Positions 1-55,270 of a stretch of DNA of 55,270 bases are shown here, one piece after another. The DNA is taken from IMG/VR virus record IMGVR_UViG_3300032156_000013, positions 1 through 55,270 of that record. The stretch is one strand, 5' to 3'. A model generated the notes under the pieces. That model made no database searches. It had not been told where the DNA came from and was given only the letters and a program-made list of their open reading frames with translations. The number at the start of each line of letters is the position of its first letter. Position 1 is the stretch's first letter. Made by a program: the position numbers and the translations under genes. The stretch is from a virus (Duplodnaviria > Caudoviricetes).

Positions 1-906
1 TCCGGTTTCTTCTATCGTTTTTTCCGAACCTTGGTCAAGTCTTTCTATCACAGCCCCCTCCGCTTCAGTATCATGTCTTGGATTTACTTCCTCTGGCCTA
101 TCTTCAATCTGATATAATCGCCTCTGTTTTGTTAATACCACTTGCCCTTCTCTGATTTCTTTTATTTGTTCGACAGACAGATCCAGTTCGCAAGTCAATG
201 GCCAGTGTTTATCTTTCCTCTTATCATGCTGAGTTTCTTTTTCTACTCTTCTCAATTTAAAAGGTAACATTGAAATTGAATTGTATTCTCCAGTATAAGG
301 ATTTCTCAATAGTTCTTGTGCTAGTGCTATACCACTCTGAACGTCAACCATGCTGTGCCAAGAGCCAGAATCTATGGCGTATACACCACCCATTGCTACA
401 TCTGGTAAGAAAAATAATAAAGTTGCTACTTTGCTACATCCATCTTTTTCTCCGAATTTTTCACAGGGACACTCTACCTCCTCGAACACACCTTCATCAT
501 TTGCCATCATAGCCTCTTCTCCATTACCAGTACACTTCAGTCCTCTGCTGCTACCATAGAATTTTAATGCTTGCGGAAATATACCGCCAATATCTGGTAA
601 ACCATTTTCATCCAAACAGGATAGAGGGAATAGAATATCCAACTCTGTCGGCTGGTCTCCATATACAGTCTTTACTTCTTTAGGTACTATAAAGTAGTTA
701 ACGTCTTTAGGGTGGAATAGTAGCTTGCCGAATTTATCACGTGCCTGAATTTGAACACCATTTGCATCTTTTTTATAATCTCCTTTGGAATCTTTCTCAA
801 TCGTGGGCACCTGTATACCAAGTCTTATCTTCCCTTTCCAAGGCAATCTCCTTATTGTACTTACTCCTTTAATACTAGTAAATTTCCTTTTGAAATTCGT
901 ACTCAT
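1..906 (-). CDS. Gp3-like (recombination directionality factor-like) phage protein, runs off the left edge
   Basis: Not in the ORF track; translated by hand from ATG at 906 (SD AAGGAGG): MSTNFKRKFTSIKGVSTIRRLPWKGKIRLG...HPKDVNYF...YGDQPTELDILFP...LKCTGNG...CPC...C...LLFFLP...GVYAIDSGSWHS. The frame is open to the window edge and the motif order matches the Gp3-like family as I recall it. Confidence 0.7.
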   Translation of the reverse strand, partial: MSTNFKRKFTSIKGVSTIRRLPWKGKIRLGIQVPTIEKDSKGDYKKDANGVQIQARDKFGKLLFHPKDVNYFIVPKEVKTVYGDQPTELDILFPLSCLDENGLPDIGGIFPQALKFYGSSRGLKCTGNGEEAMMANDEGVFEEVECPCEKFGEKDGCSKVATLLFFLPDVAMGGVYAIDSGSWHSMVDVQSGIALAQELLRNPYTGEYNSISMLPFKLRRVEKETQHDKRKDKHWPLTCELDLSVEQIKEIREGQVVLTKQRRLYQIEDRPEEVNPRHDTEAEGAVIERLDQGSEKTIEETG

Positions 907-943
907 TCTAATCCTCCTTCAAATTAAATTTATACCGAATCAA

Positions 944-1507
944 TTAAATATCAGACTTAATTTTGTAATGAAATTTAGGATCTTGACGTTTGATTTCTAT
1001 GCCTTCAACAATATAATCTTTACCATCACTAAACAAAGATAATTCAGAACCCAAATATAAATCAGTAATTTTGCCTTTTTCAAAAAATGGAGCATTATCA
1101 GCGATTATAGTTTTCTTTAATTCAGCTTTTTGCAAGGTAGTAGTTACCTGGATAAATTTCTTGGCAATTTTTTCGGGTATAGTTTTAAAGAAAGCCATTA
1201 TTCTGGGAACATCATAGTTCCAATTATCCGGCATAGCTTGAAAATCGACCCATCCTACAGTGGTCTCTATTTTGGTTTCTTTCGAAGCGGTTAAATCTTC
1301 TTCCAGTTCTTTTTCTAATGTTTCAATATTCTTAGCTAAATCTCCAATAGTATATTTTCTATGATCTCTCTCGATGTAGTTCTGACTGGAAAATTCATCA
1401 AGCTTTCTTTTCAAAATTGCGGTATCGAGATTATATTCTTTAATCAGTTTCAATTTAGCTTCCACTGTAACCTCAAAGTCTTTCTCACTGCCTTTCATTT
1501 CCGACAT
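944..1507 (-). CDS. Gam-like / Gp157-like host-nuclease inhibitor or DNA end-binding protein
   Basis: Coiled-coil N-half, then KIETTVGWVDF...FIQVTTTLQKAELKK...IVEGIEI...KFHYK, resembling the Mu Gam C-terminus. Start moved to ATG 1507, which has a GGAGG SD. Confidence 0.5.
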   Translation of the reverse strand: MSEMKGSEKDFEVTVEAKLKLIKEYNLDTAILKRKLDEFSSQNYIERDHRKYTIGDLAKNIETLEKELEEDLTASKETKIETTVGWVDFQAMPDNWNYDVPRIMAFFKTIPEKIAKKFIQVTTTLQKAELKKTIIADNAPFFEKGKITDLYLGSELSLFSDGKDYIVEGIEIKRQDPKFHYKIKSDI

Positions 1508-1521
1508 CTCATTTCCTCCTT

Positions 1522-1692
1522 TCAATATTTATTTTCTTTTTCTTGCAATAGACGTTCTATCGCTTGATCACCTAAACTCTGCATAGTCACCGTTTTCTTA
1601 TTAACCCGGGTCATCTCTATAGATAACTCTTTTAACCGGAATACAAGACCTTCTTTTATTTGCACGTTTAGACGTTTTTCATGTTTTACCAT
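1522..1692 (-). CDS. Ribbon-helix-helix DNA-binding protein (56 aa)
   Basis: Below the track cutoff: MVKHEKRLNVQIKEGLVFRLKELSIEMTRVNKKTVTMQSLGDQAIERLLQEKENKY. Alternating beta strand (RLNVQI) plus two helices; GGAGG SD; first gene after a promoter. Confidence 0.65.
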   Translation of the reverse strand: MVKHEKRLNVQIKEGLVFRLKELSIEMTRVNKKTVTMQSLGDQAIERLLQEKENKY

Positions 1693-1729
1693 ATTACTCC
1701 TCCCTCCCTTGTTAGTGATTGTTTTAATT

Positions 1730-1758
1730 ATTATAACATAATATAATATAAAAGTAAA
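1730..1758 (-). promoter_or_regulatory. sigma70/sigmaA-type promoter
   Basis: TTTACT-17 nt-TATAAT with an extended -10 TG, in an AT-rich intergenic gap. Confidence 0.65.
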
Positions 1759-1771
1759 ATAATAATTTTAT

Positions 1772-2563
1772 TTATTGATGACAGTCTAATATGGTGATAT
1801 AATGATCTTCCTTCGATTGGAAATAAGGTTTAACAAAATTATCGTACCAGCTTCCCGACCATCCCTCTACGTCCTCAGGTTTTTCAGAGCTAAAACCCCA
1901 CATCCCCATTTTTCCTATAGCGTGCCACACACCGTCCGGAGTTACTACCGCATAAGTGGAAAAGGCTCCATTTATTTTTATATATTTTTCAACATTCCCG
2001 TAATATTCCAAATAATAATTTTCATCATACATCGAGAAATATTCGTGTTTCTTTTCCTCTGCTCTAGTCATCTTTTTACCAAGAACATTTATTTCCCAAA
2101 ACCTCCTATACCACCTTTCATCTTTTTTGCTAATCCGGTTAAGAGCTTCCCAGTCTACTTCAGATATATGAGCTTCATTGCTTCTTCCACCACCAAAGCA
2201 ACTTTTTATTTTAAGTAAATCATCCCATCTTCCTCCTATTACGTACCAACCCCACTTGGTATTCGGATTGTATGTTGTAAGCAGATTCCCCTCCAAGTCT
2301 ATTAGTGCATCATCTCCGTAATGGTTTTTTGTGAATTCCATAAGTGTCATCTTACTATACGAAAAGTGCCTTTCTTTTTCATTTTTATTAGCCCAACTCC
2401 CAGGTTCCTCAGCTTCCTTAATCAGCTTTTGATGTTCTTCTTCAAGTTCCTTTTTGGCCGTACTGATATACGGAGCTACATTGAGACTCTCACTATAAGG
2501 TGCTAACAATTCCTCTACAGTCTGACCATCATTACTAATTACTCCGCAACTAAAATGTGACAT
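1772..2563 (-). CDS. Conserved phage/MGE hypothetical protein
   Basis: 263 aa with motifs MSHF, LLAPY, NPNTKWGWYVIGGRW, AVVTPDGVWH.GKMGMWG and terminal ILDCH, which I recognise from an uncharacterised phage family. Confidence 0.75.
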   Translation of the reverse strand: MSHFSCGVISNDGQTVEELLAPYSESLNVAPYISTAKKELEEEHQKLIKEAEEPGSWANKNEKERHFSYSKMTLMEFTKNHYGDDALIDLEGNLLTTYNPNTKWGWYVIGGRWDDLLKIKSCFGGGRSNEAHISEVDWEALNRISKKDERWYRRFWEINVLGKKMTRAEEKKHEYFSMYDENYYLEYYGNVEKYIKINGAFSTYAVVTPDGVWHAIGKMGMWGFSSEKPEDVEGWSGSWYDNFVKPYFQSKEDHYITILDCHQ

Positions 2564-2740
2564 TTATTTTCCCTCCTTTAATATATTTTTAATTTTAGAT
2601 TTGAATTTCTCAAGTTCCTTTTCTCCACATAATTCACAATAAGGTTTATAATTTATCTGAATTCCTTCTCCAATAGGAATCCTTTTGCCACATTGAGAAC
2701 AAAACCATTTAACTCCCTCTCTTAATCTTGCTATTCCCAT
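2564..2740 (-). CDS. Small Zn-ribbon protein (58 aa), paralog of 5867..6049
   Basis: MGIARLREGVKWFCSQCGKRIPIGEGIQINYKPYCELCGEK...; two CxxC pairs; stop abuts the next ATG. Confidence 0.8.
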   Translation of the reverse strand: MGIARLREGVKWFCSQCGKRIPIGEGIQINYKPYCELCGEKELEKFKSKIKNILKEGK

Positions 2741-2764
2741 ATTTCCTCTTCTTTAATCTAATAT

Positions 2765-3061
2765 TTAAAAACAATTATAATCTATCCATAATTTATCATT
2801 CTTTTTTGCCCAAGCTAAATCCGCTCTAAAAGCGTCTTTAACATACTCCTCAACTTTTTCGTCAGATATTATTTTACTGATAACAAGAAGGTCCAATCCA
2901 ATAAAACCCGAACTGTCATCATTTAATCTTACAGAGGCAAGCCCTAGTCCATTTGCATTTTCTTCAATTATTTCCATAACTCTTTCGTCATGCCATAGAT
3001 TAAAAGTCTCACCTTCTGCAATTTTCTCAATTCTATAAGCTCTTACGCTCACCTTATTCAC
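2765..3061 (-). CDS. Hypothetical protein
   Basis: 98 aa ORF in a tightly packed co-oriented array. Confidence 0.7.
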   Translation of the reverse strand: MNKVSVRAYRIEKIAEGETFNLWHDERVMEIIEENANGLGLASVRLNDDSSGFIGLDLLVISKIISDEKVEEYVKDAFRADLAWAKKNDKLWIDYNCF

Positions 3062-3221
3062 CCCCTTCTATTTTTGTAATTTCTATACAAATATTTGGGT
3101 CGTCAGTGTCCTTTCTTCTCCAACGCTCTTGGTCTCTTACGCCACCCTTTAAACACTCAACAGTCCAATTTATCGCATTTTCACTAATGCTATCAATTTC
3201 AATTGTTATATGTTTTAACAT
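3054..3221 (-). CDS. Hypothetical protein (55 aa)
   Basis: Hand translation MLKHITIEIDSISENAINWTVECLKGG...; fills the gap and has an SD-like GAGGGTG. Confidence 0.6.
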   Translation of the reverse strand: MLKHITIEIDSISENAINWTVECLKGGVRDQERWRRKDTDDPNICIEITKIEGGE

Positions 3222-3224
3222 TTT

Positions 3225-3392
3225 TCACCCTCTTTCACTAAAATTTGTCTTACAATCTTTACAAATAAACTCGTTGTTTATTTGATAATTAAAATTTGGT
3301 AGTTTAATAAAGTTACCCCATTCATCCCATGAGCGACCGCATATTTTGCATTTATCTAGAATTCTTATTAATTTATTCTCTATATTTTTCAT
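3225..3392 (-). CDS. Small Zn-finger protein (55 aa)
   Basis: MKNIENKLIRILDKCKICGR...FICKDCK; AGGAGG upstream. Confidence 0.65.
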   Translation of the reverse strand: MKNIENKLIRILDKCKICGRSWDEWGNFIKLPNFNYQINNEFICKDCKTNFSERG

Positions 3393-3409
3393 TGTATTTT
3401 TGTATCCTC

Positions 3410-3574
3410 CTAACTAAAAAATTCCTTATATATACCAAAATACTCACACAGCAAATTCTCAACTTCTATAATTCCACCTGCTAAAAACCTTTCTTCTTTG
3501 TCTTCCATCAATCCCCTTTCGTGATAAAGATCGGTTAATTTATCCCACTCTTTTAATAAATCTTTTTTAGTCAC
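3410..3574 (-). CDS. Hypothetical protein (54 aa)
   Basis: GTG start after AAGGAGG; MTKKDLLKEWDKLTDLYHERG... Confidence 0.65.
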   Translation of the reverse strand: MTKKDLLKEWDKLTDLYHERGLMEDKEERFLAGGIIEVENLLCEYFGIYKEFFS

Positions 3575-3590
3575 TTACTTTACCCTCCTT

Positions 3591-3764
3591 TTACTTCTTT
3601 AATAAAAAATATCGGCCATCCCCCAACAACGAATACTTTGCTACCGGATCTTCTACCGTTTCTCCTGCTCTTATTTTTCTTTCCGCTTCTTTAACGTTGA
3701 CCGAATACAAATTCAGATTCTTTTTGGCAAAAGCCCAAAATACAATCTGCTTACCTCCATTCAC
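3591..3764 (-). CDS. Hypothetical protein, start uncertain
   Basis: 3' part of track ORF 3591..3932. The upstream part overlaps 3751..4113, so the real start is probably GTG 3764 or ATT 3746. Confidence 0.45.
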   Translation of the reverse strand: MNGGKQIVFWAFAKKNLNLYSVNVKEAERKIRAGETVEDPVAKYSLLGDGRYFLLKK

Positions 3765-4113
3765 TTTTAATGTCCTGAGTATCTTCACATTTTCTTTTAA
3801 CAATTTTATTACCTCCTTTCCTAGGGCACCATTTAGGAGTAGGAATGGGTAGATTTTCATCGCCCTCAAATATGAATCTACCTTCTTTATCCCAACAATA
3901 ATACACTCCAAAATTATTATAGATATAAGCATTTAACGCTTCACACTCTTTACAATCTTTCATCCTTTCCCCACACTCCTTGCAGATATAACATAAGTTT
4001 TTACTCCTATAGAAAATATCGTGCATAAAATCCCCTTTACATATTTGACAAGTAAACGCTTCATAGGAATTTTTTCTTATTATCTTTCTGTATACGAGCC
4101 CTTTATACTTCAA
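3751..4113 (-). CDS. Cys-rich Zn-binding hypothetical protein
   Basis: CQIC, CKECG, CKEC and IPTPKWCP motifs. Confidence 0.65.
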   Translation of the reverse strand: MKYKGLVYRKIIRKNSYEAFTCQICKGDFMHDIFYRSKNLCYICKECGERMKDCKECEALNAYIYNNFGVYYCWDKEGRFIFEGDENLPIPTPKWCPRKGGNKIVKRKCEDTQDIKSEWR

Positions 4114-4331
4114 TCTATTAACCCTCCAATATTTCTTTTCTTTTCATACAACCCATCCATTCTGCTATCCCGAATAAAACAATTTACATTTTGATACAAT
4201 ACCTCTGTATTATTAATATCTTCTAGAGTTTGCCATTGAGCATCAGTTAAATCTTCAGCCTTCCATATTTCTTGATTTTCCGTCATCCACTTACCTATTA
4301 ACCTTTTTTGTTTTTTCGTCAAATCTCTCAC
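4110..4331 (-). CDS. Hypothetical protein
   Basis: 73 aa, GGAGGTG SD, overlaps the next gene's start. Confidence 0.7.
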   Translation of the reverse strand: MRDLTKKQKRLIGKWMTENQEIWKAEDLTDAQWQTLEDINNTEVLYQNVNCFIRDSRMDGLYEKKRNIGGLID

Positions 4332-4354
4332 TTTTATACACCTCCAATTTCTTT

Positions 4355-4774
4355 TTATAATATTGCCTCTCCTTTAAAGCTATAATAGCCATCGTCTATA
4401 GTACGTCCTATTATCACGTGGTCTATTAATTTTATATTCAATATAACTCCAGATCCTTTTAATACATCAGTTATCAATCTATCAGGAGCAGACGGGTCCA
4501 AATTACCGCTAGGATGATTATGGCATACTATTATCGAGCAGGCGCTATTCACAATCGCTTTTCTGAATACTTCCCTCGGCTCAACTACTGATGACGTCAA
4601 AGAACCCATACTTATTATCTCGGCATATAGAATTGTAAGCTTACTATTCAACCCAGCTACCATGAATATCTCTTTCTTCTGGTCATCCTTTTCCAAACTC
4701 AATATTATATCCATAAATATACCAGATACTTTATCACAATTATCCATCTTAACTAACGGAACTTTAACTTCCAT
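4355..4774 (-). CDS. radC: RadC-like JAB/MPN-domain protein (UPF0758)
   Basis: E...VEPREVF...HNHPSG...PS..D...LIDHVIIG signature; JAB domain only. Confidence 0.92.
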   Translation of the reverse strand: MEVKVPLVKMDNCDKVSGIFMDIILSLEKDDQKKEIFMVAGLNSKLTILYAEIISMGSLTSSVVEPREVFRKAIVNSACSIIVCHNHPSGNLDPSAPDRLITDVLKGSGVILNIKLIDHVIIGRTIDDGYYSFKGEAIL

Positions 4775-4973
4775 ACATTATCCTCCTTTTATACAATTTT
4801 GAACTCTTTCTCTCTATTTCTATTTCTCTAAAGATCCTGAAAACTCTAACCATACACTTCTTCTGTTTCTTTTGTGCCTTGAACTCCTTTGCTAGTAGAT
4901 TATATAAGAATAAGTTATAATCAAGAGCTATGATATTATTATACTTATCCTCATTGTTTATTATCATTTTCAA
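4764..4973 (-). CDS. Hypothetical protein
   Basis: 69 aa basic ORF overlapping both neighbours. Confidence 0.5.
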   Translation of the reverse strand: MKMIINNEDKYNNIIALDYNLFLYNLLAKEFKAQKKQKKCMVRVFRIFREIEIERKSSKLYKRRIMYGS

Positions 4974-5335
4974 GTTCTTTCTTTGACTCCTGCCTTCTCC
5001 AGTGCTTTAACGTCAATCGCATTTCCAACATTATCAGCCTCCTTCTTCATTATCTTCATCATTCTTTTATTCAATATCTTCTTGGCCAGAAATATATATA
5101 ATCTTTTCTGTAGTTTGATATCCAGATATTCGGCTCCTACATCCACTATTCCCATACTCTCACACTCGTCACAAACCATGGTATCTTCTATATCCTGCAT
5201 TAATTCGTCAACTTTTTCGTATAACGATTCTTCCTCATATTCTCCCTTCTTTGTTTTCACCAAACTGTTCGTAACGGTTTCTGGTATTGATACAGTAAAA
5301 CTTCTATAATTCCCACATCTACCACATACATACAT
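4970..5335 (-). CDS. Zn-ribbon hypothetical protein
   Basis: CGRC...CDEC pairs; GGAGGTG SD. Confidence 0.7.
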   Translation of the reverse strand: MYVCGRCGNYRSFTVSIPETVTNSLVKTKKGEYEEESLYEKVDELMQDIEDTMVCDECESMGIVDVGAEYLDIKLQKRLYIFLAKKILNKRMMKIMKKEADNVGNAIDVKALEKAGVKERT

Positions 5336-5866
5336 CTACTTCACCTCCTCACCTCTTACTACTATCGTGTCTATTAGCTCAAAATTCCCTCTTTTTATCT
5401 TCTTTTCAAATTTAACTTTATATACTTTAATAGTTATTTTAATTGCCTTCGGGAAGATACCTTCTCCGGTTTCTACTACTACTTCGTAGAAATATTCTAT
5501 ATCACCGTGGAAACCATTCTTTTCACATATACCAAAGCCAAGAAGTAGAGCTGAATTATATTGTTGAGGATCAGACCATTTGATTTTATTTCCTTTTTCA
5601 TCTTGTCCGCCACCATATTTGGTATCGTAAAGCATTTCCTCGTGATATCTCTTGCTCCAGTAAATAAAGTTTGCTGTCATATATTCTAAATCAGTATTTC
5701 TCCCTCCATTCCACTTTAGGAATTCTTTTAGATCAGGAACTACTCCCTCAGGATAACCGTCAGAATGCCGGTATATCATTCTAGTCTCTTCTCTCTTTTT
5801 GGGTTCCCCATTTTTTAACTTGTAATTATAAATCTCTCTAAACTCTATGTTACACCTTGTACTCAC
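5336..5866 (-). CDS. Conserved phage early protein (MSTR...YxHxDGYP family)
   Basis: MSTRCNI...IYRHSDGYPEGV...HGDIEYFY motif set common in phage early regions; function unknown. Confidence 0.75.
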   Translation of the reverse strand: MSTRCNIEFREIYNYKLKNGEPKKREETRMIYRHSDGYPEGVVPDLKEFLKWNGGRNTDLEYMTANFIYWSKRYHEEMLYDTKYGGGQDEKGNKIKWSDPQQYNSALLLGFGICEKNGFHGDIEYFYEVVVETGEGIFPKAIKITIKVYKVKFEKKIKRGNFELIDTIVVRGEEVK

Positions 5867-6049
5867 TTATTTTTCCTCCTTTTTAATTTTAAGCTCTTCT
5901 ATATCTTTTTCAAATTTTCTAAACATTATTTCTCCACAAGATTCACAATATGGCTTTTTATTTATTGATAACCCTTCCCCATTAGGAATTATATTTCTAC
6001 AGTTCGAACATATCCATTTAATTCCTGCTTGCAATTTCGCTATTCCCAT
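5867..6049 (-). CDS. Small Zn-ribbon protein, paralog of 2564..2740
   Basis: MGIAKL...WICSNC...IP.GEG..IN.KPYCESCGE. Confidence 0.8.
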   Translation of the reverse strand: MGIAKLQAGIKWICSNCRNIIPNGEGLSINKKPYCESCGEIMFRKFEKDIEELKIKKEEK

Positions 6050-6065
6050 TTAAAAATCCTCCTTT

Positions 6066-6305
6066 TTATTCTTCTTGGTCTTCAAAGGTGAATGGTTTAT
6101 TGAGATCAATTCCAATATCCTCTAAACTATCCTCTTCTTCTATTTCTATTATCTCGTCTATTTCCCAATCACCAGAAGGATCAAGTTCTTCAAAATCTTC
6201 ATCTTCATTTTTCTCGGCTTTTTCCCTAGCTTCTTCTTCATTTTCTGCTGTTACAAGGCTTTCTCCATATCTAATATCTTTCCAGACAATTTTAAACCTT
6301 TTCAT
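6066..6305 (-). CDS. Very acidic small protein (DpnD/PcfM-like N-terminus)
   Basis: MKRFKIVW...VTAENEEEAREKA followed by an E/D-rich tail. Confidence 0.7.
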   Translation of the reverse strand: MKRFKIVWKDIRYGESLVTAENEEEAREKAEKNEDEDFEELDPSGDWEIDEIIEIEEEDSLEDIGIDLNKPFTFEDQEE

Positions 6306-6316
6306 ATTTCACCTCC

Positions 6317-6619
6317 TTATTTGAATTCACTTAATTTATGCTCGTATCCGAAATATTTATCTCTTTCTATCTTCAGCCCCATAGGACCATGCGCACTTTC
6401 TAATTCGCTTAATGTAAAATAGCCAATTTCGTGCTCAAACCCGTGAACCATTCCAAAGAACAACCAATCTCCATTTTTTTGCTTTTCGCCTTCGTAAGCA
6501 AACCATGTCCAGTTGGACCAAGGCGTAAAGAACTTCACGATTATTTTAGGATCTTCAACTTTCTCTTGCGAGTACAACTTTGGTAACTTTTCTTCGATTT
6601 CTTTAGTTAAAAGTTTCAT
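6317..6619 (-). CDS. DUF2958 domain protein
   Basis: LPKLYSQE...VKFFTPWSNWTWF..E...FFG.V.G.E.E.GYF.LSEL...IERD. Confidence 0.88.
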   Translation of the reverse strand: MKLLTKEIEEKLPKLYSQEKVEDPKIIVKFFTPWSNWTWFAYEGEKQKNGDWLFFGMVHGFEHEIGYFTLSELESAHGPMGLKIERDKYFGYEHKLSEFK

Positions 6620-6656
6620 TTTTCCGATGACCTCCTTATTATTTTATTATATAATT

Positions 6657-6684
6657 ATTTTACCATACTGGCCTACTGTGTCAA
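6657..6684 (-). promoter_or_regulatory. sigma70-type early promoter
   Basis: TTGACA-16 nt-TAAAAT with extended TG, directly upstream of the DUF2958 gene. Confidence 0.65.
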
Positions 6685-6752
6685 ATTTATCGAAAATTAT
6701 TCCTTCTATACTTTCTTACGAGTGATTTCTTTCTACCATGCACTAGATAACT

Positions 6753-6812
6753 TATACATTAAAAGGGGAAAGTCGTTTATGATTGTATGTAAAGTGGTGT
6801 AGCGGTTTGACT
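6753..6812. repeat. Dispersed 60-bp intergenic repeat, copy 1
   Basis: Ungapped match to 11359..11418 (46/60 by hand count), with identical 21-bp core GTTTATGATTGTATGTAAAGT at 6775-6795. Confidence 0.85.
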
Positions 6813-6866
6813 ACTATTGCCTACTTAAATATTTTTCTTACCTTCCCCTTTTCAGAGCTTGTCAAG

Positions 6867-7289
6867 TTAGTCTATGACAGTTACGGCTTTGCATTCCAAC
6901 CCCTGACTTTCAAGATAATTTGCTACTTTATTTACTGCTTCTTCGTGAACAGACATCTCTTGCCTGTTCGTTAAGCTTAATGACATCACATATCCTTTAT
7001 CGCTTTTCCAAATTGACATATCATCAATGTTTATATTATTATTCCTATTATCTTGAGTCCCTAACTTTTTGAATGCTCCAGTAATCTTTCCATTGCTAGG
7101 AATTTTAACCCATCCTATCCCGCAAACATCCAACATTCTACCTACTTCCTTCCCTGTCGCTTCATTAATTACCTTCCATCTATCCCCCTGCCCTAATAAT
7201 TTTTGATATTGCTTTTCCCCTGCTTCCCGGCCTAATTTCTGAGCTACTTTGACTAATCCAATTATTTTTCCTGCTTCCTTGATATCCAT
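6867..7289 (-). CDS. Hypothetical protein
   Basis: 140 aa with GGAGGTG SD; CGIGWV motif. Confidence 0.75.
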   Translation of the reverse strand: MDIKEAGKIIGLVKVAQKLGREAGEKQYQKLLGQGDRWKVINEATGKEVGRMLDVCGIGWVKIPSNGKITGAFKKLGTQDNRNNNINIDDMSIWKSDKGYVMSLSLTNRQEMSVHEEAVNKVANYLESQGLECKAVTVID

Positions 7290-7539
7290 TTAATTTTATT
7301 TCACCTCCTTTTTTCTTTTTTCTTTTTTTAAAATAATTTTTTTTATTTTGATCTAATCTTTTTAAGCGGTTATTTTGATAATATTGTTTATCATATTTCT
7401 TCTGATCTTTGCATAATCCTCTCCCATGCCCGGAAGCATGCTCACTTCCGCTATCATAAAGTTTCATATTCTCAATTCTATTATCATTTCCATCTCCATT
7501 GATATGGTGAACTACTTCATTCGACCTTATCGTTTGCAC
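7180..7539 (-). CDS. HNH endonuclease domain protein, possibly a 5'-truncated remnant
   Basis: EVVHHINGDGNDNRIENM...H...H. The domain starts almost at the GTG, there is no clear SD, and the 3' end runs 110 nt into the next gene. Confidence 0.6.
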   Translation of the reverse strand: MQTIRSNEVVHHINGDGNDNRIENMKLYDSGSEHASGHGRGLCKDQKKYDKQYYQNNRLKRLDQNKKNYFKKRKKKKGGEIKLNGYQGSRKNNWISQSSSEIRPGSRGKAISKIIRAGG

Positions 7540-7654
7540 ATTGACCTAAGACATAAACATCGCTGGTAAATAATTCATAATATCTTTCTAAGGGACATAC
7601 TTTAATAGCCTTACAGTGTCCCCATCTTGGACATAACATTTTTTCTTTTCCCAT
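7517..7654 (-). CDS. Small Cys-rich hypothetical protein (45 aa)
   Basis: MGKEKMLCPRWGHCKAIKVCPLE...CANDKVE; GGAGGAGG SD. Confidence 0.6.
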   Translation of the reverse strand: MGKEKMLCPRWGHCKAIKVCPLERYYELFTSDVYVLGQCANDKVE

Positions 7655-7669
7655 TTTCAAATCCTCCTC

Positions 7670-8131
7670 CTATTTAAAAATCTTTCCCATGATCTTACCT
7701 AAAGACTTCCCTCTCTTTACTGCTTCTTCAGATTCTTTTTTACCTGGTAAATGACTTTCAGCTTCTTTTTTAGATACCGCCTTTCTTACTAACTTTGGAT
7801 CGAAATCACTTATCTTTGCCAATCTGTACTTATTGAAATTATTTAAAAGCATTCCTCTTCTTTTACGATTCAATTCCGTAATCTGCTTTTCTATTACTAA
7901 TAACTCCTGATTGTCTTTTTCATCAATTACCCTTACATTTGACAAAGGTCCGTTGTAATTGCTCCATATTCTTTCTTTATGTTCTCTTACGTGTGGTCCA
8001 TAAGGCGGTGCGCTAGAGCAACCGATATACTCATATCCGGCTGGCTCTATTGCGTTAATAAAACTTGGATCTATTAACATTGGCCACAGTTGTTTTATAT
8101 GATGTGGAGCAGAGTTTGCTATAAATCTCAT
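7670..8131 (-). CDS. Hypothetical protein
   Basis: 153 aa; TGATG coupling to the upstream gene. Confidence 0.75.
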   Translation of the reverse strand: MRFIANSAPHHIKQLWPMLIDPSFINAIEPAGYEYIGCSSAPPYGPHVREHKERIWSNYNGPLSNVRVIDEKDNQELLVIEKQITELNRKRRGMLLNNFNKYRLAKISDFDPKLVRKAVSKKEAESHLPGKKESEEAVKRGKSLGKIMGKIFK

Positions 8132-8313
8132 CAGGCTGTCCTCCTTTCATAATTATTATTTTTTTCAGCTACTCTACCATCAAATTCCCTTTCTCCATAG
8201 AAGTTATCCAGATATATTTTATATCCCCTTTCATATCTCCTGTACCCTTTGCTATTTCCTCCACTTAGGCTCCTCCATTGGTCGTAATTTAATTTACTTC
8301 CTGGGTTTACCAT
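8131..8313 (-). CDS. Hypothetical protein
   Basis: 60 aa; strong AAGGAGG SD just downstream of the ribozyme. Confidence 0.7.
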   Translation of the reverse strand: MVNPGSKLNYDQWRSLSGGNSKGYRRYERGYKIYLDNFYGEREFDGRVAEKNNNYERRTA

Positions 8314-8340
8314 TTTGATACTCCTCCTTTTTTATTTAGA

Positions 8341-8397
8341 CCGTAGACCGGGGGAACCAGATCCTCCGGTTTCGTCCTTAGGGACTCTTCAGTACGG
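8341..8397 (-). ncRNA. Hammerhead ribozyme, type I
   Basis: Minus strand reads CCGUA-CUGAAGA-GUCC-CUAA-GGAC-GAAA-CCGG-AGGAUCUGGUUCCC-CCGG-UC^UACGG. The full core (CUGANGA, GAAA, GUC cleavage triplet) and all three stems are present; intergenic and in the sense orientation. Confidence 0.95.
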
Positions 8398-8407
8398 ATT
8401 TACTTTT

Positions 8408-8779
8408 TCACCATAAATTCACTTCCTCTCCTTTGAAAGCTTTTAAAAGTGCATCTGCTTTTTCAAATTTCGCTAATTTTCTTGCTGCATCCGACATTCT
8501 GTAATTACTAAAACAATTATCTACTTCATCTAATGCATACTGGAAATAATCTGATTTCCTATTACCGAAATAATGAACTTTCTGTCTTTCTAAATCTGCT
8601 ACTAACCTTTTCGCTCTTGCCACCATATCATTAAAATGCTCATCTAAATCTTTCTCTGCTCTATTTAACATCATCTTCGCCATCTGTACTTTTTCGTCAT
8701 TCGTAAATTCTCTATGTTTTCCTACTACCTCCGTTAGTGGTTTTACAAATCCTTCGAACTTCTTTTCTTTCTTTTCCAT
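8408..8779 (-). CDS. Hypothetical helical protein
   Basis: 123 aa; first gene after the consensus promoter at 8816-8844. Confidence 0.75.
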   Translation of the reverse strand: MEKKEKKFEGFVKPLTEVVGKHREFTNDEKVQMAKMMLNRAEKDLDEHFNDMVARAKRLVADLERQKVHYFGNRKSDYFQYALDEVDNCFSNYRMSDAARKLAKFEKADALLKAFKGEEVNLW

Positions 8780-8815
8780 TTTGATACTCCTTTTTATTTA
8801 TTATTTGATAATAAA

Positions 8816-8844
8816 ATTATATAATAATTTAATAATAATGTCAA
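8816..8844 (-). promoter_or_regulatory. Perfect-consensus sigma70-type early promoter
   Basis: TTGACA-17 nt-TATAAT with an AT-rich upstream region. Confidence 0.85.
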
Positions 8845-8914
8845 TAGTTCTATGAAAATAAATTGAAAGTATCGAATTTATTTTTTCGGTCTATCGGTAG
8901 ATACCGGGGAGGCC

Positions 8915-9157
8915 TCAGCCTCCCTCCCTGAGCTTCCTCGTCTTTTCACAAGCAAATGCATCTGCCAATCTTTTCATCACATCTTCACGCTCTTTAATAT
9001 TTAATATCCCAGCTTCATATAAACCGTTTACATATCCGTTGTAAAAATATTTCAAGTGTTCTATTGCTTCTGGTGTTTCGTATTTATAAGTAGAAAAGTC
9101 ATTTTTTAAATCGTTCCAGAACTTGTCTCTAATATTTCTTTTCTCTATAATTTTCAT
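8915..9157 (-). CDS. Hypothetical protein (GYVxGL family)
   Basis: 80 aa; YNGYVNGLYEAG motif shared with 10268..10780. Confidence 0.7.
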   Translation of the reverse strand: MKIIEKRNIRDKFWNDLKNDFSTYKYETPEAIEHLKYFYNGYVNGLYEAGILNIKEREDVMKRLADAFACEKTRKLREGG

Positions 9158-9336
9158 TTGCTATACATCTCCTTTAATTCTTTATAATTTTTCATCACGT
9201 CCAGACAATCTTCTTTGGTCAATTCTACGTCACAAACATTATCTGCTATATACATTACATTCTTAATATCAAACATGTTCGTCAATCCAGATTTTTGAAC
9301 TGTTAAATAAGCTTCAAATTTTTCTTTACTTACCAT
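9154..9336 (-). CDS. DUF5049-like protein
   Basis: VQKSGLTNMFDIKNV...NY signature. Confidence 0.7.
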   Translation of the reverse strand: MVSKEKFEAYLTVQKSGLTNMFDIKNVMYIADNVCDVELTKEDCLDVMKNYKELKEMYSK

Positions 9337-9556
9337 TATCTTTTTCCTCCTTTAAAACTAATTCTCTAGCTTCTCCATAAATCTTCACTGCTTCTTCTTT
9401 TTTCATGCCTGAATCTGAGAGCCCTTTAAGATAATAATTAATTGCATAATCATACTTTTCATAGTTCCCTTTTCTTTTGATCGCATCCCTATAATCTCTA
9501 ATTAACCCTTTGAATATATTGATATGTTCTTCTCGGGTCCTATATCTGGTCTTCGT
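9326..9556 (-). CDS. Hypothetical protein with an ACG start (non-canonical start or start-loss pseudogene)
   Basis: AAGGAGGT-6 nt-ACG opens a 76-codon frame (M)KTRYRTREEHINIFKGLIRDYR...YYLKGLSDSG... that fills the gap; missed by the track. Confidence 0.6.
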   Translation of the reverse strand, partial: TKTRYRTREEHINIFKGLIRDYRDAIKRKGNYEKYDYAINYYLKGLSDSGMKKEEAVKIYGEARELVLKEEKDNGK

Positions 9557-9574
9557 TTTGAAACCTCCTTTATT

Positions 9575-10072
9575 TTATTTTAAACTAACAGAATTAATAT
9601 ATTCTTGAGCTTCTTCTACGGTGTCGAAAGCTGCTAAGTATTCCCAGTGAAGACCCCTTAACTTATATACTTCGTGCTCTTTCATTCTTAATCTCTTTCT
9701 CTTCTCCTCGGGATATTCACATGTTCTTATTTTATAGTATTTGTTCATTTCTTCTATTTTTTTTATCGAAGTATTATAATAACAATTTTTACAACTACCC
9801 TTATATGAGCAATATCTATCTGTACGATTTTTGCAGGAATTTTTTATCTTTTTTTCTTCAAGCTCTTCTAATGTTTTCTTTTTATCCATTTGCAAATCCT
9901 CCTTTTTATTGCTGATATGACTTTTAATAATCCCGTCAGTCAATCCAGCTGCTTTATCAGCGATGGGTTGTATCCACTTCCAATCCTCAAAACTAATCGG
10001 TAACGCTCCAGGTACATCCTTTCCTAACTGTTTTACATATTCTAAATATTCATTATAACTATACTTTTTCAT
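9575..10072 (-). CDS. Hypothetical protein, possibly a fusion of two small genes
   Basis: 165 aa; an internal AAGGAGG precedes in-frame MDKKK; Cys cluster CKNR..C...CKNC. Confidence 0.6.
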   Translation of the reverse strand: MKKYSYNEYLEYVKQLGKDVPGALPISFEDWKWIQPIADKAAGLTDGIIKSHISNKKEDLQMDKKKTLEELEEKKIKNSCKNRTDRYCSYKGSCKNCYYNTSIKKIEEMNKYYKIRTCEYPEEKRKRLRMKEHEVYKLRGLHWEYLAAFDTVEEAQEYINSVSLK

Positions 10073-10271
10073 TTACTACTATCCCCCACTTAATATTATT
10101 TTCATCTAATTCTTCTACAGTCATTTCCTTTTCAGCATCTCCATCAATATCTAACGATTCCAAACATCCATGATGGCCAGTTTCCCAATTCTCAGTAAAA
10201 GCTAAATGTTCTATAACAGACCTTTGCTTCTTAGTCAATCTGTGTTTTGGAGTAATTATCTTTATTCTCAT
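10059..10271 (-). CDS. Hypothetical protein
   Basis: 70 aa, overlapping both neighbours. Confidence 0.65.
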   Translation of the reverse strand: MRIKIITPKHRLTKKQRSVIEHLAFTENWETGHHGCLESLDIDGDAEKEMTVEELDENNIKWGIVVNEKV

Positions 10272-10780
10272 CCTTTTATATCCCCCTCTTTTTCTAATTT
10301 GTTAAACAAATATTGAAGTTGGTTTTTTAATATTGGGCAATTTCCACTTGTCTTAGCGATTTCTAATATATATTCCAATCTTGTAACAATAGCTTCTTTT
10401 GTCATTTCTACTCTAACTTCAGTAAACTTCTCTAATTTTCCATACCTTTTTCCTAAATCACATGTATCAGCTTTGAACTGTCTTGTAAAAACCGTATCAC
10501 ATAAAGCCTCTTTTTTAACTCCTGCTTTTTTGCACATTTCTTCAAACTCTTCATTTTTAACTTCAGTATTGAAATTTTTCTTTCTTAATTCCTCATAATC
10601 TACCGCAGTCCATAAAGTATTGACCATTTCTATCCGTTTTTGCTCTGTAATTCTATTAGCCTTCCATAAACCATGGACATATCCTCTATAAATATCTTTT
10701 ACTTCCTTCAAATCCTTATTCGCTTTTAATTCTTTCTTAAACCATTCCCAAAACTCAATCGTATAAACATTATCTTTCAT
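10268..10780 (-). CDS. Hypothetical protein (GYVxGL family N-terminus)
   Basis: 170 aa; YRGYVHGLWKAN. Confidence 0.7.
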   Translation of the reverse strand: MKDNVYTIEFWEWFKKELKANKDLKEVKDIYRGYVHGLWKANRITEQKRIEMVNTLWTAVDYEELRKKNFNTEVKNEEFEEMCKKAGVKKEALCDTVFTRQFKADTCDLGKRYGKLEKFTEVRVEMTKEAIVTRLEYILEIAKTSGNCPILKNQLQYLFNKLEKEGDIKG

Positions 10781-11109
10781 TTCAGAACCTCCCTGAAACT
10801 TATATTTTCGATGGTCGTCCCATCTTTTACATATATATCTTCTTTATCTATAACGGTTATTATTTTAATGGTATTCTTTTTGAAGGTTGCTATAACCGCT
10901 ACTCTTTTTATTTTATCGATTATCGCTACATCCCTTCCATTATTTTGATAGGCCAGTAATCTTTTTTCTCCTAGTGATATCACTGTTCCAGATACCACGT
11001 ATTCGTCTATATTTCTTTGTCTCATTCTGATTATTGCGTGAGCTGTTGCCCTGATTGAGTAACACTGTTTTTCTATTTTGAGCTTTGCGATTTGCTTATC
11101 TTTTTTCAT
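10777..11109 (-). CDS. DUF4258-like / BECR-fold putative RNase
   Basis: TAHAIIRMRQRNI...V...IITVI pattern; first gene of the early region. Confidence 0.55.
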   Translation of the reverse strand: MKKDKQIAKLKIEKQCYSIRATAHAIIRMRQRNIDEYVVSGTVISLGEKRLLAYQNNGRDVAIIDKIKRVAVIATFKKNTIKIITVIDKEDIYVKDGTTIENISFREVLK

Positions 11110-11144
11110 TTTACCTTTCCTTTTGTTTATTTTTTGATAATTTA

Positions 11145-11174
11145 ATTATATAATAAAATAATAAAGTATGTCAA
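11145..11174 (-). promoter_or_regulatory. sigma70-type early promoter
   Basis: TTGACA-18 nt-TATAAT; flanks resemble those of the 8816-8844 and 6657-6684 promoters. Confidence 0.75.
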
Positions 11175-11230
11175 ATTTAGTACGGAGGGATTCAGAGCGT
11201 TTACGGTGGGAATATTACTTTTTAATGTAC

Positions 11231-11284
11231 TTAACGAGTAACATCGATAGCCACCGAGTGCCACCGAGTACCATCGGATACCAT
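11231..11284. repeat. Tandem degenerate 10-bp repeats (about 5 copies)
   Basis: TTAACGAGTA ACATCGATAG CCACCGAGTG CCACCGAGTA CCATCGGATA CCAT. Confidence 0.8.
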
Positions 11285-11358
11285 ATAAAAATATTATAAT
11301 GTTATCTTTACAGGCAGTTGGCCATGCAATAAAAACATGCTAGATATAATAACTTGAA

Positions 11359-11418
11359 TATACATTGAGATCTAAAAGTTGTTTATGATTGTATGTAAAG
11401 TAGTATCAGCGTTTAACT
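11359..11418. repeat. Dispersed 60-bp intergenic repeat, copy 2
   Basis: Matches 6753..6812; identical core at 11381-11401. Confidence 0.85.
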
Positions 11419-11471
11419 GGTGACATTTACTGGAAGGGTTTCTACGTTGGCAGTTTATCTGAAGGCTTTCT

Positions 11472-11533
11472 AATAAAAACAGGCCGCAAAGAGGATAAAG
11501 GAGGAACAGAAACTCCCCTTTTACCTGCGGCCT
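11472..11533 (-). terminator. Probable intrinsic terminator of the late operon
   Basis: AGGCCGCA...TGCGGCCT stem with a paired interior, followed by GTTTTTATT; lies after the last structural gene. Confidence 0.65.
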
Positions 11534-11576
11534 TCTGGGATCGGTTACATCACTGTAAGGCAGGCCCAATCCCATA

Positions 11577-11864
11577 CTAAGTTTCGACTGTTGGCACCAC
11601 TGTTATCTCCTTTTTCTTCCTATGCGGTCCTGTCCAATCCCATACAACAGTAAGTTCAGACTTCTTTTCTACTACTGGTATCAACCAATCGTAATAGTAG
11701 CAGGATATGGTATTGATTAATAACATCGGCATCCCTGCATCTAATAGCAATGTTTCATCTTCATCATACACAGACACTGTTATTGTATCTGGTGCGTATT
11801 CATCTCCCTTCAAGTCTAACACAGTAATTTCTAATCTAATCGTATCTCCGGATAAATATTTCAT
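11577..11864 (-). CDS. Small Ig/BppU-N-like virion protein
   Basis: GDTIRLEITV.D..G...P..ITVSVYD...YYYDW beta-sandwich pattern; last gene of the fibre module. Confidence 0.6.
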   Translation of the reverse strand: MKYLSGDTIRLEITVLDLKGDEYAPDTITVSVYDEDETLLLDAGMPMLLINTISCYYYDWLIPVVEKKSELTVVWDWTGPHRKKKEITVVPTVET

Positions 11865-11875
11865 ATTTATTCCTC

Positions 11876-13723
11876 CTATTCTTTCACTAATATTTTACTC
11901 TTGGTTTCGTGCTCAATCATATCACCTAAAATATTCCTTATTAATATTCTGCTCCTTGTCTCGTGCTCATCGATTTCGGTTGGACTGTCTATAATCGATA
12001 TTTCGCTTTCATTTTTTATGATAGCTAAAATCCCTCGTGAGAAAAAGTATTTTATCAAAACTCCATTTATACTAGTATTAATCTCTATTGTACAGGAAGC
12101 TTCTTCGATTTCTACTTCCTTCTCCGCGATAGCCCCTAGAATATCGGTTACCAGAATAAACTGGCTACTTGCTTCTTCAATCTTTCCTCTTGAGAGTAAC
12201 CCCGAAACCTTACTCACCAGTTCAAAAGTAGCCGAAGCTTCAATCGCTACACTCTCTAATATACCTTCTAGATTAGTATATATAAATACGGTTGTAGAAG
12301 CTTCTTCAATCTTCCCCTTGCTCAATTCCCCTTGAACATCGGTAGATAAATATATGATCTGGGAGGTCTCCTTAATTTTGCCCTTGCTCAGTAATCCAGA
12401 AATACCAGTATTTAATATAATGGTTTGGGAAGCTAATTCAACCTTCCCTTTGGCCAGAACCCCACTTACATCAGTAGCTAATTGATATACAGAGTAAGCA
12501 TTCCCGATGATTCCTTTCGCTAAACTACCAGTGATATTACTCGATAACAAATAAATAGAAGAAACCTCTTTAATTATTACGCTTCTCAATTCTCCAGATA
12601 TTAAAGTTGATATCCCTATTGTGGAAGTGGCTTCTTCAATCTTACCCTTATCTAAAATCCCAGCTATGTTAGTAAATAATGAATAACTGGAAGTTACTTC
12701 TTTAATTTTGCCTTTATTTAATGTCCCTGATATTGAATTCTGTAAATCATAAATCGATAAAGCACTCTCAATTTTTCCTTTTGATAATATTCCACTAATT
12801 AAAGAAGTCAAACTATAAATTGAGGAGGCTTCTCCTATCTCGCCCTTAGCCAATTCACCTGAGATTAAAGTCTGTAGCTCGAAAATGGAGATTGCTTCTT
12901 CTACTTTTCCTTTAGACAAGGCTCCATATATTAGAGTCTCTAAATCAAATATCGAAGAAGTGCTTTCTATTTTCCCCTTATTCAATATCCCAGTTACATT
13001 TGTTTGTAAGGAATAAATCGATGAGGCTAATAACTTATTATGCAATGCTCCTGATATTGAAGTTTCCAGATTGAAGACAGAAGAAGCACTTTCAATCTTA
13101 CCTTTCACCAATAATCCTGATACCAAAGTTTCTAAATTTAAAGTCGATGAAGCAATTTCGGTCTTGCCTTTTACTAATACTCCGCCAATGAGAGAAGCCA
13201 GAGAATAAATTGAGGAAGCCTCACTTATTTTTCCTTTACTCAATACTCCAGTCATTAAACTAGATAAGGAATAAATCGATACACCTTCTTCAATCTTTCC
13301 TTTGTTTAATACTCCAGATATATTAGTTTGCAGGGAATAAATAGAAGAAGTTTCTTTTGTTTCGCCTACGACTACATCGGGATTCCTTACAAATGGTTGT
13401 GCCTGAAAAGCGTAATCCATTGTGGTTAAATCAATACTAACTTTAGCAGGAACATCAACAAAGGGTTGAGCTTGAAAGGCGTAGTCCATTTTTTGTAAAT
13501 CTGTTTTACTCAACATAGATGTCCATGTGATTTCAAAAGATTCACTTGCTACAATCAGAGTTTCTAAATTAAAAATAGAAGAAGCAATTTCAATCTTGCC
13601 TTTAGACAATACACCAGCGATCCCCGTCTGTAAGGAATAAATAGAAGAAGCAAGTTTTGTCTCACCTACAACTACTTGGAAGACGTCATTCTGAAAGACA
13701 TCTAACTGAAAAGCCATATCCAT
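11876..13723 (-). CDS. 22-aa tandem-repeat fibre/scaffold protein
   Basis: About 22 copies of EASSIYSLxTxISGxLxKGKIE; duplicated MDYAFQAQPFV motif; N-terminal AFQLDVFQNDVFQ. Confidence 0.75.
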   Translation of the reverse strand: MDMAFQLDVFQNDVFQVVVGETKLASSIYSLQTGIAGVLSKGKIEIASSIFNLETLIVASESFEITWTSMLSKTDLQKMDYAFQAQPFVDVPAKVSIDLTTMDYAFQAQPFVRNPDVVVGETKETSSIYSLQTNISGVLNKGKIEEGVSIYSLSSLMTGVLSKGKISEASSIYSLASLIGGVLVKGKTEIASSTLNLETLVSGLLVKGKIESASSVFNLETSISGALHNKLLASSIYSLQTNVTGILNKGKIESTSSIFDLETLIYGALSKGKVEEAISIFELQTLISGELAKGEIGEASSIYSLTSLISGILSKGKIESALSIYDLQNSISGTLNKGKIKEVTSSYSLFTNIAGILDKGKIEEATSTIGISTLISGELRSVIIKEVSSIYLLSSNITGSLAKGIIGNAYSVYQLATDVSGVLAKGKVELASQTIILNTGISGLLSKGKIKETSQIIYLSTDVQGELSKGKIEEASTTVFIYTNLEGILESVAIEASATFELVSKVSGLLSRGKIEEASSQFILVTDILGAIAEKEVEIEEASCTIEINTSINGVLIKYFFSRGILAIIKNESEISIIDSPTEIDEHETRSRILIRNILGDMIEHETKSKILVKE

Positions 13724-13735
13724 ATAACGCCTCCA

Positions 13736-14275
13736 TTAATTAGTTTGTCTATACCTTAATACGCTTCCTGTCATAACTTTTACTGTTCCCGTTGTTTCTG
13801 CTGCAAATCTAATAGCCAGAGTACCTGCATTAACTCCATTTCTGACTAATCCATCTATCTTACATAATAGATTACTATTAATAGTATCTACTGAAATAGA
13901 AGGAGTTCCAGTATCATAAGCCCTCGAGGCAAGCATATTAGAACTTGCATAAAGCGTTAAAGCAATTGGAATATGAGCATTCATAACAACTGCTACTGGA
14001 GAGGCAGCAGCACTATATAAAGCAAATTTAATACCAGTTCCTGCAGTATCGGATTGAAATATTATCCACGCTTCGATGATATAATCTTTACTGGCTAACA
14101 TCGAAAAACTTAATCCTGTAATAGTTGCAAAGGTAGTAGTTGAATTTGTGACATCTCCCGTAGTTCTAACAATCTTTTCATTTTCAGTATGGTCTGCATT
14201 CCAATCAATAGGTCTAACGAGAGTTGTATCAGCTCCATCAGATTTTTCACTAACAAAAACGTGTTTTATTGCCAT
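13736..14275 (-). CDS. Putative fibre tip / receptor-binding protein
   Basis: N-terminal IKHVFVS..SDGADTTLVRPIDWNADH motif seen in phage fibre proteins, followed by a beta-rich C1q/jelly-roll-like C-terminus. Confidence 0.6.
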   Translation of the reverse strand: MAIKHVFVSEKSDGADTTLVRPIDWNADHTENEKIVRTTGDVTNSTTTFATITGLSFSMLASKDYIIEAWIIFQSDTAGTGIKFALYSAAASPVAVVMNAHIPIALTLYASSNMLASRAYDTGTPSISVDTINSNLLCKIDGLVRNGVNAGTLAIRFAAETTGTVKVMTGSVLRYRQTN

Positions 14276-14289
14276 ATTATCTCACTCCT

Positions 14290-16626
14290 TTAATCCGCCT
14301 GTGTTATAGTCATATCCTCCACATAAACACTTTCATCAGCAGTTCTTGCTACCCACCAAGCCCACGCTTCAATTTCCACTACTCCTGCTTGTGTCGGTGT
14401 AAAAGTTATAGTTAATTCATGCCAATCAGTATCTACTACTCCCGTATTAGTCTTAATATCTGCTACGGTCATACCCGTTAATTGCCCGCCAGGGCATACC
14501 AAAGCCCCTAATATATCAGTGGTGCTGGTAATCTTCATATACGCTTTTACAGTAACTAATTTACTTGCAACTACTGCTATTTTTGCAATAGATAATTTGA
14601 GAGGATAATAACTACTTCTAGTACTAGAGGTAACTGCCAACTTCCACATTATCCCCGTTCCACCCACTCTATCCGTTGCTACCGAACTAATTAATCCACC
14701 GTCAGTATATATAAAGTTTTTGGTAGTATCTTGGTCATGATTATTGGAATAAACTCGAAGATTTGAATATGCAGCTGGTGTAAAACTAATCTCTGTTCCT
14801 TCAGCAATTAAAGCATTATTCAGATAATTTGGTGCTGCATCTTCGTAATAAAAAACCCCGCTTGTCGTATTTCCACTGGTTGATAATGACCTTATAGTAT
14901 TATTAATGCTGGTAGCATAATAAACTCCATAAGTATTATTATTCGCATTAGTTATTGTAGTTATGGTATTGTTATTGCTGGTACTGAAATTAATTCCATT
15001 ATCAGTATTATTATTCGCATTAGTTATTGTAGTTATGGTATTGTTATTGCTGGTACTGAAATCAACTCCATTATCAGTATTATTATTCGCATTGATTATG
15101 GTAGTTATAGTATTATTATGACTGTTATTGTAAATATAAATGCCATCATAATTATTATTATTCGCATTGGTTATGGTAGTTATAGTATTGTTGTTGCTGG
15201 AGTAGAGATAAACTCCATAATTATTATTATTCGCATTAGTTATTGTAGTTATAGTATTATTATTGCTGCTGTTGTAAATATGAATGCCGTAATTATATCT
15301 ACAAACATTCAAACAGTTTAAGGTAATATAACTTTTTCCGTTTAAATATATTCCACTTCCATTCCCACTTAATCCATCAAAAAAAGTCTCTCCTGTTTGA
15401 TTTCCAGAAGTAATATCATAACCCCCTTGAAATTGGATATTGCCTACCGCTAAACTCCCACTATCCATTACTTGTTGAACTACCGTTCCCGAAGCCGAAA
15501 CTAAATCAGTTTTAATCGTTTCTCTTTTATAAGTGGTTACTGTTTCAGGAGTAGTTCCCGAAGTTGAATAACCTTCCCCCGCATTGCCTTTACAATTTGT
15601 ATCATTATCCAGTAAAACCGTTACTCCATTTATGCTTTGTATTCCATACCAACCTTCTGTTCCACCCTGCTCTAAGGTATTTTTAGAAATTAGACTTTGT
15701 AAATTAAGTCCATTTGTAGTACAGGCGATGAAGTCATCTACATAAATATATTTAGATGCCATTCCAGTGGTTGTTCCGCCAGACCAAACCGCGATAGACT
15801 TAATTGACGCTCCAAGATTCCCACCACCTACCTTAGTAAGGGTTAAGGGTATCCATCTTGCCGTTGAAGGAATTGCAGGGACGAGAAAACTGTCCACTAC
15901 CGTCGCACCAGCCGTATCAGAACATAGATTTACTATCCAATTATCGGCTACAATTGCACCTGAATTATTTATCCAGAAAGATATTTTTTGATAAGATGAT
16001 AAGTTTAATTCCCCTGTTGCATAATAGGCTTGCAGAATACTTGCTTGAACAGCGGCATCAAGGGCAAGTTTCATACAATAAGAACCTTCCTTACCATCAG
16101 TTGCTACCGCAGTTCTGGTTACTGTACAATCACCTACTCCAGTCCAAGCAGTTTCACACAAATCTATCACTAGTGTTCCAGCAGTAGCCAATGTAACTGT
16201 TTTAGATAAACTCGTCCAAGTTCCATTTCCAATAGAGGTAGGTGCAGGACTTTTAGCAATTTTAATAATATCACCAGGGGCAATTCTGGCTGCGGTTGCT
16301 CCTAAAGTAAGAGTTTTCCAAGCATCAACCCAAGACTGACCACCAAACGGCACAGCATTTCCTGTAACATCAGCTCCTGTAAACAATACCCAAGAAGCAC
16401 CATCTAATGTAAAATCATCTACACCAACATAAGTTACCGTCCATACTTTATTTGCATACGCTTGGGTACAACCAGAAACAGTAATTACAGACCCTGTTAT
16501 AAGACCATGTGCATCATAATGACCATTAACATCATCAGCACCACTTTTTGAAAACACTACTCCAGTTAAAGTAGCTCTTACTGCGTCGCTACCTAATACA
16601 TAATCTAAATAAAAAATATTTGGCAT
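14290..16626 (-). CDS. Receptor-binding protein / tailspike with right-handed beta-helix repeats
   Basis: FYLD...GSD...G.SW.DAWKT...PGD.I N-terminus, CBM-like central domain, repeats of SNNNTITTITNANNNxxG and a C-terminal CBM-like domain. Confidence 0.75.
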   Translation of the reverse strand: MPNIFYLDYVLGSDAVRATLTGVVFSKSGADDVNGHYDAHGLITGSVITVSGCTQAYANKVWTVTYVGVDDFTLDGASWVLFTGADVTGNAVPFGGQSWVDAWKTLTLGATAARIAPGDIIKIAKSPAPTSIGNGTWTSLSKTVTLATAGTLVIDLCETAWTGVGDCTVTRTAVATDGKEGSYCMKLALDAAVQASILQAYYATGELNLSSYQKISFWINNSGAIVADNWIVNLCSDTAGATVVDSFLVPAIPSTARWIPLTLTKVGGGNLGASIKSIAVWSGGTTTGMASKYIYVDDFIACTTNGLNLQSLISKNTLEQGGTEGWYGIQSINGVTVLLDNDTNCKGNAGEGYSTSGTTPETVTTYKRETIKTDLVSASGTVVQQVMDSGSLAVGNIQFQGGYDITSGNQTGETFFDGLSGNGSGIYLNGKSYITLNCLNVCRYNYGIHIYNSSNNNTITTITNANNNNYGVYLYSSNNNTITTITNANNNNYDGIYIYNNSHNNTITTIINANNNTDNGVDFSTSNNNTITTITNANNNTDNGINFSTSNNNTITTITNANNNTYGVYYATSINNTIRSLSTSGNTTSGVFYYEDAAPNYLNNALIAEGTEISFTPAAYSNLRVYSNNHDQDTTKNFIYTDGGLISSVATDRVGGTGIMWKLAVTSSTRSSYYPLKLSIAKIAVVASKLVTVKAYMKITSTTDILGALVCPGGQLTGMTVADIKTNTGVVDTDWHELTITFTPTQAGVVEIEAWAWWVARTADESVYVEDMTITQAD
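14890..15290. repeat. Coding tandem repeats of 69-72 bp (5-6 copies)
   Basis: Recurrent ATTATTATTCGCATTAGTTATTGTAGTTAT units encoding beta-helix rungs; boundaries approximate. Confidence 0.85.
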
Positions 16627-16638
16627 AGTTTCTCCTTG

Positions 16639-16674
16639 TCAGAAGCAGAAGATTTTCTAATCCCCTGCTCCTGA
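16639..16674 (-). other. Intergenic RNA hairpin without a U-tract
   Basis: TCAGGAGCAGGGGATT-AGAA-AATCTTCTGCTTCTGA: 16 bp, fully paired on the minus strand including 3 G-U pairs; abuts the SD of the RBP gene. Confidence 0.7.
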
Positions 16675-16694
16675 TTTGTTTTTAATTATTCTTT

Positions 16695-17705
16695 TTATGC
16701 CGCATCAACCTTAATCTGCAAATCTTCATCGGGATATCTCAATTTATCTCCATCTCCAATAGTAAGCGGAGTATCCAATTCACCATAGAATATAATATGG
16801 TCTACTGTTACTTCATCATTTTCATCAGAAATGAATGAATGAGTAATTTTTCCCCACGGACCCGAAGCTACTGGTGAATCTAAAACTCCATCATTGGTAG
16901 CAATTTTTAAAGCAGCCGCGTGCCAAGATTCAGCTGTTGGTCTGCTATAATTATTCCCAACTGGTTCTGCAATTCCCGAAGCATCATCGGTGGGATCTGC
17001 TGTTGATAAACCCAAATAAAGATTAGTCGGGACATCTAAAGCAGTATTTTTAAAGATATGGTCTAATATCTTAGCAGCCCAAGTATTACAAACTCCCTTT
17101 GTAGCTACGAATTCTACTTCTACCATCTCCGCTTCAATGTATAGATTCATTCCTAGGGTAACGTTCATAGCTATTTTTATTCTATTACAACTTGCAGTCA
17201 AGACGCCAGTTATAGTGATAGTGGTTGTATCATTATCAGCTATCGGAAACCAAGCTCCACCATTATAAGCTCCTTCTACATAAGCCCAAACATACTTACC
17301 GATTTCTGCATCGATAGTCCAAGTTCCAGCAGTTCTAGTAAATATCGTATCTGATGTTCTTGTTCCTGTAATTGGAGGAGCAAGATCAAATTTTCCAATT
17401 ACATTACCTAGTCCTGTATCAGCATCGTGAATCCCCACAAAATCTATGTAACTCCAATCATTTCCAGCTTCAGGAAAATCTGATTGAGCAGTATTGATTA
17501 TATTTCTGGTAGCTGAAATAGCTGCATTCCAATCGTCGCATAACACCCGGTCATAGGTTACTCCCGGACATTCCACACCACCATCTTCTGGATCTCCTTT
17601 GTAAAGACTAAAATATAGATGGGTTGGTTGAGAATAAGGTGTCGTCTTTAAAACGTGATCAAGTATCTTGTTCACAACGTAATTTGATAAAACTGGCATT
17701 CCCAT
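16695..17705 (-). CDS. Tail-fibre-associated structural protein with a duplicated domain
   Basis: Two copies of the pattern SNY..NKILDH....LY..L...DP.D....E..G..Y.R...W.AA, separated by a short beta insert. Confidence 0.75.
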   Translation of the reverse strand: MGMPVLSNYVVNKILDHVLKTTPYSQPTHLYFSLYKGDPEDGGVECPGVTYDRVLCDDWNAAISATRNIINTAQSDFPEAGNDWSYIDFVGIHDADTGLGNVIGKFDLAPPITGTRTSDTIFTRTAGTWTIDAEIGKYVWAYVEGAYNGGAWFPIADNDTTTITITGVLTASCNRIKIAMNVTLGMNLYIEAEMVEVEFVATKGVCNTWAAKILDHIFKNTALDVPTNLYLGLSTADPTDDASGIAEPVGNNYSRPTAESWHAAALKIATNDGVLDSPVASGPWGKITHSFISDENDEVTVDHIIFYGELDTPLTIGDGDKLRYPDEDLQIKVDAA

Positions 17706-17725
17706 AAAATCACTTCCTTTCTTTT

Positions 17726-18529
17726 TTAAAAGCTAAATTCTATTCCAGCTTTTAAATAATATTTATTCAAATCGAACTCAAAATCCTTTACACCGAATAG
17801 ATTTAATCCCGCTCCGACTACAATGTTATCAGATATATTATAACATAAGTCTATTCCTGCTTTTAGATTATCAAAGTTATATCCTGTAACATTAAAACTG
17901 AACTTTTTCCAATCCCATATTTCATAACTAAAGCCAGGATAAAAGTCTTTATCGGTATAATCATATATCAAATTGAAACTCAAATTGTAATCTTTTTTAA
18001 TGACCTCAATCTTTTGGCCTGCTTGCAAATCACCAATTACTTCTTCTACATTTCTGTGTCGAGTAATAGTAATCCCACTCTCCAAAGAAACTAAATTACC
18101 TTCTGTATCTTCGTAAATTACTATCTTATCTGTCCCTGTATTAATCAGTATTTTATCAGGACTGGCTTGAAATTCATTTATTCTCTCTTCAAATTCTGCT
18201 CTGGCCACTTCTATCTTCTCGGCATTTACTTCTGGTTCTTTCTTTAATTCAATTAATTCCTCTTTCTTTGATTCATAAGTAGGTGCTTCTTCTTTTACCG
18301 TTATCTTTTCCTTTAAAGTCTCTCCTACTACCTTTTTCTGTATTTCCGCTAATTCATTGGTTAAAGTAATTATCGTTCCCTGATTCGCTTTTAATGTTTC
18401 TAATAGTTTTACTTCTTCAATTTTTTGATTGTTTCGCCACCTATCATATATTAAACAACCTTGCCAGACTGCAAAAATAAATATCCCGAGAAATATTACA
18501 ACAGCAATTATCTTCAAAATATTTTTCAT
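17726..18529 (-). CDS. Membrane-anchored coiled-coil protein with C-terminal beta-barrel strands (candidate spanin)
   Basis: N-terminal hydrophobic segment, charged coiled coil, about 6 amphipathic strands ending YYLKAGIEFSF. Confidence 0.6.
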   Translation of the reverse strand: MKNILKIIAVVIFLGIFIFAVWQGCLIYDRWRNNQKIEEVKLLETLKANQGTIITLTNELAEIQKKVVGETLKEKITVKEEAPTYESKKEELIELKKEPEVNAEKIEVARAEFEERINEFQASPDKILINTGTDKIVIYEDTEGNLVSLESGITITRHRNVEEVIGDLQAGQKIEVIKKDYNLSFNLIYDYTDKDFYPGFSYEIWDWKKFSFNVTGYNFDNLKAGIDLCYNISDNIVVGAGLNLFGVKDFEFDLNKYYLKAGIEFSF

Positions 18530-18533
18530 AACA

Positions 18534-18716
18534 TCACTTCTCCTTCTTGAATATACTTATAATCTTCTTGCCTATCCAGAGAATTGCTTTTCCCATCCCT
18601 TTTATTGCCGCTATGCTCCACTTATACCAATCTTTGAAAAAGTCCTTAACATGAAAAACTGCATATACTACAGCCATAGTCAACAATACTCTAAAGACTA
18701 TTTCCAGATAAGTCAT
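18534..18716 (-). CDS. Small membrane protein (holin/antiholin-like)
   Basis: One TM helix plus an amphipathic basic C-terminus, within the lysis cluster. Confidence 0.55.
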   Translation of the reverse strand: MTYLEIVFRVLLTMAVVYAVFHVKDFFKDWYKWSIAAIKGMGKAILWIGKKIISIFKKEK

Positions 18717-18734
18717 TTATACCATCTCCTTTCA

Positions 18735-19253
18735 TTAAAATGTTCCGATAAGCTGAAACCTTCTTTTCAATACATTCCCTTTCCAATCTCTTATCTCTTG
18801 ATATTTTAACCCTAAAGGATAAAATTTTTTGCCTATCTCCTCGAAATCTTTAAAACCATACTCCATAGTATTATTGGAGAAGATATCATATTTATCATTA
18901 TTGAGAAAAGCAGTGACGGCATGCCCCATATACTTTTTCTTACCATTCCAAATACAATAACCAAAAGTCATTATAAATCTGGCATCTTCTCTCTTCTGAA
19001 TCCTACCTAAAATGTCAATAGCAAGAATTGCAGCATCCTCACAATCACCATACATATATTCTGCTGACTGGTCAGGCATTTTCCAATTATCCCAAAGGAT
19101 CGTCCATAATAAAATAGTTATCGTATCCCATTTATATTTGAAATCACTCATAAATGAATGTAGTTTAGCGATTGTATCTATCTCTTTAACTTTTGATAAA
19201 TATTCTGCATCTGGTTTCCAGTTATGCCAACGAGACCCTATACCAAAAAACAT
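18735..19253 (-). CDS. Transglutaminase-like cysteine peptidase (BTLCP-like)
   Basis: Y.WD...D.W..P....GDCEDAA...GHAV; catalytic Cys and His are visible. Confidence 0.75.
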   Translation of the reverse strand: MFFGIGSRWHNWKPDAEYLSKVKEIDTIAKLHSFMSDFKYKWDTITILLWTILWDNWKMPDQSAEYMYGDCEDAAILAIDILGRIQKREDARFIMTFGYCIWNGKKKYMGHAVTAFLNNDKYDIFSNNTMEYGFKDFEEIGKKFYPLGLKYQEIRDWKGNVLKRRFQLIGTF

Positions 19254-19346
19254 ATTATCCTTCCTTTCTCATAAGCCTCCGTTTAGGTTTTTATCAAGCA
19301 AGGCATGGTATTCGATAAAACCTGATTAAACCTTGCGGAGCCTATT

Positions 19347-19790
19347 TTATTTATTAAAATCTATTTTCCAACTCAAAGTGACTCCATTGGTATATCTTAC
19401 CCAAACATTTCTTATATTACCTGCTGTACAGTTAACACAATTGGTTATTCCTATATCACTTTCCCATTTACATACTGCACAACTGGAATGCCAACTTACC
19501 TTTGAAGCAAGCAATAGAGTTTCTTTTCCTTCTGCATTAAATCCCTTTACTAAAAAGCATACTTTATTTTCTATTGCTTTTATTGTACTTTCTGATTTTA
19601 CTTCTGTATCCCCACAAGTATGACAATATACTTTCAATTGTTTTAGTTCTACATCAGATACAAGGGGCTCTGTTTCTTCTTCTTTTTCCTTCTCCTTCTT
19701 CACCCTCAAACTGTAGAGGGAAATCAATATCGCTAAAATAACAATAATCCAAACTACCATACCACTATTCATAATATCATCTCCTTTCAT
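19347..19790 (-). CDS. N-terminally anchored Cys-rich Ig-like membrane protein
   Basis: TM helix, charged linker, beta domain with F.VKGF...W and seven Cys. Confidence 0.6.
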   Translation of the reverse strand: MKGDDIMNSGMVVWIIVILAILISLYSLRVKKEKEKEEETEPLVSDVELKQLKVYCHTCGDTEVKSESTIKAIENKVCFLVKGFNAEGKETLLLASKVSWHSSCAVCKWESDIGITNCVNCTAGNIRNVWVRYTNGVTLSWKIDFNK

Positions 19791-19804
19791 TTATAATTTT
19801 TTAT

Positions 19805-20245
19805 TCATCTCGGGGCCCCGAGCTTAACTTTGATCCAAGTTGCATCTGTCAATCCTAAATAATGAGCCGAGATAAAGATAAGCTTTTCGTTTCCTTTAAT
19901 CTCTGGAGTTATAAAATTAATATAATCTTTATGTTTAATCAATTCTCCATTACCTTTGGTAAATTTCCAGACTATCTCCTCAAAATTTATTTCCACTTCC
20001 CTCATACCAATTTCATCAGTATACCCTTTTGCTATAAATCTTAAAATATTTTTTTGTTTGCATTCTAGCGGACGATCTTTCGGATAATCAGGAAAAATAT
20101 GAAAAACCCTTATCTCTGCTTTCAATGGCTCAACTGGTTTAGATTTATCTTTCTTCATATATATTGAATACAATATATACAACATTGCTAATATCCATAT
20201 AATCAGGATCATAATAAAAAATGTATTGCTATTCACTTTTCTCAC
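19805..20245 (-). CDS. N-terminally anchored Ig-like membrane protein, likely paralog of 19347..19790
   Basis: TM helix, EPL linker, F.AKGY...VW...W beta domain. Confidence 0.6.
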   Translation of the reverse strand: MRKVNSNTFFIMILIIWILAMLYILYSIYMKKDKSKPVEPLKAEIRVFHIFPDYPKDRPLECKQKNILRFIAKGYTDEIGMREVEINFEEIVWKFTKGNGELIKHKDYINFITPEIKGNEKLIFISAHYLGLTDATWIKVKLGAPR

Positions 20246-20736
20246 CTCACTTTCTTTAGAAATTCATCTAAATCATTAATATTTTTAGAATAGATTATAG
20301 GAGTTCCATACTTTTTAACATACCAGAATTTAGAAGGTTTTGGAGTTACTACATCTACGTGAATATGATTCGGATAAATCCCGATTCTCTTGAATCCAAT
20401 TTCTATACATAATTTTGCTAAATCTATTAAATCCATACCTGCAACTCTTATATCCTCTGCTTCCCCATATATATGAGGAGAATCAGGTACCCCACCTGCA
20501 ATTTTATTATAAACAGGGCATCTCAATCCGCTCAAATAAATAACAGTCATTCCTCTTTCTGCTACCTTCATCTCTAATTGCTCTAATAATTCTAAAAACA
20601 AACCATCAATATTATAAGGCTTGTCTACACAATTTTTACAGGGACATTTCATCTTATCCTTTATTGTCATTATCCTCTTGTTCCTCTCCTTCAATTTCTT
20701 CTCTCTCTGAAATACCATTTTTAATATTCTGTTCAT
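20242..20736 (-). CDS. Endolysin, peptidase M15A family
   Basis: CPC...SGLRC..YN...GG...SPH..G.A.DI...IGIYPNHIHVDV (Zn ligands H, D, H). The true start may be internal (MTIKDK or MKCPC). Confidence 0.88.
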   Translation of the reverse strand: MNRILKMVFQREKKLKERNKRIMTIKDKMKCPCKNCVDKPYNIDGLFLELLEQLEMKVAERGMTVIYLSGLRCPVYNKIAGGVPDSPHIYGEAEDIRVAGMDLIDLAKLCIEIGFKRIGIYPNHIHVDVVTPKPSKFWYVKKYGTPIIYSKNINDLDEFLKKVR

Positions 20737-21037
20737 CTATTTTACCTCTTATATTAAAGTAATAAGCCAAAATTGTGCCCCATGCTCCAAATTCAATTCC
20801 GAATATCCCCAGCCAATTAGTAGATATTTCTCTACCAAATATTAATAAAAAAATAACAAGTGTAACTTGAATAAGAATCAGTATAGTGTAAATAATTACA
20901 ATCGTTCTTCTTAAAGTCAGATTATTCCAAGTATCCATGATTCTATCGAGTGATTTAATTAGCTTTATTGCTCGTCTTTCTATTCCCATAGACTCCCTTC
21001 CCAATATAAATGAATATACCAAGAATAAAAGTTGCAA
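20654..21037 (-). CDS. Holin-like protein (2 TM)
   Basis: Two hydrophobic helices, ILAYYF motif and charged C-terminus, directly upstream of the endolysin; real start probably MGIERR. Confidence 0.65.
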   Translation of the reverse strand: MQLLFLVYSFILGRESMGIERRAIKLIKSLDRIMDTWNNLTLRRTIVIIYTILILIQVTLVIFLLIFGREISTNWLGIFGIEFGAWGTILAYYFNIRGKIDEQNIKNGISEREEIEGEEQEDNDNKG

Positions 21038-21317
21038 AGAGCCCTAGCAACCAATACCAAGTACTTGATAAATCTTTCATTCTCTCCAATATAGAAAATA
21101 TGCTCTGTTCAGTTACAGTCACTCTGTTCTCCAAAGTATAAACCTTATCCGTAGTTAAACTAGAATTCTTTTCAATTCTTGTTACAGTATCATTGATATA
21201 ATTTACTTTTTCAGTTAGTTGAATAAGCAACTCTCTATCAGTCAATTCAGATCTTTGACTGTAACCTATTCTACTAAACATCAATATTGCCAAAACTATT
21301 AAAATAATTTTTTTCAT
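20955..21317 (-). CDS. XhlA-like coiled-coil membrane protein with signal peptide
   Basis: MKKIILIVLAILMFSRIGYS signal-like N-terminus, heptad region, C-terminal TM helix. Confidence 0.6.
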   Translation of the reverse strand: MKKIILIVLAILMFSRIGYSQRSELTDRELLIQLTEKVNYINDTVTRIEKNSSLTTDKVYTLENRVTVTEQSIFSILERMKDLSSTWYWLLGLFATFILGIFIYIGKGVYGNRKTSNKAN

Positions 21318-21341
21318 GTCTATCGCCCCTTTCTATGATAA

Positions 21342-21776
21342 TTAATCTCCAATAGCTAATTCTCCTGTAATTTCAGTAATTAAACTAATTGTCATTCCAG
21401 CTTCAAGAATAAAAATATCTTCTCCAATTGTTATTAATCTCCAAATTGCTGCTCCCACCCCAGCATCAATAAGAATGTAAGCTTTCCCCACTAAAGAATA
21501 TATCCAGATACTCCCTTTTAAATATCCTTGTGTTTCATCATCATTTACCCCTGGGTATGTGGTTGCAGAAAAATTACATTTCGATACATTCGACAATGTT
21601 CCACCGGTTGGACCGCTTTTCGGATACGTACCATCTCCTAATTTACTATGCCCGAGTAAATTTGCTAAGTCTTCTACTATTTGCCTCAGTTCATTTATTA
21701 AATTATGTTCGTCAGAATTATCATTAGCATTTACTCGTCCACCTCCAGCTGATTCTTGAAAATATTTATATGGCAT
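21342..21776 (-). CDS. Tail tip / fibre adaptor protein
   Basis: AT.YPGVNDD...GY..GSIW...AYILID...GAAIW fibre motif; the C-terminus resembles one repeat of 11876..13723. Confidence 0.6.
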   Translation of the reverse strand: MPYKYFQESAGGGRVNANDNSDEHNLINELRQIVEDLANLLGHSKLGDGTYPKSGPTGGTLSNVSKCNFSATTYPGVNDDETQGYLKGSIWIYSLVGKAYILIDAGVGAAIWRLITIGEDIFILEAGMTISLITEITGELAIGD

Positions 21777-21780
21777 AATC

Positions 21781-24700
21781 TTACTCCTCCAATTCCAAAG
21801 ACGCTTCGAAATTTATACTATCTTTTGTTAAAGTTAGATTGGAATCCATTTTCCTGACAGTCATAACTAATCTTTTAAAATACTTATAAACACCTTTCCG
21901 GTCATCCTTAAATTTTACTACTCCCATACCATTTTCCTTAAACTTCAATATACTTGAACTGTACTGTATTTCATCTCTTCTTTCGATTGGTAAAGGATTA
22001 GGATAAGAAGCCATCATCTTCATCTTAGGCAATTGAAAACTGGCCAAGTAATTATTCACTATCGTTACTGCGTTGCTATTGCTTTGAATGAGATGATTAT
22101 TAACCGATAATGATTTTTTTTCACCTACATAATCTATAATGCCCTGACTTGCGATAGCCTCTGCTTCTACCCTAGTCACTACTTCTCTATAATCTTGTCC
22201 CTTGGGTCCAAAGTATGGAGTAGGAAATTCAGCTCCATCTTCATCCACTGGCTCTGGTTCCGTAGTGATAATTTCCATTTCTCCCTTGTAAACGATACCC
22301 TGAACTACTATATAACTAACTACATAATATGTCGTATCAGGCTCAAAGTCAGGCAACATTGCAGAAAAAGGACCGTTAGTGAATTGGCCATCTTCGTGAA
22401 TATCGTGGTCATTAGCCGATATTGTATTTCCGTACTTAAAGCCCCTTCTGGTAGCATATATTCCGTCTGGTAAATTTTGTATCACCTCGTTTTTTATAAT
22501 TGTATAAGGTCCGACTGTCGGGGTCTCATCTGATAAATAATATCGGACAGGAGTCGTAAATTCTCTGGTATATTTTGGTAAAGTATAATAACCTGCTTCT
22601 TGTTCTTCCACAGTCAATACTGAATTACCAACATAAGGTGTTCTTGTAGCTACAAGTTCTCCATCTGGAGTATATACCTCAAAATCACAGCCATAAGCCG
22701 TTCCAAACGGATTGGTAGCAAATGCTCTATATTGGTAAGTATCGCCTTCAAATAAACAGTTATCCATTACTGGCCAGCCAAATTCCATTTCACCAATAGT
22801 AATCATAAATGCTCCGAGATCTATTTCGTATGTTTCCGATACGGTTTTTATTAAAGTTGCTTCCCATTTAAAGTCTATTATAAAGCCATTTTCATCTTTT
22901 ACCGGCACTATACTAACATACGCCCCCATTTCTGGATTGACAAAACCTGCAATTTCATATTTCCAAGATTCGGGGAGTTCACCATAAAATTCAAATTTTA
23001 CCTCAAATCCTCTTACTGTTAGATCGGATGCTCCTTTATCAATTGCATATCCATGCCCATCCGCTTTATTATAATTTATATTATCTGCTGCTTGAGTCGT
23101 CGCCGTCGGCATGCAGGGCATCCAACTGTCTGCCACAAATTTATTATCTTCATCGTCTTTGCAATATGCTCTAAAAAACCACATCGTTCCAAAAGGCGCA
23201 CGGTACAAATCGTTAAATGTTCCCCAACTTGATAAATGATATTCGCCTATATCAAAACCGCTTTCGCTTGTTTCTTTTACTTCTTCTCCAGTATCTTCAG
23301 CGCTCGGCATCTCTTCCTGTACTAAATATTCGAACCCTCTTTCAACTATCGTAGTACCAGATATTTCAGTAATTTCGCCATACAAATAGCAATGTCCAGC
23401 AATATTTATTGCTTTAGTATTTATTAAAGTAGCTTCACCGGGGTAAGGATATCCTGATACAGCATTTATCCCTCTTACTAAATCGGTCTTCCATAATTGA
23501 GTTCCATTCTCATCATAACAAGCTAAAGCTCTGCTATAACCGCTATAAGGAGTTCCTTCTACGATTACCTTATTTTTATAAGATCCCACATGGAAGAAAT
23601 CTGTGCTATACCATTCTCCAGCGGGAGACCACGCTTCTATTTCTGTCAATGCTTTATTTGCCTTCGAAGGCAAGTCAAAATAAGCTCCTGCATATACATA
23701 ATTACCTGAAATTCCCAAACTCCCAAATTGCAATGAAGTAGGAGAATTAATATAAGCTAATCGAGTAAGATTTCCCGATCTAGTAATATTACCATCTGCT
23801 ATAGGACTTGATACTGTTTCATTGACAGGAATAATAGTATCTTCGCCATCAAGATAAGAGCCCCCCTTTGCTATAGTATAAGTCCCGTTATTTCCTGTGC
23901 TTCCTGCAACTACTATACTAATGCCTTCTAAAAATTCAGATGTGTGATCTCCTGCTATCGTAAAGCTATATTCAACAGGAGCCCATAAACCGCAAAGACT
24001 ATAAGTTATTTCCCAGTAATCGAATACGGTTTCAATGCAAGAAGTATAATCACCCTCCAAAAGCCAAGCACCAAGTCCTGAACTAAGGTCTGCTTCTAAT
24101 TCGCCATCTTCCCAATATATTCCGAGATAGTCTCCTTCTTCCATATCCAAATCAACTTCAAAAGTTCTTTTTGCCCCAGCAATTACAGTTCCGATTGCTT
24201 GACTATCTCTGGCAGTAAAAGTATTCCCATTAACTTTTGTGAAGGTAGCCACAATCACTCCAGTCATAGTACTGTGTGCCCAAATTTCAACACTGGTAAT
24301 CTTACCGCTAACAGTAGCAGGATTTTGCTCTAATATTTCAGTATAATATCCAGTATCTGTTCCATCTCTATTAATTGCATCATTACCTACCTTTTCTCCA
24401 CTGGCTACAACATCAATAACATCGTAATAATCATAAAGAGCATATTTCTCTATTCTATCGGGGTCAGTCGTTCTACCTATATAAACATGATTTTCCATAT
24501 CAGCAATTATTCCACAATAGAAGGCATCTGTTGCTACTAAATCAATATGTGCTATTTCCGTTAAATCTGAAATATTCCTTTTATATAAAACTGCATTTTT
24601 AGCTTGAGTATCGGTTTCCAGAGTAAAGATATAATCTCCATAACCAATAGATATTCCCCTGGGATATTTACTGACTGTCCAAGTATCTATAAGCACTCCG

Positions 24701-25560
24701 TCAATTAACCTTCTTTTACTTATGCGATAATTAGTCCCGCCATCATACCACCCATAATAAGCATTGCCTTCTTTATCAACTGTTATTTCTGAAGTATATT
24801 CCCCTTCTGGCAATTTCCAAGCATTATTTTCCTGCCCATTATTATTAAATACTCTCAAAAAATCTTCATTGGTAATGTAATACCCAGCGTTTGACAATAC
24901 GGCTATATTATTGGTCAATATTTTAGTGGTAAATTTAGCCCATCCTCTGTCATCACCATCAGAAGTATAAAAATAGTGTCCTGAAGCAGTCTTTAGATAA
25001 GCCCTGACATAGAAATCGGTATTAAGGGATAACCCAGAAGCATTTAAGGAAAACATGCCCACCGAAAAGCTTCCTTCTTCTGATACTTTCCAAGTGGGAG
25101 TTTTAGTCAGCCCGTATTCAAAGCCTCTTTCTATTACATACCCATCATCAGGAGTATTTATCGAACCCCAGAAGGTAACACCTCCTATGCTTTTTAGGAT
25201 ATTACAGGCGAGTATTTGCAGAGTGGTAGAATAAGCGTGAGTGGTAAATTCCAACCAATCCCCAAAGATTTCAATATATACCCAGTCTTCAAGTTCTACA
25301 TCCCATATTTTATAATAACATCGTGCTTGAAATAAATACTCAGTATAAGGAAGAAGACCTGTCTTGAATTTTGCAAAATCCCCTTCAGCGGGAGTTCCAG
25401 AAGCGGCAATATATGCTTTAGTCTCTATCCCTGCACTCTTCTTATACCACCAAAATCCCCATTCTAATATAGTCCATCCATTATTCTGGGTATTTCCGTT
25501 AAGGACAGCACTATCATTATCTAAATCACTTTCTATTAACGTAGTAACTATTGGATCCAC
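21781..25560 (-). CDS. Large tail tip protein with multiple FN3-like domains and a beta-propeller-like region
   Basis: Repeated RGF.Y/WGF.W...L...T.Y..RAY/F FN3 pattern; C-terminal YVGEK.SL.VNN.LIQ...A.....L hub-like segment. Confidence 0.75.
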   Translation of the reverse strand: MDPIVTTLIESDLDNDSAVLNGNTQNNGWTILEWGFWWYKKSAGIETKAYIAASGTPAEGDFAKFKTGLLPYTEYLFQARCYYKIWDVELEDWVYIEIFGDWLEFTTHAYSTTLQILACNILKSIGGVTFWGSINTPDDGYVIERGFEYGLTKTPTWKVSEEGSFSVGMFSLNASGLSLNTDFYVRAYLKTASGHYFYTSDGDDRGWAKFTTKILTNNIAVLSNAGYYITNEDFLRVFNNNGQENNAWKLPEGEYTSEITVDKEGNAYYGWYDGGTNYRISKRRLIDGVLIDTWTVSKYPRGISIGYGDYIFTLETDTQAKNAVLYKRNISDLTEIAHIDLVATDAFYCGIIADMENHVYIGRTTDPDRIEKYALYDYYDVIDVVASGEKVGNDAINRDGTDTGYYTEILEQNPATVSGKITSVEIWAHSTMTGVIVATFTKVNGNTFTARDSQAIGTVIAGAKRTFEVDLDMEEGDYLGIYWEDGELEADLSSGLGAWLLEGDYTSCIETVFDYWEITYSLCGLWAPVEYSFTIAGDHTSEFLEGISIVVAGSTGNNGTYTIAKGGSYLDGEDTIIPVNETVSSPIADGNITRSGNLTRLAYINSPTSLQFGSLGISGNYVYAGAYFDLPSKANKALTEIEAWSPAGEWYSTDFFHVGSYKNKVIVEGTPYSGYSRALACYDENGTQLWKTDLVRGINAVSGYPYPGEATLINTKAINIAGHCYLYGEITEISGTTIVERGFEYLVQEEMPSAEDTGEEVKETSESGFDIGEYHLSSWGTFNDLYRAPFGTMWFFRAYCKDDEDNKFVADSWMPCMPTATTQAADNINYNKADGHGYAIDKGASDLTVRGFEVKFEFYGELPESWKYEIAGFVNPEMGAYVSIVPVKDENGFIIDFKWEATLIKTVSETYEIDLGAFMITIGEMEFGWPVMDNCLFEGDTYQYRAFATNPFGTAYGCDFEVYTPDGELVATRTPYVGNSVLTVEEQEAGYYTLPKYTREFTTPVRYYLSDETPTVGPYTIIKNEVIQNLPDGIYATRRGFKYGNTISANDHDIHEDGQFTNGPFSAMLPDFEPDTTYYVVSYIVVQGIVYKGEMEIITTEPEPVDEDGAEFPTPYFGPKGQDYREVVTRVEAEAIASQGIIDYVGEKKSLSVNNHLIQSNSNAVTIVNNYLASFQLPKMKMMASYPNPLPIERRDEIQYSSSILKFKENGMGVVKFKDDRKGVYKYFKRLVMTVRKMDSNLTLTKDSINFEASLELEE

Positions 25561-25587
25561 CTATGTCTCCTCATCCTCTTTCTATTC

Positions 25588-26952
25588 TTAAGCTGGTGTT
25601 TTATAATTTTGCCATTGCCCAAAAAACTTTCCTTGTTTTTTACTATAAACCCAAGCCCTATAAAAATAATCTGTATCTAAACTTAATCCTGTTATAATAT
25701 ATTCATATGTACCTACACCAAAATAGTAACTCGTTCCATTCCAAGAATGTATTGCTTTCTGTGATGTTCCCCACTGGAATCCTCTTTTACTTACGTTACC
25801 TTGACCGATACTATCTATAGTTCCGAATACTTTTATTTTAGTTTTATCCTGTACTTCTCCATCCATTACTATTTCCGTATAATATTGTGTAGTTATTGTG
25901 GGGATCTTGACCAGTTTAGACCTTACTTCGCCTATTACACTAATATAATTTTTTACTTCATCGCTGGTATCTGATATATTCTTCACTTCTAAATTAATAT
26001 CTGCTAATTGTTTTACCGGTGTGGAATATTGAGCTTTTGGTCTAAATATCGGATTACCGTCATAATCAAAATCGAATCTATACAAAATAACCTCAGCCAA
26101 CAGTCTTATAGCCTCCATACAAGACGTTCCGGTATTAAACCAGACTCTGTCAATATAGGTGTTAGTTGGGGTTAAATAATTACTGTTACTTAACCAGCTT
26201 GCTCGGTCATAATGTCTTAGTAACCCAGCTTCAATCAATATATCGGCTACTACACTTTCTACTAGCTGTCTTTTAAAATAATATATAATTAAATTCTTAT
26301 ATCCGGTATAGGAAGGTTTAATGGAGTTCAATATCATAAAGATATTAGTATCCCAATCATACGTCCATTCACTGCCCGGATATACTTCTTTTATATTCGT
26401 TCCATCATACGGTTCTATTGAATCAAGAAACGCTCTATACACACCCTTACAATCACTTGGCATAGAATACTCATCTTTATCGTCTATAGTATGTGTTATT
26501 AATTGAGTTCCCCAATAACTCTGTATCAATTGAGTAGAAGCCAGAGCATTCATATAATTATTTCCACTTATGACGCATACATTTTTACCAGCTTCTTCCC
26601 TAAATGCAGGTGGCTCGATTCTTCCAACTATCCACTGCCAGTTATAATCAGAACCTGATTTACTTATACCAACATGTATTCTCACCCTCCTTCCGTTTCT
26701 TATCCAACCATAGCAAGGCTTTGATTCATCGGTAAGAGAATATTTATCTTCTGTATTGAGTAATGTTACACTAAAACTCACCGTACAGAACTGCGATACG
26801 AAATTACCTATGGACGTGTTTATATTCCAATCGATAAAATCACTCAGTTCCACAAAGGTTCCCATACCTGACCTATCAATTTCCACCTTCGATACTATAA
26901 CTTTTGACTTATCTTCGAAATCTAATAATGTTAATGGATCTATTAATTGCAA
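25588..26952 (-). CDS. Baseplate hub / Tal-like tail protein
   Basis: Position after Dit; AIRLLAE...FDYDGNPIFRP...VKNYISVIG hub motifs; C-terminal FN3. Confidence 0.7.
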   Translation of the reverse strand: MQLIDPLTLLDFEDKSKVIVSKVEIDRSGMGTFVELSDFIDWNINTSIGNFVSQFCTVSFSVTLLNTEDKYSLTDESKPCYGWIRNGRRVRIHVGISKSGSDYNWQWIVGRIEPPAFREEAGKNVCVISGNNYMNALASTQLIQSYWGTQLITHTIDDKDEYSMPSDCKGVYRAFLDSIEPYDGTNIKEVYPGSEWTYDWDTNIFMILNSIKPSYTGYKNLIIYYFKRQLVESVVADILIEAGLLRHYDRASWLSNSNYLTPTNTYIDRVWFNTGTSCMEAIRLLAEVILYRFDFDYDGNPIFRPKAQYSTPVKQLADINLEVKNISDTSDEVKNYISVIGEVRSKLVKIPTITTQYYTEIVMDGEVQDKTKIKVFGTIDSIGQGNVSKRGFQWGTSQKAIHSWNGTSYYFGVGTYEYIITGLSLDTDYFYRAWVYSKKQGKFFGQWQNYKTPA

Positions 26953-27309
26953 TTAACCTACCTCCACCAATACAGCACTTGCTTCGTAATCTGGTGGCAT
27001 ACTCTTACTTTTAGCATAAGTGAGCGATCCTGCCCTAAATTTTACGGTATGGTCTATTACAAAATCCTCATCTTCTATCTGTAAATTTAAACTTCCTGCT
27101 TGAGCATATAATGATTTTAGTTCGTCTAACTTACTCTTGGTAAGATAAACGAAATTAATTGTGAATTCCTCATAATAATTAACAGCTTCTTGTACTTCTA
27201 TAGTTCCTGATATCATCAGATGTTCTGAGCTCGGCTTCACCAGACTACTCTCTATATTTACATAAAGGAATATTTTCTCTTCTCCTAACGTACCTAACCT
27301 TATCTCCAT
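26953..27309 (-). CDS. Distal tail (Dit-like) protein
   Basis: 118 aa beta-rich protein directly after the tape measure, ending LVEV. Confidence 0.6.
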   Translation of the reverse strand: MEIRLGTLGEEKIFLYVNIESSLVKPSSEHLMISGTIEVQEAVNYYEEFTINFVYLTKSKLDELKSLYAQAGSLNLQIEDEDFVIDHTVKFRAGSLTYAKSKSMPPDYEASAVLVEVG

Positions 27310-27311
27310 AT

Positions 27312-29819
27312 TTATACCCTCACAAATCCCAAACCACTAGCTCTGACTTTTTTCTCTACTATATTGAATATTTTTTCTCCTGCTTCATTTATGGTCTTAT
27401 CGTCCAAAGTTTTAGCATTTATTACTACCGAGTTCGGTCCGAAATTCAATTCGGTTTTCCATTCTCCTTTTCCAGTAGGAATCTTTTCACTACTTGCCTC
27501 TCTTATAGCCGATGACCAAGGAATTACTGCATCGTTATTAATATCCTCACTAGGCTGAGGAGTCTTAGCCCCCCACATTATCGATTTTATTAACCCACCT
27601 GTTACCATACCAGTTCTTTTAATAAAATCAACCATGGGTTTAGCTATAAGATATTCTCCTTCGGTTGCATTTATCGGTATATTATCTATACCCCCTCCCC
27701 TTGCATATCCGGGAATTTTCCTTCCTACTGGCCCACCCTTGGCCAGAGGTTCTAAATGGATACCTGCTTCTATTTGTGCCTGGGATAATTGATTGATATT
27801 AGTTAGTCCTATCTTTTTACCTTCAGCATCTACATAATAATACATTTTTTGACTTTTGCCTTCTGGCGTTTTTGCTGCTTCTACAGCTACCTCTCCATAA
27901 GCAACTTTCAGTTTATTGAGATTCGCTATTTCTGCATCTCTCTTCTTAATCAAATCATCAATTGCTTCCCCAGATTCTTTCCTACTCTGTATAGATTCAT
28001 CTAAAGACGCTATCTCCTGTTCAATTCTCGTTACCGCTGTCTTAATAATACTTGCTTTTTCTAGTTCATATAATTCCTGAATTTTTACCATTGCGGCTTC
28101 TTTTTCTGTTGCTGACAACATAGCTTGTTTGGCTTCTTCCACATAGGCGATTTTTTTTGCATCTAAATCTTTCATCTCAATCTCCGTTTGAGTATGGGTC
28201 AGCTCAAATATTCTATTCTGAATCTCCTCCATATTTCTCAAATAACTTTCTCTCTCTGAAGAATCTTTAATGATGTTCGTAAGCATAACTTGACGATATT
28301 GGTCTATCTGTTCCATCGTCATTAGATTAGTTTCCATATTATTAATAAGAGCTACACACTCATCGTTAAGGTCTTGTATTTTTTTCTCTGTTGCAGTATG
28401 TGTCGCATCATATATTTTTTGGCTCATACCATATACCAGTTTTTGACTCTCAGTTAATTCTTTATTCTTAAAAATAGCGGTATCTATTTCATCGCTCAAC
28501 TCCTGAAAGGATTTAGCCTGCATTTCCATAGTACTTATAGACCCCATTCTTGCTTTAGCTAGATCACGCTCATCTTGTGCTACTCTTTCAAGAACTGATG
28601 CTGACAATTTGTGGTTTTCTATAAAATATTGCAATTCTTGATCAGTCAGATTATAAGCTTCTTGTAATTTCTTTAAAGCATCTTCCGTTGACTTTACAGA
28701 AGCGACTTCCATCTCCCTAATACGTTCACTCTCCTCCAGAGCATCTATCCAACCATAAACAGCCTTAGCCACTAAGGCAAAAGCACCTGCCATTATCAGC
28801 AACTCTGGAGCTGTTAAACCAAGTGTTAAAGCAAGTGTTGCAAACTTTTCTGAAAGAACAAATGTTGCGGCGCTCCATAACTTAAACCCGGCCACTAAAC
28901 TAGGTAACGCCATTGTTAAAGGTCCTAAAACTAACAAAACTCCACCAAGAACACCAATATCTTTTACTAATGTTCCTACTAATACTTGGTTAGCGTCTGC
29001 CCATTCTCGAACCTTTGGTACAATTACAGTTACTTTTTCTATAAATTCTAAAAGAGGTGGCATTAATATGTGAGCTATATCTCTTCCTGATGCTGCTAGA
29101 GTTGCTTTTAAAGTAATCATACTTTTCTCAAATTTATCAGCAGCTTCTGCATCTTCAGTAGATATAACCAATCCCAATTCTTTAGCTTTTTTCATCAACT
29201 CATCAATACCTGCCCCACCCCTTTTTAACATAGGAAGTAATTGAGGTCCTGTTCTTGACCCAAATAGTTCCATGGCCAGTGCTGCTTGTTTAGTGGGATC
29301 TTCGATTGCAGCAATTTTAGTAGCAACATCTTTTAAGACATCGACCATTGGTCTCAAATTTCCTTCTGTGTCAGAAACTGATATTCCTAACTCTTTAAAA
29401 ATATCTTTAGCTGTTCCAGTTCCTTTGGATGTATCATATATGGCGCGAGTCAAAAATTTTAGGCTCAACTCGAGCGTTTCTATATTTGTTTCTGACATTT
29501 TGGCAACATAAGAAAGAGCAGATAAATTTTCAACAGTTTCACCAATTCTTTCGCTCATATCTCCAAGCTCATCTTCAGCTTCTACGGTCTTGAGCACAAG
29601 GGCAGTAAAAGCCGCAGTAATCACCCCACCTACCATAGTCATAACCTTTCCTGCTTGCCTAAACTGTGTAGCGTTGTCAGTAATATATTTCCCTACAGCA
29701 CCAAAAGAGCGTCCCATCTCAGTGGACGCTCCTTTTGCAGCGGTTTTTATAGCTTCTATGTCTTGTATGGCTTGTGCTTTATTTATAGCCACTGTCCCCA
29801 TCAAGGTAAATATTTCCAT
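27312..29819 (-). CDS. Tail tape measure protein
   Basis: 835 aa helical; MEIFTLMGTV start, ELGISV.D.EGNLR, AMELFG, hydrophobic middle; follows the chaperone pair. Confidence 0.92.
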   Translation of the reverse strand: MEIFTLMGTVAINKAQAIQDIEAIKTAAKGASTEMGRSFGAVGKYITDNATQFRQAGKVMTMVGGVITAAFTALVLKTVEAEDELGDMSERIGETVENLSALSYVAKMSETNIETLELSLKFLTRAIYDTSKGTGTAKDIFKELGISVSDTEGNLRPMVDVLKDVATKIAAIEDPTKQAALAMELFGSRTGPQLLPMLKRGGAGIDELMKKAKELGLVISTEDAEAADKFEKSMITLKATLAASGRDIAHILMPPLLEFIEKVTVIVPKVREWADANQVLVGTLVKDIGVLGGVLLVLGPLTMALPSLVAGFKLWSAATFVLSEKFATLALTLGLTAPELLIMAGAFALVAKAVYGWIDALEESERIREMEVASVKSTEDALKKLQEAYNLTDQELQYFIENHKLSASVLERVAQDERDLAKARMGSISTMEMQAKSFQELSDEIDTAIFKNKELTESQKLVYGMSQKIYDATHTATEKKIQDLNDECVALINNMETNLMTMEQIDQYRQVMLTNIIKDSSERESYLRNMEEIQNRIFELTHTQTEIEMKDLDAKKIAYVEEAKQAMLSATEKEAAMVKIQELYELEKASIIKTAVTRIEQEIASLDESIQSRKESGEAIDDLIKKRDAEIANLNKLKVAYGEVAVEAAKTPEGKSQKMYYYVDAEGKKIGLTNINQLSQAQIEAGIHLEPLAKGGPVGRKIPGYARGGGIDNIPINATEGEYLIAKPMVDFIKRTGMVTGGLIKSIMWGAKTPQPSEDINNDAVIPWSSAIREASSEKIPTGKGEWKTELNFGPNSVVINAKTLDDKTINEAGEKIFNIVEKKVRASGLGFVRV

Positions 29820-29825
29820 ATTTTA

Positions 29826-30215
29826 TTATCTCCTATGCTCTTTATCCATTTTAACAATATCTTCTGCTATTTTTAATGCCTTTTTTTTCAATACGCTAAT
29901 ATCCTGCTCTAAGTCTTTATCAGTAAGTCCTAAATTTATTAGCCATTGCTGATAGTTCATATGCGTAAAACCCTTCTTCAAAGGTTGCATCATATAAAAT
30001 AACCAGCCCAAAAATGCCTGTTCCTTCATTCTTATTTTTAGTCCTTCTGCTTTCTGTTCAGAAGCCACTCTCGATATTTGAATAAACCGGGCGTATGGCA
30101 CCTTAATTATATATTCATCCGTCCAACCATACCTTTCTTCTATTAAATCTATGCTTTTTTCAAACTCTCCTTCGATAGAGGTTTTTTCATTATCCCGGTT
30201 AATTTGCCGAAAAAA
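29826..30215 (-). CDS. Tail assembly chaperone, -1 frameshift extension (gpGT-like)
   Basis: The frame of track ORF 29826..30101 stays open upstream (…FEKSIDLIEERYGWTDEYIIKVPYARF) back to the slippery T TTT TTC at 30209-30215. Confidence 0.75.
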   Translation of the reverse strand, partial: FFRQINRDNEKTSIEGEFEKSIDLIEERYGWTDEYIIKVPYARFIQISRVASEQKAEGLKIRMKEQAFLGWLFYMMQPLKKGFTHMNYQQWLINLGLTDKDLEQDISVLKKKALKIAEDIVKMDKEHRR

Positions 30216-30586
30216 GCAAGCACATCCACGTGTTTCGCTAGTGCATAGACTATATCCATTTCCGTCCCTATTGGAAACAATTTTGGATTTGTGAAGTCCT
30301 CTGTTTTTTCTCCAATCATGTTAGCTAAAAAATTCATAACATAAACTTCTTCATACAGAAAGCTAGCAAAAACAATTGCGGGGAAGTTCTCAGAAGTTAT
30401 TACTTCTCCATAATCGGTAATTTGCTTACCTAAACTCCCTGCACCTATCGACATTATTCTTGCTAATTTAAAAGCATCTGCAACTCCAAGTCTTCTTAAT
30501 TTATATTCTTTACCTTTAACCGTAATGCTTGGCACTTCGCTAATTAAAGGCTCAACTTCGTCTACAATACTCTTTCCTTCCGCCAT
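30149..30586 (-). CDS. Tail assembly chaperone (gpG-like)
   Basis: ITVKGKEYKLRRLG...AFF; lies between the tail tube and tape measure genes. Confidence 0.8.
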   Translation of the reverse strand: MAEGKSIVDEVEPLISEVPSITVKGKEYKLRRLGVADAFKLARIMSIGAGSLGKQITDYGEVITSENFPAIVFASFLYEEVYVMNFLANMIGEKTEDFTNPKLFPIGTEMDIVYALAKHVDVLAFFGKLTGIMKKPLSKESLKKA

Positions 30587-30617
30587 ATCAGCTATACCTC
30601 CTTTTTAAATTTAGCTG

Positions 30618-31835
30618 TTATACTCTCGGATATCTTATTTCCCAAGGTTCTTCATCTGCAGTCACCCCTGAGTAATGACCAGTAAAGACCACCTTCGGAA
30701 CCGATTCGTCTCTTGGTGCTGTAGCTAAAGCAAACCCTGCGTCCGCTAATGCATTCTTGACAATACATATAATCGGATTTCCCTTACCCGAAATATTACC
30801 TACTAGCGCTACATTATCTATATAATCAGAGTCTTCTATTTCTCCTCCGGTTATAGTATCGTGGGTTGGAGTTCCACCAGTATAATAAGCATACGCAATT
30901 GTTACTTCTTCACCAACATCGGGAATGTCTTCAAATATAAACTGCACATCTCCAGTGGTATTATTTATAGTATAGTCTCCTTCGTATTCATTTAACTCTA
31001 AATCATCTATAAAAAATACATCGCCTGCATCCGGTTCAGTTGCACAAGTTAATGTAATTGTTGCTTCTGTTCCTGTTGCTGTGAAATGAAATATATCTAG
31101 AATAAAGGAACTTGTTAAGGTAGTTAATGCGAAAGGCTGTCCATCTATGTGTACAGTTAGGACTCCACCAGTCCATAAAGACCCTTTCTTTGATTTGATA
31201 ATGAATTTGTAAGTTTTGCCAACTGTTAGATTTGTCAAGACCAAACCATCATCATCATCTAAACTCGGTAAACTTCCTGAAGGAGTAACTACCGTGTATT
31301 CGCCTAGAACGAACGTTCCACCAGTTCCTGTCTCCCAATCGCCTATACTTGAAACAAATCCTTTATTATCTGCTGCATTAGCACCTATAAATAATGAATC
31401 TCCTTCTAAACCTCTAACTACAAGATCCCCATCTACATAAACTTTGTCCGACAGAGGCACTATCGGAAAGTGGCCACAGGTAAAATCATCTATATTCACA
31501 GTTCCTACTCCTAAATATTCAGCTAATACATCTGTAGTCGGAGTAGCCGTAGTGTTTGCTCCTGCGATCGCTAATATTATATTTTCAACTGTGAGCTCAA
31601 TCAAGTTTGCTGTAATTTGAGGATTCACTTCGGTTATTCTTTTTAAGCCTTTCACTGCTCCCTTTAGACCATCTATTTCTATATTTCTGGTTACTCTATT
31701 CAAATTGAATTCGTTTCCACCCCTTGTAGCTCCCAAGAGTCTTTCATTCGGTAATCCATAATTTAGATATATTGCACCCGCATCTACTAATATTCTATCC
31801 GGGGTATTTACACTTATTCCACTTTGTGGTGTCAT
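30618..31835 (-). CDS. Major tail tube protein with inserted accessory domains
   Basis: ILVDAGAIY.NY...LLGATRGG..F...IEIDG.KG.VKGL and terminal F.GHY...PWEI.YP; central CBM-like insert. Confidence 0.85.
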   Translation of the reverse strand: MTPQSGISVNTPDRILVDAGAIYLNYGLPNERLLGATRGGNEFNLNRVTRNIEIDGLKGAVKGLKRITEVNPQITANLIELTVENIILAIAGANTTATPTTDVLAEYLGVGTVNIDDFTCGHFPIVPLSDKVYVDGDLVVRGLEGDSLFIGANAADNKGFVSSIGDWETGTGGTFVLGEYTVVTPSGSLPSLDDDDGLVLTNLTVGKTYKFIIKSKKGSLWTGGVLTVHIDGQPFALTTLTSSFILDIFHFTATGTEATITLTCATEPDAGDVFFIDDLELNEYEGDYTINNTTGDVQFIFEDIPDVGEEVTIAYAYYTGGTPTHDTITGGEIEDSDYIDNVALVGNISGKGNPIICIVKNALADAGFALATAPRDESVPKVVFTGHYSGVTADEEPWEIRYPRV

Positions 31836-31848
31836 CTTCTACACCTCC

Positions 31849-32280
31849 TTAATAATTTAAATCTATTGATCTTATTAACTTAACTGAAAAAAGTAATACT
31901 ATATGCTGAATATTCTCCACGCTGTCTGGTACCTTTAAACTGTTATCCCAAAAAATTCTAATCCCTTTAGCCTCACCTCCATCCAAAATTAATTCACTAC
32001 AATCAAGTAACTTTACAATCCTCCCTCTCATCTCATTAACCCTAGTTGTTAAAGGATTACTATCCCACAAGTGCATCTCTAGTCTTCCTATCCCTACCAA
32101 TGGAGTGCCTACCCCTACACTAATATCTACATTAAATACTATATAGGGATATTCATCAGATCTTGCCCCTATATCTACTCTTATATTGTTATTGCCTAAA
32201 AGTTCGATTAAATCCGAATCTTTCACCAATTTATCTAATATCGCATAATTTATCGCTCTAGTAATATCCATTAAAACCAC
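31849..32280 (-). CDS. Tail terminator / completion protein
   Basis: YPYIVF...HLWD pattern; position before the tail tube gene. Confidence 0.7.
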   Translation of the reverse strand: MVLMDITRAINYAILDKLVKDSDLIELLGNNNIRVDIGARSDEYPYIVFNVDISVGVGTPLVGIGRLEMHLWDSNPLTTRVNEMRGRIVKLLDCSELILDGGEAKGIRIFWDNSLKVPDSVENIQHIVLLFSVKLIRSIDLNY

Positions 32281-32687
32281 TTCTCTTCCAGTACTTGTTT
32301 TATCAAGCCGGTACTTTCATTTAACGTCTTGCCTAACCACGGCCTGGCAGCCATAGTACTATCCCCGAATTCTAATCTTGGTCCATACTTTCTATCTGTT
32401 CCTAACTTCAAGTAAATCATAAGAGAATAAGAACTATCTACTTCGTAAAATATATTGCCGTGTAAATCGCCTGACCAAATTACAGGAGGGAAACCTGGTG
32501 CGCTTGCCTGATGAACTTTGTTCCCCGTTTTATATATTACCCCTGTCCCTTTTTTGGATATCTGTTCCCTAATCTTTGCTACAAGAATATGACCTAGAGC
32601 ATCCGCACGCTTTTTGAGTGCCAAGTTCATTGCAGCTTTTACTTCTTCACCCTTCCAGTCTAATTTGAAATCATTCTTTTCGTTCAA
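32271..32687 (-). CDS. HK97 gp10-like neck protein
   Basis: HQASAPG.PP...SG.L...Y...LEFG...MAARPWL. Confidence 0.85.
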   Translation of the reverse strand: MNEKNDFKLDWKGEEVKAAMNLALKKRADALGHILVAKIREQISKKGTGVIYKTGNKVHQASAPGFPPVIWSGDLHGNIFYEVDSSYSLMIYLKLGTDRKYGPRLEFGDSTMAARPWLGKTLNESTGLIKQVLEEKWF

Positions 32688-32989
32688 CTCAAGTCCACCG
32701 CCAAAATTTTATTTTTAAGGAATTTATTATCTACAAACACTATGTCGTACTCCACATCGTCCTTTTTTAATATGTCCTCCTCGGTTATATCGCAACCGTT
32801 TATATAAAGACGATATGAAGCTCTAACTCCTATTTTATCATTATATCTACCTTCTGCTCCCGATAACACCAAGAGTATTCCATAAATATCTCTCTCTTTC
32901 CTCCAAGATACTTTTTGACCGTCTGCACTGATTGCTCCCTCAACTCTTCTCCATAATTCAAACTTCTGCCTAGGACCAACTATTCTCAT
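32684..32989 (-). CDS. Head closure protein (SPP1 gp16-like)
   Basis: W......G.L..LSG.E...DITEED......YDIVFVD; position in the neck cluster. Confidence 0.7.
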   Translation of the reverse strand: MRIVGPRQKFELWRRVEGAISADGQKVSWRKERDIYGILLVLSGAEGRYNDKIGVRASYRLYINGCDITEEDILKKDDVEYDIVFVDNKFLKNKILAVDLS

Positions 32990-32991
32990 TT

Positions 32992-33219
32992 CTATTCCTT
33001 TTGTTCTGAAGTGGTACCCTTTTTCTTTATTATCTTTACATCCTTTAACAAACCATCCAAGATTTTCTTCGTAATTACCAACTCTTCTTTATCTCCTATT
33101 ATTATTCTTGCACCATCACCAATCTTCAACGTATCGCCTATATAAAACATTTCCTTTCCAGTCTTTTTATCACGTATCATATAATTTTTTGCCACGTTAA
33201 TACCTCCTCCCGTGAGCAT
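32992..33219 (-). CDS. Hypothetical protein in the neck cluster
   Basis: 75 aa; likely start is the internal GTG after GGAGGAGGT. Confidence 0.6.
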   Translation of the reverse strand: MLTGGGINVAKNYMIRDKKTGKEMFYIGDTLKIGDGARIIIGDKEELVITKKILDGLLKDVKIIKKKGTTSEQKE

Positions 33220-33228
33220 ATTTTACGC

Positions 33229-34092
33229 CTAGCATAACACTAATCTTTTATTAATATAATTCCTCAACAGTTGGTCTGCTTCTACTATGCCAGAAAGCAT
33301 CTTCTCTTCTCCTCTGTCATAAGAATACGCTCCCGATAAACTCTCCGACCTAAAATTATACGTTTCATATCTTTCAGGTTCCATATCATACTGCACTAGT
33401 ATTACGCAGGCATCCATTATCGCCTGAGGACAATTATAATAACCGTAAGAGCCGATAATTTTAATATTATTCTCACCTTTTACAAACATTTTATCTCTTA
33501 CATACAGATTTATCGGTTCAATTAGCACTCCTGGTTCTTTAATTTCACCTACCAACGGACTAAACACAGAATCTTCATCATAACGCCAATTGGTTATTAT
33601 CGAAACTGTATCTTCATTCGCCAATGTTTCTGGGATAGCCTCCTCCAAAGTGAACACTGACTTTCCATTACCATCTGTTAAAGTATTAGATAATATTTTG
33701 CACCCCCAGTACCTATCTTCTGTTTTAGAATAATCATATATGCTTATATAACTATCCCTGAAAGCATTAAGAACGGTATTTATATGCAATTCTATCGTGT
33801 AGTTTCCTTTAGTTCCTTCTATGTTGCTTCCGGTAAGATCTGTAGTAGATATATATTCAGTATTTATACTGAGTTGATTTATTGATAGTATTCTTGGCCT
33901 TACAGGCAAATACATTCTATTTTTATCGTTTCCGTTCATAATTAAAATAAAATTTTTGGGATAAAAATAGTCTTTTGTAAGTTTTTCTACTAGTCTTTCT
34001 GCCTTTAATATTTTTTCCTCTTTTTCTCCTGCAGTAAAACCACTTGGCCAGCTATCTACTAATTTAGCTTCTATAATATAGTGACAATTCAT
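33229..34092 (-). CDS. Head-tail adaptor with an inserted domain
   Basis: A..LVE.LT..YF, G..NIKI.G.YGY...P.AI..AC, SESL..YSY, AD.LL..Y. Confidence 0.75.
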   Translation of the reverse strand: MNCHYIIEAKLVDSWPSGFTAGEKEEKILKAERLVEKLTKDYFYPKNFILIMNGNDKNRMYLPVRPRILSINQLSINTEYISTTDLTGSNIEGTKGNYTIELHINTVLNAFRDSYISIYDYSKTEDRYWGCKILSNTLTDGNGKSVFTLEEAIPETLANEDTVSIITNWRYDEDSVFSPLVGEIKEPGVLIEPINLYVRDKMFVKGENNIKIIGSYGYYNCPQAIMDACVILVQYDMEPERYETYNFRSESLSGAYSYDRGEEKMLSGIVEADQLLRNYINKRLVLC

Positions 34093-34107
34093 GTTTTCTC
34101 CTTTTAA

Positions 34108-34608
34108 TTATACTTGTTCTAATTCCACGGTTATGACCCCACCAGTCAGACCAGCCAAATCGCCTGTAAAAACAGCTGCCAGCATATCATTCTTATTCAC
34201 AAGCAAGTCACTTAATTTATTCGTAAGTAAAGGGGATTGAATTATACCTGCTTCTCCTTTTAAATCAATTTTAGTTTCTCCGAGCAAATCAACTGTACTT
34301 ACATCATCTATCCTCATAGCATCTAATACTTTTTTAATGGTAACTTTTACTTCGCCTTCACTCTTCCCTTCGGTAGCATGGACTTCACTAATTTTTAAAA
34401 CTCTGTAATCTTTTAGAGCTATAAACATATAGGAATTAATATTACCTTCTCCTATCAACATATTCACTGAAGATACTATTCTACCAAAATCTTCTTTTAT
34501 TATTTTTGTATTTCCTCTACTAACATCTTCTTGCAGTTTTTCTCCTAATTTACCCAACTTGCTTATCCCCTTCCAAAACAAATTTTTCGTATAGAGTAAA
34601 ATGTTCAT
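34108..34608 (-). CDS. Putative head decoration protein
   Basis: Beta-rich C-terminal domain in the post-capsid cluster; true start probably the TTG of LGKLGEK. Confidence 0.5.
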   Translation of the reverse strand: MNILLYTKNLFWKGISKLGKLGEKLQEDVSRGNTKIIKEDFGRIVSSVNMLIGEGNINSYMFIALKDYRVLKISEVHATEGKSEGEVKVTIKKVLDAMRIDDVSTVDLLGETKIDLKGEAGIIQSPLLTNKLSDLLVNKNDMLAAVFTGDLAGLTGGVITVELEQV

Positions 34609-34891
34609 CTTTAAGTTTCTTTCGGGAATCCTCTACCTTAAGAGTTTCTTTAATCCGCATTGTAACTACCTCACCTAATTCAAATTCTCTAATTATTTTT
34701 TCGGCATCTTTAGATTTCCACGTCACTCTACCATCGGGAAGTTCTATAAACTTCAATAACTTATGCTCCTCTTCAGTAAAGCTCAAATCTTCTTTAGCTT
34801 TACGCATAAGTTTTAAAGTTGTAAAATCTGATTCTCCCGATAAAATACTAATCAGATTGACTCGCTCAAATACGTTAAGTGATACTTTCAT
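34550..34891 (-). CDS. Hypothetical protein, possibly a fibre chaperone
   Basis: L.VFER..L..IL..E.DF.TLK...L.F.EEE...LYEKF pattern, which often follows fibre genes. Confidence 0.6.
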   Translation of the reverse strand: MKVSLNVFERVNLISILSGESDFTTLKLMRKAKEDLSFTEEEHKLLKFIELPDGRVTWKSKDAEKIIREFELGEVVTMRIKETLKVEDSRKKLKDEHFTLYEKFVLEGDKQVG

Positions 34892-34923
34892 TAAATCCTT
34901 TTCCTCCTTTTTTATTTTTAGGA

Positions 34924-34951
34924 TTGCGGGGTTTAATTAACCACCCCGCAA
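34924..34951. terminator. Intergenic hairpin (terminator-like or stabilising)
   Basis: TTGCGGGGT...ACCCCGCAA 9-bp stem; no good U-tract on the minus strand. Confidence 0.45.
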
Positions 34952-34961
34952 AGCCTTTTAA

Positions 34962-35810
34962 TTATGATGGGTCAGACCAGTATTTAAGATATTTAGTTGT
35001 CGCACCGACTAATATTTTAATTGAACCTTCACCATCACCAGACTTAACCGTACCTACACAAGGACCTTCGTCCGCACCACCTGCACTCGGGAAAAAGAAA
35101 GCATTTTGCGGGCCTTCATTGTCATTGTCCTGATTACCCATTGCTATAGCAACAACAGGTAAAGGAGTACCAGCGATTCTAATCCCCTCTGCAAGTCCAG
35201 TTCCTAAACTATGGCCACAGGTAGTTCTAATTTCAAGACCAATCGCTGTATTATGGGTTCCAGCACCTTGCATGGATATAATTAGACCACGTAGATTACC
35301 AGCTACATCCTCATCACCAGCGTTCATTACCAATCCTAATACTGTGGCCTCGCCACCTACAGCAACACCCGAAGCAATAAAATCTATTTCTCCTTGATAC
35401 ACATAGGCATCTAATACATCTTTGCCAACTACCACATTCCAGTCAGCACATTTAAGTCTTAGATTACTCATATCAACAGTATCGTGAGTTATATTGGTAT
35501 AGATTAGATTAATAGTAGATACACCAGTTGGATTAGCACCTATTATATTAAGGTTCATTTGTATCGGGTCAAGATGCTGAGTAGTCGCTACTAACATTGT
35601 AACATCAAGCTCTCCAGCATCGCCTCTTTTTCCTATTGCGAAAGCAAAATTTGAACGGGCTGAATCCGGAACAAAGACAGGAGCAAAATCTAAGAAAGTT
35701 TTAGAAGTAATAATCATACCGTCCTCAAAAGCCTCCTGAATTACTCTTCCTAGTGGTTGGGCAATATCTCTATGTAAATCAGCTAAATTTCGTTTAGTCA
35801 TTTTTCTCAC
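34962..35810 (-). CDS. Putative head fibre / decoration protein
   Basis: Gly/beta-rich 282 aa ending GSIKILVG.TTKYL.YW, a fibre-like terminus; lies downstream of the MCP. Confidence 0.55.
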   Translation of the reverse strand: MRKMTKRNLADLHRDIAQPLGRVIQEAFEDGMIITSKTFLDFAPVFVPDSARSNFAFAIGKRGDAGELDVTMLVATTQHLDPIQMNLNIIGANPTGVSTINLIYTNITHDTVDMSNLRLKCADWNVVVGKDVLDAYVYQGEIDFIASGVAVGGEATVLGLVMNAGDEDVAGNLRGLIISMQGAGTHNTAIGLEIRTTCGHSLGTGLAEGIRIAGTPLPVVAIAMGNQDNDNEGPQNAFFFPSAGGADEGPCVGTVKSGDGEGSIKILVGATTKYLKYWSDPS

Positions 35811-35815
35811 CTCAC

Positions 35816-36157
35816 TTAATGATTTATATTATACTTTTTTATTTTATCCAAAATATCATTCTTACATTCTTTATTTGTCACTTCAATACCCATTTCTCTT
35901 GCTACTTTTCTTAAATTAAAGAAGTTCATTTTTTCATAAATGGTTAAACCCTTATCTTTATTAATCCTGCAACTTCCTTCTGTTTTCTTTGGTTCAATCT
36001 CCCTCACTGTTACATAAGGGAGCTCTTTTAACATTTTAACTAGTTCCTCATCTTCTGTGACAAATCCCCAATTCTGTTGTAGATGTAAAGCGTGTTCCTT
36101 GTAAGGTATGCTTCTAGTTCCACCAAAATTAAACACCTCATACTTTACCATCATCAT
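35816..36157 (-). CDS. Rho-N/HeH-like domain protein
   Basis: C-terminal M....LRKVAREMGI......K.DILDKI motif; typical position just after the MCP. Confidence 0.65.
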   Translation of the reverse strand: MMMVKYEVFNFGGTRSIPYKEHALHLQQNWGFVTEDEELVKMLKELPYVTVREIEPKKTEGSCRINKDKGLTIYEKMNFFNLRKVAREMGIEVTNKECKNDILDKIKKYNINH

Positions 36158-36178
36158 TTCCTCCTTTTAGAATTTATT

Positions 36179-37456
36179 CTATCTTATTTTTAGATTCTTC
36201 AAGAATACCACTGCAGCCGGGTTTCCGAGTAACAAATCGGCTCTTAAACTATAGAAGAAATATGTAGATTCATCAGCAGCTTCTCTTGATGTTTCCATTT
36301 TGATATCTCTCTGAATTCCTATCATTAAATTATCTCTATGAGTTAAGAAACAATCTGTTCCGTCTATGGTGCATTCTTGTACTAATTCTGCATCTGCCAA
36401 GGTGTGATTCCACTTGAGAGCAGTCTTCAGGGTTAAAGTATTTGTATCTACGGAAGCTATCTGGACAACTTCTGATTTATACTCTAACAATGTTTTATGT
36501 ATCCAGATATAATCGTTCGCGTCAAAATTACTTCCACTTGCTACCACTATGACCGTTGCTCCAGCCAAGACATCTGCAGCCACAGTTGAATTTCCGAAAG
36601 TTCCAGTCTTTACTACTGGCATATCTACACTCATTAATGGCATAGAAACAATAGGAACTTTTCCGTAATGTAAAGGGCCTTGCCCTAATATGGCTTGATC
36701 TCCTAAAATAGTAGACCTTGCAGACAACGAGTCGATATAATCTTGTTCTATCTGGTCACTACAGAAAAATCTTAGACCTGCAAGTCCTCCAGCTAACTTT
36801 TTATACTTTGAAGGCATAGCCTTTATCATCTTACCGAATTTGAACTCCCAGTTATAAGGTGCAGCAGCCTTCTGTTCTGCAATATATCCATCGGTATATA
36901 TTGAGAAATCACTACTTCTTGCATTTAGTATGGTAGCACCACCGGTTACGGTATTCACGTATGTCGAACTCAACATCCTTTGTCTCCAACCATCCCACAA
37001 TCCATTAATATCTAAAGGTAATACTCCACTAGGAGACTTTAACCCCATATAGTATGCTTCATCTAAATCATTAGCTATATCTGCAGCAATCATTCTCATC
37101 AGATGATCTACGAATGCATCACCTTCTATATTATCTTCCAAATCATCATCGTGGACACGTACGCATCCTCTTGCCTTTTTAGATACTAACTCTGCCTTGC
37201 CTGCTACTACAGTTTGTTTATATTTGGTAGAATCGAATATCGCATCAGGCCATAGGACTTTACCAGTTGTTCCGATAGTTCTCACGATTTTAGTTGGTTT
37301 TGCCATTCTGATTATCTGTGCATTACCTTTTAATACAGACTCATCTACGATATAATCTATAAACTTATCCGCTTCTTCCGGTGTAAAGTCTATATCTACA
37401 GGAAACATTCCTTTTATAAACGATGTCTTATTCAATAATTTTTTGTTGGTAATCAT
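36179..37456 (-). CDS. Major capsid protein (HK97 fold) with an inserted beta domain
   Basis: PEEADKFIDYIVDESVL, LEDNIEG..F..HL..M.A..IANDL...G, DGW, LTH..NL..GIQRDI, R.D. Confidence 0.92.
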   Translation of the reverse strand: MITNKKLLNKTSFIKGMFPVDIDFTPEEADKFIDYIVDESVLKGNAQIIRMAKPTKIVRTIGTTGKVLWPDAIFDSTKYKQTVVAGKAELVSKKARGCVRVHDDDLEDNIEGDAFVDHLMRMIAADIANDLDEAYYMGLKSPSGVLPLDINGLWDGWRQRMLSSTYVNTVTGGATILNARSSDFSIYTDGYIAEQKAAAPYNWEFKFGKMIKAMPSKYKKLAGGLAGLRFFCSDQIEQDYIDSLSARSTILGDQAILGQGPLHYGKVPIVSMPLMSVDMPVVKTGTFGNSTVAADVLAGATVIVVASGSNFDANDYIWIHKTLLEYKSEVVQIASVDTNTLTLKTALKWNHTLADAELVQECTIDGTDCFLTHRDNLMIGIQRDIKMETSREAADESTYFFYSLRADLLLGNPAAVVFLKNLKIR

Positions 37457-37459
37457 ATT

Positions 37460-38440
37460 TTATTCACCTCCCTTTGCTTTAAATGAACCCCAATGAAATA
37501 CTTCTGATTTCTTGACGTCCTTTTTGTTATCTAATTCATCATCATCATCCTGTCCATCTAATCCTTTTTTAACTCCCTTTACCTTCTCCACTTCAGCAAG
37601 TCTTGTCTCAAGGGCTTTTGATTCCTCTTCTTTCTTCTTTAACAATGCGTTTACCTCATCTAACTTTTTCATTACATCTACGTATTTTGTGTCTTCCTCT
37701 TTCCCCTTCTGTACTATTTCCTCTACTTTTTCTGGTTCATCTGACAAAAGACCATGGAGCTTAGCTACTATATCATTAATTACCTCCAACGTTTTCTTAG
37801 AATGTTTCTTACCGGATTTCTCTAAATCTTCTTTGACTTCTACAGTTTTCTTATCATCCGCCTTCTCCACTTCAAAGCTACCACAAGCATGCTTGGCTAT
37901 AACACCAATAGCATCTTTTAATTCAGGTGGAAACTCTTCCCTGTATTCATTAACAATATTCAAAGATTTCTCGATACTCGCTAACTCTTCTTCACTCTTT
38001 TTCACTTCTTCCAGTTTTACCTCTTCTCCAAGATATTCTTTTAACATTCCATTTAATTTTGCCTTGTCGAGCACATTGCTCACCTCCCCATTATTTTTTA
38101 CTAGTCTATAATTACTAGACTGTTTGAAACCGCCTACAACACCTGTATCTAACGTGTATGAAAGGTCAACTTTATTGACCCAACCATTTTCTATATTTTC
38201 CCCGCCAGACGGAGCATAAAAACCAAAATTAAAATCTCTTACGTTACTTATCTCCGAGTTATTTATTCTTACAACTGTTCCTTTCACGGTTCCGTCACTA
38301 CTTATTGATATCGCTACATCATCCTTTTCTAATTCCACGGTGGTTCCATCATTCTTCATTATTACATACTTTTTCTTATTCGCACCCTTCCTTACGAAAG
38401 ACAACTCACTAACATCAATATCCTTCAGTTTTCTATACAT
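37460..38440 (-). CDS. Scaffold protein carrying an N-terminal protease strand
   Basis: Starts LKDIDVSELSFVRKGAN; charged coiled-coil C-half; directly upstream of the MCP. Confidence 0.7.
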   Translation of the reverse strand: MYRKLKDIDVSELSFVRKGANKKKYVIMKNDGTTVELEKDDVAISISSDGTVKGTVVRINNSEISNVRDFNFGFYAPSGGENIENGWVNKVDLSYTLDTGVVGGFKQSSNYRLVKNNGEVSNVLDKAKLNGMLKEYLGEEVKLEEVKKSEEELASIEKSLNIVNEYREEFPPELKDAIGVIAKHACGSFEVEKADDKKTVEVKEDLEKSGKKHSKKTLEVINDIVAKLHGLLSDEPEKVEEIVQKGKEEDTKYVDVMKKLDEVNALLKKKEEESKALETRLAEVEKVKGVKKGLDGQDDDDELDNKKDVKKSEVFHWGSFKAKGGE

Positions 38441-38452
38441 AGGACCACCCCC

Positions 38453-38508
38453 AAATAAAAATGCGGATGCCTTAGCCTCCGATAATTAATGAAAGCTTAA
38501 ACATCCGC
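38453..38508 (-). terminator. Terminator/attenuator-like hairpin in the scaffold-capsid leader
   Basis: GCGGATGTTTAAGCTTTC-10 nt-GGAGGCTAAGGCATCCGC (17 of 18 pairs with G-U on the minus strand), then ATTTTTATTT. Confidence 0.6.
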
Positions 38509-38576
38509 TATCAGATTCCCGTGCTATGGGAATGTGTTCAGATTTTAACCGTTTAACTTATAACTTCGTATGACAT

Positions 38577-38605
38577 ATTATAATATAATTTATTATGGAT
38601 TGCAA
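38577..38605 (-). promoter_or_regulatory. sigma70-type promoter for the scaffold/capsid genes
   Basis: TTGCAA-17 nt-TATAAT in a 218-bp gap. Confidence 0.6.
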
Positions 38606-38658
38606 ATATTATTTTACTAGCGTATTAACAGGCTTGTATACTTTGATTTACTGTGAAT

Positions 38659-39819
38659 TTAAAAGGCGTTTGCCCATCCTCTCATACTAAAGCCGGTTAG
38701 GTCGCCACTCTTTACTCCATCCCAAACTTCATCTTCATTCGCCTTACACAGTATAAACCAACTTCCTTTCTTAATTATCACATTACTTATAGTAACATCT
38801 GCAGGCATTATATAACTCTCTAATAAATCAACGTCCCGGTCTTTCCCTTTGTGATTTACTTTAAACTTTCTTACTTCAACATTAAATTTATGTGCTGCCT
38901 TTTCTATTTCTTCTGCACTTGCTGTATCACCTTGACTATCAACTTCATCTGGAGCATATACTACTCCACCCACTATCCTCTTCTCTTCGTCTATTTTAAA
39001 GATTGGAATAATCTTGTTCACTACATCATCATCTTTTATTACTTTCGGTTCCTCCTCTTTTACAGCCTCGGATTTCTTAGTCTCCTGTTTCTTCAACCAA
39101 GCCTTCGCCGTGGCCATAGTAAATTTATCTACGTCAAAGAGATAAGTTGCTATCTTCTTGTCACCTTCACCACCACAATACAGGGCTTTTATCCCGTCTT
39201 TTGCCGAAATGTCTATAGTTGCTGTTATCTTGCAACTATTTACCGGTATATGGTGATATTTATCAGTAGTTTCAGGTTTGCTTATTTCCACCCTACCGGT
39301 AGTTTCCTTAGGCCTTAATATCACATCAAATACTGGCATATAGTTCTCCCCTGCACCTTCCGCCTTCCATACTATTTTACATTTTTTCTTTAACTGGATC
39401 TTTATTATATCTCCAATCTTTTTTTCCATTTGCTCTACTATATCTGGTTTATCTATTACCGCCACACTTACTTCTTTTGACGTTTTTGGATTTTTCAAAT
39501 AATCTCCGAAGATAGACACGTAATCTTTTATCAATACTTCTTCCTTTAGACCTGGTATATCTATACCATACAAAGATTTTGTAAGCAGTGCCTTATCTAT
39601 CTCCTTCGTGTCATGGACAAGTTTTCTTTCACCCATCTCTTTTATTAGGATCTGATACTTCTCCAGCATCGTCCCTCTGTCTATATCCATGAACTTCTTT
39701 ACTTCTTTAAAATGTTTATCCCATATTTGCAGGAACCTCAACCTTAACGAATACAACTCCTTGCCGTCTATCTTCTTGATACTAGTTTTAGTTATATCTT
39801 CTATCTTCATAAATACCAC
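38659..39819 (-). CDS. XkdF-like prohead maturation serine protease with N-terminal accessory domains
   Basis: RIVGGVVYAPDEVDSQGD...IEKAAHKF...H...LESYI...GSW...W..VKSG.LTGFS. Confidence 0.85.
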   Translation of the reverse strand: MVFMKIEDITKTSIKKIDGKELYSLRLRFLQIWDKHFKEVKKFMDIDRGTMLEKYQILIKEMGERKLVHDTKEIDKALLTKSLYGIDIPGLKEEVLIKDYVSIFGDYLKNPKTSKEVSVAVIDKPDIVEQMEKKIGDIIKIQLKKKCKIVWKAEGAGENYMPVFDVILRPKETTGRVEISKPETTDKYHHIPVNSCKITATIDISAKDGIKALYCGGEGDKKIATYLFDVDKFTMATAKAWLKKQETKKSEAVKEEEPKVIKDDDVVNKIIPIFKIDEEKRIVGGVVYAPDEVDSQGDTASAEEIEKAAHKFNVEVRKFKVNHKGKDRDVDLLESYIMPADVTISNVIIKKGSWFILCKANEDEVWDGVKSGDLTGFSMRGWANAF

Positions 39820-39840
39820 CTTCCTTACTTTAGATTATCC

Positions 39841-40050
39841 TTAAAGTCCCCACCGCTCAACCGCTTTTTTATCTAATTCAAATTGTATCCCATGATCTTT
39901 CGGATGAGGATTTATATGATTAAACTCACTCGATAAAATCTCGTGAGGTATTCCTTTTGGAAATGCCTTACAAGTCAAAATTTTTTTTTCGTTTATATTT
40001 ATACAGTACCAACATCTACTACCTTCTTTAGGATTCCATTTTTCTACCAT
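39841..40050 (-). CDS. Small Cys/His protein, probable immunity partner of the MuF toxin
   Basis: CWYC...CKAFP.GIP.EI.....H..P...DHGIQFE, a family I recall directly downstream of MuF-toxin genes. Confidence 0.6.
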   Translation of the reverse strand: MVEKWNPKEGSRCWYCININEKKILTCKAFPKGIPHEILSSEFNHINPHPKDHGIQFELDKKAVERWGL

Positions 40051-40061
40051 CTTTATCCCCC

Positions 40062-41552
40062 TTATTTTATCACAACTAAACTTGCATCATCAAAAATACA
40101 TAACTCGTGACGTATATATATACCATCATACCCAGCGTTTTTCATCATGTATCTTTGAGTCACTTCAATCCCATACTTTTCAGTCCTAGTTATTTTCTTA
40201 ATTGCTTCCCAATCTTTAGATGTTATAGTTTTAAGAGTTCCCAATAACTGAGAATCGTACTTTAATTTTGCATCAGCTACTAGTTCTGCGTAAGTTAAAT
40301 TCTCATTAACTATTGTAGCATTACGTAGAAGAGAACTATCGGTTATTAGTTGATAGTACTCTTTTTCATTCGTAGCTGTAAGAACATTTGAAAGTTTAGT
40401 TTTTATTTTTAAAACTTGACCCTTTTTGCCAGTAATCGTACTATAAAATTCAGCTTCATTCTCAGCCAAAGTCGCATAGTGACCTTGACCTAAATAGCCT
40501 CCACATTTTGTATTATCCCCCAAGTTAGCTATCTTAAAACCTTCTTCTTTAATTTCGGTAGCTGCTCCTTTTGTAGTCCCATGGTAAAATACTTCTTTCT
40601 CATATACACTTCCTTTTGCCCATGCATTAGCTTCAGATTCTGTCATAGTTGGCTTCCATACTGGAGCTGGTTTCTCTCTCGCTTCGTACACTACCGTCCA
40701 AGCACATCGACATCTTGGATGCAATGGTAAGATACCATGGGCCTCCTCAATCGTGTATTCTTCTCCCTCTCTGGCCGCACATTCCTCACAACAATCGGCT
40801 GCACTTGAAATTGTAACCGTTGTAAAGACATCTTGTTGTTCTAAAGCTTGCAGATATCCTTCATTTACGGATCTAGATACTTCTGTCTTTGCTATTGAGT
40901 CGCATCTACCACGGTATAATTCGTTGTAATAACTCTGCATCTTGCTACCCAAAGCTTTATCACTAATACCATCGGCAATTAGACTGTCTCTATAAGTATA
41001 ATATGATTTGGTTTGCGTTAAGTTAAGTCCTAAAGGCAGTTCCCTTATCTGTCTACCTATTTCAACCCGACTCATCTTATCACGCATACTCTGTGCAATT
41101 ACTTCACGCAAGGCATCTTTAGTTTCATTCGTAAGTTCAGTTACACGTTCTAATGAATTCTTAGCTGCCCAGCTCAACGAAAGCGGATTGAATACATTAA
41201 AACTACCTTCTATTCTCGCCTGCTCATAAGCTTTACCCCCAGATTCAGCCATTACGCTTACATAAGCAGGTTCATAGATTGCAACACCTTCCTCTTCTAT
41301 CTTCTCCCAGTCTACATATTTAGTTACTATGCTTGAAGCACTTGCCTTTATTATTCTTTTTTTAATATCGGATACTATCTTATTAACCATGAAATCAAGA
41401 TACTTTTTAGCTACATCTTTATAGAATATATCATATCTTTTGTCCATTGTTCTGAACATCGCATTCCGATTCTTCCTGTTGAGATCTATTTTTTCAAAGA
41501 ACGTATTTAATTGTATTGAGATTTCTTTTGCCTTTTCGACAGTTACCATCAA
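40062..41552 (-). CDS. MuF / SPP1 gp7-like minor head protein with a C-terminal ADP-ribosyltransferase domain
   Basis: IAKTE.....N.G, CEEC, PLHPRCRC, then FYHGT...GF...G.LGQGHY......A..Y...GYDGI...ELCIFD (H-Y-E type ART). Confidence 0.85.
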   Translation of the reverse strand: MMVTVEKAKEISIQLNTFFEKIDLNRKNRNAMFRTMDKRYDIFYKDVAKKYLDFMVNKIVSDIKKRIIKASASSIVTKYVDWEKIEEEGVAIYEPAYVSVMAESGGKAYEQARIEGSFNVFNPLSLSWAAKNSLERVTELTNETKDALREVIAQSMRDKMSRVEIGRQIRELPLGLNLTQTKSYYTYRDSLIADGISDKALGSKMQSYYNELYRGRCDSIAKTEVSRSVNEGYLQALEQQDVFTTVTISSAADCCEECAAREGEEYTIEEAHGILPLHPRCRCAWTVVYEAREKPAPVWKPTMTESEANAWAKGSVYEKEVFYHGTTKGAATEIKEEGFKIANLGDNTKCGGYLGQGHYATLAENEAEFYSTITGKKGQVLKIKTKLSNVLTATNEKEYYQLITDSSLLRNATIVNENLTYAELVADAKLKYDSQLLGTLKTITSKDWEAIKKITRTEKYGIEVTQRYMMKNAGYDGIYIRHELCIFDDASLVVIK

Positions 41553-41565
41553 ATCCCCCTATATT

Positions 41566-41976
41566 TTACTCTTTCTTTTTAATGAATAGACCTATCGTTA
41601 CTTTTACTTCCATCCCAGGCATATCTTTCTTTATTTCCTCCGCAACCCTACCCGCTACTTCTTCGGCTTTCTCCTTCAAATAAAATTCTAACTCCATTTT
41701 TTCTATGAACTTCGTGATATCGGTTACTTTCTCTCCTTTGCCTACGTTAGGTACACCCATCCTAAACCACCCGATGCTATTCATCTTATTCTCGGATAGC
41801 GAGAATACATCCTCATTGCCACATATATATAGGATCTGATTATCTGGAAATGCCTCTTTTACCTTATTTATAATACTTTGCAATTTCTCTTTAGGCATAT
41901 CCTTATATTCTTCACTAGACCTGTACACTATTACATCACTAGATTTAGAATCCAATTTTTTAATATCATCACTCAT
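41566..41976 (-). CDS. Hypothetical protein
   Basis: 136 aa between the portal and MuF genes. Confidence 0.65.
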   Translation of the reverse strand: MSDDIKKLDSKSSDVIVYRSSEEYKDMPKEKLQSIINKVKEAFPDNQILYICGNEDVFSLSENKMNSIGWFRMGVPNVGKGEKVTDITKFIEKMELEFYLKEKAEEVAGRVAEEIKKDMPGMEVKVTIGLFIKKKE

Positions 41977-41997
41977 ATAATCACCACCAACATATTC

Positions 41998-43503
41998 TCA
42001 ATTTTCTGCTATCTTATTTACACCTTTAACCAATTCAATCATAGCACCCACAAACTCATCTTGCTTCTTCTCTATTACTTCTTCTTTCTTCTTTATCTCT
42101 TCTTCCTTCTTCTTTATCTCTTCTTCGCCTACCTGCAACAAAGTAACTTTTATATAATATTTATCCCCACCTGGATACGGTTTACCAAGTCCCAGCGCAC
42201 TCCTCATTTGATTTGGAGTCATTGCACCATTTTCTATCAAGGTATTATACCTAATGGTTTCTTTATCAAAATCCCTTACATCCATAGGCACAAATTCAAA
42301 ACTGTAATATACACAGCCCAAACCTTCTTGCAATATTTTGCTATTTATAATACTTGCAAGCTTCGTCTGTAACGGTTCTACCACAGATTCTGCATAAATA
42401 TGCGTAGCTTCTACAGCCACATTTCCTCCAAGTGAACCTATTACTCTTACTCCTATCCTTTCAGGTGGCATTCGATAAGCAATTAGTACATCGTCTACTA
42501 ATGATTGCTGATAAAACCTGAAACTACTTTCTTTTGTCTCTGTAATTAATGGTGTATAAACAAACTTGCATCCATCAGGAACTTCAAACACCATTGTCTT
42601 ATGTGCATTATCAGTATTTCTTACCTCACTATCGAGAAAATCTCTTATCTTTTTAGCAGAACCTGCTTCCCATTCTCCTTCTAGAGTTATCAACGCTACC
42701 GGGACCCCATAATTTTCAAAAAACGCCAGGTTATAATCTCTAATACTTATCAGTCCTACAACCGAACCTATAGCCGATATAATATTTGGCACTCCGTAAT
42801 AACTCGATTTTGAATAATACTTCTTGAAATATATAAGTTCATTTGCTTTATTTTTATCTTCTGCTTTCGAGCCTACTATTTCTCCAGTTTCTGCCGATAT
42901 ATCTTTCTCTTCACCATACTTCTTAAACCAAACTTTGCTATTATTCCTCAACTGACAAAATTTTTTACTGTTCTTATGCACCCTAAAAGTATGTGCAGGT
43001 ATATGATATAATTCGCTTATCTCAGTTACTTTAGTATTCAAATTTTTACTCTTCACTACTTCGATTCCGAACCATCCTACCGAACCTAAGTCTACAATCG
43101 CTTTATTCAATATCTCTCTCAGGGAGTCCTCTGGATTAGGTTTATCTATCAACTTTTGTATTTTTTCTTTCTCTGCCTTCGTTTCATCATTTTCTTCGGT
43201 CCCTTCTTCTAAAACCAAATTATATCCCCTCCCTGCCACGTCCTCTGCTATTTGTTCCACACATGCTGAGAATATAGAATTACTTTCGAATAATGTCAAT
43301 AAACTACTTGGATTATAAGGTGGGGATACTAAACTTTTTATACCAAACGATAACGCTTCTTCCTGAAGCTGTTTTGATTCCTTCTTTATTTCATATCTAT
43401 TAAGGACAGATATAGGATATACTCCTTTAGTTGTCCTTACAAACTGCCTTCCGACAGTTCTACTGTCTCCAACTGTCACTCTACCTTTCTTTTTCTCTGT
43501 CAT
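41998..43503 (-). CDS. Portal protein (PBSX/HK97-like)
   Basis: PPYNP..L, LYHIPAHTFR, NELI.F..Y...S.YYGVP, FFEN.G.P, AY.MPP..IG, TPN..R..LG. Confidence 0.92.
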   Translation of the reverse strand: MTEKKKGRVTVGDSRTVGRQFVRTTKGVYPISVLNRYEIKKESKQLQEEALSFGIKSLVSPPYNPSSLLTLFESNSIFSACVEQIAEDVAGRGYNLVLEEGTEENDETKAEKEKIQKLIDKPNPEDSLREILNKAIVDLGSVGWFGIEVVKSKNLNTKVTEISELYHIPAHTFRVHKNSKKFCQLRNNSKVWFKKYGEEKDISAETGEIVGSKAEDKNKANELIYFKKYYSKSSYYGVPNIISAIGSVVGLISIRDYNLAFFENYGVPVALITLEGEWEAGSAKKIRDFLDSEVRNTDNAHKTMVFEVPDGCKFVYTPLITETKESSFRFYQQSLVDDVLIAYRMPPERIGVRVIGSLGGNVAVEATHIYAESVVEPLQTKLASIINSKILQEGLGCVYYSFEFVPMDVRDFDKETIRYNTLIENGAMTPNQMRSALGLGKPYPGGDKYYIKVTLLQVGEEEIKKKEEEIKKKEEVIEKKQDEFVGAMIELVKGVNKIAEN

Positions 43504-43518
43504 AATCTTACTCCTTCC

Positions 43519-43692
43519 TTACCTGCAATGATGGCACTTGCTACATAAAATTGAAAGCTTGCCTCCATTGAGTTTTTCTAACTGTTTTAACGAATAATCA
43601 GGATCTGTTAACTGTTCTAATGAAAGTTCACTTGGATCTCTGAATTTAGGTTCAATTACTCTCTGAATATCTTTATCAATTACTTTTAACAT
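43519..43692 (-). CDS. 57-aa peptide ending CSKCHHCR
   Basis: Below the track cutoff; AAGGAG SD; MLKVIDKDIQRVIEPKFRDPSELSLEQLTDPDYSLKQLEKLNGGKLSILCSKCHHCR. Confidence 0.7.
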   Translation of the reverse strand: MLKVIDKDIQRVIEPKFRDPSELSLEQLTDPDYSLKQLEKLNGGKLSILCSKCHHCR

Positions 43693-43707
43693 TTTATTTC
43701 TCCTTTC

Positions 43708-45189
43708 TTACGTAGTAACTCTTCCTTTTTTAGCCCTCTTCACTATAGATATACAAGCCATAGCATTCGACCAAAATGAATCTCCATGCCCTTCTCCTGT
43801 CTCCGGAGAATTCAAATCATTATCCACGCATATTATCATTTCTCTTTGTCTCTCATTATACAACAATCTGAACCTTTCGTCACCCATTACTTTTTCTAAT
43901 GCTGCTGCCATTAAATATTTTACTTTAGATGTAAAAACGATCGGCTTCATTGCTTTTGGTAGTTCTCCTCTTTCTGCATAACTCTCAAGCTCCGCTCTGG
44001 TATTATCGTAATAAAGCCTAACAATCTTGAACTTATCACATGCCATTTTTAAATACTCTACTTGTCTTCCATACCCCCAACCGTCCATCCACTTTTGATG
44101 AACCTGTATTATATTTTCTCCAAATGCACTAAACACCGACAAATGAGATGGATTTCTTTTCTTGCCTACATCAAACCCCCCGAAGCACATACCTTTAACT
44201 TTCTCCGGCATATCCCACATATCTTTTAAATTTTTATCCATCTTTTCATTTACTTCATCAAAAGTAAAGTAAGCATCCTCACTTCTCACCGGAGAACACT
44301 GATACTCTTTATTGAATATCTTCTCGGAACCATTTAATTCAAATTCAAGAATTTCCATTAATCTCTCATAATTTATAAACTCTGGCCATAATACTTCTTT
44401 TCTATCCCGGTCAATTATTGCCTTATACAGATTCCAACTATATTTCTTATTCCCTTTCAATTGGAAAAATAAATCCGTAGAATCCTGTGCAGTACCTATT
44501 ACGTGCATCCTTCCTACTACTTCTTTCGGAAATGAAGCTATCTGCTCGAAGAATATCTTATTCAACTTTTTCATCGTTGAGTACTCTAACTTTTCTGTCG
44601 GATCAGCCAGAATATCATCACATAACACCTCGTGTGGATGCTTACCTCTTTTAAAACTTCCCATGCCTTCAGGTTTACAGTTAAACTCACAGCCCTTGAA
44701 ATAATACTTCATTACAGAATTCGCATCAGATATCTTTATCCAGTCTCCAAAATACGGGTTTATAAGAACATATCTGTTTATATTTTCAATGTGCTCTCCT
44801 GCCATACTCATCTTATAGCTTATATAAAGCATATCGTACAGCATAGTTCTTTTCTTTACTATTTTTGCATCATACCAGATCCCATACATTCTCCACATAA
44901 CGTAGGCATAAAACGTATGGCTTTTGAGATGTTTTCTCGGTCCTAATGTTGCTGTCCTAGTATTTGTTTGCATTCTGTCTGCCCACTCACGAATATGTTT
45001 CCCCCATTCAAATCTACCTTCTAGAGTTTCTACAGATATGCTAAATATCGTTAAATAAAAATACCAGAAATTATGTCTTGCGTAAAGTAACGTTTCATCC
45101 CAAGTGAGACTGTTCTCCTGCTTTTTCTCCCCCAATTCCACGTAATTTATTGTCAATTCGCTCAAGCTCCTTTTTTTTATCCTCCTCAC
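43708..45189 (-). CDS. terL: Terminase large subunit
   Basis: Walker A variant PRKHLKS, RG.HP..VLCDD, IGT, LWPE, F..EYQC.P; nuclease G.DVG...HGDSFWS.A. The true start may be the internal GTG. Confidence 0.92.
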   Translation of the reverse strand: MRRIKKRSLSELTINYVELGEKKQENSLTWDETLLYARHNFWYFYLTIFSISVETLEGRFEWGKHIREWADRMQTNTRTATLGPRKHLKSHTFYAYVMWRMYGIWYDAKIVKKRTMLYDMLYISYKMSMAGEHIENINRYVLINPYFGDWIKISDANSVMKYYFKGCEFNCKPEGMGSFKRGKHPHEVLCDDILADPTEKLEYSTMKKLNKIFFEQIASFPKEVVGRMHVIGTAQDSTDLFFQLKGNKKYSWNLYKAIIDRDRKEVLWPEFINYERLMEILEFELNGSEKIFNKEYQCSPVRSEDAYFTFDEVNEKMDKNLKDMWDMPEKVKGMCFGGFDVGKKRNPSHLSVFSAFGENIIQVHQKWMDGWGYGRQVEYLKMACDKFKIVRLYYDNTRAELESYAERGELPKAMKPIVFTSKVKYLMAAALEKVMGDERFRLLYNERQREMIICVDNDLNSPETGEGHGDSFWSNAMACISIVKRAKKGRVTT

Positions 45190-45745
45190 TATACTGGGAT
45201 ACGGATTTTATATTAGATATTTCTATAACTTCAGGAACTCTCGTAATTACACCTGACTTCATTTTAGCTTCCTGCAGGTCTACCAGTAAGCTATGCAAAT
45301 CTCTTGCCACCTGGGATCTTGAACTTAACGGGACAGGTGCTTTTGCCTCGAAATTTCCCGCATCCATAAATCTCTTCCTTTGTTCTGTCACCAACTCCTC
45401 CATCATTAATATTTCATTTACTCTATAAGGAGCTTCTTTTATAAATTTTTCCATTCTTTCTATAGGATTTTTGATTTCCCTAGGTATCTTTCTGTTAAGA
45501 AGACAAAACCCCCGTAAGCTAAAATCTTCATTATATTTCTTCTTTGCTATTATCACTAATTCCCTATATGGTACATCAGCTAATAAAAGCTCTATATATA
45601 TTGCCCTGTTTTTTGACCTATCAAATTTTGTTCTTCCTTTTGGGACTTGTGCATTTATCCATTTAGTAACGTCTACATCGTAATCGTTACTTTTTTTCAC
45701 TTCCTCGTCTATTTCATCATCCTTTTCGGTATTTCCCTCTACCAC
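45095..45745 (-). CDS. terS: Putative terminase small subunit
   Basis: Helical HTH-like protein directly upstream of and overlapping TerL. Confidence 0.55.
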   Translation of the reverse strand: MVEGNTEKDDEIDEEVKKSNDYDVDVTKWINAQVPKGRTKFDRSKNRAIYIELLLADVPYRELVIIAKKKYNEDFSLRGFCLLNRKIPREIKNPIERMEKFIKEAPYRVNEILMMEELVTEQRKRFMDAGNFEAKAPVPLSSRSQVARDLHSLLVDLQEAKMKSGVITRVPEVIEISNIKSVSQYSEEDKKKELERIDNKLRGIGGEKAGEQSHLG

Positions 45746-45774
45746 TTTTTTTCATCATCCTTCTTACTATTTTT

Positions 45775-46566
45775 TTATTCTTCCTTTACTTCACGGGTTT
45801 TCAGGTATTCGAGCTTTATCAACCTTTCCATTATCACGTTGATGTCTTCTTTGTTTTCCAAACACACATCTGTTATCTTTTTCAATTCGTTCCATAACAT
45901 CTTGGAGCATTGTATCATCAAATTCTTCTTCCCACCGTAATCAAACCACATATAGTTGTATTTTAATGTCGTTCCGTATTGGCTAAAAAGCAAATTTAAC
46001 GCATTCGATAATCCTTCTACAGTTTTAATTTCCTGTTTCGTCTCTTTCAATTTTTTTCTCATCTCCGGTGACAGATCCTTCAATACCTCCTTATATATTC
46101 TTTCAAATTCATTCTCCTCCACCAGAGCCATCATGGTTTTCGTAGTTTCTTCTCCATATTTCTCCGACAATTCATCAAACAGTTCAGTAAATTTCAACGG
46201 GTCTATTTTCCCTCTTATGACATTCATTCTCATCGAGATAAATTTCTGTCTATCTTGATCTTCCAATTCAATTACGGTACAAGGAATCTTTTTCTGGCCT
46301 AAGACTTTGAGTGCTTTATATCTATGTTCCCCATCAACTATTCTATATTTTCCTTTATCTTCTACTACCAACACCCTTTGGACGTTATCTATTTCTTCGA
46401 TATTTTTCACCAATTCTGAAAATTTATCATCGCTCATTCTATTCGGGTTCCAAGTATTCGGTTCTATCAATTCTACAGCTATGTCTTTTTCTACAGCTTT
46501 TTTTCTACTATCCTCAAAAAACTTTTTTCTTTTTCTATTTTCTATTTCTATATTTTCATCCTTCAT
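45775..46566 (-). CDS. ParB/Srx N-terminal domain protein
   Basis: PNTWNPNRM....F..L..NI...YRIVDGEHRYKALK.LG...IPC. Confidence 0.88.
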   Translation of the reverse strand: MKDENIEIENRKRKKFFEDSRKKAVEKDIAVELIEPNTWNPNRMSDDKFSELVKNIEEIDNVQRVLVVEDKGKYRIVDGEHRYKALKVLGQKKIPCTVIELEDQDRQKFISMRMNVIRGKIDPLKFTELFDELSEKYGEETTKTMMALVEENEFERIYKEVLKDLSPEMRKKLKETKQEIKTVEGLSNALNLLFSQYGTTLKYNYMWFDYGGKKNLMIQCSKMLWNELKKITDVCLENKEDINVIMERLIKLEYLKTREVKEE

Positions 46567-46734
46567 TCTTCTACCCCCTAAAGTGGTTTATATTAGTATG
46601 TGGGTTGTCTTTTCAATTGCACTAGCATTATTTACGAGCATTTTTAAAAATGCCCGAAAGTGTTATTATATAAGGGTTACAGCGTTTTCGTCGATTTCTA
46701 ACCCTTTTTCGGTTGTTTCTAAACCTTTTTTTCT

Positions 46735-48201
46735 TTAAAACCCTTTTTCGTTATTAACTATGGACTTACTGTGTCGTTCTATTTTTTCGCCGATTCTAAA
46801 TTTCGCCATTTCTGAATCACAAATATCTTTCAATCCCTGATTTTTCAACCATTTATAAATTCTGTATTTGCTTGGCATTCCCCTCGTTACTGGCCTATTT
46901 TTCGTAAACGAATTACTATTTTTTATCATTCTATCATAAAATTCTTCTAAAGAAACTATACCTGAAGATTCTGATAACGTTTTTTCTAATAATTCCTTAA
47001 CGCATTCAATCGAAGTCACAAATCCTGAACGTTGACCTATTTTATCTTTCATAAATTCTAATCTTTGGATTCCGTAATTCATTCCTTCCCCGTACGTATC
47101 TTTAACGAATTTTCTGATTTTCTCCATTTCTCCTTGGCTTTCATCATAATTTTCGTATACATACCTAAGCATCATTTTCGCTTCATCAAAATTCTTGTAC
47201 AAGAATTTATAATCTTCATACCTTTCTCTTATTAATCCTTTCACCCAATACAGTTTCGGCAATATTACCACCGGGCCAGCATACATCATCTGTAAAATCC
47301 CTAAAGTAAGACCTTCATGTATTGAACAAGACAATACTACATCAGCTCTCACCATTTCCTCTGCGAATTTATCAAACGAACAATTATATATGAACCTTAT
47401 CTCCTTATATTTTTTCTTCCATTTATTGCCCATCTTGGATTCCGCACGAGGCGAAGTCACTACTATTTCTACATTTCTTCCAAAAGCATAAAACAAATCA
47501 TATATTTCCAGTAATTGTTTTGCCCTTTTTGAACAGTTCAACCTACCACCAAAAAAAACTACAAATTTTTCGTTAACTATCCTATTTTTTTTGTAAACAT
47601 CTATTTTTGCCGACGGTATATTGTGCGGTATTACTACCGAATTCTGTATTATTTTATCTACTACCGCTCCCCTTACGTAGTGTGTTGCTGAGTTTATTGC
47701 TTTTGCCATTTCTACCTCACTGTCGAATATAGGACACTCATAAGCATACGCCATCGCTCTAGTCACCATCTCAAGATCGGTGATTTTCGTCTGACCCTTA
47801 TTCCTGTCTATTGATTCAAATACTTCTATAAACACCGGTATGCTGTTTCTTTTAGTCCTGAAATCCCATAACATCCTCCCCATCATCATGGCTGCCTGAG
47901 TTCTGTTAGTCCACACAGCATCAATAGGATAATACCCTATCCTCTCATTAAACATCCTCAAAAAGCCTTCTGGAATTTCTACTTCTTGATCGTAATACAG
48001 AGACTTGTCATCATCATACCATAATATCTTGGTATTTTCTATTTCAGGCAGTTTTCCCTGAAATCTTAGCGGTGCATACAGATACAAATACAAAGGCTCC
48101 TTACCTTTGAACATCTCATCAGCAAGATCTTTAAAATCCAAAAATTCACTTGCCCCACTGGCATTTGATATAGTCCATATGGGAGCTATCAGCAATCTCA
48201 T
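46735..48201 (-). CDS. GT-B (GT4-like) glycosyltransferase
   Basis: VIP, FGGRL...K, ADV.LS.S.HEGL.LGILQMM.AG.VVI.P; extra C-terminal domain. Confidence 0.85.
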   Translation of the reverse strand: MRLLIAPIWTISNASGASEFLDFKDLADEMFKGKEPLYLYLYAPLRFQGKLPEIENTKILWYDDDKSLYYDQEVEIPEGFLRMFNERIGYYPIDAVWTNRTQAAMMMGRMLWDFRTKRNSIPVFIEVFESIDRNKGQTKITDLEMVTRAMAYAYECPIFDSEVEMAKAINSATHYVRGAVVDKIIQNSVVIPHNIPSAKIDVYKKNRIVNEKFVVFFGGRLNCSKRAKQLLEIYDLFYAFGRNVEIVVTSPRAESKMGNKWKKKYKEIRFIYNCSFDKFAEEMVRADVVLSCSIHEGLTLGILQMMYAGPVVILPKLYWVKGLIRERYEDYKFLYKNFDEAKMMLRYVYENYDESQGEMEKIRKFVKDTYGEGMNYGIQRLEFMKDKIGQRSGFVTSIECVKELLEKTLSESSGIVSLEEFYDRMIKNSNSFTKNRPVTRGMPSKYRIYKWLKNQGLKDICDSEMAKFRIGEKIERHSKSIVNNEKGF

Positions 48202-49230
48202 CTATCTTTCCTCCGAATCTCCTACTACTTCTCCTAAACATCTTTTCGTGAAATAGTCTTCGGTTAATTCTTTAGGCATCCAATCAGGATTTTTCTTATA
48301 CCAATCTATAGTCATCTTCATACCTTGGTTAAAAGTTAACCTATTCTTCCATCCAAGTATCTTAGAAGTCTCATACGGATTTATATACTTCACTTTTATA
48401 TCGAGAGGTCTTCCACTCACATATTTTATTTTAGTATTCGGTATAAAAGATTGCACTACTCCTGCCATTTCTTTTACAGTAACCTTGTAATCTGGAACTA
48501 AAGAAAACACCCGGCTATTTACTCCATCATCTTCAAGTGCAATCGCTACTCCTCTTACTGTTTCTCCTACATATATATGCTGTCTCCACTGGCTACCATC
48601 TCCATGTATCTCAAGAGGCAACCCCTTCATTGCTCTTCTAATGAAAATGTCATCTACTACACCAGGCCTCATTCTTGGACCATACGTTGTCCCGAATCTA
48701 GTAATTATATATTTCTTATTATTTAGATATGCCCAATCTCTAACACACATCTCCATAGCTACCTTATTACTCACATATGGATGATAGGACAATCCTGTAT
48801 CAAGCCATGTTTCGTTAGCTTCTACTTCGTCTTCATAACCTCCATAATAACGCATCTCACTCTCTAGCAATCCTGATATTAGACTTGAGGACGCTATTAG
48901 CACTTTATCGAGATACTTCCCACCTTGATCTAAAAGCCTCGATAAACCATAAAGCCCGTTCTTGTAATTCTCCGATAACATCTTTCCTGCACTGCAAGTA
49001 TGACTGATGCCAGCAAGATATACTAGAACATTATATCCTCTATCTTTGACTATACTTCCGAAATCATTCAGGGTAGTAACATCTGCTTTTATAAACTTCG
49101 CTTTAAAATCCAAATCAGATATACAACCATCTACTACATCTATTAACAGTACTTCGTGACCTCTCTTATTTAACGTCTCGGCTAAATGCCCGCCTATAAA
49201 ACCTGTTCCCCCTGCTATTACTATTTTCAT
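48202..49230 (-). CDS. NAD-dependent epimerase/dehydratase (extended SDR)
   Basis: GGTGFIG, ASSS, YVSNK (YxxxK), R....YGPRM, GDGSQ.R..IYV. Confidence 0.92.
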   Translation of the reverse strand: MKIVIAGGTGFIGGHLAETLNKRGHEVLLIDVVDGCISDLDFKAKFIKADVTTLNDFGSIVKDRGYNVLVYLAGISHTCSAGKMLSENYKNGLYGLSRLLDQGGKYLDKVLIASSSLISGLLESEMRYYGGYEDEVEANETWLDTGLSYHPYVSNKVAMEMCVRDWAYLNNKKYIITRFGTTYGPRMRPGVVDDIFIRRAMKGLPLEIHGDGSQWRQHIYVGETVRGVAIALEDDGVNSRVFSLVPDYKVTVKEMAGVVQSFIPNTKIKYVSGRPLDIKVKYINPYETSKILGWKNRLTFNQGMKMTIDWYKKNPDWMPKELTEDYFTKRCLGEVVGDSEER

Positions 49231-50408
49231 TTTTTAACCCTCCCCACTGGTGATAAAGAAACTTTCCTATTCAATACTTCATTTATTACGTCCACTGTAT
49301 ACTTAACTTCTTCCTCTGTAGTTATCTCTGACAATGGTAAGCACACATGTCTTTTTGAAAACTCTTCTGCCTGAGGGAAACTTAACATACCCCACCTTCC
49401 GAAATATATCGGTTGTTGATGTATACATACATCATATACATCGCCCGACATTGAAACATCTCTCTTTTCTGTTTCAAGCTTAAACCAACTTTTTGACACT
49501 CCTTCAGGTAACATAGCCATATACTTATAGAAGTTAGACTTTATACCATTAAACTTCATTCTTATTAATTTTTCTGGCCAGTACTTACTATAAAGTGCTG
49601 CTGCCTTTCTTCTATTCTCTAATATTTCATCTATTTCCTTTATCTGTTCACAACCTAGTGCAGCATGGAATTCTGTCATCCGCCAGTTATACCCATCTCT
49701 TATTATTACCGATTCTCCAAAATCACCAGTTCTACCATAATTTCTCATACATTTTGCTTCGGTCTCCCACCGGTCATCATCAAATAAAATCATTCCGCCT
49801 TCTGCTGTATTCAGGACCTTGGTAGCATAAAAGCTCATACAACTTATGTCCTCAAAAGAACCTACCCTTATATTTGGCTGACATAAACCATAATCTCCAT
49901 CTAGCTCAAGCCCTATTGCGTGTGCATTATCGCCTATAAGATATACTCCATTTCTCATACAAACTTCTCTTATTTCTAAACTATCTGTAGCGGTTACTCC
50001 TCCGCAAGGCATTAACACCACTGCCTTTACAATATGATAACGATTATTTATCACGTGTTCTATCTGGCTTGCCGTAAAGTTTATATTATTCTCAATATCT
50101 ATATCTACTAATAAAGGTATACCACCTGCTCTATCTATTGCAGTTACAACTGAGTAAAATCCGTTAGCTGGTATAATTACCTCCTTCCCCCTTACATCTA
50201 TCAATCTCATAGCCAGTTCCAGTGCTGCAGTATCATTACTTACAGATACTGCATGTTTCCTTCCAAGATAACTTGCCATCCTAGCTTCAAATTCTTTAGT
50301 ATTTTTCCCGAGTATTACCATTCCAGACTCTAATATTTTTGCCCATCTCAAAATAGTTCCCCTTTTTACATTATCACTATATACAACTCTTGTGGCTGGG
50401 ACTTTCAT
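49227..50408 (-). CDS. DegT/DnrJ/EryC1/StrS family PLP-dependent sugar aminotransferase
   Basis: EFE, S..TAAL, DNAHAIG, SFYATK (PLP Lys), EGGM, GYNWRM.E..AALG, LP. Confidence 0.93.
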   Translation of the reverse strand: MKVPATRVVYSDNVKRGTILRWAKILESGMVILGKNTKEFEARMASYLGRKHAVSVSNDTAALELAMRLIDVRGKEVIIPANGFYSVVTAIDRAGGIPLLVDIDIENNINFTASQIEHVINNRYHIVKAVVLMPCGGVTATDSLEIREVCMRNGVYLIGDNAHAIGLELDGDYGLCQPNIRVGSFEDISCMSFYATKVLNTAEGGMILFDDDRWETEAKCMRNYGRTGDFGESVIIRDGYNWRMTEFHAALGCEQIKEIDEILENRRKAAALYSKYWPEKLIRMKFNGIKSNFYKYMAMLPEGVSKSWFKLETEKRDVSMSGDVYDVCIHQQPIYFGRWGMLSFPQAEEFSKRHVCLPLSEITTEEEVKYTVDVINEVLNRKVSLSPVGRVKK

Positions 50409-51024
50409 AATTTACCTCCTTATTTTTATAATATACTTGGCTGAGATGCCAAAACCTTTCTGAAATTATCGCTTCAGAGACTCTCCTTGCTATCTCTTTA
50501 TACCCTTCGCAATTCAGATGCACTCCATCAGAATACATGTTTTCGTCTATACCCCTTAATTCGACTAATTTAACTTCGTTATCTTCCGCCATACTTTCTA
50601 TCACTTTATTATATTCTTCTATTCTATGTGAGGATCTTACTGTATAATCAGGGCACCCGAAACCAACCATATCTGGGATAGTACACAAATACACTTTCTT
50701 CTTACAAACTTTAGCTACTCTCAATATTTGTTCTATATTCTCTTTGAATATTTCTACCGGCGTTATGATGTTATCTTTCGAATCATTTGTGCCGGTTAGA
50801 AATATTACCTCATAACATTCGGGATACTTTCTAATCGTCTTATACACCCTAGTTGCTAATTCTGAAGACGTTTCTCCAGGTAATCCTTCCGCTATGGCTA
50901 CCCAACCTTGATCATACTTTTCACTTAATATCTTTCCAAGATAAAAAGCATAATCTCTTCCATAATTTTCCCTACTTCCATAGGTGAGGGAGTCTCCTAT
51001 ACACAATATAAAACCGTATACCAT
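50377..51024 (-). CDS. SGNH/GDSL hydrolase (esterase or acyltransferase)
   Basis: GDSLT, G..GETS, GTND and DGVH blocks. Confidence 0.92.
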   Translation of the reverse strand: MVYGFILCIGDSLTYGSRENYGRDYAFYLGKILSEKYDQGWVAIAEGLPGETSSELATRVYKTIRKYPECYEVIFLTGTNDSKDNIITPVEIFKENIEQILRVAKVCKKKVYLCTIPDMVGFGCPDYTVRSSHRIEEYNKVIESMAEDNEVKLVELRGIDENMYSDGVHLNCEGYKEIARRVSEAIISERFWHLSQVYYKNKEVNYESPSHKSCI

Positions 51025-51791
51025 TATTCCTTATATCCATCCATTTCTTTCAACAGTTTTTCGTAAGGATTTTCTCCTGTTTTATTCTCTAATTTCGATG
51101 ATTCTCTATACCAATAATCTTCTTTCCGACCCATTTCCCTGCCTTTTTCGGTATGCTCATCTAAAAAGAAATCTTTTACAATCGGTTTTTGCCCGTCTTT
51201 CCTGATTTTTAATAAATAACACCAGAGATCATCATTAAATCTATTTTTCTTAGATTTACACAAAAACACTACCGCTTGAGTTATTAACACTCCTTCGTTG
51301 CCTTTCCCATTCTTAAAATCTTGAGATGACATCTTATCGTTTTCGTAACAGGCATGAACCGCCATCGTTGGAATCGGGTCCGCTCCACAATCCTCTGCCG
51401 CTATTATCATTAACCTTCTCCACGCATACCTTATAAATCCGGCCATCACCATGTCTTGGACCAAGAAAACTGCGTTCTCTATATTGCCTCTTCTAACTTC
51501 CTTTTGCAAACCTGATACTGCTACATCTAAAGAAATTCCTGATTTCGTTCTCATCTCGTATTCGCCTTTACTCTCTATCTTTTCTTTAGTTTTTGATTTC
51601 TCTGACTCCCCTTCTAAATCTGTGTCTTCGATTACCCTTTGAATATGCTTACAATCCTCATGACGGTTTATGAAAGCTGGACAGGTACAGGTATATCCTT
51701 CATCTGTCTTGATTACAGTATAGAATTTATCAGGTTCTGTAAAACTTTCTACCTGCCATTTTTGTTTTAATGCTAAATCCTGTTGAACCAT
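51024..51791 (-). CDS. SWIM Zn-finger fused to a RarA/MgsA C-terminal-like helical domain
   Basis: Y.V......CTCPAF.....CKHI, then SGLQKE.RRG....A...WRRL.IIAAED.G...K.R..D...D.HT..G; no AAA+ motor. Confidence 0.8.
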   Translation of the reverse strand: MVQQDLALKQKWQVESFTEPDKFYTVIKTDEGYTCTCPAFINRHEDCKHIQRVIEDTDLEGESEKSKTKEKIESKGEYEMRTKSGISLDVAVSGLQKEVRRGNIENAVFLVQDMVMAGFIRYAWRRLMIIAAEDCGADPIPTMAVHACYENDKMSSQDFKNGKGNEGVLITQAVVFLCKSKKNRFNDDLWCYLLKIRKDGQKPIVKDFFLDEHTEKGREMGRKEDYWYRESSKLENKTGENPYEKLLKEMDGYKE

Positions 51792-51831
51792 TTTCTTCTT
51801 CCTCCTTTCTATTATATTATTTTATAATTAA

Positions 51832-51860
51832 ATTATATCATAGTCTATTTAGAAAGTAAA
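51832..51860 (-). promoter_or_regulatory. sigma70-type promoter for the modification cassette
   Basis: TTTACT-17 nt-TATAAT with extended TG; same -35 and -10 as the promoter at 1730-1758. Confidence 0.65.
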
Positions 51861-51883
51861 GTTTTTTCATATTTTATTACATC

Positions 51884-52726
51884 CTAGAATAATAATTCCG
51901 AGATAGCTTTTATTCTATTCCTAGCTCTTTCACAATCCTTAGGATTAATTTCTATTCCGATGTACCTACGCCCTAATTCTTTACAAGCTACTGCTGTTGT
52001 ACCTGAACCAAGAAAGGGATCAATAATGATATCATTTTTATTAGACCAATAAGAAATAAATTTTTCCATTACAGATATCGGCTTTTGTGTTGGATGACAT
52101 CTTCTACCATCTTCTTTCGTAGTATGCCCTACAATGGGTCTTATCCCCCAATCCTTTGCTTGCCCTAGTTGATAATTATAAGTTAACTTACCTCCTGGTT
52201 TTTGCCACATACCAATTATTTCCCATCCATTCATCCATTTTACTTTTCTTGCTTGTGGGACTGGGTTTGATTTTAAATCTGCATAGTATCCTTTTACTTT
52301 AAAAAGGTATTTATCTTGGAGATACCTACTTAAAAGATTAATTTTGTCTCGGTCAAAATAAGAACAAAACATCCCACCACATCGTAAAACACGTACCACT
52401 TCGTCAATCCATTTAAAAGTCCAATTAAAAAATTCATCAAGAGAATTAAATTTGTCCCACTCTCCAAAATCTTGTATAATATCTTTACCTTTAAACTTCA
52501 TTTTATTACGACCGCGAGTAATAATAACTTCATTAGATATCATATACGGTGGGTCAGTTAAAGTTAAATCCGCACTTATATCAGGTATCCCCTTCATTAC
52601 TTCTATACAGTCACCTTGTATCACTTGATTTATAAAGTCATCAGGATATTTCATTAATTTATACTCCAATAATTTATCCATAAAGAAATCGCTATTGCTA
52701 TTACTCCAAATATAAATAAAATCCAT
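51884..52726 (-). CDS. Site-specific DNA methyltransferase (N6A/N4C, beta class)
   Basis: GDC, TDPPY, HPTQKP, DPFLGSGTT...GRRYIGIE. Confidence 0.93.
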   Translation of the reverse strand: MDFIYIWSNSNSDFFMDKLLEYKLMKYPDDFINQVIQGDCIEVMKGIPDISADLTLTDPPYMISNEVIITRGRNKMKFKGKDIIQDFGEWDKFNSLDEFFNWTFKWIDEVVRVLRCGGMFCSYFDRDKINLLSRYLQDKYLFKVKGYYADLKSNPVPQARKVKWMNGWEIIGMWQKPGGKLTYNYQLGQAKDWGIRPIVGHTTKEDGRRCHPTQKPISVMEKFISYWSNKNDIIIDPFLGSGTTAVACKELGRRYIGIEINPKDCERARNRIKAISELLF

Positions 52727-52732
52727 AAAAAC

Positions 52733-53278
52733 TTATCTTCTCTTTTCATCTTCTAACTTTCCTTTTATTTTAATCAGTTCGTCTTTCAATTCAATCAGTT
52801 TTAGAATTGTTCGTTTCTTCGCCCCTCCATCTTCTCCTGCCCTTTTTAATAAATCTTCATACAGCCCTTCTCTACGATGTTCTCTCAGCCAATTAATAAA
52901 ACCTGTTTTATCCCTTTTCGGTGAATTCGGTGATAGCGTATGGTCATAGCCACATAAAAGACTCCCGTCTTCAGGATCCCATCTTGTGTTGAAATTTCCT
53001 CTACTAATTATATGATGTGCTTGTGCCCCTGTGCTACTACCTGTCGTTGGATCAGGGGGAAAATATTTTCCACAAACTTCGCAAGTATAATTATAGGTTA
53101 AGTAGATTATCCTTTTCCATAGTTCATCAAGGTCAATTTCCAACAGTCTCCGCTTGGATTTCTTCCCTTTACTTTTCTTTGGTTTTACCAAACTTTCGCT
53201 AACTCTCAACCAATCCTCCGCCTTTGCACCAATCATTACTATTCTTGCCATCATCTCTCCCTCATATCTTAATTCCAA
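52733..53278 (-). CDS. NinG-like HNH-fold recombination nuclease
   Basis: LD.LW......CEVCG...AHHIISR....TRWD..DG..LC...H; true start probably MMARIV. Confidence 0.75.
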   Translation of the reverse strand: MELRYEGEMMARIVMIGAKAEDWLRVSESLVKPKKSKGKKSKRRLLEIDLDELWKRIIYLTYNYTCEVCGKYFPPDPTTGSSTGAQAHHIISRGNFNTRWDPEDGSLLCGYDHTLSPNSPKRDKTGFINWLREHRREGLYEDLLKRAGEDGGAKKRTILKLIELKDELIKIKGKLEDEKRR

Positions 53279-53393
53279 AATACCTCAATACTAGAGCAAC
53301 TGCTATCAATAATAACACAGCGATAAATCCTTTGAACGCTGTCTCTGGTTCTCTTTCAGCATATCTACTCTTTTCGCCGAATCTTGTCCTCAT
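53262..53393 (-). CDS. Small membrane protein (43 aa)
   Basis: MRTRFGEKSRYAEREPETAFKGFIAVLLLIAVALVLRYFGIKI; GGAGGTG SD. Confidence 0.6.
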   Translation of the reverse strand: MRTRFGEKSRYAEREPETAFKGFIAVLLLIAVALVLRYFGIKI

Positions 53394-53405
53394 TATATCA
53401 CCTCC

Positions 53406-53630
53406 TTAAATTATTTTTTTAGATTCAAATCTATAATTCCTTCCCTTAATATCTTTTATTAAATATTTTTTACATTTATCACATAATAAAATTTTATCTT
53501 TATCAGTTCCGGTATAAGAAATTTTTACTTTATATTTCGCTTCGTTATCATAACACTGCATTACTCCTATACCATGTCCAAAATTAGATTTTGAATTCCT
53601 TGCAACATTATCACACATCATAATTATCAC
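53406..53630 (-). CDS. Small Cys-containing hypothetical protein
   Basis: CDN...C.N...LCDKC. Confidence 0.6.
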   Translation of the reverse strand: MIIMMCDNVARNSKSNFGHGIGVMQCYDNEAKYKVKISYTGTDKDKILLCDKCKKYLIKDIKGRNYRFESKKII

Positions 53631-53634
53631 CTCC

Positions 53635-53850
53635 TTATTTTATATCTTCATCGCTAAAATCCATACACCAGTTATCAAAATTGATAATTAAATCCCACGA
53701 TTCAGTATAAAAACAATCAGAATATTTATCTTTCAATTTTGAGACTTCTTTTTGACCAAAGTTTTCATATATACCACTTTTTCTGGCTTTTGCAATAAGT
53801 TTATTTTTAAATTTCTCAATATCTTTTTTAATTTTATCATATTCAGTCAT
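53635..53850 (-). CDS. Hypothetical protein
   Basis: 71 aa; G.YENFGQKE...FD.WC. Confidence 0.7.
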   Translation of the reverse strand: MTEYDKIKKDIEKFKNKLIAKARKSGIYENFGQKEVSKLKDKYSDCFYTESWDLIINFDNWCMDFSDEDIK

Positions 53851-54164
53851 GCCTTCACCTCCTTTAATCCAGATTTTGTTAATATAAACTTTTTGCCTGT
53901 TTCTATAAAACCATTCTTTAAGCTCCTACATCTACCACTTTTTCCATTACAAGGATTGTATTGATTTTGATTACACCAGAATTTTCCACAGTCCCCTTTT
54001 TCAACAAATTCTCCATTCTCTTCACACCACATTTCTCCACCATATTTTCTTTTCATTTCTAATAGTTCCATTTCCTTAATGTCGTCATCTAGCATCATTT
54101 TAAAATCCTTTAATAGGCAAACCCCTTCACCATCAAAATCCTTATCTTCCATAAAGTATCTCAT
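53847..54164 (-). CDS. Cys-rich hypothetical protein
   Basis: WC......CGK..C...Y.P.NGKSGRCR. Confidence 0.7.
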   Translation of the reverse strand: MRYFMEDKDFDGEGVCLLKDFKMMLDDDIKEMELLEMKRKYGGEMWCEENGEFVEKGDCGKFWCNQNQYNPCNGKSGRCRSLKNGFIETGKKFILTKSGLKEVKA

Positions 54165-54419
54165 CTATTTTCCCTCCTTTATATATCTTCTAATTAACGC
54201 CTCTTTGAAATCATTAAACTTTTCTTCAGTCATCCCCCAGTTACCCCTAATTTTAACGATCTGGCTCTCCGTGAGCAAGAACGCCTCTACATCATCCTTC
54301 CCTTCATAGACATATAGACTAGCCATATCCAAAAATCCTTTCTGGAGCTTCAACTTTGGTCTTACATTCGTAAGATCTATATTGAATATCTGGCCCGGCT
54401 CAATATCTTTTACCTTCAT
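54165..54419 (-). CDS. Hypothetical protein
   Basis: 84 aa with a strong SD. Confidence 0.7.
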   Translation of the reverse strand: MKVKDIEPGQIFNIDLTNVRPKLKLQKGFLDMASLYVYEGKDDVEAFLLTESQIVKIRGNWGMTEEKFNDFKEALIRRYIKEGK

Positions 54420-54431
54420 AATCCCCTCCTT

Positions 54432-54842
54432 TTATGCTTTCGTCTCATCTGTTTCTTTTCTTAATTCTTCTATAAAATTATGTGCTATCATCATCGTATA
54501 ATTTGCAGCTTTAACACAACGTTCAATTGCATATCCCTTATCTTTATTTGTTTCAAATTTCATTGACTCAATATCTTCCAATTTTTTCAAATTCTCCAAA
54601 GCTTTATCTCGATAATAATTTAATTCTCCATCAAGCCAACCGCCCTTAAAATCATTCTTTCTTAAATCCTCTTCCATTTCTTGTGCAAACCATCTCAATG
54701 CTGGTCTTAATATCTTCTGCTCTTCATCTATCTCATCCATTATCTGGTCAATTTGCTTTTTATTTATTTGTATATGATGTAAATAATCTTCCATTTTACA
54801 ATTTCCAACTATATCACTAATTTTATCCTTTAATGTAGGCAT
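54432..54842 (-). CDS. Conserved phage protein (all-alpha, possibly a MazG-like fold)
   Basis: WFAQEME..LRKND.KGGW...AANY.MMIA motif. Confidence 0.55.
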   Translation of the reverse strand: MPTLKDKISDIVGNCKMEDYLHHIQINKKQIDQIMDEIDEEQKILRPALRWFAQEMEEDLRKNDFKGGWLDGELNYYRDKALENLKKLEDIESMKFETNKDKGYAIERCVKAANYTMMIAHNFIEELRKETDETKA

Positions 54843-55270
54843 TTTTACCTCCTTCCTCCCCCGGGAATTCTTTTATTTCTACCGGGTAAATATCTTTTAG
54901 GCTATCCTTTAGATAGATAGGAATATTTTTATCTCTACAATAACTGACTATATTTTCTATCCATTCTCTTTTGGGGATAACCTTCCCTTTTCTGTTACCA
55001 GTTTCAACTCCGATAATTATCCACTTAAAATATTTTAAAAGACTCAAGCCAATTATTTTATCAAGAAGTGGCTCAAAAGATATATATTTAATCTTCTTAA
55101 AATCTTTATAGGCAAATTGTAAAAAAGATACATAACTCAAATCATCATCTTTTGTTATAGTTATTCCTAACCAGCAATTCGTAGGAAAAACATATTTCAA
55201 ATATACTTGAGAATGCTTAGTCAAGAATTGAAAAGTATGTTGAGGATATAATTTTACTTTTTCCAATACT
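54823..55270 (-). CDS. DUF5131 (phage gp37/gp68-like) protein, 5' part outside the window
   Basis: PQHTFQFLTK, NCWLG.TI, ISFEPLL, WIIIG.ETG, W...I...C....IPIY.K. Confidence 0.88.
   Translation of the reverse strand, partial: VLEKVKLYPQHTFQFLTKHSQVYLKYVFPTNCWLGITITKDDDLSYVSFLQFAYKDFKKIKYISFEPLLDKIIGLSLLKYFKWIIIGVETGNRKGKVIPKREWIENIVSYCRDKNIPIYLKDSLKDIYPVEIKEFPGEEGGKNAYIKG

Follow-up and report, generated by a model that had tools for sequence, protein, structure and literature searches.

The stretch of DNA analysed here (the window, 55,270 bases) covers an entire IMG/VR virus record; CheckV estimates its completeness at 80%, and its G+C content is ~35%. Pfam matches to a portal protein, a minor tail protein and a Mu F-like head protein identify its source as a tailed phage. 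Nearly all of the long ORFs lie on the minus strand, and no tRNA genes were found in the window. The low-coordinate third contains small genes without known families and three consensus sigma-70-type promoters, all read on the minus strand, at 8816..8844 (TTGACA-17-TATAAT, 12/12 hexamer matches), 11174..11145 (12/12) and 6684..6657 (11/12, with TG). The consensus promoters and the small genes of no assigned function suggest that this is an ‘early’ region giving rise to an early transcript, and the TTGACA/TATAAT promoter and GGAGG Shine-Dalgarno sequence are bacterial signals. Promoter and translation-start regions recur in the window as direct repeats (D2, D4); in D4, the start region of gene 2 (8291-8336) matches that of gene 1 (8757-8802) at 76%.

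The promoter at 8816..8844 lies upstream of three minus-strand genes taken from the ORF list. Gene 1 (8408..8779, 123 aa) ends in a TGA stop codon at 8410-8408 and belongs to no known family, with a weak PHROG match of unknown function and no Pfam match. Gene 2 (8131..8313, 60 aa), which starts with the ATG at 8313, encodes a basic protein of no known family, and gene 3 (7670..8131, 153 aa), also of no known family, overlaps the gene 2 stop codon. All of the listed long ORFs in the neighbourhood are on the minus strand, and the spacer between genes 1 and 2 (8314-8407) contains no ORF of ≥40 aa on either strand. It includes the Shine-Dalgarno sequence of gene 2, GGAGGAG (8321..8327). A blastn search of 7600-9400 against a phage collection gave no match, and no relatives of genes 1, 2 or 3 were found in IMG/VR viral contigs or in genome contigs.

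The same spacer contains a complete type I hammerhead ribozyme of 57 nt (8341..8397, minus strand), recognized from its sequence, its minimum free energy (MFE) fold, a structural descriptor run with shuffled controls, and a covariance model (R1). From 5' to 3', the first strand of stem I and the core are followed by the stem II hairpin, GAAA and the stem III hairpin, and UC then precedes the second strand of stem I. The stem I 5' strand CCGUA (8393..8397) pairs with 8345-8341 and is followed by CUGAAGA (8386..8392), which fits the consensus C3 U4 G5 A6 N7 G8 A9 given by Perreault et al. (2011). The stem II hairpin (8374..8385) consists of GUCC (8385-8382), the loop CUAA (8381-8378) and GGAC (8377-8374), beginning with the G10.1-C11.1 pair, and leads into GAA (G12 A13 A14, 8373-8371) and A15.1 (8370). 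Stem III (8347..8370) starts with the A15.1-U16.1 pair and continues with CCGG (8369-8366) paired to CCGG (8351-8348), an A8365/C8352 mismatch, and a distal GGA/UCC helix closed by a 6-nt loop, UCUGGU. The GUC cleavage triplet is completed by U16.1 (8347) and C17 (8346), and hammerhead numbering applied to the sequence puts the predicted scissile bond between C17 (8346) and U1.1 (8345), so that the stem I 3' strand UACGG (8341..8345) would form the 5'-OH end of the downstream RNA.

In the survey of Perreault et al. (2011, PMC3088659), hammerheads are recognized by the core consensus and by the absence of mispairs next to the core. All of the residues C3 U4 G5 A6 N7 G8 A9 G12 A13 A14 A15.1 U16.1 H17 are present here, and the core-adjacent pairs G8385-C8374 (10.1-11.1), U8345-A8393 (1.1-2.1) and A8370-U8347 (15.1-16.1) are formed without mispairing. 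Pairing is 5/5 in stem I and 4/4 in stem II, while stem III has five core-proximal pairs, the single A/C mismatch and three more pairs. The element is assigned to type I because stem I is open while stems II and III are closed by loops. It lies 10 nt downstream of the gene 1 stop codon and its stem I 3' end lies 27 nt before the gene 2 ATG, so that the predicted cut falls 18 nt before the Shine-Dalgarno sequence and 32 nt before the ATG. The preliminary description had reported a type I hammerhead cut between 8346 and 8345, in the sense orientation between the first two cistrons behind a perfect promoter at 8816-8844, with a 32-nt leader before the ATG at 8313. It is borne out on each of these points: the minus strand shows all of the core positions, the three helices and the GUC site, the helix left open is stem I, the numbering gives the same bond, the ORF list and ORF-free spacer give the same orientation, the promoter matches at 12/12, and the leader length follows from the sequence and ORF coordinates.

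The element at 8341..8397 is not a chance occurrence. The type I descriptor finds one site in the window, counting both strands; with loose limits it finds any match in 3/300 first-order Markov shuffles, and with the observed helix lengths in 1/1500. Descriptors for type II and type III hammerheads find no match in the window, and together with R1 they indicate a single hammerhead.

For comparison with other viruses, IMG/VR was scanned with a pattern made from the core and stem II of the window element, giving 65 loci, from which the descriptor extracted 66 distinct type I hammerheads; the exact 24-nt core and stem II pattern has no match in genome contigs. A MAFFT alignment of the 66 (A1) was set aside, its registration being too poor for structural analysis, and a gapless alignment (A2) and a model-based alignment (A3) were used instead. 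R1 is a covariance model built from A2, containing 11 type I hammerheads of 49 nt, with the window left out. It matches 8398..8340 on the minus strand at 40.6 bits (E 1.9e-10, filters off), a score somewhat inflated by the derivation of the search pattern for these loci from the core and stem II of the window element itself; of the 17 window matches listed (E up to 10), the second best has 11.2 bits (E 0.8).

By contrast, Rfam at its gathering thresholds gives no match in the window. The best sub-threshold match is to RAGATH-1-hammerhead (RF03152), with 32.9 bits against the 56.3 needed, covering model positions 1-77, and with an E-value of 0.00053 on 251 nt or 0.12 on the whole window; HH9 gives 18 bits against 52, and the gathering threshold of Hammerhead_1 (RF00163, 34 bits) is not reached by the window element. 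At E up to 1, Rfam finds no hammerhead in the window besides the one match. Both Hammerhead_1 and RAGATH-1-hammerhead share the catalytic core and the type I element order with the window element, which differs from RAGATH-1 in that its stem II is a normal one of 4 bp; in the cmscan alignment to RAGATH-1, the upstream hairpin corresponds to a weak 4-bp stem overlapping the gene 1 stop codon. In ten other loci, the Rfam thresholds recover only 2/38 R1 matches and miss 36/38, and because they recover so few comparable phage type I hammerheads, the miss does not count against the element. The search with hammerhead covariance models proposed in the preliminary description thus gives a match with R1 but not at the gathering thresholds of Rfam.

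Searching with R1 gave 97 matches in 65 viral loci, with scores of 23-75 bits. Across 71 distinct rows of A3, 98.1% of cells are paired, and 12/15 pairs show compensatory change on both sides. The covariation score is 0.698 compared with 0.134 in shuffles (0/500 reach 0.698) and 0.023-0.072 in slid-partner controls, a contrast that is still large given that A3 was fitted to R1, which favours the structure. The family matched by the window element is therefore real. Some contigs contain multiple copies, with seven hammerheads found by the descriptor in one (L022) and ten in another (L066). In three loci with portal proteins related to that of the window (45-46% identity), R1 has no match; these are fragmentary records, with CheckV completeness of 8-53%.

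The gene context of the window element matches the pattern of this family. After de-duplication on 60 nt of flank on each side, the R1 matches represent 83 distinct contexts, which are not phylogenetically independent and were scored with a crude ORF rule. In 60/83, the stop codon of an upstream sense ORF (≥50 aa) falls in a range from 3 nt ahead of the ribozyme to 10 nt into it; in 42/83, a Shine-Dalgarno sequence and the start codon of an ORF of ≥40 aa lie within 40 nt downstream, and both features are combined in 36/83. Sense ORF cover exceeds antisense cover in 67 of the contexts, and the reverse holds in 16.

A near relative was found among sediment metagenomes. A sequencing-run search listed five runs, all of DNA and none recorded as RNA, and contigs from four of these (X2-X5) were compared with the window over 6500-10500. 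In contigs from X3 and X5, which belong to two studies, the 677 nt from 7721 to 8397 are aligned with 48 differing letters and 7 gaps (~92% identity), and the block breaks off precisely where stem I begins, at 8397. Beyond it, 372 unrelated letters stand in place of 8398-8738, a segment comprising most of gene 1, after which the alignment picks up again at 8739-8834, covering the start of gene 1 and the promoter. Of the seven gaps, those at 8354, 8358 and 8361-8363 are the three that affect the ribozyme, and all of them sit in the distal part of stem III (helix and loop). In X5, single-base deletions at 8363 and 8354 affect the two partners of one predicted pair, while X3 places one at 8361; the contigs are on opposite strands, and the deletions may be one variant with differing gap placement. 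The alignment runs through the rest of the element, implying that the ribozyme core is kept, and judged by these contigs the predicted ribozyme is retained while the neighbouring gene 1 is exchanged.

A more distant relative carries a different hammerhead in the same spacer. The single locus obtained from a metagenome scan with gene 3 is a 1,908-nt contig (L067), which contains homologues of gene 2 (511-690, 60% identity) and gene 3 (690-1175, 64% identity). Its upstream ORF consists of a homologue of the window gene at 9336..9154 (66%) fused to the first ~23 residues of gene 1, and its homology to the window at the spacer begins at the Shine-Dalgarno sequence behind the ribozyme. Neither R1 nor Rfam detects a hammerhead in this contig. 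However, positions 432-490, directly before the gene 2 homologue, read as a circularly permuted, type II hammerhead, with the stem II 3' strand at 432-434, GAA at 435-437, stem III with a GAAA loop at 438-457, C17 at 458, stem I at 459-480, the core UUGAAAA at 481-487 and the stem II 5' strand at 488-490. It has stems of 7, 3 and 7 pairs, an open stem II, closed stems I and III, a U3/A8 core, and a 6-bp pseudoknot, read from the sequence, between loop I (467-472) and the tail (492-497) just before the Shine-Dalgarno sequence. A type II descriptor allowing either core finds the site, and finds any match in 1/20000 shuffles of the contig.

Covariation of C3-G8 to U3-A8 occurs in natural hammerheads and is cited as active in vitro by Perreault et al. 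(PMC3088659). In other viral contigs, a pattern scan gave at least 120 loci, and filtering with the descriptor left at least 10 type II hammerheads in at least 8 loci, with covarying stems and pseudoknots; at least 7 of these have the U3/A8 core. For example, one contig (L080) contains four tandem type II hammerheads, three with C3/G8 and one with U3/A8. On this reading of the sequences, two related phages have predicted hammerheads of different topology in one spacer, directly before the same gene, and the independent type II hammerhead in L067 argues for selection on cleavage at that position.

Folding supports the identity of the window element more firmly than its speed. The MFE fold of 8405..8335 (71 nt, -20.8 kcal/mol) is exactly the hammerhead three-way junction, and its energy is ordinary, with a z-score of -1.17 and 25/200 shuffles folding as well. 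Across all contexts folded, the pairing probability is 0.57-0.99 for stem II and 0.88-0.96 for stem III, while that of stem I is 0.93 for the element alone and 0.0-0.6 when long flanks are folded with it. Two-dimensional folding ignores co-transcriptional order and tertiary structure, so that the weak stem I lowers confidence in the speed of cleavage and not in the identity of the element. Stem I is 5 bp long, compared with mostly 6 bp in the family. By eye, AUUUA at ~8417-8413 might extend stem I distally by pairing with UAAAU at 8338-8334; this candidate was rejected, as it overlaps the end of gene 1 and is supported by no test. A reading as an intrinsic terminator was likewise rejected: stem III is not followed by a U-run, and between 8816 and 6684 the minus strand has no predicted terminator.

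Tertiary contacts are required for fast cleavage at physiological Mg2+, and are absent in many hammerhead examples, according to Perreault et al. (2011, PMC3088659). Several family members have pseudoknots of 4-6 bp, unlike the window ribozyme, in which loop II (CUAA) has no Watson-Crick complement of ≥3 nt in the 14-nt flanks; this search covered Watson-Crick complements only, non-Watson-Crick contacts being beyond judgement from sequence.

Taken together, these findings make it probable that the early polycistronic mRNA of this phage contains a type I hammerhead that is active and cuts constitutively. In the proposed mechanism, host RNA polymerase would start at the 8844..8816 promoter and transcribe gene 1 and then the 57-nt ribozyme. 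Stems II and III would form as local hairpins, stem I would close once 8345-8341 emerges, and the 2'-OH of C8346 would attack the next phosphate. The upstream product would be the gene 1 mRNA with nearly the whole folded ribozyme at its 3' end, terminating in a 2',3'-cyclic phosphate. The downstream product would have a 5'-OH at U8345, followed by the 32-nt leader with its strong Shine-Dalgarno sequence, genes 2 and 3, and further genes. With 5 bp holding it together, stem I should dissociate once the RNA is cut, making religation unlikely. In stability and translation, cistron 1 would thereby be uncoupled from the cistrons behind it; the downstream RNA might be degraded, in line with the glmS precedent described below, or be protected by a ribosome bound near its new 5' end. 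Self-cleavage in the infected cell, the speed of the reaction and the way in which it would shift mRNA stability are inferred. The proposed role in separating cistrons is strengthened because the near relative keeps the element and because L067 has a permuted, type II form before the same gene.

This splitting of a transcript would, by analogy, be the role proposed by Perreault et al. (2011, PMC3088659) for clustered prophage hammerheads, which are suggested to process long phage transcripts into mRNAs of single-gene or operon length. These hammerheads flank genes, and three arrangements cleaved in vitro and one in E. coli (PMC3088659). They share with the window ribozyme a canonical core and a sense orientation between phage operon genes, with flanking genes that are varied and mostly unidentified, and types I, II and III are all described from the same kind of context. 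The window ribozyme differs from that set in being a single copy and not part of a cluster, in coming from an uncultured phage in a sediment metagenome, and in having no pseudoknot that was found. The occurrence of type I and type II hammerheads in one spacer of related phages is not stated in the passages of that survey used for comparison, of which Dataset S1 and Figures S4-S5 may already cover this subfamily and its tertiary contacts.

Among the literature compared, the closest published parallel is HHphage of haloviruses HF1/HF2, located 13 nt before the start of an early gene, where the mapped transcript 5' end is ≤3 nt from the cut (PMC3088659). HHphage has a variant core, a high Mg2+ requirement and an archaeal viral source, whereas the window ribozyme has a standard core and bacterial signals. 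The biological role of the hundreds of phage and prophage hammerheads is described as unproven in the 2011 survey (PMC3088659) and in a 2019 review (PMC6765202), the latter calling their purpose undefined.

A bacterial self-cleaving mRNA leader of another kind is that of the glmS ribozyme, which is metabolite-dependent and lowers expression, its 5'-OH product being degraded by RNase J1 in Bacillus. The shared principle is self-cleavage in a bacterial mRNA leader, with the 5'-OH on the coding fragment deciding the fate of that fragment; in contrast to glmS, no ligand domain is seen in the window ribozyme.

A constitutive cut is not the only way in which such an element might function. Cleavage might be gated, taking place only when the upstream cistron is untranslated or under particular ionic or protein conditions, so that the cut would report on translation of gene 1. 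In the family contexts where the upstream stop codon lies inside or abuts the ribozyme 5' strand (60/83), a terminating ribosome must melt stem I; the weakness of stem I in long-context folds fits such control, and the lack of a tertiary contact in the search of loop II complements in the 14-nt flanks leaves room for a cofactor. In the window itself, however, a gap of 10 nt separates the stop codon from stem I, which with the usual ribosome footprint leaves stem I just outside the terminating ribosome. The window ribozyme also has no aptamer-like extra domain, and the indels of the near relative fall in the large stem III loop. Regulated cleavage was raised for phage hammerheads in the Discussion of Perreault et al. 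(2011, PMC3088659), but for the window ribozyme these points make it unlikely.

It is more improbable that the hammerhead cuts very slowly or is in decay, being left over from a cassette, with a consensus retained through recent descent and little effect on expression. In favour of such a relic, it is the sole hammerhead in the window, its stem I is short and no pseudoknot or loop contact was found. Against this, all of the core positions are intact, the element is kept in a relative of ~92% identity despite exchange of the neighbouring gene, and L067 has an independent hammerhead, of type II, in this spacer.

Very little probability attaches to a role at the DNA level, with the conserved cassette acting as a module boundary for recombinational exchange of neighbouring genes. 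The homology to X3 and X5 does end exactly at 8397 and resume at 8739, that to L067 begins only at the Shine-Dalgarno sequence behind the ribozyme, and the window has repeats of its promoter and translation-start regions (D2, D4). Nevertheless, mosaic phages are expected to show breakpoints at gene borders whether a ribozyme is present or not, the genome has one hammerhead copy, and recombination alone gives no reason to keep a catalytic core. Equally hard to credit is a structured spacer that does not cleave and serves as a pause site or as a 3' stabilizer of the gene 1 mRNA: the stability of stems II and III in all folding contexts does fit this, but a plain hairpin needs no 13 invariant, correctly ordered core positions, the U-run and terminator are lacking as noted above, and the L067 counterpart has another architecture with the same catalytic core.

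The presence of a type I or a type II form before the same gene, together with the swapping of the upstream gene elsewhere, amounts to a small natural experiment, and argues for selection acting on cleavage shortly before the ribosome-binding site. The locus also offers three compact constructs for testing the effects of a 5'-OH leader and a ribozyme-capped 3' end on neighbouring cistrons. Routine annotation under-reports phage type I hammerheads, since the Rfam gathering thresholds miss most of them.

A broader suggestion, made tentatively and with the odds against it, is that phage hammerheads are self-contained, interchangeable ‘cistron-separator cassettes’ fitting precisely between a stop codon and the next Shine-Dalgarno sequence, with selection for the cut and not for the topology. 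This suggestion draws on the type I/type II swap, the homology breakpoints at the ribozyme edge, and the 60/83 stop codons within or against the ribozyme, a placement that would set terminating ribosomes against folding of the ribozyme, making the cut a readout of whether the upstream gene is being translated. What lends the locus its modest added interest is that a type II hammerhead stands in for the type I form in a syntenic spacer, and that homology breaks off at the edge of the ribozyme.

In a relative of the phage with about 92% identity, assembled from two sediment metagenome DNA runs of separate studies (X3 and X5), 372 unrelated letters stand in place of the body of gene 1 (window 8398-8738). 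The relative retains the promoter, the opening codons of gene 1 and all of the sequence from the ribozyme on, and the homology breaks at 8397, which is the 5' edge of the predicted type I hammerhead of the window (8341-8397, minus strand).

Gene context was examined for 83 distinct hammerhead contexts of other viral contigs (L002-L066), found with R1, a covariance model built from 11 type I hammerheads of other viral contigs with the window left out. The stop codon of the upstream ORF lies within or abuts the 5' strand of the ribozyme in 60 of these 83 contexts, which are not phylogenetically independent and in which ORFs were called by a crude rule. Such stops are frequently supplied by stem I (TAA) or by the CUGA core (TGA), and all three reading frames tend to hold stops in the 5' part of these ribozymes.

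In L067, a metagenome contig of 1,908 nt carrying homologues of genes 2 and 3, the spacer ahead of the gene 2 homologue contains a hammerhead (432-497) that is of type II by sequence, with a U3/A8 core. Its loop I pairs with the tail in a 6-bp pseudoknot, and its stem II is overlapped by the upstream stop codon UAG (430-432). It gave no match in Rfam (E up to 10) or with R1; it is detected by a descriptor search, for which any match was obtained in 1 of 20000 shuffles.

Several viral contigs (L022, L066, L028, L030, L054, L056 and L080) contain many hammerheads each, lying in one direction between consecutive small genes. For example, the type I descriptor finds 7 within 10.8 kb of L022 and 10 within 9.7 kb of L066, and L080 contains four type II hammerheads within 1.2 kb. 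R1 detects 38 type I hammerheads at ten loci (L003, L007, L022, L028, L030, L039, L054, L055, L056 and L066), of which just 2 are recovered at the Rfam gathering thresholds, and phage type I hammerheads are therefore under-reported by standard annotation.

Ten small genes in the neighbourhood of the window's ribozyme were scanned, and the only confident family assignment is that of a 100-aa protein (6317-6619, minus strand), a clear DUF2958 member (E 4.2e-15). A 615-aa protein (11876-13723, minus strand) has matches to Pfam PPR_2, at 40.5 bits against a cutoff of 30 (E 3.1e-10), and to PPR. Helical repeats of the pentatricopeptide type are most familiar from organellar RNA-binding proteins and are unusual for a phage. 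A 496-aa protein (40062-41552, minus strand) weakly matches an ADP-ribosyltransferase domain of polyvalent proteins as well as the Mu F-like head morphogenesis domain, in both cases under the Pfam cutoffs.

The window also contains three pairs of direct repeats (76-77% identity across the pairs), involving promoter regions (8770-8835 and 11099-11164), a segment of 60 nt lying upstream of two promoters (6753-6812 and 11359-11418), and the regions where translation of genes 1 and 2 starts (8757-8802 and 8291-8336). This part of the window looks to be built from repeated regulatory cassettes.

Follow-up and report, generated by a model that had tools for sequence, protein, structure and literature searches.

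How does a phage break the outer membrane of its host when its lysis genes include no recognisable spanin? Phages are known to disrupt this membrane with lipoprotein spanins (Rz/Rz1 or gp11) or, rarely, with cationic peptides, and how phages of diderm hosts without the Lol system breach it is, to our knowledge, unexplored. One report puts the share of phages of Gram-negative hosts without a recognisable spanin at about 15% (bioRxiv 10.1101/515445), and entire diderm phyla are reported to lack both Lol and outer-membrane lipoproteins (bioRxiv 10.1101/2021.05.31.446380; PMC11784454). The locus analysed here lies in a 55,270-nucleotide stretch of viral DNA (IMG/VR record IMGVR_UViG_3300032156_000013; the window hereafter means this whole stretch), in which a 267-amino-acid protein had been proposed as an inverted unimolecular spanin that combines an N-terminal membrane anchor, a coiled coil and a C-terminal beta-barrel signal. 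Our analysis suggests that this protein could be a new phage route to breaking the host outer membrane.

A conserved protein closes the lysis cassette

The gene under study and its neighbours are arranged as follows.

17726..18529, minus strand: whole open reading frame of the 267-aa protein (267 aa plus stop codon), with an ATG start; it closes the lysis cassette, a position kept in related loci
18540..18544, minus strand: its ribosome-binding site AGGAG, 10 nt 5′ of the ATG and within the 3′ end of the upstream 60-aa gene
18534..18716, minus strand: 60-aa membrane protein whose amphipathic tail is rich in Lys; translationally coupled and a candidate partner of the 267-aa protein
20242..20736, minus strand: peptidase M15 endolysin (PF08291, E 8e-13; phrog_894 endolysin, E 1.4e-16)
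20654..21037, minus strand: holin-like membrane protein with two hydrophobic segments and no family match, conserved in related loci
20955..21317, minus strand: XhlA-like protein (PF10779), first cassette gene, with a signal-like N-terminus, a coiled coil and a C-terminal membrane helix

The cassette thus runs from the XhlA-like protein through the holin-like protein, the endolysin and the small cationic membrane protein to the 267-aa protein, in tightly coupled genes; the stop codon of the 60-aa gene lies 4 nt before the final ATG. The XhlA-like gene scored 31.1 bits against PF10779, under the cut-off of 34.7, and its heptad score exceeded chance. G+C content was 0.30-0.335 over 17.5-21.7 kb, including the gene under study, against 0.37-0.41 in the flanking tail genes. 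On one side of the cassette lies a 1259-aa tail protein; on the other come a Gp80-like fibre protein and then a beta-helix tail spike. A promoter and terminator scan yielded no signal exceeding that of shuffled sequence.

The placement in a lysis cluster was upheld, with the protein emerging as the conserved last member of the cassette. Of the 13 related viral loci, 11 have an endolysin homologue upstream in the same orientation; since L005, L006 and L011 hardly differ from one another, these amount to nine distinct contexts. Homologues of the 60-aa protein lay directly upstream in L004, L005/6/11, L007, L008, L009, L010 and L013. L013, the locus that diverges most (30% identity), has a cassette pared down to the XhlA-like protein, the holin-like protein, the M15 endolysin, a membrane protein of 51 aa and the homologue of the 267-aa protein; its stop and start codons overlap, and an unrelated methylase comes after the last gene. 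L010 carries a GH108 muramidase (E 2e-27) in place of the M15 endolysin and retains the remaining four genes, and in L015 a Gp80-like gene is located between the small membrane protein and the final gene. Both the M15 and the GH108 endolysins are single-domain enzymes without wall-binding modules.

Homology searches returned 103 sequences at E<=0.001 and, altogether, approximately 105 metagenomic relatives, every one of them on a phage-sized contig; a profile search built from 105 sequences added no further relatives. The cultured-phage collection held none, and a PDB sequence search with the family profile gave nothing below E 0.14. An exhaustive representative search for split or fused forms produced only 16 matches, among which seven short ones end within conserved blocks and are therefore read as contig-end fragments. 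Two candidate long forms, P0106 and P0117, were rejected as repeat proteins with composition-driven matches. Family matches to Pfam DUF7248, TPR_21 and LemA were judged uninformative; the DUF7248 match, the sole one of the three that was located, spans residues 8-43, i.e., the membrane helix region.

As originally predicted, no Rz/Rz1 pair is recognisable, and the window contains no lipoprotein spanin candidate: in our own pattern scan of ORFs of at least 25 aa in all six frames of the window (~80% of the genome), the only lipoprotein-type signal was at Cys25 of the 267-aa protein itself.

The N-terminal helix carries a conserved aromatic motif and no lipobox

18446..18511, minus strand: hydrophobic helix, residues 7-28, predicted to be either a signal-anchor (N-in, C-out) or a long signal peptide (hydropathy; AlphaFold2)
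18437..18469, minus strand: aromatic motif G-Y-x-G-Y-x-x-Y-x-x-W, residues 21-31, at the outer end of the helix, conserved in the family

The predicted N-terminal hydrophobic helix is well founded, with a Kyte-Doolittle value of 2.28 across residues 1-19 and an uncharged stretch of 22 residues (I7-Y28), and both AlphaFold2 runs modelled a continuous helix over residues 2-35. At its outer end, the aromatic motif is shared by most of the family (G21 in 96/105, Y22 in 94/105, G24 in 103/105, Y25 in 93/105, Y28 in 94/105 and W31 in 98/105); the protein's own version reads V-W-Q-G-C-L-I-Y-D-R-W. The VWQGC segment had been offered as a possible atypical lipobox. We reject this idea because Cys occupies that column in only 2/105 members, with Tyr in 93/105; any Cys among the first 45 residues was found in six of the 105. 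The N-terminus accordingly lacks the lipobox Cys that a T1 gp11-like u-spanin would have.

Signal-peptide cleavage, which sequence features make possible, would mean that the inner-membrane anchor is lost. Past position 20, the signal-peptidase (-3,-1) rule was satisfied in 74 of the 105 members (consensus A-F-A|G-Y) and violated in the other 31, which carry V, L, M or F at -1. The uncharged run comprises just 16 residues in 21/105 members, short for a membrane helix.

A predicted compact alpha/beta domain takes the place of the proposed coiled coil

18020..18421, minus strand: compact alpha/beta domain, residues 37-170, predicted periplasmic (AlphaFold2, pLDDT 75-84, 105 sequences)
18050..18163, minus strand: most conserved block of the family by column entropy, residues 123-160, SPDKILINTG..KIVIYED..GNLVSLESG.TITRHR
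17987..18019, minus strand: variable low-confidence linker, residues 171-181 (pLDDT <50 at 173-178; entropy 2.15 over residues 161-180)

The long charged coiled coil of the original prediction proved correct as to charge, with 16 K/R and 22 D/E among the 95 residues from 31 to 125, and incorrect as to the coiled coil. In two AlphaFold2 runs (pLDDT 78 for the protein model), the helices were at most 20 residues long and, together with seven strands, formed a compact domain, in which three strands, two helices, four strands and one helix follow one another over residues 37-170. A crude heptad score for residues 30-180 was 0.62, against 0.54 +/- 0.09 for shuffled sequences, 20% of which scored at least as high. 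Mean column entropy was 0.92 in residues 123-160 versus 1.2-2.2 in other parts, and the domain gave weak PUR/Whirly-like fold matches (Z 6.9 and 6.4). Since the modelled periplasmic domain is compact and not an extended rod, it is doubtful that the protein could span the periplasm unless the domain unfolds or the membranes lie close together.

The C-terminus bears hallmarks of an outer-membrane beta domain

17729..17986, minus strand: candidate outer-membrane beta domain, residues 182-267, six amphipathic strands rich in Phe/Tyr/Asn/Asp/Gly (AlphaFold2 pLDDT ~80; structure neighbours)
17729..17761, minus strand: beta-signal-like C-terminus YYLKAGIEFSF, residues 257-267 (family conservation)

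The beta-signal recognised by BAM consists of a terminal Phe or Trp with hydrophobic residues at -3, -5, -7 and -9. Sequence hallmarks of a BAM substrate are present, and the terminal pattern is far from what chance would give: the terminal Phe is found in 108/108 family members, without any extension, an aromatic or hydrophobic residue occupies -3 in 104/105, and -5 and -9 are hydrophobic in 105/105; furthermore, six strands are predicted, along which hydrophobic and polar residues alternate, and they bear aromatic girdles. Aromatic residues make up 22 of the 92 residues from 176 to 267. With strand centres picked by the analyst, their frequency was 5-11% at the centres and 33-37% at 3-6 residues away, and the turns contained 51% charged residues. 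The two strand faces differ in hydropathy (mean Kyte-Doolittle +2.49 vs -1.27); the polar face, rich in Gly, Ser and Asn, carries the invariant Gly225, Gly241, Ser201 and Asn213. A lipid-facing side would be expected to be more variable, whereas the two faces showed no difference in conservation (entropy 1.52 vs 1.46, p = 0.78).

Structural comparisons pointed in more than one direction. A Foldseek search of the PDB gave no match at E<=0.001, and its weak rows held the outer-membrane barrels PcoB, OmpU, KdgM, NanC, OmpT and OMPLA amid unrelated folds. In the ESM Atlas, seven of the 10 rows for residues 176-267 were clusters named or typed as outer-membrane beta-barrels or porins (TM-by-query 0.60-0.65, within 0.57-0.73 for the whole list), and BFVD matches with a probability of 0.85-1.0 include phage proteins named OMP beta-barrels. 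The solved structure that best matched residues 178-267 was a designed soluble barrel of six strands, BBn6 (Z 9.6-9.7, rmsd 2.8, 84 residues), against Z 4.6-5.9 for outer-membrane barrels; Cap15, which combines membrane helices with a small soluble barrel, was also matched (Z 4.7-4.8). The monomer model closes a six-strand barrel, with 9xzt as its best match (Z 9.7), and closed barrels of fewer than eight strands are not known among outer-membrane proteins. Because of this strand count and the soluble nature of the closest solved fold, a soluble C-terminal domain, which would contradict the original prediction, is among the alternatives weighed below.

Pfam OMP_b-brl (PF13505) matched two of 38 members, at best with E 0.0032, below the cut-off, and did not match the protein itself. 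A homo-trimer prediction for residues 161-267 scored 0.00 against a mark of 0.42 and carries no weight either way. In a YadA-like trimeric anchor, four C-terminal strands per chain build a 12-strand barrel underneath a coiled-coil stalk; the models here have six strands and no coiled coil, and the YadA-like anchor family is absent among the Pfam matches listed for the family.

Clues to the host

The endolysin types appear to point to a diderm host. Relatives of the M15 endolysin came from 38 phage records whose named host genera are all Gram-negative, the others being Microviridae or unnamed phage records, and among the 476 records of GH108 relatives the 10 commonest genera (of 49 names) are likewise all Gram-negative. 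Relatives of the 267-aa protein lie, on contigs of 3.0-27 kb, in MAG bins with conflicting labels: Atribacteria, Methanofastidiosum, Izemoplasmatales and Dehalococcoidales. Among species-representative genomes, a relative occurred in one alone, a Dehalococcoidales MAG, on a 3-kb contig that holds phage genes only; this MAG, a bin whose completeness is not stated, gave no match for Omp85. The best cultured relatives of the portal are Methanobacterium viruses (31-33%), the major tail protein is nearest to those of Bacillus and Streptococcus phages, and the control genomes of B. subtilis and L. lactis both contain Pfam XhlA. The window contains no tRNA genes, and the relatives of its DegT aminotransferase bore no informative names. 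The sequencing runs encountered during host inference were sediment metagenomes only. According to two reports, diderm Terrabacteria possess BAM and lack both Lol and outer-membrane lipoproteins (bioRxiv 10.1101/2021.05.31.446380; PMC11784454). In hosts of this kind, a lipoprotein spanin could not function.

A model for outer-membrane disruption and its alternatives

The reading that we tentatively favour, while rating it somewhat below an even chance, is that the 267-aa protein acts in lysis by disrupting the outer membrane, where it is anchored through a BAM-type beta domain and not through a lipid; an additional tether to the inner membrane is probable. The N-terminal helix would insert into the cytoplasmic membrane with N-in/C-out topology, the conserved compact alpha/beta domain of ~135 residues would sit in the periplasm, and, beyond a short flexible linker, the six amphipathic strands would be inserted into the outer membrane by the host BAM. 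After holin and endolysin action, the protein would perform the last lysis step and break the outer membrane as a single-chain spanin analogue, its outer-membrane end being a beta-barrel segment and not a Lol-sorted lipid, with a polarity the reverse of that of T1 gp11. From the sequence features, fold, family-wide conservation and cassette position observed or predicted here, we infer the membrane locations, the retained N-terminal helix, the BAM dependence and the lytic function. A bolder proposal, which we consider somewhat unlikely, is that of a third spanin class, comprising single chains with an alpha-helical inner-membrane anchor and a BAM-inserted outer-membrane beta segment, which would have evolved in phages of Lol-less diderms (diderm Terrabacteria, e.g., Atribacterota).

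All the evidence for an outer-membrane location would apply equally if the helix were cleaved off as an ordinary signal peptide. The protein would then be a beta-barrel protein of the outer membrane only, with a periplasmic N-terminal domain and no bridging of membranes; its layout would resemble that of OmpM or of an OmpA turned around. At a late stage of infection it could weaken the outer membrane or the tether of that membrane; alternatively, like lambda Lom, it could act at the surface or in exclusion. This alternative, which we regard as unlikely, draws on the predominance of acceptable cleavage sites, on the short uncharged runs of some members and on the existence of phage OMP-type barrels (BFVD entries; Pfam Phage_OMP among the nearest clusters). 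The V, L, M or F at -1 in the remaining members counts against it, as does the >88% conservation of G21, Y22, G24, Y25, Y28 and W31 within one modelled helix (2-35): conserved residues past the putative cleavage site in a continuous helix fit the interface belt of a retained helix. Tight cassette coupling and shared G+C further argue against an independent moron.

A soluble C-terminus would yield another protein altogether, anchored in the cytoplasmic membrane and displaying, on the outer side of that membrane, a soluble alpha/beta domain together with a small soluble six-strand barrel, which would regulate or assist lysis; it could be an antiholin-like timer, bind a wall component or work with the small cationic protein, and the host could be monoderm or archaeal. 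The superior match to the soluble designed barrel, the Cap15 match, a strand count below that of the outer-membrane barrels we know of and the equal conservation of both strand faces speak for such a domain, and a host of this kind would accord with the monoderm and archaeal MAG labels, the Dehalococcoidales MAG without an Omp85 match, the affinities of the portal and major tail protein, and the XhlA-like cassette gene. However, an invariant, unextended terminal Phe combined with the -3/-5/-9 pattern is hard to explain in a soluble domain, and the Gly/Ser/Asn-rich polar face with invariant mid-strand glycines and the aromatic girdles also run counter to it; single-domain endolysins without wall-binding modules, whose phage relatives have Gram-negative hosts, oppose a monoderm host, and the MAG labels contradict one another on contigs of <=27 kb. 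We therefore accord this reading, too, a low probability. Far less probable still is a virion- or tail-associated protein, such as a fibre-assembly or membrane-penetration factor, as might be suggested by the position of the cassette between the tail protein and the fibre and tail-spike genes and by the Gp80-like gene that intervenes in L015. In L013 and L010 the gene precedes a methylase or a thioredoxin and not tail genes, lysis genes are always upstream, and no PHROG structural family was matched; an N-terminal membrane helix is, moreover, unusual in virion proteins.

If the favoured outer-membrane lysis protein is real, its use of the universally conserved BAM route would explain how the outer membrane is breached in Lol-less diderms, and annotators would gain a searchable signature located after the endolysin: a transmembrane helix, then a conserved domain, then a beta domain that ends in Phe. 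Retention of the N-terminal helix would make this an unprecedented dual-membrane architecture, relevant to envelope biology and lysis-based tools. Under the bolder third-class proposal, no earlier protein known to us would be held in both bacterial membranes by these two different types of transmembrane element, and, should the six strands assemble alone, they would form the smallest natural outer-membrane beta domain.

Comparison with known systems

Among the papers listed on spanins and beta-barrels, on spanins and disruptins, and on gp11-type unimolecular spanins, none described such a protein in its title or abstract. Lambda Lom is a phage-encoded OMP-type barrel, and the 267-aa protein resembles such barrels (Pfam Phage_OMP PF24653, BFVD entries) in that an outer-membrane-barrel-like domain originates from a phage gene; with a feature score of 0.83 and Foldseek E values of 0.01-0.1, this likeness is a lead only. 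The phage OMP-type barrels named in the matches measure 87-200 aa; those we know of are stand-alone proteins with signal peptides, and we know of none in a lysis cassette. With OmpM and OmpA, which have periplasmic domains, and with the small barrels OmpW, OprF-N, NspA and PagL, the protein shares a terminal-Phe beta-signal, alternating strands and aromatic girdles. It also resembles BAM-dependent outer-membrane barrels in being rich in Asn, Asp, Tyr, Phe and Gly and in having mostly such barrels as structural neighbours, and it differs from them in having six strands per chain, in reaching no curated OMP family, in being encoded in a phage lysis cassette and in an N-terminal helix that may be retained.

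The lambda i-spanin Rz likewise has a predicted N-terminal transmembrane helix, a periplasmic domain and a gene located after the endolysin, and weak matches to PHROG 'Rz-like spanin' families (phrog_8821, E 0.011; phrog_214, E 0.099) cover residues 3-87 only. Unlike Rz, the 267-aa protein has neither a coiled coil nor an Rz1-like lipoprotein partner, carries an additional 90-residue beta domain and belongs to a family whose periplasmic cysteines are not conserved across alignment columns.

T1 gp11, a u-spanin, is described as having an N-terminal lipobox, which provides an outer-membrane lipid anchor, and a C-terminal transmembrane helix (PMC6139136), and u-spanins have been proposed to rely for their action on beta-sheet domains in place of coiled coils (Kongari et al. 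2018, PMC6139136). As far as that description goes, both proteins are single polypeptides encoded among lysis genes, with a beta-rich periplasmic part and a proposed link between inner and outer membranes. No sequence similarity between them was found. The 267-aa protein has its helix at the N-terminus, lacks a lipobox and ends in an amphipathic beta domain that carries a beta-signal; no 19-residue window past residue 30 exceeds a Kyte-Doolittle value of 1.03, and the C-terminal transmembrane helix typical of u-spanins is thus lacking. The opposite membrane polarity put forward in the original prediction is supported.

Outer-membrane disruption without a spanin has been reported for the 'disruptin' phiKT gp28, a small cationic peptide from a spanin-less phage (bioRxiv 10.1101/515445). 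As characterised there, gp28 is unlike the 267-aa protein, which would be bitopic with a beta domain; it is the neighbouring 60-aa Lys-rich protein that recalls gp28.

Gene neighbourhood of the target protein

The 267-aa target closes a block that includes an endolysin and whose order is kept in related loci, in agreement with the original prediction, which had placed it in a lysis cluster. G+C is uniformly low over this region (0.30-0.335 over 17.5-21.7 kb) compared with 0.37-0.41 in the flanking tail genes.

Features of the lysis block
20955-21317, minus strand: XhlA-like protein, start of the block
20654-21037, minus strand: holin-like protein with two helices
20242-20736, minus strand: Peptidase_M15 endolysin (PF08291, E 8e-13; phrog_894, E 1.4e-16)
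17726-18529, minus strand: target, a real ORF of 267 aa with an ATG start
AGGAG 10 nt upstream of the target ATG, minus strand: target ribosome-binding site, within the 3′ end of the preceding 60-aa gene

Between the endolysin and the target lie two variable membrane proteins, a 172-aa protein and a 60-aa Lys-rich membrane protein. The 60-aa gene, whose stop falls 4 nt before the target ATG, is translationally coupled to the target, and in most related loci a homologue immediately precedes the target. Its product (18534-18716, minus strand) has a single hydrophobic helix plus an amphipathic tail rich in Lys, with 11 K/R versus 4 D/E, and could be either the target's partner or a disruptin-like cationic peptide active on the outer membrane. 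The 172-aa protein (18735-19253, minus strand), present in the window and in related loci L004 and L008 only, carries a GDCEDAA...H motif, weakly matches the periplasmic cysteine protease LapG (4fgo, E 0.054) and may represent a further peptidase acting on the wall or envelope. The XhlA-like protein scores just under the Pfam cut-off; its N-terminus resembles a signal peptide and is followed by a coiled coil, with a membrane helix at the C-terminus, a topology shared with u-spanins except that the lipobox is missing. A six-frame scan of the window found no lipoprotein-type ORF except for the target's own unconserved Cys, which bears out the absence of a recognisable Rz/Rz1 pair in the original prediction, and promoter and terminator scans stayed at chance level.

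A same-strand endolysin was located upstream of the target in 11 of 13 related viral loci, equivalent to nine distinct contexts since L005, L006 and L011 are near-identical. The most divergent locus, L013 (30% identity), has a cassette pared down to five genes whose stops and starts overlap (XhlA-like protein, holin-like protein, M15 endolysin, 51-aa membrane protein and target); a DNA methylase lies downstream. At L010, BLAST against the window proteins gave no endolysin; a GH108 muramidase (5357-5776, plus strand; E 2e-27) occupies the place of M15, the five-gene order is kept, and the gene after the target encodes a secreted thioredoxin whose N-terminus is signal-like. The XhlA-like versions of both loci lack the N-terminal hydrophobic part. 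The target is thus retained alongside the lysis genes even where the endolysin is exchanged or the downstream genes differ.

Distribution of the target family

Searching a collection of 5.8 billion proteins returned 103 target relatives at E<=0.001, measuring 180-293 aa and all residing on contigs of <=66 kb. Scanning 1.84 billion representatives exhaustively with HMMER gave only 16 matches, seven of them short pieces ending within conserved blocks; two others were spurious repeat proteins and were rejected. A profile search with the target family recovered no further relatives, and none occurred among 50,697 cultured-phage records. Taken together, the searches outline a closed family of few members, constant in length and carried by phages. 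A single 43-kb viral contig carries both L010, a full target copy near one end, and L014, a locus truncated at the target gene at the other; the partial copy spans residues 127-243 at 43% identity and may be either a second, divergent paralogue or an assembly repeat.

N-terminal helix and middle domain

The N-terminal hydrophobic helix held up on analysis: residues 1-19 average 2.28 on the Kyte-Doolittle scale, and no charged residue occurs from I7 to Y28. After position 20, the (-3,-1) peptidase pattern is present in 74 of 105 members and absent from 31, and a G-Y-x-G-Y-x-x-Y-x-x-W motif is conserved in >88%; both AlphaFold2 runs place the residues of this motif within one helix. We somewhat favour a retained signal-anchor over a cleaved signal peptide, and this is the least secure step of our model. 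The suggestion that VWQGC is an atypical lipobox was not sustained, the Cys column being Tyr in 93 and Cys in only 2 of 105 members.

Residues 31-125 are highly charged (38 of 95 are K, R, D or E) and had been read as a long coiled coil. Instead, AlphaFold2 runs with 38 and then 105 sequences (pLDDT 70.7 and 78.1) converged on the same fold: a helix at 2-35, a short helix, three strands, helices at 85-95 and 103-122, four strands and a helix at 161-170, in which everything after the first helix packs as one domain (pLDDT 75-84 in the second run). A crude heptad score was likewise at chance for the target (0.62 versus 0.54 +/- 0.09 in shuffles) and above chance for the XhlA-like neighbour (0.72 versus 0.46 +/- 0.10). 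Across the protein, conservation peaks in the second half of this domain, at residues 123-160 (entropy 0.92). The domain resembles PUR/Whirly-type folds to an intermediate degree (2gia, Z 6.9-7.0; 3k44, Z 6.4), and we read no function into this.

C-terminal beta domain

After a disordered linker, AlphaFold2 predicted six long strands within residues 182-267 (pLDDT about 80), a domain with 24% aromatic residues and abundant Asn, Asp and Gly. The strands alternate strictly between hydrophobic and polar residues, with face means of +2.49 and -1.27 on the Kyte-Doolittle scale, and the polar face carries G225, G241, S201 and N213, small or polar residues that never vary. Turns are charged, and aromatics account for 33-37% of residues 3-6 positions from strand centres, as chosen by the analyst, versus 5-11% at the centres. 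The strongest feature is a terminal Phe in 108 of 108 members without extension, preceded by an aromatic or hydrophobic residue at -3 (104 of 105), hydrophobic residues at -5 and -9 (105 of 105) and, in the long variant, Gly at -6; this terminus matches the BAM beta-signal. These features are typical of outer-membrane barrel proteins.

Structure comparisons weakly favour a membrane reading. With the ESM Atlas model of residues 176-267, 7 of 10 rows were clusters named or typed as outer-membrane beta-barrel or porin (TM-by-query 0.60-0.65), and the BFVD matches include phage proteins named as OMP barrels, with probabilities of 0.85-1.0 but E values of 0.01-0.1. Foldseek against the PDB gave no match at E<=0.001, its weak rows mixing several outer-membrane barrels with unrelated folds. 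Other results point away from a membrane domain. Among solved structures, 9xzt, BBn6, matched best (Z 9.6-9.7, rmsd 2.8 A, 84/90 residues), with outer-membrane barrels confined to Z 4.6-5.9. The strand count of six is below that of every outer-membrane barrel known to us, Pfam OMP_b-brl matched only 2 of 38 members under its cut-off, and conservation was equal on both strand faces (p = 0.78). According to PMC12478100, BBn6 was designed as a soluble six-strand barrel, and its fold is described there as rarely if ever found in nature. Of the C-terminal barrel signal originally proposed, the alternating strands and terminal Phe stand; the closest solved fold is soluble.

Host of the virus

The sequencing runs containing this DNA are sediment metagenomes, and bins with target relatives carry the labels Atribacteria, Methanofastidiosum, Izemoplasmatales and Dehalococcoidales; the Dehalococcoidales genome gave no Omp85 match, and the contig of its relative is 3 kb with phage genes only. 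Among cultured viruses, the portal (41998-43503, minus strand) is closest to those of two archaeal viruses of Methanobacterium, Drs3 (E 2e-54) and PhiF3 (E 4e-48), at 31-33% identity, compared with about 29% and E 1e-33 for Streptomyces phages, and the major tail protein resembles those of Bacillus and Streptococcus phages. The M15 and GH108 endolysins are both single-domain. Named host genera among 38 records of M15 relatives are all Gram-negative, plus Microviridae, as are the ten commonest genera among 476 records for GH108. Because relatives of both enzymes occur almost only in phages of Gram-negative hosts, a murein-containing diderm host is favoured on moderate evidence. A host among the diderm Terrabacteria would be consistent with the combination of Terrabacteria-type structural genes and lysis enzymes of diderm type.

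Proposed mechanism and alternatives

From sequence features, fold predictions and synteny, we infer a localization and function as follows. The N-terminal helix would insert in the cytoplasmic membrane, the conserved domain would fold in the periplasm, and the terminal-Phe signal would deliver the C-terminal strands to BAM for insertion in the outer membrane, alone or in an oligomeric barrel. Following holin and endolysin action, the doubly anchored protein, possibly jointly with the coupled 60-aa cationic protein, could destabilise the outer membrane or draw the membranes together. By hypothesis, the target works like a spanin but belongs to no spanin family: it lacks the lipobox and C-terminal helix of u-spanins, as well as the coiled coil and o-spanin partner of i-spanins. 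It resembles BAM substrates in sequence but not in strand count, and falls short of every curated OMP family. That the periplasmic domain is non-helical does not disqualify it, since Kongari et al. (PMC6139136) propose that u-spanins act via collapsing beta-sheet domains rather than coiled coils. The rationale for a barrel rather than a lipid anchor is that diderm Terrabacteria, according to bioRxiv 10.1101/2021.05.31.446380 and PMC11784454, possess BAM but lack Lol and outer-membrane lipoproteins. In the literature, judged mostly from titles, abstracts and selected passages, we found no description of a barrel-anchored spanin.

We tentatively regard the target as an outer-membrane-disrupting lysis protein. 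An outer-membrane protein with a cleaved signal peptide, for which the peptidase pattern in 74 members speaks and against which the 31 members devoid of it speak, seems less likely. An inner-membrane protein with soluble domains would accommodate the resemblance to BBn6 but leave the universal terminal Phe to be explained, and we consider it less likely to the same degree. The proximity of tail genes could suggest a virion protein, which is highly improbable for a gene that keeps company with lysis genes across divergent loci.

Other genes in the window

The window, an IMG/VR virus record of 55,270 bp estimated to be 80% complete, has virtually all of its genes on the minus strand. It represents a siphovirus-type genome that encodes a terminase, a portal, a major tail protein and a tape measure. 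At the cut record end, a Gp3-like recombination directionality factor (4-906, minus strand; PF18897, E 8.8e-26) suggests a temperate phage with its integrase outside the window. A block at 46735-51024 (minus strand), encoding a glycosyltransferase, NAD-dependent epimerase/dehydratase, DegT-type aminotransferase and GDSL acylhydrolase, may modify a host surface glycan. The 615-aa protein at 11876-13723 (minus strand) matches pentatricopeptide repeats (PPR_2, E 3.1e-10), which is unusual in a phage, and a 778-aa tail-spike-like protein (14290-16626, minus strand) has a NosD/right-handed beta-helix region built of near-identical Asn/Thr-rich repeats of the NNNTITTITNANNN type.
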